A DNA stretch of 24,024 nucleotides. Source: Candidatus Thorarchaeota archaeon (GTDB taxonomy: Archaea > Asgardarchaeota > Thorarchaeia > Thorarchaeales > Thorarchaeaceae). Positions 1 through 24,024 of the stretch are shown here, piece by piece. The stretch's first letter is position 1; the number at the start of each line of letters is the position of its first letter. The stretch is from positions 1 to 24,024 of the forward strand of contig JBHIAE010000042.1 in NCBI GenBank assembly GCA_046758445.1, in the 5' to 3' direction. The notes under the pieces were generated by a model. It was not told the origin of the DNA. It saw only the letters and a program-made list of their open reading frames with translations, and did no database searches. The translations under genes and the position numbers were made by a program.

Positions 1-241
1 CAGCTCCCCCGCCAGTAATTCTGCGAATGTAGTCGATTCCATTTGCCTCGCAGTACTTCAAATCCACTTCTTCGGTCATGCCTTGAAAGGTGCCAATGGA
101 GACTGCTGAAGGATTCCATCGGTAAAGCCTCAGAGTTGGTGGGACTTGACCCTTCCTAAGAAACATCATTATCGCTTCGTCAATGGCCATGTTCATGTGA
201 GCTGATTGTACATCTAGGTCTAGGAAACGTATCTTCTCCAT
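1..241 (-). CDS. Lipoate-protein ligase (LplA/LipM family), N-terminal part, truncated by the window edge
   Basis: Not in the ORF track. Manual translation from ATG at 241 gives MEKIRFLDLDVQSAHMNMAIDEAIMMFLRKGQVPPTLRLYRWNPSAVSIGTFQGMTEEVDLKYCEANGIDYIRRITGGGA, carrying the NMAxDEA, LRLYxW, SIG and RRxTGGGA motifs typical of this family. Confidence 0.93.
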   Translation of the reverse strand, partial: MEKIRFLDLDVQSAHMNMAIDEAIMMFLRKGQVPPTLRLYRWNPSAVSIGTFQGMTEEVDLKYCEANGIDYIRRITGGGA

Positions 242-242
242 C

Positions 243-1223
243 TTAGGTCACCAGACCCGTCAATGCAATCGCCTCTACCACCTCTTCCGGAGTCAGCGGC
301 CGAGGATAGTTGTACCATGGTCCACGAGGACTCTCATTGTAGAATGGCCTGTTGCAGCCTCTACAGCCTGAAGTCTGAAATGCTTGGCCTGAAGATAGGA
401 CCTCCCGAAGAAGAAGGGGGTCAACCTCTATCCGGATCTCGCCAAGCGAATTGGACCTAATCTGATTCTCGTCAATGTAGCCGTTCGACAGCAGGTGTCT
501 AAAAGCCTGTATCCGTCTGTATTTTGAAATATCAGGGGACGGATGCTTCCCTAGGTCGGTTCCTCGAATACTGGTGAACGCGAATAATCCAACGCTGATG
601 CCCATCTTTTGCATCGAAATGATGAACTTCGCTGCCTCCAATTCAGTTTCTCCCAGCCCGATTATAAGATGAGTCGTCACGTTACCTTGGCCAAAGACTT
701 CTAAGGCGTCTTCTAGTGCTTTCATGTGCGTTTCCCAGCGATACACACTACCTCTTGACATACCTTTGACTGAGTCGAAAAGATGAGGTGTACATGCATC
801 TACGGCAACGCCAATACTGTTGACACCGGCTTGATGAATTCTCCTCAACTGAGACGGGTCGAGAGGGTGAATGGAAACTGAGATCGGCATGTCCGACCGT
901 AGACGTAGTTGACGAACTATGGTTTCCACATCATCAACTGCACTCGGATAGTTCAAGGATTGGATACAAAGCCTCTGAAAAGAACCAACACTTTGCAGCC
1001 TTGCAAGGACTTCAGTCATCGAGTATTCCGGCCAAGCAATCCTAGAGAGGCGGTCTGAAGAAGAGGAACTCTCTCTTGCCTGGGGGCAGAAAGCGCAGTT
1101 GGCACTACACTTCCCCTTTATGTAGGTCATAAGGAAGGCGGTTGTGAAACATGAGTCTAGAGTGCCTGTCTCTAGCCCTAGCTGAATCGCTGTCCCCAGC
1201 GAAAGGCGAATCTTCTTGACCAA
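243..1223 (-). CDS. lipS2: Radical SAM protein, archaeal-type lipoyl synthase subunit LipS2-like
   Basis: CxxxCxxC motif (CSANCAFC) and C-terminal TSGCRGCNRP, matching the LipS2 motif TxGCPxC(N/D)RP with one substitution. Its stop lies 1 nt from the lipoate ligase start. Confidence 0.8.
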   Translation of the reverse strand: MVKKIRLSLGTAIQLGLETGTLDSCFTTAFLMTYIKGKCSANCAFCPQARESSSSSDRLSRIAWPEYSMTEVLARLQSVGSFQRLCIQSLNYPSAVDDVETIVRQLRLRSDMPISVSIHPLDPSQLRRIHQAGVNSIGVAVDACTPHLFDSVKGMSRGSVYRWETHMKALEDALEVFGQGNVTTHLIIGLGETELEAAKFIISMQKMGISVGLFAFTSIRGTDLGKHPSPDISKYRRIQAFRHLLSNGYIDENQIRSNSLGEIRIEVDPLLLREVLSSGQAFQTSGCRGCNRPFYNESPRGPWYNYPRPLTPEEVVEAIALTGLVT

Positions 1224-1401
1224 GGCAATCGTGAGCTGACAGTTTCATCATGCTATAACAGTGTCGCTAGGTCTGCGCATCGATGTTCGCATATTCAGGC
1301 GGTCCTATGTCGCATTCTCAATGTCCGATTTCGACCTATACTAGCATTGATAAGAGAAGACTCGTGACACGGCGAAAATACTAAGTCTAAAGTGTCCGAA
1401 G

Positions 1402-1734
1402 ATGAGTGATGAAGAGAAGCACAACAGCGGGCCCAAGATAGCGAGAGAGAAGAAGGCTGTTGAACGCATGATCAACTTCTATTGCAGAAGCAAACATGAC
1501 ACGCCTTCCAGCACTCTCTGTGACAGTTGCACCGAGCTCCTGGGGTATAGCCATCAAAGACTTGACCGCTGTAGGTACGGTGAAGACAAGCCGACATGCA
1601 GAAAGTGTGAGATTCATTGCTATCGACCAGCTATGAGAGATGAGATTAGAAGCGTCATGCGATACTCAGGACCAAGACTTGCGTTGCGCGCGCCGGTTGA
1701 CTGGCTGAAACATTGGGTGCATGAACATACCTGA
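1402..1734 (+). CDS. YgbA-like (nitrous oxide-stimulated promoter family) Cys/His-rich protein
   Basis: REKKAVERMINFYC..H, LCDSC, RLDRC, KPTCRKCEIHCY and VMRYSGPR match the YgbA_NO family pattern. Confidence 0.85.
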   Translation: MSDEEKHNSGPKIAREKKAVERMINFYCRSKHDTPSSTLCDSCTELLGYSHQRLDRCRYGEDKPTCRKCEIHCYRPAMRDEIRSVMRYSGPRLALRAPVDWLKHWVHEHT

Positions 1735-1748
1735 TTGCATGCAGGAGT

Positions 1749-2690
1749 CTAGCCAAAAGACACCATGACCACATCACCTTCATTGTATTCCCCCACGAAC
1801 TGGCCGTACTTCTCTGGAATCAAGTAGATTGGGGGCATTCCTTTGAATGTCTGACTTCTGGAGAATATGTAGCAGGAGATTCCATGAATTGGGATATCAT
1901 CTACCTTCGGTCTGAAGGTGCTACTAGTATCGAATTGCAGGAAGTTGTGATAGGCAGTAGTCACCACTCCCACTTGACTACTCCAAGCGTCAACGTTTCT
2001 GCCTCCGACATCAAGAGCACGCCCCACAAAGCCACCATGATTGTAGTGTGGGACACCACCGTCAAGGATTCCCACATCCGAGGCACCATCAACCAAGGCC
2101 AAGTGTCCAAACAAGTTTCCCGCTCTCACGTACGACCACTCTGCAAAGACTCCAGTCATTATGTCGGTTGATACTCCAGTCACTTGGCACTCTGGCTTCT
2201 TCTGCATGCCTTTGTCAATCACGGTAGCGCTCGGTAGGTCCACACTAATCGGATCTGATTGTGAAGACCTGCTGAAGTCCTTCTCATCCATAACCTCGAC
2301 ATGATAATGAGGTCCAGTCCAGAAGCAGAAGAAGCGAGAACGTAGGATGCGGCCGATTTCATCGCCTCTATCTACCGAGTCCCCTCTTGACACTCCAGGA
2401 GTACAATGGAGCACTCTCACAATCTTGTCTGTGCCTTCAGGTCTAGTTGCTATGGCATAGTCAGAACCCTCTGATGGGAAGACCTTCTTCGTACCCATTG
2501 AGATCTTCCGTGTCGCAACGACCTTCCCGTCTATCGGAGAGAAAGCGGGTCCACCCCAATCGCCATGCGAAGGATAGATGTCAATGGCAGAACACCTCTT
2601 GTGCCCGATGTATGGACTATTGAAGTAGGAGAAGTAGGAGTCTTCCTGAGCGAAGAGCTCTACACTAGAAGAAACTCCAACACATCTCAT
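1749..2690 (-). CDS. Archaeal hypothetical protein with an M23/LytM-like metallopeptidase domain
   Basis: ATG at 2690 removes the overlap with the upstream reductase. Motifs are H..AIDIY, SPIDGKV, VLH, V..GDEIGR and GPHYHVEV (HxH). No signal peptide is visible. Confidence 0.6.
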   Translation of the reverse strand: MRCVGVSSSVELFAQEDSYFSYFNSPYIGHKRCSAIDIYPSHGDWGGPAFSPIDGKVVATRKISMGTKKVFPSEGSDYAIATRPEGTDKIVRVLHCTPGVSRGDSVDRGDEIGRILRSRFFCFWTGPHYHVEVMDEKDFSRSSQSDPISVDLPSATVIDKGMQKKPECQVTGVSTDIMTGVFAEWSYVRAGNLFGHLALVDGASDVGILDGGVPHYNHGGFVGRALDVGGRNVDAWSSQVGVVTTAYHNFLQFDTSSTFRPKVDDIPIHGISCYIFSRSQTFKGMPPIYLIPEKYGQFVGEYNEGDVVMVSFG

Positions 2691-2710
2691 TCTATCACTC
2701 GACTGCCTCG

Positions 2711-4084
2711 TTATGTCTTCTTGGCTGCAGCATAGATTGGTGAAAGACGAGACTTCCACTCAACGAGTCCTTTTGGAGAGTCGGGATACTGCTTGTATGC
2801 ATCCTTTATCTGTTCCATAAGCTTGGACACCTTGTTGACTCTCATAAGTAGAGGCACCTTCCCTATACCAGCCACCAGTCGCTTGAACTTCTCACCCGTA
2901 CCAATCTCCATCTTGCCAGTAATGCTCACACTCAGAAGGTCCATGCCTTTCACAATTCCCTTCCTGAAAGCAAAATCAATGTCCTCGTTGGTCACGTTGA
3001 GCAAGAACCAACGAAAGACATCCAGTGAGGCCTGCTTGATACCGTAGCTCTGCATATACCTAGGATTGTAGTCCCAGAGCGACTCCATCGAAGTGTCATT
3101 TCGCTCAAGTGCCTCTGATGCCACTGTTGCAGCATGTACGCCGCCCAGCATCGATGAACCGATTCCACCGCCATGAATAGGGTTGACCTGACAAGCGGAG
3201 TCTCCAACAAGCATGAAATTGTCATCAACCATAGTATCGATCGGTCTTCTAATGGGTGCGATGCCGCCGCTGCTGTCTGCCGTAACGAGCTTGGTCTTCA
3301 TGAATCCCCAGTTCTCTCTGACAAAGCTGTCGTAGATCTTACGCGGATGAGTATAACCAGGCAGAATCATGACTCCCAATCCAACGTTGACTTTGTGCGG
3401 TCCTTGTGGAAAGATCCACGTATAGCCTCCCAAAGTCTGTTCTTGATTCCAATGAATTTCAAGGATGTCAGGAGTTTCGAACTCATGTTCAGGAGTTTCA
3501 TAGATGTCACGCCAAGCGACCATTTGATCCTCCTTCGCGATAGTTCTCTCTATCAGCGAACTCTCTGGGAGCTGGCGGCGCAACATCCCTGTTGCACCCG
3601 TTGCATCTAGAACAATGTGCGACTTCAGGTCTTTGTCGGCGTCTTCGCCTTCTTTGGATATCCTTACTCCTGCCACCTTGCCTTCCTCAAAGAGGGGCCG
3701 CTTTACCCGTGTTGAAGCCTTTACCTCGACCCCAGCCTTCTCGGTCAGCGACACCAACCACTGTCCCATCTTGTGTCGATTGAATGAGTATCCCCTTGTT
3801 GTGGGCCCTATCATGGACAACTTGTCCACTCCATTCGGAGCGTAGAGATCCAGTCCCGAAACAGGGTGCTCAATGATGTCTTTTGGCAGGTCTGGAAGCC
3901 CTATCATCTCCTTCATTTCTTTGATGTGATGGGCCCCCAAGGCATCTCCACAAGTCTTGAGACCTATTTGGTCTCGTTCCTTTCTGTCAATCATCAGAAC
4001 TGAGTGACCCTTCTTCGCAAGTGTGTAGGCGGTGATTGCCCCGCCTGTGCCCGCTCCGGCAACAATAACGTCATAATCTACCAT
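2711..4084 (-). CDS. Geranylgeranyl reductase family FAD oxidoreductase (digeranylgeranylglycerophospholipid reductase-like)
   Basis: N-terminal YDVIVAGAGTGG Rossmann motif, KTCGDA, GGYTWIFP, VNVGLG and LVGDSACQVNPIHGGGI. Confidence 0.9.
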   Translation of the reverse strand: MVDYDVIVAGAGTGGAITAYTLAKKGHSVLMIDRKERDQIGLKTCGDALGAHHIKEMKEMIGLPDLPKDIIEHPVSGLDLYAPNGVDKLSMIGPTTRGYSFNRHKMGQWLVSLTEKAGVEVKASTRVKRPLFEEGKVAGVRISKEGEDADKDLKSHIVLDATGATGMLRRQLPESSLIERTIAKEDQMVAWRDIYETPEHEFETPDILEIHWNQEQTLGGYTWIFPQGPHKVNVGLGVMILPGYTHPRKIYDSFVRENWGFMKTKLVTADSSGGIAPIRRPIDTMVDDNFMLVGDSACQVNPIHGGGIGSSMLGGVHAATVASEALERNDTSMESLWDYNPRYMQSYGIKQASLDVFRWFLLNVTNEDIDFAFRKGIVKGMDLLSVSITGKMEIGTGEKFKRLVAGIGKVPLLMRVNKVSKLMEQIKDAYKQYPDSPKGLVEWKSRLSPIYAAAKKT

Positions 4085-4087
4085 TGT

Positions 4088-4819
4088 CTACTTCCTCGCT
4101 AATTCCCATGTCTGATCAAGAAAGCCTTCGAGTTGAAGTGATATCAGCGGATTGTCTGCCCACCCACAGATTGATAGGTCTGGCATCGAAATGAGTGCCT
4201 CCTCACTGTCGACAACAAGATCTACAGCAAGTGTGTCCTCTTTAATACGCTGCTGGAGTGAAGCGTCTACGCTCTCACTTTGTTCACCTAAGATCGCCCT
4301 AATCTTCACACCTCGATTAGATGCCCTGTCAAGGGCTGAGGTCACCGCCGCACCTAGCTCCCCAAGACTTGGAGCCACAAGCATGATGTTCTCTTTCGCT
4401 CTCGCTATCATGCTAAGCATCTTTGCCTCAACATCCCCACGTCCTTTGATAGTAAAGATCAACGTAGGGGTTTCTCCCTCGGTCTTCCTATTGCTCTGCA
4501 GCAATCTGAGATCCTCAACGAGCTGCTCAACTCTTGAAGAAAGAAGGTCCTGAATATGAGAGAGAGGGGCAAATTCGAAGACTCGAGGTCTTCCCTCATC
4601 GCTAGCAACTAGACCCTTTCCAATCAATCCCTCAAGAACTGAGTAGAGGTTTGCATGATGAATCCCTGTGGCTGATGAGAGATCCGCAACTGTCCCAGAC
4701 CCAACATTGTTTAGGGCGATGATAACCCGGCTTTCATGTTCTCCGAACCCCAAATCTCGGAGAACCCCTGCGGCTCGGGTCATGACGGTCTCCAATCTCT
4801 CCTCACTCGAACGGCTCAT
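4088..4819 (-). CDS. TrmB family transcriptional regulator
   Basis: N-terminal LGFGEHE..LYSVLEGLIGKGLV..GRPRVF winged HTH, followed by an effector/PLD-like domain (MIARAKENI, RGVKIRAI, VVDSEEALI). Confidence 0.88.
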   Translation of the reverse strand: MSRSSEERLETVMTRAAGVLRDLGFGEHESRVIIALNNVGSGTVADLSSATGIHHANLYSVLEGLIGKGLVASDEGRPRVFEFAPLSHIQDLLSSRVEQLVEDLRLLQSNRKTEGETPTLIFTIKGRGDVEAKMLSMIARAKENIMLVAPSLGELGAAVTSALDRASNRGVKIRAILGEQSESVDASLQQRIKEDTLAVDLVVDSEEALISMPDLSICGWADNPLISLQLEGFLDQTWELARK

Positions 4820-4848
4820 CTATACCAAGAAATTATGTGTAAATGCTA

Positions 4849-5784
4849 CTAATTTAAGCTTTTCTGAATCGCGAATCCTGTCAAGATTTCCTTGACAATG
4901 TCTCGAGCGGCAATTGCGGTGATACCAGTGGGGTCAATCATTGGATTGAGTTCAACGACGTCGGTATAACGAACCTTGCCTGTTTCAAATGTCGATATGA
5001 GAAGTTCCACTAGATCAACCATGGAAAGACCGCCTGATTCAGGATGGCTGACTCCGGGTGCAATCTGCGGATCGAGGACATCAATGTCAATCGAAACGTA
5101 CAGGAAATCGACCCGTCTTCCGATAACTTTGACACGCTTGTGAAATTGGTCTTTCGACAATATCGGTGCCATGCTCCCTGTCATCTCTTTCCGCTGAGCA
5201 GGGAGAGCCGAACGGAGATCGTAAGCTGCTATGTCTTCAGTCATGATTGACTCATCATCTACCATTCTTCTTACACCTGTCGAGTGTGAAAGCTGGTATC
5301 CTCCCATGTCAGAATACATATCGGCGTGCGCATCGAGATGCACAAATCCATAGCGACCAGGACGTCCTCTCTTGAGACCCTTTAGTATTGGGTAGGAAAT
5401 GAAGTGGTCACCGCCAAGAAAGAGGAGCCGGCTTTCTTGTGTAGCTAATTTGGTACATGCCTCAGAGATGTCGATGGCCGCTGCCTCTGGAAGTCGTAGA
5501 GAAATCTCCAGGTCGCCCACATCTTCCAGTGTGATGCTCTTTGTCAAGGAGTCTTCTATCGCATCCTTTCTCCCCAGAGAAAGTGGGTAACTGTGAGAGC
5601 GCTCACTATCCGTTGCCCGGCGAATTGCATCAGGTCCAAAACGAGGACCAGGCATATAGCTGGACGTGAGGTCGTAGGGAATGCCCAGGACCCCTACATC
5701 CGGCAGACCTTCCTTTGGAGCAGGAATTCCGAAAAAGCTCCTCGGCAGTCGAAGATATCCATTCAGCTCATCGCGAAGGGGCAC
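4849..5784 (-). CDS. Agmatinase/arginase (ureohydrolase) family protein
   Basis: GIPYD, GPRFGPDAIR, LGGDH, HLDAHAD, SIDIDVLDP, PESGGL and VVELNP metal-binding and family motifs. Confidence 0.92.
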   Translation of the reverse strand: MPLRDELNGYLRLPRSFFGIPAPKEGLPDVGVLGIPYDLTSSYMPGPRFGPDAIRRATDSERSHSYPLSLGRKDAIEDSLTKSITLEDVGDLEISLRLPEAAAIDISEACTKLATQESRLLFLGGDHFISYPILKGLKRGRPGRYGFVHLDAHADMYSDMGGYQLSHSTGVRRMVDDESIMTEDIAAYDLRSALPAQRKEMTGSMAPILSKDQFHKRVKVIGRRVDFLYVSIDIDVLDPQIAPGVSHPESGGLSMVDLVELLISTFETGKVRYTDVVELNPMIDPTGITAIAARDIVKEILTGFAIQKSLN

Positions 5785-5895
5785 AAGAACTCACTTCGAC
5801 CTCAGGTCAGTCTGCTCTCAGATAAAGGTGCTGAAGAATGCGAAAAAGAAGAGGTATGGCCCTCGACCCATCAGGGCCCAGAGCCATTCAGGTGT

Positions 5896-7542
5896 CTACA
5901 TCTGATAGAACTCACTGCCACCGCGGCCACGGACTAGGCCAGCGATTGAGTAGATTCCAACGAGTCCCACGATTCCTAGCACTGCACCAGTGTACGGCCA
6001 CCCGTCCGCGATCATCTGGCTTAGAAGGCCCACGACATCTGCTTCCACATCGAAGCCATCACTACGGGTGCTTTTGGAGAACACGTTTCCATTGAAGACG
6101 TAGGTAAGGTCAGCACTCGGGAAAGTGTATCTACCTTCATTCACGAAGGTCACTGTATATGTGATGCTCTGACTAGCGCTCGGAGCCAGAGTACTCCAAG
6201 AGCCTGGCGAATAACCAGTTGCCATCACATCTGGGTAGACCGCCATGAAGTCGTCATCTGTTAGATTCAGCCCTGTAATTGGCTCAGTTCCGCCGTTGGT
6301 GACTGTCACAGTTACATCCACTGAATCACCAACCGTTGCACTCGTCGGCAGGAATGTTCGTTCAAGGGTTATCATTGGAGGTAGCAGGGATGCGTTGAAG
6401 TAGAGCGTATAGTCAGTCTGCGGCCCAAGCGCCGTGGCGTTCCAAAAGACAATGTTACTCGCATTGTCATAGTAAGTCTGATTCAGTGCCTCATTCTCTG
6501 GTGTGTACGAAGTAACATTCACGTTGTATGGCATGTTTACGACGACAACTGAGAGACCATCCGTCAGAGGATTCACTGTCCCAATGCTGCCCAGTAGATC
6601 ACTGAAAACGTCTAGCTGAGTATCAGATGAAGATAGGAGCTGATCTCCAAAGTACCCGACTCCTGCGAGAGCCACAGGGCCAGCAAGTGTGAAGTTCTCG
6701 AATTGGGATACTACGAAATCCGCGGACGCTAATGGCGGGGGAGTTCCGGTGAATCCTTCAATCATGTCGATCAGTGCCTGCATGTCCGGTATAGCCAGCA
6801 AGCCAGCAGCTCCAGCGTCAGCACTGGCGAACAGAGAAGAATCGATTGCTGCTGCAAAGCCGTCCTGAATCATGGCGTCGAAGACTGTATCCACCACGTC
6901 GATGTTCGTCAGTTTGTGGATGAACAAGTCAATTGCTTGAAACGGCAGTGTAATGCCGGCCTCGGGTGGGAACAGGCTTTGGTCAATCCTGATTGAGAAT
7001 ATCTCCTGGAACGTGAATCCGAATGAACCTGTTCCAAGATGCGTTACAATCTGTCCCATTTGACTCCTGGCCTGAGTTTCAGAGAGATCAAGGAAGGCGG
7101 TAACGAGCAAGTTGAACTCCGTCCCCAAGAGGCCAAAGAGATCTTGCGGGGTCGTAGGGATTTGAAGTGCGGAGATGCCTCCGCCGCCTCCGCCACCGAA
7201 GAAGTCAACACCTATCAGCTGAAAGAGATATTCCAACATCTCCCCATAGGTCGCTACCAGTACCATCGCAATGCAGCCATCATACATTGGTTGGTCTAGA
7301 GCCAGACTTGCGGACGGGATTCCCAGCTGACCGTAGACGACTTGTGGGGCGCCTTCGTCATCTATGTTTGCAAAGACGAGCTCCGCACCGTCCTCAATCA
7401 GACTTTGAAAGAACGCCATTGGGTCGTCAATTGTCTGAGCAGGACTGTAATTGCCGCTGTAGACTGTTGCAGCCACAGCAGGGGACACCAGTAGAAATGC
7501 CATCAGTGTTAGCATAAACGCGTGCTTGTAGACGTGCTTCAT
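5896..7542 (-). CDS. Secreted, C-terminally membrane-anchored protein with an Ig-like TRAP-beta/BatD/DUF11-type domain
   Basis: Signal peptide (MKHVYKHAFMLTLMAFLLVSPAVAA), several N-x-S/T sequons, an Ig-like segment (VGDSVDVTVTVTN...WSTLAPS...GRYTFPSADLTY), and a C-terminal TM helix with a short basic tail. Confidence 0.7.
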   Translation of the reverse strand: MKHVYKHAFMLTLMAFLLVSPAVAATVYSGNYSPAQTIDDPMAFFQSLIEDGAELVFANIDDEGAPQVVYGQLGIPSASLALDQPMYDGCIAMVLVATYGEMLEYLFQLIGVDFFGGGGGGGISALQIPTTPQDLFGLLGTEFNLLVTAFLDLSETQARSQMGQIVTHLGTGSFGFTFQEIFSIRIDQSLFPPEAGITLPFQAIDLFIHKLTNIDVVDTVFDAMIQDGFAAAIDSSLFASADAGAAGLLAIPDMQALIDMIEGFTGTPPPLASADFVVSQFENFTLAGPVALAGVGYFGDQLLSSSDTQLDVFSDLLGSIGTVNPLTDGLSVVVVNMPYNVNVTSYTPENEALNQTYYDNASNIVFWNATALGPQTDYTLYFNASLLPPMITLERTFLPTSATVGDSVDVTVTVTNGGTEPITGLNLTDDDFMAVYPDVMATGYSPGSWSTLAPSASQSITYTVTFVNEGRYTFPSADLTYVFNGNVFSKSTRSDGFDVEADVVGLLSQMIADGWPYTGAVLGIVGLVGIYSIAGLVRGRGGSEFYQM

Positions 7543-7548
7543 TTTCTA

Positions 7549-8124
7549 TCACTCCTTTGGGCGAATTGTTGCCCCAACGATTCCGGCGACGATAGCTGAA
7601 GTCACTGGAACAAAGAGCCAGATCAAAAGCGGAAGAACCATAGCGAATAGGTTGGGCGTGCCACCTCCACTAAATCCAGCAATCAGCGGTAGAATCCCAC
7701 CAATAACGTCCTGGATAATCGGAATGCTAAGTATGTCAATTATCGAAGAACCAGGAGGAAGAGGTGGAAACGTACCAAGGGTCAGACCTCCCAAGAAGAG
7801 CTGAATCATGAAGAAGAAGGCAAGCCCAAGGCAAAAGATCCAGACAAAGAGTCCGACAACGAACGCACCTTTCTTCGTTCCAGCCATGACGCCACCGACA
7901 AACCCGGCAGCTATCCAGAGTGCGAACATCAATGGATTGGTAAGTGGGTTCACAAGAAGGATGTTTACCATGGCCAGAGTAGGCCTAACATAGTTCCCCA
8001 TCAAGGGAGCCATCCACTGGATCAATGTGTTGTACCCTTCAGGGAGGAGAAACCAGCCACCGGCGAGTACTATTGCCATACCCGCCAACCACCCAAGGTA
8101 TTTGCTTCCAAAGGCCATAAGCAA
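7549..8124 (-). CDS. Hypothetical multi-pass membrane protein (about 4-5 TM)
   Basis: Very hydrophobic 191-aa ORF with an AGGAGG RBS just upstream of the TTG start. It ends 6 nt before the 548-aa gene. Confidence 0.8.
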   Translation of the reverse strand: MLMAFGSKYLGWLAGMAIVLAGGWFLLPEGYNTLIQWMAPLMGNYVRPTLAMVNILLVNPLTNPLMFALWIAAGFVGGVMAGTKKGAFVVGLFVWIFCLGLAFFFMIQLFLGGLTLGTFPPLPPGSSIIDILSIPIIQDVIGGILPLIAGFSGGGTPNLFAMVLPLLIWLFVPVTSAIVAGIVGATIRPKE

Positions 8125-8374
8125 GGAAACCTCCTAACGTAGGGTTAGTTCCTAGGACTCTTCCTGTTCAGAGGCTTATTAATCTCTGCTGTATTAGATT
8201 AGGCGCAAGGTGTTCTACTGACTTCCTGAATGATTCTCATTAGCAGGTTGGAAAGAATGATATAGCGCGAAGACAGTGCAGTGAATAAGCCTGAACTCAA
8301 TTATGCAGGCTTCTCTGCATTTTGAGGGCAGGATATTGTGTTAAGGACAACACAAGCAAGTAGATGAACCCAGG

Positions 8375-8740
8375 GTGTCTGAAATAGTGACCAGAAACGA
8401 CACGGAACGCTCCGTATATGAGCTAGTTCAGTTGGTGTCCTCCTTGAATGACACTAGAAGGGCAATCCTGCTGGCCTTGGCTCACATCTACCCTCGAAGC
8501 GTAAGTGGCGTCCAACTCGGTCGATTGATAGGCTACAGCGGAAAGTCAAGAAGTCTCTACAGAGGAGTACTATCGGATCTGGAGGAGAACAAGTTGATCC
8601 TGATAGATCAATTGACACCCAAACTCTACTCAATCAGAATCAACAACGAGCACCCTCTGTTGGTCGTGCTGGTTGGCATGTGCAGAGAACACGGACAGGA
8701 AACGAAGGGAATCTATCTGAAGGCACTGGAGGAAGAGTGA
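8375..8740 (+). CDS. Winged helix-turn-helix (ArsR-like) protein
   Basis: LNDTRRAILLAL..SGVQLGRLIG..LSDLEENKLI pattern followed by a beta-hairpin wing. Confidence 0.65.
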   Translation: MSEIVTRNDTERSVYELVQLVSSLNDTRRAILLALAHIYPRSVSGVQLGRLIGYSGKSRSLYRGVLSDLEENKLILIDQLTPKLYSIRINNEHPLLVVLVGMCREHGQETKGIYLKALEEE

Positions 8741-9330
8741 TGGATCATCTTCTCAAGAAAGCACGGGCTCTCTACAAGGACAGAGAGAGAATTGCACTTT
8801 CCTCCATCCTCGTCGTGATTACCGTTGCATTCTTTCTGTTCTACTCTTTGGCCATAGTTGTTCTTCCTTCTCCTCCAGAGTGGTTCCCAATCGGAATTGT
8901 TGCAGGCATGGAAGTTGTCGCTTCCTTCAATACCTTAGGATTCCTACTGACTGTTGCCTTGATGATTCTTGCATATGGATTCTGGTCCTGGGCTTTCCTT
9001 CCGAGTCCTGCGGTAACATACACCGTGGGAGTTCTGAGGGGCATCCTTGGGCCCAATGTGGTCATAAGGCAGTCAATTGGCAAACGGTTCCGGATCTTTC
9101 TGGAAGACGGGACCTACATTAATCTCAACTGCAAGATTAAGGATAGCGAAACCGGTGAGTGGTTCACTTATCAATTGGTGACATCACCAATATCGGGAAG
9201 TAACCTCGAGGAGATCGCTCTGAGACATGGGATGAGTTTCATGGATGGACGTTTTACTACTCGGGTTTCAAATGACGAGCTTCACCATCGAATACTCCTT
9301 CTGGCCAGGGCGATATCCCTGGCACACTAG
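8740..9330 (+). CDS. Hypothetical membrane protein (2-3 N-terminal TM plus soluble C-terminal domain)
   Basis: ATG at 8740 overlaps the wHTH stop (TGATG) after a GGAGG RBS. Hydrophobic N-terminal half. Confidence 0.75.
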   Translation: MDHLLKKARALYKDRERIALSSILVVITVAFFLFYSLAIVVLPSPPEWFPIGIVAGMEVVASFNTLGFLLTVALMILAYGFWSWAFLPSPAVTYTVGVLRGILGPNVVIRQSIGKRFRIFLEDGTYINLNCKIKDSETGEWFTYQLVTSPISGSNLEEIALRHGMSFMDGRFTTRVSNDELHHRILLLARAISLAH

Positions 9331-9472
9331 AATCGCCTTGATCTTGGTTTGCCATCGTCCGAAACTGCCGCCCACCGAGATGTGCCACATATCTATTTCT
9401 ATGAACTGACCGATTTCTATCACAGGGAAGCGAATCATGGTAATCCGCATCAAGAGAACTGTTGACATAGCC

Positions 9473-9832
9473 ATGAGCAATTACGAAGGCATCATCGGAG
9501 CTTGCGTGTTCAGCTATGAAGGTCGAGTGGCCTACGCCAATGAAAACATGCAATTAGAAGTGCAGGATTTGAGAACCATTCTCGGAGCATGGAATGGTGA
9601 AGTACAGAGTTTCACTGTCAAGCACATATCCTTCCTCACTGCAATGGCCGAAAAGAACGGCTTTGTCGCCATTAATCCGGACGGTGCTGTCAGTCTGATT
9701 GTGGGGACAGGAAAGGGCGTTTGGTTTGTGTCATGCTTCGCACCAATGGACCAAGACAAGAATGGTATCATGCGAGAGTGTGTCCAGGCAGCAAAGTTGC
9801 TCGAAACGTCAGTTTCTGTTTTCGATGTGTGA
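9473..9832 (+). CDS. Profilin-like protein (divergent Asgard-type)
   Basis: 119 aa from ATG 9473. The pattern IIGACVFSYEGRVAYANEN..DLRTILGAW..SFTV..FVAINPDG..LIVG..C-terminal helix follows the profilin layout. Recognised by eye only. Confidence 0.55.
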   Translation: MSNYEGIIGACVFSYEGRVAYANENMQLEVQDLRTILGAWNGEVQSFTVKHISFLTAMAEKNGFVAINPDGAVSLIVGTGKGVWFVSCFAPMDQDKNGIMRECVQAAKLLETSVSVFDV

Positions 9833-9836
9833 GTCC

Positions 9837-10286
9837 CTATTTCGAATTAGCAATCACTGACGGCTGCTCAGCGACCGTCCAGCCAACCAATGAGAGTATT
9901 GCTCCAATCCAGCCTAGCGAATGTGCAAGCTGCATTGCGAGAGGCATCACGAAGGTTGCTGCCATCACAAGTTGAACAAGACCCATAATCAGTCCTGCCA
10001 CGCCCACACCAATGCTGATGAAAACTAGACCCCGACCTAGCTTGAATCGCCTGGTCGTCAGGACCATTCCTCCGACTATTATAGCGATTCCCGCAAAGAA
10101 GGTCAAGGCACTCAGTACATCCATTATTGTGTCGAACGTCAGCTCAATACCGGGACCAAAGAGATTGCCTAGATGCTCACCTATGACGGCTAGTGTACCG
10201 ATGGCTCCGCTGGCACCTGATGCAATCATCAAAGTGCCCCCGACGAAGCATAGAACAAGGGGGTTTCGATTGTGGATGGTCTTCAA
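9837..10286 (-). CDS. Hypothetical four-TM membrane protein
   Basis: Four Gly-rich hydrophobic segments. Likely TTG start at 10286 after GAGGCGTGAT, although the ORF is open to 10340. Confidence 0.75.
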   Translation of the reverse strand: MKTIHNRNPLVLCFVGGTLMIASGASGAIGTLAVIGEHLGNLFGPGIELTFDTIMDVLSALTFFAGIAIIVGGMVLTTRRFKLGRGLVFISIGVGVAGLIMGLVQLVMAATFVMPLAMQLAHSLGWIGAILSLVGWTVAEQPSVIANSK

Positions 10287-10376
10287 GGTGACATCACGCC
10301 TCAGGAGTGTCGATTTAAAGGTAACTCTGACAGTAACCACGACTCAAATGACGGACCCACTAGAGGCCCGTTGGCG

Positions 10377-11333
10377 TCAAGCCCTGGCTTCCTTCTCGTA
10401 TGGTACTGCAATTCCCTTCGGAGGAATCGACTTCCGGATTCCAGCCAAGGCGATTATCACAAACACATAGGGAATCATCTGTATGAAATTGTTAAATGGC
10501 TGGAGCCACTCGAATCCTGGAGCGAGTACAAGTGCAAACTGCAGGCCGTTGAGGAAACCGAAGAACACCCCAGCCAGGAGGCATCCAATTGGAGTCCAAT
10601 TTCCGAATATGAGTGCGGCCAGGGCAATGAAGCCTCTTCCTGATGTCATGAGCTTGCCGAAACCCGTGCCGAACCCAATCGATAGGTAAGCACCACCCAG
10701 TCCTGCGAAACAGCCGCTTAAGACAACTCCAATGGCACGGACCCATTCGACGTTCACTCCTGCAGTGTCAAGAGTGCTAGGATCCTCCCCGGCTGCTCTC
10801 AGTCTCAGACCAAAAGGCGTCTTGTACATGACGTACCAGCAGAGTGCAGAAACTATGAACATCCAGTAGACAATGGGGGAGAGAGACCCAAATGCTATCC
10901 CAATGATGGGGATATCTTGAATCGGCTCGATGACGACTTTCGGGAGCTGTGTGACGGACTCTGAGTACCCTTGACGTCCCCAAACGACATCGAGCATCAG
11001 AGTTGTGAAGCCGCCACCAAAAAGGATCACTCCAGTGCCGCTCACAATATGATCCCCCTTGAACTTCACACACACGATTGCATGTGCAGCTGCCAATGCT
11101 CCTCCAAGTGCCACGGCCACTAGTATTCCCATCCATGGGTTGTCTGTGAAGTATGTTGCAGCGACTGCTCCAAAGGCACCCATGAGCATCATCCCCTCAA
11201 GACCAATGTTGACGACACCAGATCTCTCGGAGAACATCCCTCCAAGTGCCGTCAACACAAGTGGAGTAGACATTTGCAGAGTTGCTCTAATCAACCAACC
11301 AATAAGAGCAAGGGTCGGGTCAACAGCCTGCAT
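10377..11333 (-). CDS. Nucleoside/sugar ABC transporter permease (NupC-like)
   Basis: TPLVLTALGGMFSERSGVVNIGLEG, TPFGLRLRAAGE, GRGFIALAALIFG and C-terminal PPKGIAVPY motifs. Confidence 0.93.
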   Translation of the reverse strand: MQAVDPTLALIGWLIRATLQMSTPLVLTALGGMFSERSGVVNIGLEGMMLMGAFGAVAATYFTDNPWMGILVAVALGGALAAAHAIVCVKFKGDHIVSGTGVILFGGGFTTLMLDVVWGRQGYSESVTQLPKVVIEPIQDIPIIGIAFGSLSPIVYWMFIVSALCWYVMYKTPFGLRLRAAGEDPSTLDTAGVNVEWVRAIGVVLSGCFAGLGGAYLSIGFGTGFGKLMTSGRGFIALAALIFGNWTPIGCLLAGVFFGFLNGLQFALVLAPGFEWLQPFNNFIQMIPYVFVIIALAGIRKSIPPKGIAVPYEKEARA

Positions 11334-12841
11334 CAGGGTTCACCCCCTGTTTCTATGGAAAGCGCACGGGCTGTGAATGTGCCATATAAGGATAGTACAG
11401 TTCCCAACACTCCTATGACCAGAGGCACCAAAGTGTACTGAAGCGCAAGCATAAAGCCGATTCCCCCCACGCTTAGCCAGACTATGTAAGTCATCAAAGA
11501 AACGATTGGCCCCCGCGCTCTTCTTGACAGTGTGAGAATGAAGGCGGCAAGACCAGCCATCGCAGCGAACAAGAGTAGAGTTGACTGAGCCATCCCTGTT
11601 TCAATGAATCCACCAAATGCATAGAAGATGCTGAGGATATTGAGTATGACGAGAGCAAATGCAGGGACGGCGACGACGGGTTTTTCCTTCATCCATTTTG
11701 CAAATTCGACATTGCGGTTTGCTAGCCAATCGACGATGCGAGGACCGGCTACGAAGAGTACTACAAGGCCCTGGATCACACCAACCATCTCCGCTGGAAC
11801 TCCAGCCCTTAGCTGCATAGTATTCCCTCCGGCCTTCAGGGCTCCGAAGAAGATGGCGGCAGCAAGGACTCCCCACGGGTTATTGTTGCCGAGGACAGCT
11901 ACTGTAATCCCGTCCCACCCAAGATTTCCTTCCCATCCATCAGTGAATCTCTCGTAGGTGCCCAAGATTTCATTGGCACCGCCAACACCGGCTAGACCTC
12001 CAGCTATTCCCATTGCGAGAGCCATGTTCTTCTTCGGGTTGATGCCAGAGTATTCAGCAGCCTTCTCGCTGAGGCCAACTGCACGCAACTCATAACCAAG
12101 AACCGTCCTATTGATGAGAATGTCAACGCCGACTACACAGAGAATGGCGATAATGAGACCAAAGTGCAAGTAGGGGCTCCCGAGGAGAGGTGGTAGAACA
12201 GCAGTGTCAAGAATACGTGGAGTCTGTGAAATCCAAGCATAGGGCCCTTGTTCCTTCAATGGATATGTGACCAGCCATTGTGTCAGGAGAGCGGCAGTGT
12301 AAGATAGCATCATGGATGTGACCACTTCGTGAGCGCCGCGATATGCTTTCAGCAAGCCTGGAATGAATCCCCAAGCTGCTCCAGCAAGTGCAGCAACAAT
12401 GACAGATGCTAGTGGATGCACGACTATTGGCATTGAAAACATGAAGCCCACTATGGCGGCCGCAATGCCACCCATCAACAATTGCCCCTGAGGTCCAATG
12501 TTGAAAAGGCCACATTTGAAAGCGATTGCCACAGAGAGACCTGTCAGGATAAGAGGGGTCGCGTAGCGCATGACAAGATCCATCTGAGTGATCGAGCCCC
12601 ACATCAAGAAATAGAAAGCCTGCAAAGGGTCGTGACCAGACAAGGCCATAACCACCGAGGCAACCAAAAGGGCCAACACTATTGACCCAAATGACCACAA
12701 CACTTGCTTCTGAAAGTCCCGACTAGCAACCCTGTTTCGGATCCCAATAAGGAAACCCAAGATACGACTCGTTTCAGATTGGACTTCGGTTGAGGTTTCC
12801 TGTAGCTGCCCAGACGAGGACTTGGATGGTTCAGTCATCAC
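11333..12841 (-). CDS. Nucleoside/sugar ABC transporter permease (NupB-like) with a C-terminal hydrophobic extension
   Basis: ATPLILTGLSVAIAFKCGLFNIG, GAHEVVTSMML, GYELRAVG and GWDGITVAVLG motifs. Confidence 0.92.
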   Translation of the reverse strand: MMTEPSKSSSGQLQETSTEVQSETSRILGFLIGIRNRVASRDFQKQVLWSFGSIVLALLVASVVMALSGHDPLQAFYFLMWGSITQMDLVMRYATPLILTGLSVAIAFKCGLFNIGPQGQLLMGGIAAAIVGFMFSMPIVVHPLASVIVAALAGAAWGFIPGLLKAYRGAHEVVTSMMLSYTAALLTQWLVTYPLKEQGPYAWISQTPRILDTAVLPPLLGSPYLHFGLIIAILCVVGVDILINRTVLGYELRAVGLSEKAAEYSGINPKKNMALAMGIAGGLAGVGGANEILGTYERFTDGWEGNLGWDGITVAVLGNNNPWGVLAAAIFFGALKAGGNTMQLRAGVPAEMVGVIQGLVVLFVAGPRIVDWLANRNVEFAKWMKEKPVVAVPAFALVILNILSIFYAFGGFIETGMAQSTLLLFAAMAGLAAFILTLSRRARGPIVSLMTYIVWLSVGGIGFMLALQYTLVPLVIGVLGTVLSLYGTFTARALSIETGGEP

Positions 12842-14460
12842 GTCGCCCCCTCAACCGCCGCTTTGCCGTCGTGTCCGGCCATCAGTAGACCAAGCTCTTG
12901 GGCGTCTGTTTGGTCCGGTTCTTTCATGGCAACAATCTGCCCGTCGAAGATCACCCCAATCCTATCTGCCATCATTTGTATCTCGTCAAGCTCAGCTGAA
13001 ACTAGAAGTATTGCGACGCCAGCGTCACGCATCTGGATTAGGACATTATGAATATACTCGGTTGCACCGACGTCGAGACCCCTTGTTGGCTGTGCAGCAA
13101 CAACAAGCTTGGGCTCTGCTGACAACTCTCGTGCTACTATCACCTTCTGCTGATTACCCCCGGACAGAGTGCGAGCGAAATTCCTGACAGAGGGTACCTT
13201 GATGGAGAAGTCCTTGACAAGCAATTCTGACGTAGACTCCATCCGGTCCAGGTCCAGCATCTGATCAGCCGGTCCACCTGAGAAGGGCGGTCTGTAATGA
13301 CGCCCTAGTACTAGATTCTCTCCCACAGTGAACCCCAATATGAGTCCTCGAGCATGACGATCTTCAGGAATATGGCTTACACCTGCGGCCCGGACGTAGC
13401 GCGGACTCTTCCCTGTGATGTCATGTCCTTCTACAAACACCTTTCCCTCTCGTGGTTTCCTGAGTCCAGTGATTACTTCCACAAGTTCGGTCTGGCCATT
13501 ACCTTCTACACCTGCTATCCCGAATATTTCCCCGGACCTCACCGACAGGGAAATGCCCCTAACTGCAGGCAAGCCCCGGTTGTCGTCAGCATGAATGTTC
13601 TCTACTCTCAAGACTTCTTCCCGTGGAACTGCCGGGGGCTTCCCCACTCGAAATACAATCGGGCGCCCTACCATCATCTTGGCGAGCTCCTCGGGAGAAG
13701 TATCCACCTTGTTGACTGTGCCAACGAGTACACCGTCTCGGAGGACGGTGATTCTGTCGCATAATGCCATTGGTTCTCTGAGCTTGTGTGTAATCAGAAT
13801 GATAGTCTTCCCTAGCTCTCCAAACCTCTCCAAAGTGACAAAGAGCTCATCCACTTCATGGGGAGTTAACACGGAGGTTGGCTCATCCAATATCAGTATC
13901 TCTGCTTCTCGATAGAGAGTCTTGATGATCTCAACTCGTTGTTGGAGTCCGACTGAGATATCCATTACTCTTGCCAAAGGATCTACGTAGAGGCTATTCT
14001 CTTTTGAAATCTGTTTGATTTTCTCGGCGGCCTTCTTGAGGTTCATCGGCATTGTGTTCTTCAGAAGGCCAGTGATTCTTGAGCCGCCAACCTTGAAGGA
14101 CCTAAGGACCGGTTCCAATCCCAGTACTACATTCTCTGTGACTGTTAGAGGCGGGATCAGTTTGAAATGCTGATGAACCATTCCCACGCCCCTCACAATG
14201 GCATCTTGCGGCGAGCGCAGAATCACCTTCTCTCCACGTATCTTGACTGTTCCCGAGGTAGGGCTGAGGAGACCATAGAGAATGTTCATCAGCGTACTCT
14301 TACCCGCACCATTCTCCCCAAGAAGACCATGAACCTCTCCCTCTTCAATTCTCAGTGTTATGTCCTTGTTGGCTTCAACGCCTCCGGGAAAAGTCTTGAA
14401 TATGTTCTCGAGCTCGACGGCGTAGATTGAAGATACCTCCTCCAAAAGGAAAGTGGCCAT
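12838..14460 (-). CDS. ABC transporter ATP-binding protein, duplicated NBD (NupA-like)
   Basis: GENGAGKST Walker A, VHQHF, ILDEPT, GVEGNGQ, LSGGNQQK and AQPTRGLDVGA. Confidence 0.96.
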   Translation of the reverse strand: MATFLLEEVSSIYAVELENIFKTFPGGVEANKDITLRIEEGEVHGLLGENGAGKSTLMNILYGLLSPTSGTVKIRGEKVILRSPQDAIVRGVGMVHQHFKLIPPLTVTENVVLGLEPVLRSFKVGGSRITGLLKNTMPMNLKKAAEKIKQISKENSLYVDPLARVMDISVGLQQRVEIIKTLYREAEILILDEPTSVLTPHEVDELFVTLERFGELGKTIILITHKLREPMALCDRITVLRDGVLVGTVNKVDTSPEELAKMMVGRPIVFRVGKPPAVPREEVLRVENIHADDNRGLPAVRGISLSVRSGEIFGIAGVEGNGQTELVEVITGLRKPREGKVFVEGHDITGKSPRYVRAAGVSHIPEDRHARGLILGFTVGENLVLGRHYRPPFSGGPADQMLDLDRMESTSELLVKDFSIKVPSVRNFARTLSGGNQQKVIVARELSAEPKLVVAAQPTRGLDVGATEYIHNVLIQMRDAGVAILLVSAELDEIQMMADRIGVIFDGQIVAMKEPDQTDAQELGLLMAGHDGKAAVEGAT

Positions 14461-14524
14461 CCTTTGAGTTCCTCAACTAGACAAGCTCTATTTAACAATA
14501 GAGGATACAACAGCCAGGAAATGG

Positions 14525-14560
14525 AAAAAGAAGGGGAGAGGGAGGCTTTCGCCTCTCCTC
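14525..14560 (-). terminator. Hairpin plus pyrimidine/U tract after the BMP gene (putative terminator or processing site)
   Basis: Minus strand reads GAGGAGAGGC-GAAA-GCCTCCCTC then TCCCCTTCTTTTT, starting 11 nt after the BMP stop. Confidence 0.6.
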
Positions 14561-14571
14561 GTTGATAGCAT

Positions 14572-15654
14572 TCACGGGAGCCAGTATTTGGTGTCGGGCA
14601 CTGTTACAGTGCCGCCGATAATCTCTGCCTTGAGATTATTAACTTCCGTAATGATCCATGCTGGCACATCGAGTAGGGTGGAGTTGAGTTCATAGTCAAT
14701 ACCACCATTAGCGAGGGTGAACAGGTTGAAGGTTGTGAAGGTATCGAGGAGGACATCCTCGATAATGTCGTGTACAGCGACATCAACCCTCTTCAGCATG
14801 GAAGTGAGGACAAGACCCGGCTCCAAGTACATCTGTGGGGAGTCAACACCAATACACCATATGGGACCGTAAGTTGCATTGTTTTCAGCCACGCTGTCAA
14901 ACACTCCAAGTCCCGAGCGGCCAGCAGCTGCAAATATGACATCGGTTCCCGTTGTGTACATACCGTCAGCCAATGACTTTCCCGCAGCGGTGTCGACCCA
15001 GTCATTCGTATATGCGAAGTTGAAATCGACTCCTGGTGTCAACATGGTACCGTTGACTTCGTACTGTGTCTTGTTGGCGCCCCAGATGAAACCGCCAAGG
15101 AACTTGTTGATCAACGGAATGTCCATCCCGCCAATGAAACCAAGTGGCTTGCTCTGGTTGTGATAAAGTGCTGCCATGGCACCGACAAGAGCGGAACCCT
15201 CATGCTCATTGAATAGCAGTGATGCCACATTCGGGTACTCAGTGTCGTTGACCCACATGTCCACAATTGCCCATTTCTGGTCGGGATAGTCATCGGCCAC
15301 TGTTTGAATAGCATCAGCTTGGTCAAACCCTATGCCAATGATGAGATTGTATGCGTCTGCGTACTCCGCATGTGCCGCGAATGCACGATGGAAGCCCTCG
15401 TATTCGGCGATTTCTGTCGGTTCGACATAAGTGAAGTTGATGTCGAACTCATTGCGAGCGTCGTCGGCGCCCTTAAAGCAGCCGTCGTTGAACGACTTGT
15501 CCCCGAGTCCACCCGTGGCGAACACGATTGCCACCTCGAACGGGTTGTCAGGCAGTGGAGGAGGTGGATTCAGAACTAACCATGCTCCAACAGCTCCAAC
15601 GCCAATGACAACAATAACGACTATGGCTATAATCGATCTGTTGCTTGAGCTCAT
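14572..15654 (-). CDS. BMP family ABC substrate-binding protein (purine nucleoside receptor-like), N-terminal TM anchor
   Basis: GGLGDKSFN, IIGIGF, FNEHEGSALVG, DVIFAAAG, IGVDS and TSMLKRVD motifs. ATG 15654 follows a GGAGTGA RBS. Confidence 0.93.
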   Translation of the reverse strand: MSSSNRSIIAIVVIVVIGVGAVGAWLVLNPPPPLPDNPFEVAIVFATGGLGDKSFNDGCFKGADDARNEFDINFTYVEPTEIAEYEGFHRAFAAHAEYADAYNLIIGIGFDQADAIQTVADDYPDQKWAIVDMWVNDTEYPNVASLLFNEHEGSALVGAMAALYHNQSKPLGFIGGMDIPLINKFLGGFIWGANKTQYEVNGTMLTPGVDFNFAYTNDWVDTAAGKSLADGMYTTGTDVIFAAAGRSGLGVFDSVAENNATYGPIWCIGVDSPQMYLEPGLVLTSMLKRVDVAVHDIIEDVLLDTFTTFNLFTLANGGIDYELNSTLLDVPAWIITEVNNLKAEIIGGTVTVPDTKYWLP

Positions 15655-15692
15655 TTTCTTCACTCCTGGCGATTTCAATCACCAAGATGGTC

Positions 15693-15710
15693 TAGAGTGT
15701 TAGCACTCTA
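15693..15710. promoter_or_regulatory. Near-perfect 18-bp palindrome upstream of the ABC operon (candidate operator)
   Basis: TAGAGTG-TTAG-CACTCTA, in the divergent region between the BMP gene and the hydrolase. Confidence 0.4.
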
Positions 15711-15845
15711 ACTAGACAGGTCTAATCACAGTACACACACTAAAAAAACTCTTCCATCAAGGGGACACGAATTCGATATGTGTGCCAGAAGTCGAATGGG
15801 AATCCTCCAAAATGTTCAAAGGCGGCAGAGAACACCCTAGCTGTC

Positions 15846-16589
15846 ATGAAGGTAAACTACGAGGAGCGTGGAGCGGGCAATCCTGGACCAGTTGTCCTGG
15901 TGCATGGAGCAGGGGGTTCGTCTGCTACATGGTTTATGCAGCTAGAAACTCTGTCAGAGCACCTGCATATTGTTGCACTTGACCTCAACGGCCACGGAAA
16001 GACTCCAGATCGCGAGGCGAAGGATGTCACTCGGTCGTATCTTGAGGACATTCAAAACATTGTTGGACAATTCGACCGTCCCGTTCTGGGCGGACACTCA
16101 ATGGGGGGAGCATTGACTCAACTCTATGCTCTAGAAAACCCAAATGACCTCAGCGGCATAGTCCTCGTAGGGACTGGGGCCCGCCTAAGAGTAACTCCGG
16201 TGATATTCGATCTTCTGGATAGCAACTTTGAGGGCTATGTTCATGCACTTGGTCAGTTCATGTTCCATGAGGATACTGCCCAAGACATAATCGATGCAGC
16301 AAGGGCAGAAGTACGGAAATGCAATGTTCGCGTGACCAAGAGGGACTTTCAGATCTGTAACAGTTTTGACATAATGGAACAAGTATCAGAAATCACTGTG
16401 CCCACCCTCGTCATAGTGGGTGAAGATGATCTCATGACACCCTCGAAATACTCCGATTACCTGAATGGCATGATTGCAGGCTCGCAAATCGAGATCATCA
16501 AAGAAGCCGGACACAGTGTCATGCTCGAACAACCAGAGAGATTCAACGAGGCAGTTGTCGATTGGTTCCATAATGCCCGATTGGGTTAG
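15846..16589 (+). CDS. Alpha/beta hydrolase
   Basis: LVHGAGG, DLNGHG, GHSMGG nucleophile elbow, GEDD acid and AGH catalytic His. Start at ATG 15846. Confidence 0.93.
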   Translation: MKVNYEERGAGNPGPVVLVHGAGGSSATWFMQLETLSEHLHIVALDLNGHGKTPDREAKDVTRSYLEDIQNIVGQFDRPVLGGHSMGGALTQLYALENPNDLSGIVLVGTGARLRVTPVIFDLLDSNFEGYVHALGQFMFHEDTAQDIIDAARAEVRKCNVRVTKRDFQICNSFDIMEQVSEITVPTLVIVGEDDLMTPSKYSDYLNGMIAGSQIEIIKEAGHSVMLEQPERFNEAVVDWFHNARLG

Positions 16590-16978
16590 ATCCATTTGCT
16601 CTCTCTGACAGCCTCGATCCAGTCCGTTCTGTCGAAGTACACCTCATTTCGTGAGATCTTCCTGAAGAGAATCTCTACTATGTCCATGCCTTCCTCTTCA
16701 ATCACCTTTGAGCCAACAGGTATCTCAGCCCGCCACTTGAGCGTGAATCCATTCTTGGTGGGATAGACCTCTACCGCTTCCCACTTCCATTCAGGGTTCC
16801 TCTCGAGCAGTCTTCGAAAGTATGGAAGGATCTCATCGTGTCCCTTGAGACCCTGAGGATTGGCCGGGTCCTTGTAGAATGCATCCTTCGCATAGAAGTC
16901 GATTAGCTTCTCTGGTTGATTGCCCGTCCACGCTGAGAGCCATTCTTTGCAGAACTCGAGAGCATCCTTTTCGTACAT
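16586..16978 (-). CDS. SnoaL-like / NTF2-fold protein
   Basis: WLSAW..LIDFYAKDAFYKDP..LKG..I..YF and GMDIVE..KISRNEVYFD. Start at ATG 16978. Confidence 0.85.
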   Translation of the reverse strand: MYEKDALEFCKEWLSAWTGNQPEKLIDFYAKDAFYKDPANPQGLKGHDEILPYFRRLLERNPEWKWEAVEVYPTKNGFTLKWRAEIPVGSKVIEEEGMDIVEILFRKISRNEVYFDRTDWIEAVRESKWI

Positions 16979-17109
16979 GGTTGAAGTAGGGCACACCGTT
17001 TCAGTTCACTCTTGCGGTCAATCTTCTCCGAATCTTGCCGGCAGAAACTTATGTCGGATTTGTTGCACGAAGTTTGTATCCAAGCATTCTGCTTGGGGGA
17101 TTGATAGAT

Positions 17110-18534
17110 ATGACTGAAACAAGCGAAACCTTCGAGGCCCCTCAAGTGATACCCACCGACCGAAGGGAAAGAGTCGCATGGTATATGTTTGACTTTGCGA
17201 ATACTTCGTTCACAGTTCTAATTGTCACCGCCTTGTTTCCCCTCTACTTTCGAGTGTTAGTTTGGAATGAAACACTTGGAGATGCTATGTGGGGATATGC
17301 TGGTAGCGTCACAATGTTGATAATTGCAGTAACAGCGCCTGTGCTTGGTGCGATAGCTGATTTTGGAGGTACTAAGAAGAAATTCCTTATCTTCTACACT
17401 TCAGTATGTATTGCTCTAACAGCATTCATGGTTTTCCTTCCAGGCCTCACTCAATCACAGATAACTGCCATTCCAGATCCTAGACCAGCAAGTCCGCTAC
17501 CAGGGTTTGACTTTGCACCAATTCTTGGTTTGGATGTTTGGGTGTGGGCTTGGATAATCTTCATCATTGCGAATGTTGGTTTCCAAGGAGCACTTCCCTT
17601 CTATAATGCATGGCTTCCCGAAATCAGCACTGAGGAAAACATTGGTCGAATCGGAGGATACGGTTATGCCGCGGGTTATGTCGGAGCTATGGCCACGATT
17701 ATCATCGCTCTTCTTGTGATTCTGGCCGACCTCCCACACACATATGCATTCTTCGCAAGTGCGCTGTTCTTCCTTGTCTTTGCAATTCCAAGCATTAAAT
17801 GGCTGAAGAACAGACCAGCTAAGGCATTTCCTGGAGAAGAGGGTCAATCTCTCATTAGTTTAGGATATCGAAGAGTGAGAAACACTGTCAAGAATATCCG
17901 TAATTACATAGGTCTACCACTATTTCTTGTTGCGTACTTCCTCTTTAGCGATGCAATCACAACGGTAATCTATTATGCCGCAATATTCGGACAAGCAGTC
18001 TATGCATTCAGTACAACCATGATTCTCATCTTCTTCGCTGTGACTCAGCTCGCAGCGATTCCTGGTGCATTCATCTTTGGAGTTGTTGCAGACAGAATCG
18101 GTACAAGGAAGACTCTCATCATCACTCTGCTCATCTGGGTTATTGCTTTATCAATTGCCTACCTCTTTGTTGCTTACGGAGCACTAGTTTGGTGGACAGT
18201 TGGAATGATAGCTGGTGTTGGCATGGGTTCATCCCAAAGCACAGCCCGCAGCATGTATGGACAATTCATTCCTGAGGACAAGAAGTCTGAGATGTATGGG
18301 TTCTATGCATTGACAGGCAAATTCGCTGCAATTCTTGGACCATTTGTTTATGCATCAGTTCTATTATTGGTAAACCCGACTCAGAATCCAGCTCTTGTAG
18401 CCCAAGCCCATCTAACCGCTATGCTTGTCATATTGCTGTTCTTTGTGGTATCTATCCTCCTTCTTCTAAAGGTTCGTCAACCTGTGAAGGGAGAAGCCAA
18501 GGTCTACCTTGAGGATGATTTGCCATTTGCATAA
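17110..18534 (+). CDS. MFS transporter, Atg22/UMF1-like family
   Basis: AWYMFDFANTSF, PVLGAIADF.G.KKKF, FYNAWLPEI, GYGYAAGYVG, SQSTARS and GFYALTGK, with about 12 TM segments. Confidence 0.9.
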   Translation: MTETSETFEAPQVIPTDRRERVAWYMFDFANTSFTVLIVTALFPLYFRVLVWNETLGDAMWGYAGSVTMLIIAVTAPVLGAIADFGGTKKKFLIFYTSVCIALTAFMVFLPGLTQSQITAIPDPRPASPLPGFDFAPILGLDVWVWAWIIFIIANVGFQGALPFYNAWLPEISTEENIGRIGGYGYAAGYVGAMATIIIALLVILADLPHTYAFFASALFFLVFAIPSIKWLKNRPAKAFPGEEGQSLISLGYRRVRNTVKNIRNYIGLPLFLVAYFLFSDAITTVIYYAAIFGQAVYAFSTTMILIFFAVTQLAAIPGAFIFGVVADRIGTRKTLIITLLIWVIALSIAYLFVAYGALVWWTVGMIAGVGMGSSQSTARSMYGQFIPEDKKSEMYGFYALTGKFAAILGPFVYASVLLLVNPTQNPALVAQAHLTAMLVILLFFVVSILLLLKVRQPVKGEAKVYLEDDLPFA

Positions 18535-18556
18535 TGATTGCATTCCATTGGAAATT

Positions 18557-18604
18557 GGGTTCCCTCTCACTATTTGAGATGGGAACTCCCTCATTCTTTT
18601 TCTT
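18557..18604 (+). terminator. Hairpin plus T tract between the convergent MFS and kinase genes
   Basis: GTTCCCTCTCA-CTATT-TGAGATGGGAAC stem with one bulge, followed by TTCTTTTTCTT. Confidence 0.55.
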
Positions 18605-18658
18605 GATACCAAATATGAAACCTAGAAGCTTTCAATCCTTGACAAGTTTGACTCCATA

Positions 18659-20413
18659 CTAGCCTGCCGAACACGACATCATGATCATCTTCAGGACTGC
18701 GGTTCTTATGTCGTCCTCCTCTTGGTAGCCCTCCAGTTCCTCCTCACAGATTCGGACAGTTGGCATAGCAGCTAGGTCCTCTTCGGAAACCTCTGAATCT
18801 GGATCATCTACGTTGACGACCGAGATTAGGGACCGTGATACGCCCAGCTCGTCTACGACTCCCATGAGAGTTTCGTAGACGGGACCACAGAACACACAGT
18901 GTTCTGACTTGTAGAAGGTTATGCATGTATCTCTGCTGCAAGGCAGTTCAACCTCCTCTTTCCAAGCAGGAAGTTCTACTACAAACGTGCTACCTTGTAT
19001 GGGATCGCCCGAAACGCGGTCCTCAACCCATACCCGGCCACCGAGGTCGCTCACAAGCTGATTCACAACAGTCAGACCGAGTCCACTACTCGAAGCATGT
19101 TCGTCATATTCGCCAGTTCTCCTGAAAATGCTCTCCTTCATTTCATCGGAAATTCCAGGACCATGATCAGAGAACTCGATCTTCATTCTCTGACCCATAT
19201 CGATGAGCTCTGCGTTGACATCCATCTCAACCTCTTTCCGTTCGTCGTACATTAGCGCATTATGGATTATCACAAAGAAGACGCTCCACAACCACGCGTG
19301 GGCAGGTACCCAAAATGCATCATCCTCAATATTCGAATTCACTTTGATACTCTTCGTTTCAAAGTCCCTGTCTGCCTCTCTAAGCCCTCTCTGGAAATGC
19401 GGCCATAGATCAGTCTTCGAAATGGTGGGCGGCGAGTCCCTGAGCATGATGATTGCCCTCATATTGGCGATCATCCGGGCTGCTCGTCTGATGTTCCACA
19501 GAGTTTCACTGAGGACTTCACGATGATGATCGGGTAAGTCAAGGGTCGTGCTGAGAAACTCGAGCGTGTAAAGGGCGCTATGATTCACGTTATTCAGGTC
19601 ACTTGTCATTACGCCAATATAGAGGTCAGCACGTTGTTTCTCTTCCAGCACCCTCTGCTCTGCTGCACGCCTCTGGGTCACGTCAAAGGCCATAAGGCCT
19701 ATCTCGGCTGGCTTTTCTGCACCTGTTGTAAGCGCACGAGAGGAAACATTCGCCCAGATGATCTTACCGTCTGGACGTTTCATCTCAATCTCAATTCCGC
19801 CGACACTCTTTCCTCTGAGGACCTCTCGAATCAGCTGTTCGCCCAGATCATAGTCTGGAGTGGTTTCGATCAGGAAGTTGCTTATGGGCCTGCCAATGAT
19901 ATCGCCGCCGTCACAATCGAACAGTTCCTCGGTTGCCTGGTTGATCTGTTCTATCATTCCATTTCGATTCAACATCAGGTAGGCGATTGGAGACATGTCG
20001 TACAAGGATGCGAATCTGTCTTCCAATGCGATTACTTCTGCTTCCAGGGCAATCTGCCTCGATACGTCTCGCACCGATGCCAGAACTGCAGACTCCCCTT
20101 CAAACACTACGCCAACAGGGTGTATCTCAACATGAAGTGTGTCCCCATCTTTCGACCTTAGCCTAGTATTAAATGCAGACAGGTCATCGCCAGAGTAGAG
20201 GGCATCGATCATCTTGCGATCAAATCGTTTCGCCAAGGGATCAAGTAGTTCTTCGAAAGATATGTCAAGTATGTCATCTGGTTCATAGTTTAGCATCGAA
20301 GAGAATGCTGCGTTCGAGAGGACCACGTCCTCATCCACAAGCACAATGATGCCGTCGTGAACTACTTCCAGAAGCCTATGATGCCATTCCGCTTCCTCTC
20401 TTTCGACAGCCAT
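18659..20413 (-). CDS. Cytoplasmic PAS-PAS-HisKA-HATPase sensor (probable pseudo-kinase) with a C-terminal thioredoxin-like domain
   Basis: Two PAS/PAC repeats (ending SVRDVS and AFDVT), an H-box reading MTSDLNN, an N box HNA, G1 DHGPGI, G2 GLGL, GSTF, then FYKSEHCVFCGP...MPTVRI. Confidence 0.88.
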   Translation of the reverse strand: MAVEREEAEWHHRLLEVVHDGIIVLVDEDVVLSNAAFSSMLNYEPDDILDISFEELLDPLAKRFDRKMIDALYSGDDLSAFNTRLRSKDGDTLHVEIHPVGVVFEGESAVLASVRDVSRQIALEAEVIALEDRFASLYDMSPIAYLMLNRNGMIEQINQATEELFDCDGGDIIGRPISNFLIETTPDYDLGEQLIREVLRGKSVGGIEIEMKRPDGKIIWANVSSRALTTGAEKPAEIGLMAFDVTQRRAAEQRVLEEKQRADLYIGVMTSDLNNVNHSALYTLEFLSTTLDLPDHHREVLSETLWNIRRAARMIANMRAIIMLRDSPPTISKTDLWPHFQRGLREADRDFETKSIKVNSNIEDDAFWVPAHAWLWSVFFVIIHNALMYDERKEVEMDVNAELIDMGQRMKIEFSDHGPGISDEMKESIFRRTGEYDEHASSSGLGLTVVNQLVSDLGGRVWVEDRVSGDPIQGSTFVVELPAWKEEVELPCSRDTCITFYKSEHCVFCGPVYETLMGVVDELGVSRSLISVVNVDDPDSEVSEEDLAAMPTVRICEEELEGYQEEDDIRTAVLKMIMMSCSAG

Positions 20414-20730
20414 ATGAATACCTCGCAGTCTTGGGCAGTTGCCGACAAGTTAGTCCGCTAACGCGGAATGCTCTAATAGTTCTACCGTGTCGAACCACGA
20501 TAGCAGAGGTTCCGCAAGTCTTTGATTGTTGCGGTTGGTCAACATTCAGGATAGGGACGAAGAGCCTCTCATTCCAAGAGAGAAGAGCAGTCGCAGCCGG
20601 TGTATGTCCTAACCACATATGTGATGGGAGATCCTGATTCTTTTGACATTCAACCACACCATATGTCACTACGCCAGTATTCATATTGTATCAAGAGGGC
20701 GGAGTCAGAAAGGCAGTCGGGTGAATCAAG

Positions 20731-20910
20731 ATACCTACTGTACTGGACGGGAACTGTTGCACGGGCTGTGGCAACTGCGTGAAGGTCTGCCGTTATGGAG
20801 TATATGAGAAGATAGATGAAACTCCACAGGTGGTCCATGTCCAGTACTGCAAAGAATGTGGGGACTGTATCAAGGAATGTCCAGAAGGGTGCATCAGGTT
20901 TAAGGACTAG
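20731..20910 (+). CDS. 2x[4Fe-4S] dicluster ferredoxin, 59 aa, apparent ATA start
   Basis: Not in the ORF track. Manual translation gives (I/M)PTVLDGNCCTGCGNCVKVCRYGVYEKIDETPQVVHVQYCKECGDCIKECPEGCIRFKD*, with two CxxCxxCxxxC motifs and a GGTGA RBS at 20720-20724. Confidence 0.88.
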   Translation: MPTVLDGNCCTGCGNCVKVCRYGVYEKIDETPQVVHVQYCKECGDCIKECPEGCIRFKD

Positions 20911-20927
20911 GACTCGGTATCTTGAGG

Positions 20928-21605
20928 ATGGAGAGTCGTACCTTGAGAATTGTCGTAGACATTGATGACACGCTAATCAATACGAGGCGTAGATTACAGG
21001 GAGTCTGGCAATTCATTCTCGACACCAAGATACCGCTTGACGACATCGAGATGCTCAGCACTGTGGAGGTCTTCGGGAAGTACTCCTCTGAAGAGCAGAA
21101 AGTCAGTATGAATGAACTCCGTGAGTACTATTGGGATCTGCTACTGTGTGTGGATGAAAGAGGAGTTGAATTGGCAGAGTTGGATGAGCCTATTCCATCC
21201 GCAGCAGACGTACTTCAGAAGTGGGCTGAGGAAAGCCAGATTATCCTACTGACTGGCCGTCCAGAAAACACACGCGAACTGACAATGCGTCAGCTGAAAG
21301 GTTTTGGGTTTCCCAGCGGAAAGGTAGAGTTGGTGATGTACAGACTCGAAGACTATGCCCGAGCCAGAGGCGCCGAATCAGGACCATCACTTGTCGAAAC
21401 CAGGGCTCGTCTGTTTTCACAGATATGCAGAGCGTATAGTGTGATCAGAGTGGTCGATGACTATCCTGGCTACTTCAGGACCTACAGGGAGTATGATGTT
21501 CCCGATAGGATGGGCCTTCTTCGTTCTCAAGCCTACTCACCAAGAAGCTTTCTGGAAAATGGTGCTACGAGAGTCGTGAGGGGTTGGCACGAGCTCTCAG
21601 GCTAA
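20928..21605 (+). CDS. HAD superfamily hydrolase
   Basis: Motif I VVDIDDTL, motif II LLTGR and motif IV VVDD. Start is ATG 20928 or TTG 20922. Confidence 0.85.
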   Translation: MESRTLRIVVDIDDTLINTRRRLQGVWQFILDTKIPLDDIEMLSTVEVFGKYSSEEQKVSMNELREYYWDLLLCVDERGVELAELDEPIPSAADVLQKWAEESQIILLTGRPENTRELTMRQLKGFGFPSGKVELVMYRLEDYARARGAESGPSLVETRARLFSQICRAYSVIRVVDDYPGYFRTYREYDVPDRMGLLRSQAYSPRSFLENGATRVVRGWHELSG

Positions 21606-21663
21606 TAGTCTAGGATGAACGGGATTTGGGGGAGTTTCAAAGTGGCAGTCGTGGTTCCAAGCA

Positions 21664-21762
21664 CTAGGGTGGCGTCCAGTAAAGCATCAATCCGAGGATG
21701 AAAAGGAAGATTGCCACGACAAGCAATACGACTTTGAGAATCATACGTCTTGTGCTATACAT
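21664..21762 (-). CDS. Putative 32-aa single-TM microprotein
   Basis: MYSTRRMILKVVLLVVAIFLFILGLMLYWTPP*, a basic N-terminus followed by an uninterrupted hydrophobic helix. Confidence 0.5.
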   Translation of the reverse strand: MYSTRRMILKVVLLVVAIFLFILGLMLYWTPP

Positions 21763-21824
21763 CTTGAGTCAGTCGTCGTCGTTGTCGCTTATAGGTTATA
21801 CCCTCAGAGCGGGGTTAGTCTGTC

Positions 21825-21920
21825 CTACATGCCAAACACGAACAGTCCCATGAGAAACACAGCAAACAATATGACCATGATGATAAGGAGAAGGGCTATG
21901 ACGATGTACCTGGGATTCAT
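21825..21920 (-). CDS. Putative 31-aa single-TM microprotein
   Basis: MNPRYIVIALLLIIMVILFAVFLMGLFVFGM*, with a GGTGA RBS 7 nt upstream of the ATG. Confidence 0.6.
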   Translation of the reverse strand: MNPRYIVIALLLIIMVILFAVFLMGLFVFGM

Positions 21921-22020
21921 TTACAGGTCACCGGAGACTCGAAAATCAACCCAGGAGCAAAGTCTTGTGTTTGACGCGTGACGGTCGCAGGGAATATGGG
22001 CACCATAAGCTGGCGTGGAT

Positions 22021-22857
22021 TCAGAACAGAATGTTTGCAGCCAAGCCATGTGTGCGACACAGGTCCTCAACTGTTTCCCGGACAGAATCATAGAACATGC
22101 TTTCGGGTCGGAGGGCCTTAATGATCTCGCTAGTCTTGTCAGGGAAATGTTCCGCCAGTGTCTTCCTAACCGCTGCTCCCACTCTCGGTCTCAGATTCAT
22201 CCTGTCGAAGTATGCGTAGTCGACACCTGCCTCACAGATCCTTCTGACCAAATCATCAAGCTCATATGTGGTAAGAAAGGGAATCATTGGTCCTACGAAG
22301 CAGTAAGTCTGTAGTCCTTGCTCCGAGAATGCCTTGAGTGTAGCGAGCCTCCGATTCGGAGATGGAACCCCCTGTTCGAAAGTCCTACACACAGCTTTGT
22401 CAAAGGTAATGATTGTGGCACCAATCTCATTCTCGGATGAGTACTCTAGCAGGTCTGCATCCCTAAGTACTAGGTCAGATTTGGTTAGTATTGAAACTGG
22501 GAATCCATTGTCGGCGAGGAGCTTCAGACATCGCCTCGTGACTTCGTAACGCCGTTCCAAGGGTTGATAGGCATCAGTAACGCTAGACAGTAACACTCTC
22601 TCTCGTTTGGCCTTGCGCTTACTCCAGAGTTGCTTCTCCAGAACCTCCGGCGAATTGATCTTCACATCTGTATACTTGCCCCATTCTTCACCGGCATGAC
22701 CAGTGAAACGTTCCATGAATCGTGCATAGCAGTAGCTGCACCCATGTTGACAGCCAACGTAAGGATTGATGGCGTATGCCACATCTGAAATCCTGCTCGT
22801 ATTCAGGACTGTCTTCGCCTTGACTTCCTTCACTCTAAAAGTACTCAAAAACATCAC
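22021..22857 (-). CDS. Radical SAM protein, spore photoproduct lyase-like (Rv2578c/SplB-related)
   Basis: INPYVGCQHGCSYCYAR, SSVTDAYQPLE, ILTKSDLVLRD and FE.GVPSP.RR motifs. Confidence 0.88.
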   Translation of the reverse strand: MMFLSTFRVKEVKAKTVLNTSRISDVAYAINPYVGCQHGCSYCYARFMERFTGHAGEEWGKYTDVKINSPEVLEKQLWSKRKAKRERVLLSSVTDAYQPLERRYEVTRRCLKLLADNGFPVSILTKSDLVLRDADLLEYSSENEIGATIITFDKAVCRTFEQGVPSPNRRLATLKAFSEQGLQTYCFVGPMIPFLTTYELDDLVRRICEAGVDYAYFDRMNLRPRVGAAVRKTLAEHFPDKTSEIIKALRPESMFYDSVRETVEDLCRTHGLAANILF

Positions 22858-23672
22858 ACCTCTCCTGTCTGATCTTCAGTTGCTCGGAAGACGAGGAAGG
22901 TGTAGTGACCGAGTCTACTAAGTACCTCAGGAGCAGCGTCTGAGTTCAGTTTCATCGCCTTCTTGGTTTTGAGGTCTAGATCTATCCCTTCTACGAATGT
23001 AAAGCCGCTGGCATTCAGAACCTTGACATTGTCAACGGGATAGAGAGAGCAGGGTTGAGCGACGACAAGTAGTGAACCATCTTTCATCGTGCTCCTGATG
23101 CCCTCCAGACTTCGTTTTGCATCGGTGTACGTCTTATAGTATTCAAAGAGATATCCAACAACGTCGTTATTGAGAATCCCGAACTCAAAGCAACCGTTGG
23201 GAAGAGGACCGCGACTCAATAAGTGGTCGTCCAGCCATGTCCTTTCATTGGGATGAAACTTAAGGTACTGAATCTCGGACGGTCGAAATGATGCTTCAAC
23301 GGTCATTTCCTCAAGTCTTGTATGTACTCCCCGGGCTCGAGAGTGTATCTGGTTCTCCTCAAACAGGCCAAGAAGACTATCCAGTCTCAGTGCATGCAAA
23401 TCAGTGCTATAGGTCGTCAGTCGTCTTATGAAGAAACCTAGATCAGCGATATTTGATTGCTTTTTCTTCAACCACTCATTAAGGAACTCACGAAACAACT
23501 TGATGAAGAAGGTCGGAACTCTGTCGTTCTCTCCTGAGGCGAAGTCGGCCAATAAGAAGTCATCAGCCTTATCGCTGACCCCGGCGTCCTTGTTTGCAAT
23601 GAGGTTGGCGCTAAGATACTCCATTACTTCTGGGCTTTCGCAGATCCAGCTGATAGGATAGAGCGTCCTCAT
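22854..23672 (-). CDS. Hypothetical protein, possibly a divergent class I SAM-dependent methyltransferase fold
   Basis: LLADFASG (motif I-like), YSTD (acidic end of the second strand) and SLEGIRSTMKDGSLLVV (LKPGG-like). Its stop overlaps the radical SAM start by 4 nt. Confidence 0.55.
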   Translation of the reverse strand: MRTLYPISWICESPEVMEYLSANLIANKDAGVSDKADDFLLADFASGENDRVPTFFIKLFREFLNEWLKKKQSNIADLGFFIRRLTTYSTDLHALRLDSLLGLFEENQIHSRARGVHTRLEEMTVEASFRPSEIQYLKFHPNERTWLDDHLLSRGPLPNGCFEFGILNNDVVGYLFEYYKTYTDAKRSLEGIRSTMKDGSLLVVAQPCSLYPVDNVKVLNASGFTFVEGIDLDLKTKKAMKLNSDAAPEVLSRLGHYTFLVFRATEDQTGEV

Positions 23673-23872
23673 TGCACCTTTGTTCAACGGTGGCTGAGAA
23701 TGTCTTGGCAGTGGCTATATGTTCTCTGGAATGTGAAACAAGACATTGACTCGAAGCCGTGTGAGCTCTCAGGTGGGTCAGTAGTAACAACAAGTGACCC
23801 TCATTTGTGGTGCCGCTTTATATACGGCTAATGGCTACCGTGAAAACAGTTGAAACCTAGGAGCGTCGTCAA

Positions 23873-24024
23873 TTGAGTAACAACGATTATGAAAATCCCG
23901 GGTCTGAGGGACCCGAATCAATAGATGATGAAGTTCACGACGAATCGCCACCAGTGTCTAAAGAACCCCGGAGGCGACGCAGAGGAAGACGCGCAATGCA
24001 ACGCAAGTCCTACGGGTCTGTAGC
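23873..24024 (+). CDS. Partial hypothetical protein with an acidic then Arg-rich N-terminus
   Basis: TTG after AGGAG, with a TTTATATA box at about 23817-23824. Reads MSNNDYENPGSEGPESIDDEVHDESPPVSKEPRRRRRGRRAMQRKSYGSV and stays open to the window edge. Confidence 0.5.
   Translation, partial: MSNNDYENPGSEGPESIDDEVHDESPPVSKEPRRRRRGRRAMQRKSYGSV

Follow-up and report, generated by a model that had tools for sequence, protein, structure and literature searches.

Gene, domain layout and neighbourhood

The window, a stretch of 24,024 nucleotides, comes from an Asgard (Thorarchaeota-type) archaeon and encodes a soluble protein in which two PAS domains are followed by a DHp helical hairpin, an ATP-binding (CA) domain and a thioredoxin-like (Trx) domain (Table 1). 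The original prediction of a PAS-PAS, kinase-like protein with a CxxC thioredoxin domain proved to describe a real and conserved protein, its coordinates and residues were confirmed, and 225 full-coverage homologues of approximately 575-600 aa each were found. Searches of the 584 aa protein against Pfam recognised the two PAS domains and HATPase_c (PF02518, 57.7 bits against a cut-off of 26.4), and yielded no match for either HisKA or a receiver domain.

Table 1. Features of the gene and of the neighbouring ORF.
Feature	Position	Strand	Details
Whole gene, PAS-PAS-DHp-HATPase-Trx-like protein	18659..20413	-	584 aa; no transmembrane or receiver domain
PAS domain 1	20039..20380	-	residues 12-125; Pfam PAS families, two stretches
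PAS domain 2	19664..20026	-	residues 130-250; Pfam PAS_9 4.9e-22, best stretch 144-247
DHp helical hairpin	19424..19651	-	residues 255-330; AF2 helices at model residues 2-41 and 46-77
Ser271 (AGT), phospho-acceptor column	19601..19603	-	family DHp profile alignment
HATPase_c (CA) domain	18962..19300	-	residues 372-484; Pfam 1.9e-15
C-terminal thioredoxin-fold domain	18662..18949	-	residues 489-584; AF2, Foldseek, VIA
CVFC (C506, C509), start of helix 1	18887..18898	-	inside invariant H-C-x-F-C-x-P
Pro551, cis-Pro directly before strand 3	18761..18763	-	116/116 relatives; strand at model residues 68-71
Four extra Cys	18671..18940	-	C492 18938-18940, C497 18923-18925, C556 18746-18748, C581 18671-18673
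Divergent 2x[4Fe-4S] ferredoxin-like ORF, neighbour	20725..20910	+	~60 aa; CTGCGNCVKVCR ... CKECGDCIKECP

As had been predicted, neither a response regulator nor a receiver domain is present in the window. The four REC genes of the genome are located on contigs C9, C18 and C30, two of them on C30. Neither this gene nor its His-bearing paralogue has a linked receiver gene, just one REC-like ORF having been found over 62 family loci. Linkage of the ferredoxin-like ORF is limited to the genus, where it was found at five loci, including a position upstream of the orthologue in four same-genus genomes; it occurred at none of the other 24 His-less and 32 His-bearing loci. No conserved neighbourhood of the His-less gene was found past genus level.

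A single loss of the acceptor histidine in a duplicated kinase

The H-box GVMTSDLNNVNHS (19577-19615, minus strand) contains Ser271 and lacks the phospho-acceptor His, as originally claimed. In the family DHp profile the Ser271 column is occupied by His in all six other histidine kinases of the genome (LMVHDLMNINQ and LLMHDVSNYNQ among them), which bears out the substitution, and in 21 of 21 basal members of the family. Across 116 relatives the column reads Ser in 66, His in 21, Asn in 10, Thr in nine, Gln in six, Lys in two, and Tyr and Arg in one each. The eight closest relatives all carry Ser, so that the orthologues, which might have retained the His had this been a private change, are without it as well. 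The hairpin belongs to an archaeal DHp class of the form xHD(L/I)xNxxQ that is unrecognised by Pfam HisKA, and its homology to true kinases is indicated by the AF2 helices and by profile matches to the six genome kinases. Asp272 (+1) and Asn275 (+4) are kept in the protein and in its eight closest relatives; the +4 position is Asn in all six of the other genome kinases of the class and Met in 62 of the 116 relatives.

Two other placements of the acceptor were considered and rejected. A HMMER alignment of the family profile with Thermotoga maritima ThkA (3a0r) placed the ThkA His three residues downstream of Ser271, and was set aside because that stretch is ungapped and weakly supported while the six same-class kinases of the genome align residue for residue. 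His278, in the motif NNVNH, had been named as a residue that might be phosphorylated canonically in place of the missing His; it is Gln in 103 of the 116 relatives and Thr in same-genus orthologues.

A His-bearing twin of identical PAS-PAS-DHp-CA-Trx architecture, also with six Cys, is encoded on contig C23 of the same genome (L002:1486-3270:-; EVATHDLNSINQ). All its motifs are intact, the His, N-box, G1, G2 and lid being retained, and it shares approximately 45% identity with the protein across DHp-CA-Trx, rising to 65% in the second DHp helix. Between the His-bearing and His-less groups identity is highest in the DHp (49-51%), which is only modestly more conserved between the paralogues than the CA or Trx parts, and lowest in the PAS domains (32-39%, with PAS 1 at 32%). 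The His-bearing copy is also present in approximately 31 of 36 family genomes that have the His-less copy, although this co-residence is weak evidence since nearly all genomes of the family have the twin in any case. Five genomes have the His-less copy without the His-bearing one; four of these are 73-88% complete and the fifth 92%.

In a family tree rooted on the C9 kinase of the genome, the 95 His-less relatives all fall into one clade (FastTree support 100; IQ-TREE SH-aLRT 100, with one change), which covers many genera and is nested inside a His-bearing grade of identical architecture. The acceptor His was therefore lost once, in a duplicated copy of the kinase. Comparison with the nearest orthologue gave a dN/dS of 0.055 overall, 0.017 for the DHp, 0.051 for the CA and 0.057 for the Trx domain. 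Every domain of the His-less protein is thus under purifying selection, as is the His-less clade as a whole, with the PAS sensors, the dimerisation and docking helices of the DHp, the CA fold and the CxxC/cis-Pro site kept.

The ATP-binding boxes had been described as retained, which holds in part. The N-box Asn385 (HNA), the G1 box Asp416-x-G-x-Gly420 (DHGPG) and Phe430 are kept, so ATP-dependent chemistry or switching of some kind would still be possible in this protein. The G2 box, in contrast, is SSGLGL and not the GRGLGL of His-bearing relatives, and the ATP lid, which is disordered in the AF2 model, carries the changes P436Y, Q439H and V441S. Asn385 is replaced by Tyr or Phe in 65 of the 95 His-less relatives, and the lid is relaxed. 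This stepwise catalytic decay is limited to the His-less clade, every catalytic motif being intact in 21 of 21 His-bearing members, and it proceeded in the order His, extra Cys and lastly the Mg-binding Asn, with the CxxC constant throughout.

The thioredoxin-fold domain and its distribution

The C-terminal 100 aa were modelled with confidence as a beta-alpha-beta-beta-beta-alpha fold (AF2 pLDDT 83.9). Their best PDB matches are thioredoxins (Foldseek probability 1.0, TM 0.6-0.67), and VIA returned approximately 25 thioredoxins at Z 9.0-9.4, ahead of the N-terminal domain of SasA at 8.3 and KaiB at 7.5-7.8. The predicted CxxC thioredoxin domain, with its CVFC, cis-Pro and additional Cys, was accordingly recovered, and the tail has the thioredoxin fold that was expected of it. 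The domain falls below every Pfam cut-off, the best score being 14.5 bits against 23.5 for Thioredoxin (PF00085). In the atlas it lies near Thioredoxin_3/Glutaredoxin clusters (0.88-0.89), which serve as leads only, and in fused or stand-alone form it accounts for only 64 clusters among 1.84 billion representatives.

C506, F508, C509 and P511 are each present in 116 of 116 relatives, and little or no variation occurs at the CxxC, cis-Pro, G562 and R570, a pattern that points to chemistry at the CxxC site. The four extra Cys (C492, C497, C556 and C581) are all-or-none: 39 relatives have all four, 77 have none and no partial pattern occurs. To judge from topology, they would lie at the pole of the fold opposite the CxxC. 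The domain resembles the small thioredoxin/glutaredoxin-like proteins of the Thioredoxin_3/Glutaredoxin type, such as Archaeoglobus fulgidus Trx3 (4xhm), in its minimal fold of approximately 85 residues with a CxxC at the N-terminus of helix 1 and a cis-Pro before strand 3. It differs from them in the motif H-C-(V/I/L)-F-C-x-P, in the all-or-none Cys4, in scoring below Pfam cut-offs and in being either fused to a kinase CA domain or a stand-alone protein of 105-120 aa, within one archaeal family.

Three stand-alone copies of the six-Cys domain are also encoded by the genome of the window. One to three such homologues per genome were found in 27 of 27 family genomes and in 1 of 124 others, and none has a Pfam match. 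Stops within them that appeared internal are natural terminators, and selenocysteine was rejected. No full DHp-CA-Trx match was found in 124 genomes representing 26 other families of the phylum, and the one partial match among them is without the Trx part. On the sequences searched, the fused kinase design is confined to one archaeal family.

Every member of that family carries the Trx fusion, including 21 + 32 His-bearing members with fully intact catalytic motifs. The suggested co-occurrence of the His-to-Ser change with the fusion was thus checked with a negative outcome. Because His-bearing members are included, the fusion is older than the loss of His, and the proposed replacement of a lost phosphorelay by the Trx domain is not borne out.

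To our knowledge, pseudo-histidine kinases are known from few cases only, all bacterial, and SasA is the sole known kinase-thioredoxin fusion, without a redox site. No description of a C-terminal thioredoxin-like domain on a sensor histidine kinase was found in the literature, a census of archaeal two-component systems makes no mention of a kinase-thioredoxin fusion, and the PAS-PAS-DHp-CA-Trx design is apparently undescribed.

Possible functions of the His-less protein

Since the protein is the derived counterpart of a working kinase and has lost the phosphorylatable His, it probably signals by binding or by thiol/metal chemistry and not by phosphate transfer. The reading that we tentatively favour, at a little short of an even chance, is a DivL-like pseudo-histidine kinase that acts alongside the active twin and receives a redox or metal input through the CxxC/Cys4 module. 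The protein would have arisen by duplication and repurposing of a soluble sensor kinase, specific to the lineage, with a six-Cys, Trx-fold C-terminus. Having presumably lost autophosphorylation, it may have a binding or regulatory role, dependent on signals, in the pathway of the twin, in the manner of DivL, either as a heterodimer with the twin or by docking on, or competing for, a shared, unlinked response regulator; the AF2 model is of a monomer and says nothing on interfaces. Its own diverged PAS domains would provide a second input, and conformation may be set by the Trx-like module through its thiol/disulfide or metal state, the assignment of the module as input and not output being a guess. 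Nucleotide binding and regulator docking are plausible, as the N-box, G1, Asp at +1 and Asn at +4 are still present in the genus.

DivL of Caulobacter crescentus, a pseudo-histidine kinase, uses the docking surface of its DHp to bind a phosphorylated regulator and is devoid of both kinase and phosphatase activity (PMC4211667). In both proteins PAS domains precede the DHp and CA, the acceptor site is occupied by a residue other than His, and selection maintains the protein; DivL acts beside true kinases by binding, the role predicted here. DivL, however, carries Tyr there, lacks a thioredoxin domain, and is bacterial and membrane-anchored with DivK~P as its partner, whereas the protein described here has Ser at a drifting site and is soluble and archaeal.

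A thiol-redox output is a less probable reading, though one to be taken seriously. Here the Trx-like effector would be a protein-disulfide oxidoreductase or a member of a disulfide relay, gated by PAS/DHp/CA, with phosphotransfer dispensable. The CxxC and cis-Pro are the strictest features of the family, kept in 116 of 116 relatives even where the His, N-box Asn and extra Cys are gone, the fold and active-site position match those of thioredoxins, and the family-confined stand-alone homologues could be partners. Fully competent His-bearing kinases nevertheless carry the same domain, which therefore did not arise as a replacement for phosphotransfer; a hydrophobic V-F dipeptide, and a His in front of the motif, are unusual in reductases, and past genus level there is no linked gene for a thioredoxin reductase or a substrate. 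A more speculative and doubtful extension is that fused and stand-alone six-Cys domains together make up a thiol/disulfide or metal relay alongside phosphotransfer, which it replaces in the His-less clade, the scaffold gating a CxxC 'transmitter' and the 105-120 aa proteins acting as 'receivers'. If true, this would be a two-component-like system based on cysteine chemistry.

The role of the His in phosphatase chemistry differs from kinase to kinase, and a dedicated phosphatase or phospho-sink, dephosphorylating a regulator phosphorylated by the twin or by another kinase, also seems rather unlikely. The genus keeps x-D-L-N-N, and HisKA kinases require the +4 Asn exclusively for phosphatase activity; conservation of D272, N275, the N-box and G1, and of the +4 Asn in the six other kinases of the class, is consistent with such a role. 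Most of the His-less clade, however, has Met at +4 and no longer has the N-box Asn, which rules this out as a clade-wide function, and DivL, the best-studied analogue, is without phosphatase activity (PMC4211667).

Recruitment to a KaiC-like or other partner through a Trx fold acting purely as a protein-binding module, in the manner of KaiB or SasA, is less likely still. Both are among the structural matches, and SasA of Synechococcus (1t4z, PMC3161067) is a precedent for a Trx-like fold on a histidine-kinase scaffold. The thioredoxins outrank both, however, and no KaiB Pfam match was obtained at E<=10, leaving this part of the original prediction with no specific support, although the fold by itself does not distinguish KaiB-type domains from thioredoxins. 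Both also lack the CxxC, cis-Pro and all-or-none Cys4, and the KaiB-like domain of SasA, which binds KaiC, is N-terminal and not C-terminal, on a kinase that has kept its His.

Autophosphorylation of Ser271 by a Ser/Thr-type kinase, like that of some plant two-component-derived receptors, is improbable as a family mechanism. Ser or Thr occupies the site in 75 of the 95 His-less relatives, and the N-box and G1 are kept in this protein; yet the site drifts to Asn, Gln, Lys, Arg and Tyr within the same clade, most Ser-bearing members have Tyr or Phe for the Mg-binding Asn, and phospho-Ser is not transferable to a receiver Asp. A sequencing error, private mutation or decaying pseudogene has nothing in its favour except the missing His and may be dismissed, given an intact frame, the low dN/dS, an AGT codon two base changes from a His codon (CAY), Ser in the eight closest relatives and a clade of many genera.

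This whole Asgard family has two forms of soluble sensor kinase, each with a private Cys-rich Trx-fold tail, of which one would be active and the other dead under the favoured DivL-like reading. The clear decay series makes two questions testable: what role a kinase scaffold has after the loss of phosphotransfer, and whether archaeal two-component signalling incorporates thiol or metal chemistry. The twin, but not the window gene, lies in a conserved neighbourhood comprising an ArsR regulator, a heavy-metal P-type ATPase, a CCG/HdrD-like protein and DsrE, which offers metal or sulfur/thiol stress as a starting hypothesis for the pair.

Domain architecture and the phospho-acceptor position

The kinase-like gene encodes an acidic, soluble protein of 584 aa, for which Pfam searches returned two PAS domains and a HATPase_c (CA) domain (57.7 bits) and no HisKA, receiver or thioredoxin family. 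Every residue named in the original prediction was found at the position assigned to it. In an AF2 model of residues 250-584 the dimerisation and phospho-acceptor region (DHp) folds as a hairpin of two helices, as expected, and residue 271 falls midway along helix 1; next come the CA domain, whose lid is disordered, and the C-terminal domain. A 102-aa ORF without a family match, which overlaps the start of the gene and lies antisense in the intergenic region beside a ferredoxin-like ORF, is probably not a gene.

Features of the window and related loci of the same genome
Feature	Position	Strand	Remarks
Kinase-like gene	18659-20413	(-)	
Ser271	19601-19603	(-)	codon AGT, two changes away from a His codon
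CVFC	18887-18898	(-)	CxxC of the C-terminal domain
Pro551	18761-18763	(-)	checked in the window sequence
102-aa ORF	20376-20684	(-)	
2x[4Fe-4S] ferredoxin-like ORF	20725-20910	(+)	~60 aa, CTGCGNCVKVCR ... CKECGDCIKECP; divergent from the pseudo-kinase gene
Radical-SAM protein	22021-22857	(-)	4-nt overlap with the 277-aa ORF
277-aa ORF	22854-23687	(-)	
ABC uptake operon	10377-15678	(-)	
Kinase, contig C9	56599-58049	(+)	369 aa
Stand-alone Trx-like homolog L003, contig C59	1456-1806 of L003	(+)	
Stand-alone Trx-like homolog L004, contig C13	1489-1827 of L004	(-)	
Stand-alone Trx-like homolog L005, contig C61			

The Pfam HisKA model does not detect the archaeal class to which this DHp belongs. 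A profile built from the family DHp and searched against six-frame ORFs of the same genome matched six further kinases, with no gaps near the Ser271 site, and the Ser271 column was occupied by His in all six (LMVHDLMNINQ, LLMHDVSNYNQ, ILVHDVSNLHQ, LMAHDLANMQQ, LMGHDIRNQLQ and LMSHDIANHLQ). A profile alignment with ThkA (3a0r) placed the ThkA His three residues downstream of the site, in a weak, ungapped stretch. The same-class alignment of six kinases was preferred over ThkA and is considered decisive in identifying Ser271 as the phospho-acceptor position.

Among 116 full-length family members aligned with MAFFT, the acceptor column contained Ser in 66, His in 21, Asn in 10, Thr in nine, Gln in six, Lys in two and Tyr and Arg in one each, while the remainder of the H-box was kept (RAxLYLxVMTxDLNxxNQ). 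Phosphorylation of the window protein on Ser is unlikely. His278, proposed previously as an alternative acceptor, occupies a position that is Gln in 103 of the 116 members, and the proposal is not upheld.

The C-terminal thioredoxin-fold domain

The C-terminal domain, modelled by itself from an input alignment of 48 sequences, gave a pLDDT of 83.9 and the order strand-helix-strand-strand-strand-helix. The best Foldseek matches in the PDB were all thioredoxins (probability 1.0, TM 0.6-0.67). In an independent structure search against representatives, Z was 9.0-9.4 for thioredoxins, 8.3 for the SasA N-domain and 7.5-7.8 for KaiB; a KaiB-like adaptor role for the window protein is unlikely. Every Pfam family fell below threshold for this domain (Thioredoxin, 14.5 bits against 23.5), and a language-model look-up led to small Thioredoxin_3/Glutaredoxin clusters, at the level of a lead only.

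In the 116-member alignment C506, F508, C509, P511, P551 and G562 of this domain are invariant and K502, S503, H505 and R570 almost so. Cys 492, 497, 556 and 581 occur together in 39 members and are all missing from 77, with no partial sets, an all-or-none pattern repeated in 80 further loci. Secondary-structure order and standard thioredoxin topology would place these four residues at the pole opposite the CxxC, where strand 1 starts, strand 3 ends and the two termini lie, and they may represent a structural metal site.

The domain is rare, with 64 clusters among 1.84 billion representatives, and is found either C-terminally in proteins of ~580 aa or as stand-alone proteins of 105-120 aa with the same six-Cys pattern. 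Stand-alone proteins were present in 27 of 27 genomes within the GTDB family of the window as opposed to one of 124 outside it. The three stand-alone copies in the window's own genome (112-116 aa) match no Pfam family; the six-Cys pattern of these homologs reads CGxxxC ... CxFC ... RIC ... CF, with an additional GCxCGC insert in some relatives.

Distribution and loss of kinase features

A protein search yielded 225 relatives, nearly all of 575-600 aa at 97-100% coverage; among the matches listed, names were Thorarchaeota or Promethearchaeota, apart from a small number labelled Loki-, Hod- or Sif-archaeal. Full DHp-CA-Trx matches were found in 23 of 23 high-quality genomes (61 genomes of the window's GTDB family searched) and in none of 124 genomes from 26 other families of the phylum. 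Typing of 80 loci separated three groups of genomes, with both His-bearing and His-less copies in ~31 genomes, at times ~20 kb apart on a single contig, the His-bearing copy alone in ~14 genomes of five genera, and the His-less copy alone in five genomes, four of 73-88% completeness and one of 92%.

In a tree rooted on the C9 kinase of the same genome, His-bearing members, including the paralog on contig C23, form a basal grade, and all 95 His-less members fall in one clade (FastTree support 100). IQ-TREE analysis of 44 representatives gave a single change to the His-less state (SH-aLRT 100). An artefactual origin of the missing His is unlikely. Kinase features decay stepwise inside this clade: N385, D416xGxG420, G442RGLGL and lid residues T433, G434, P436, Q439 and V441 are kept in all 21 His-bearing members, while in His-less members N385 becomes Tyr (37) or Phe (28) and lids are relaxed. 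The window protein lies in an early-branching, genus-level subclade that retains the four extra Cys, the N-box Asn, G1 and H-box D(+1) and N(+4); its own G2 (SSGLGL) and lid are altered. The gene is not decaying, since dN/dS against a 94%-identical ortholog is 0.055 overall (DHp 0.017, CA 0.051, Trx 0.057, PAS 0.073).

Proposed role and gene neighbourhoods

The window protein appears best explained as a pseudo-kinase paralog, because the acceptor was lost once, with positional drift and decay of catalytic residues following later, because the sensor, dimerisation/docking region, CA fold and CxxC are all strictly retained, and because such proteins co-reside with an active twin. In function, the nearest precedent is DivL (PMC4211667). 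For the protein's genus, a role confined to phosphatase activity is a reasonable alternative, because the +4 Asn, required by HisKA kinases exclusively for phosphatase activity (PMC3510030), is retained there; with Met at +4 in 62 of 116 relatives, it cannot be the role of the whole clade. The Trx-like module, as the sole element never touched, probably lies at the centre of whatever the two paralogs sense or do. It predates the loss of His and therefore did not replace phosphotransfer, contrary to one option raised in the original prediction. Known kinds are combined here, namely a pseudo-histidine kinase and a Trx fold fused to a kinase; in the literature searched, neither a kinase ending in a CxxC thioredoxin domain nor the present His-less clade was found described.

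Synteny is conserved at the His-bearing twin in 25-27 of 32 loci from many genera (the copy on contig C23, L002:1486-3270 (-), and L019-L065). Upstream lie a CCG/HdrD-like protein of 530 aa and a divergent ArsR-family regulator with a heavy-metal P-type ATPase (HMA, YHS), and downstream DsrE/DUF5400 or a luciferase-like oxidoreductase, a neighbourhood which suggests thiol, sulfur or metal status as what the paralogs sense or act on. One genus has the CCG protein immediately before the twin, in the same orientation. For the window gene, conservation of neighbours does not reach past the genus, within which they are the ferredoxin-like ORF, a HAD hydrolase and a convergent MFS/Atg22-like transporter. 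In this genome and at the closest ortholog locus (L006) the ferredoxin-like frame opens directly after a stop codon, with no ATG, GTG or TTG ahead of the first Cys motif; an upstream Met is present in three other loci of the genus.

Neither paralog has a linked receiver gene; a single REC-like ORF turned up across 62 family loci. The genome has only four receiver genes, one of which, CheY-like, directly follows the C9 kinase, whose DHp is the closest outside relative of the HK-Trx family (E 5e-21). The C9 locus is a candidate source of a regulator common to both members of the orphan HK-Trx pair, should they share one.

Elsewhere in the window, the radical-SAM gene and the overlapping 277-aa ORF, which matches no Pfam family, are a possible two-gene operon (22021-23687). 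The ABC operon is of the ordinary nucleoside uptake type, with a Bmp/PnrA-like binding protein, an ABC ATPase and two permeases.
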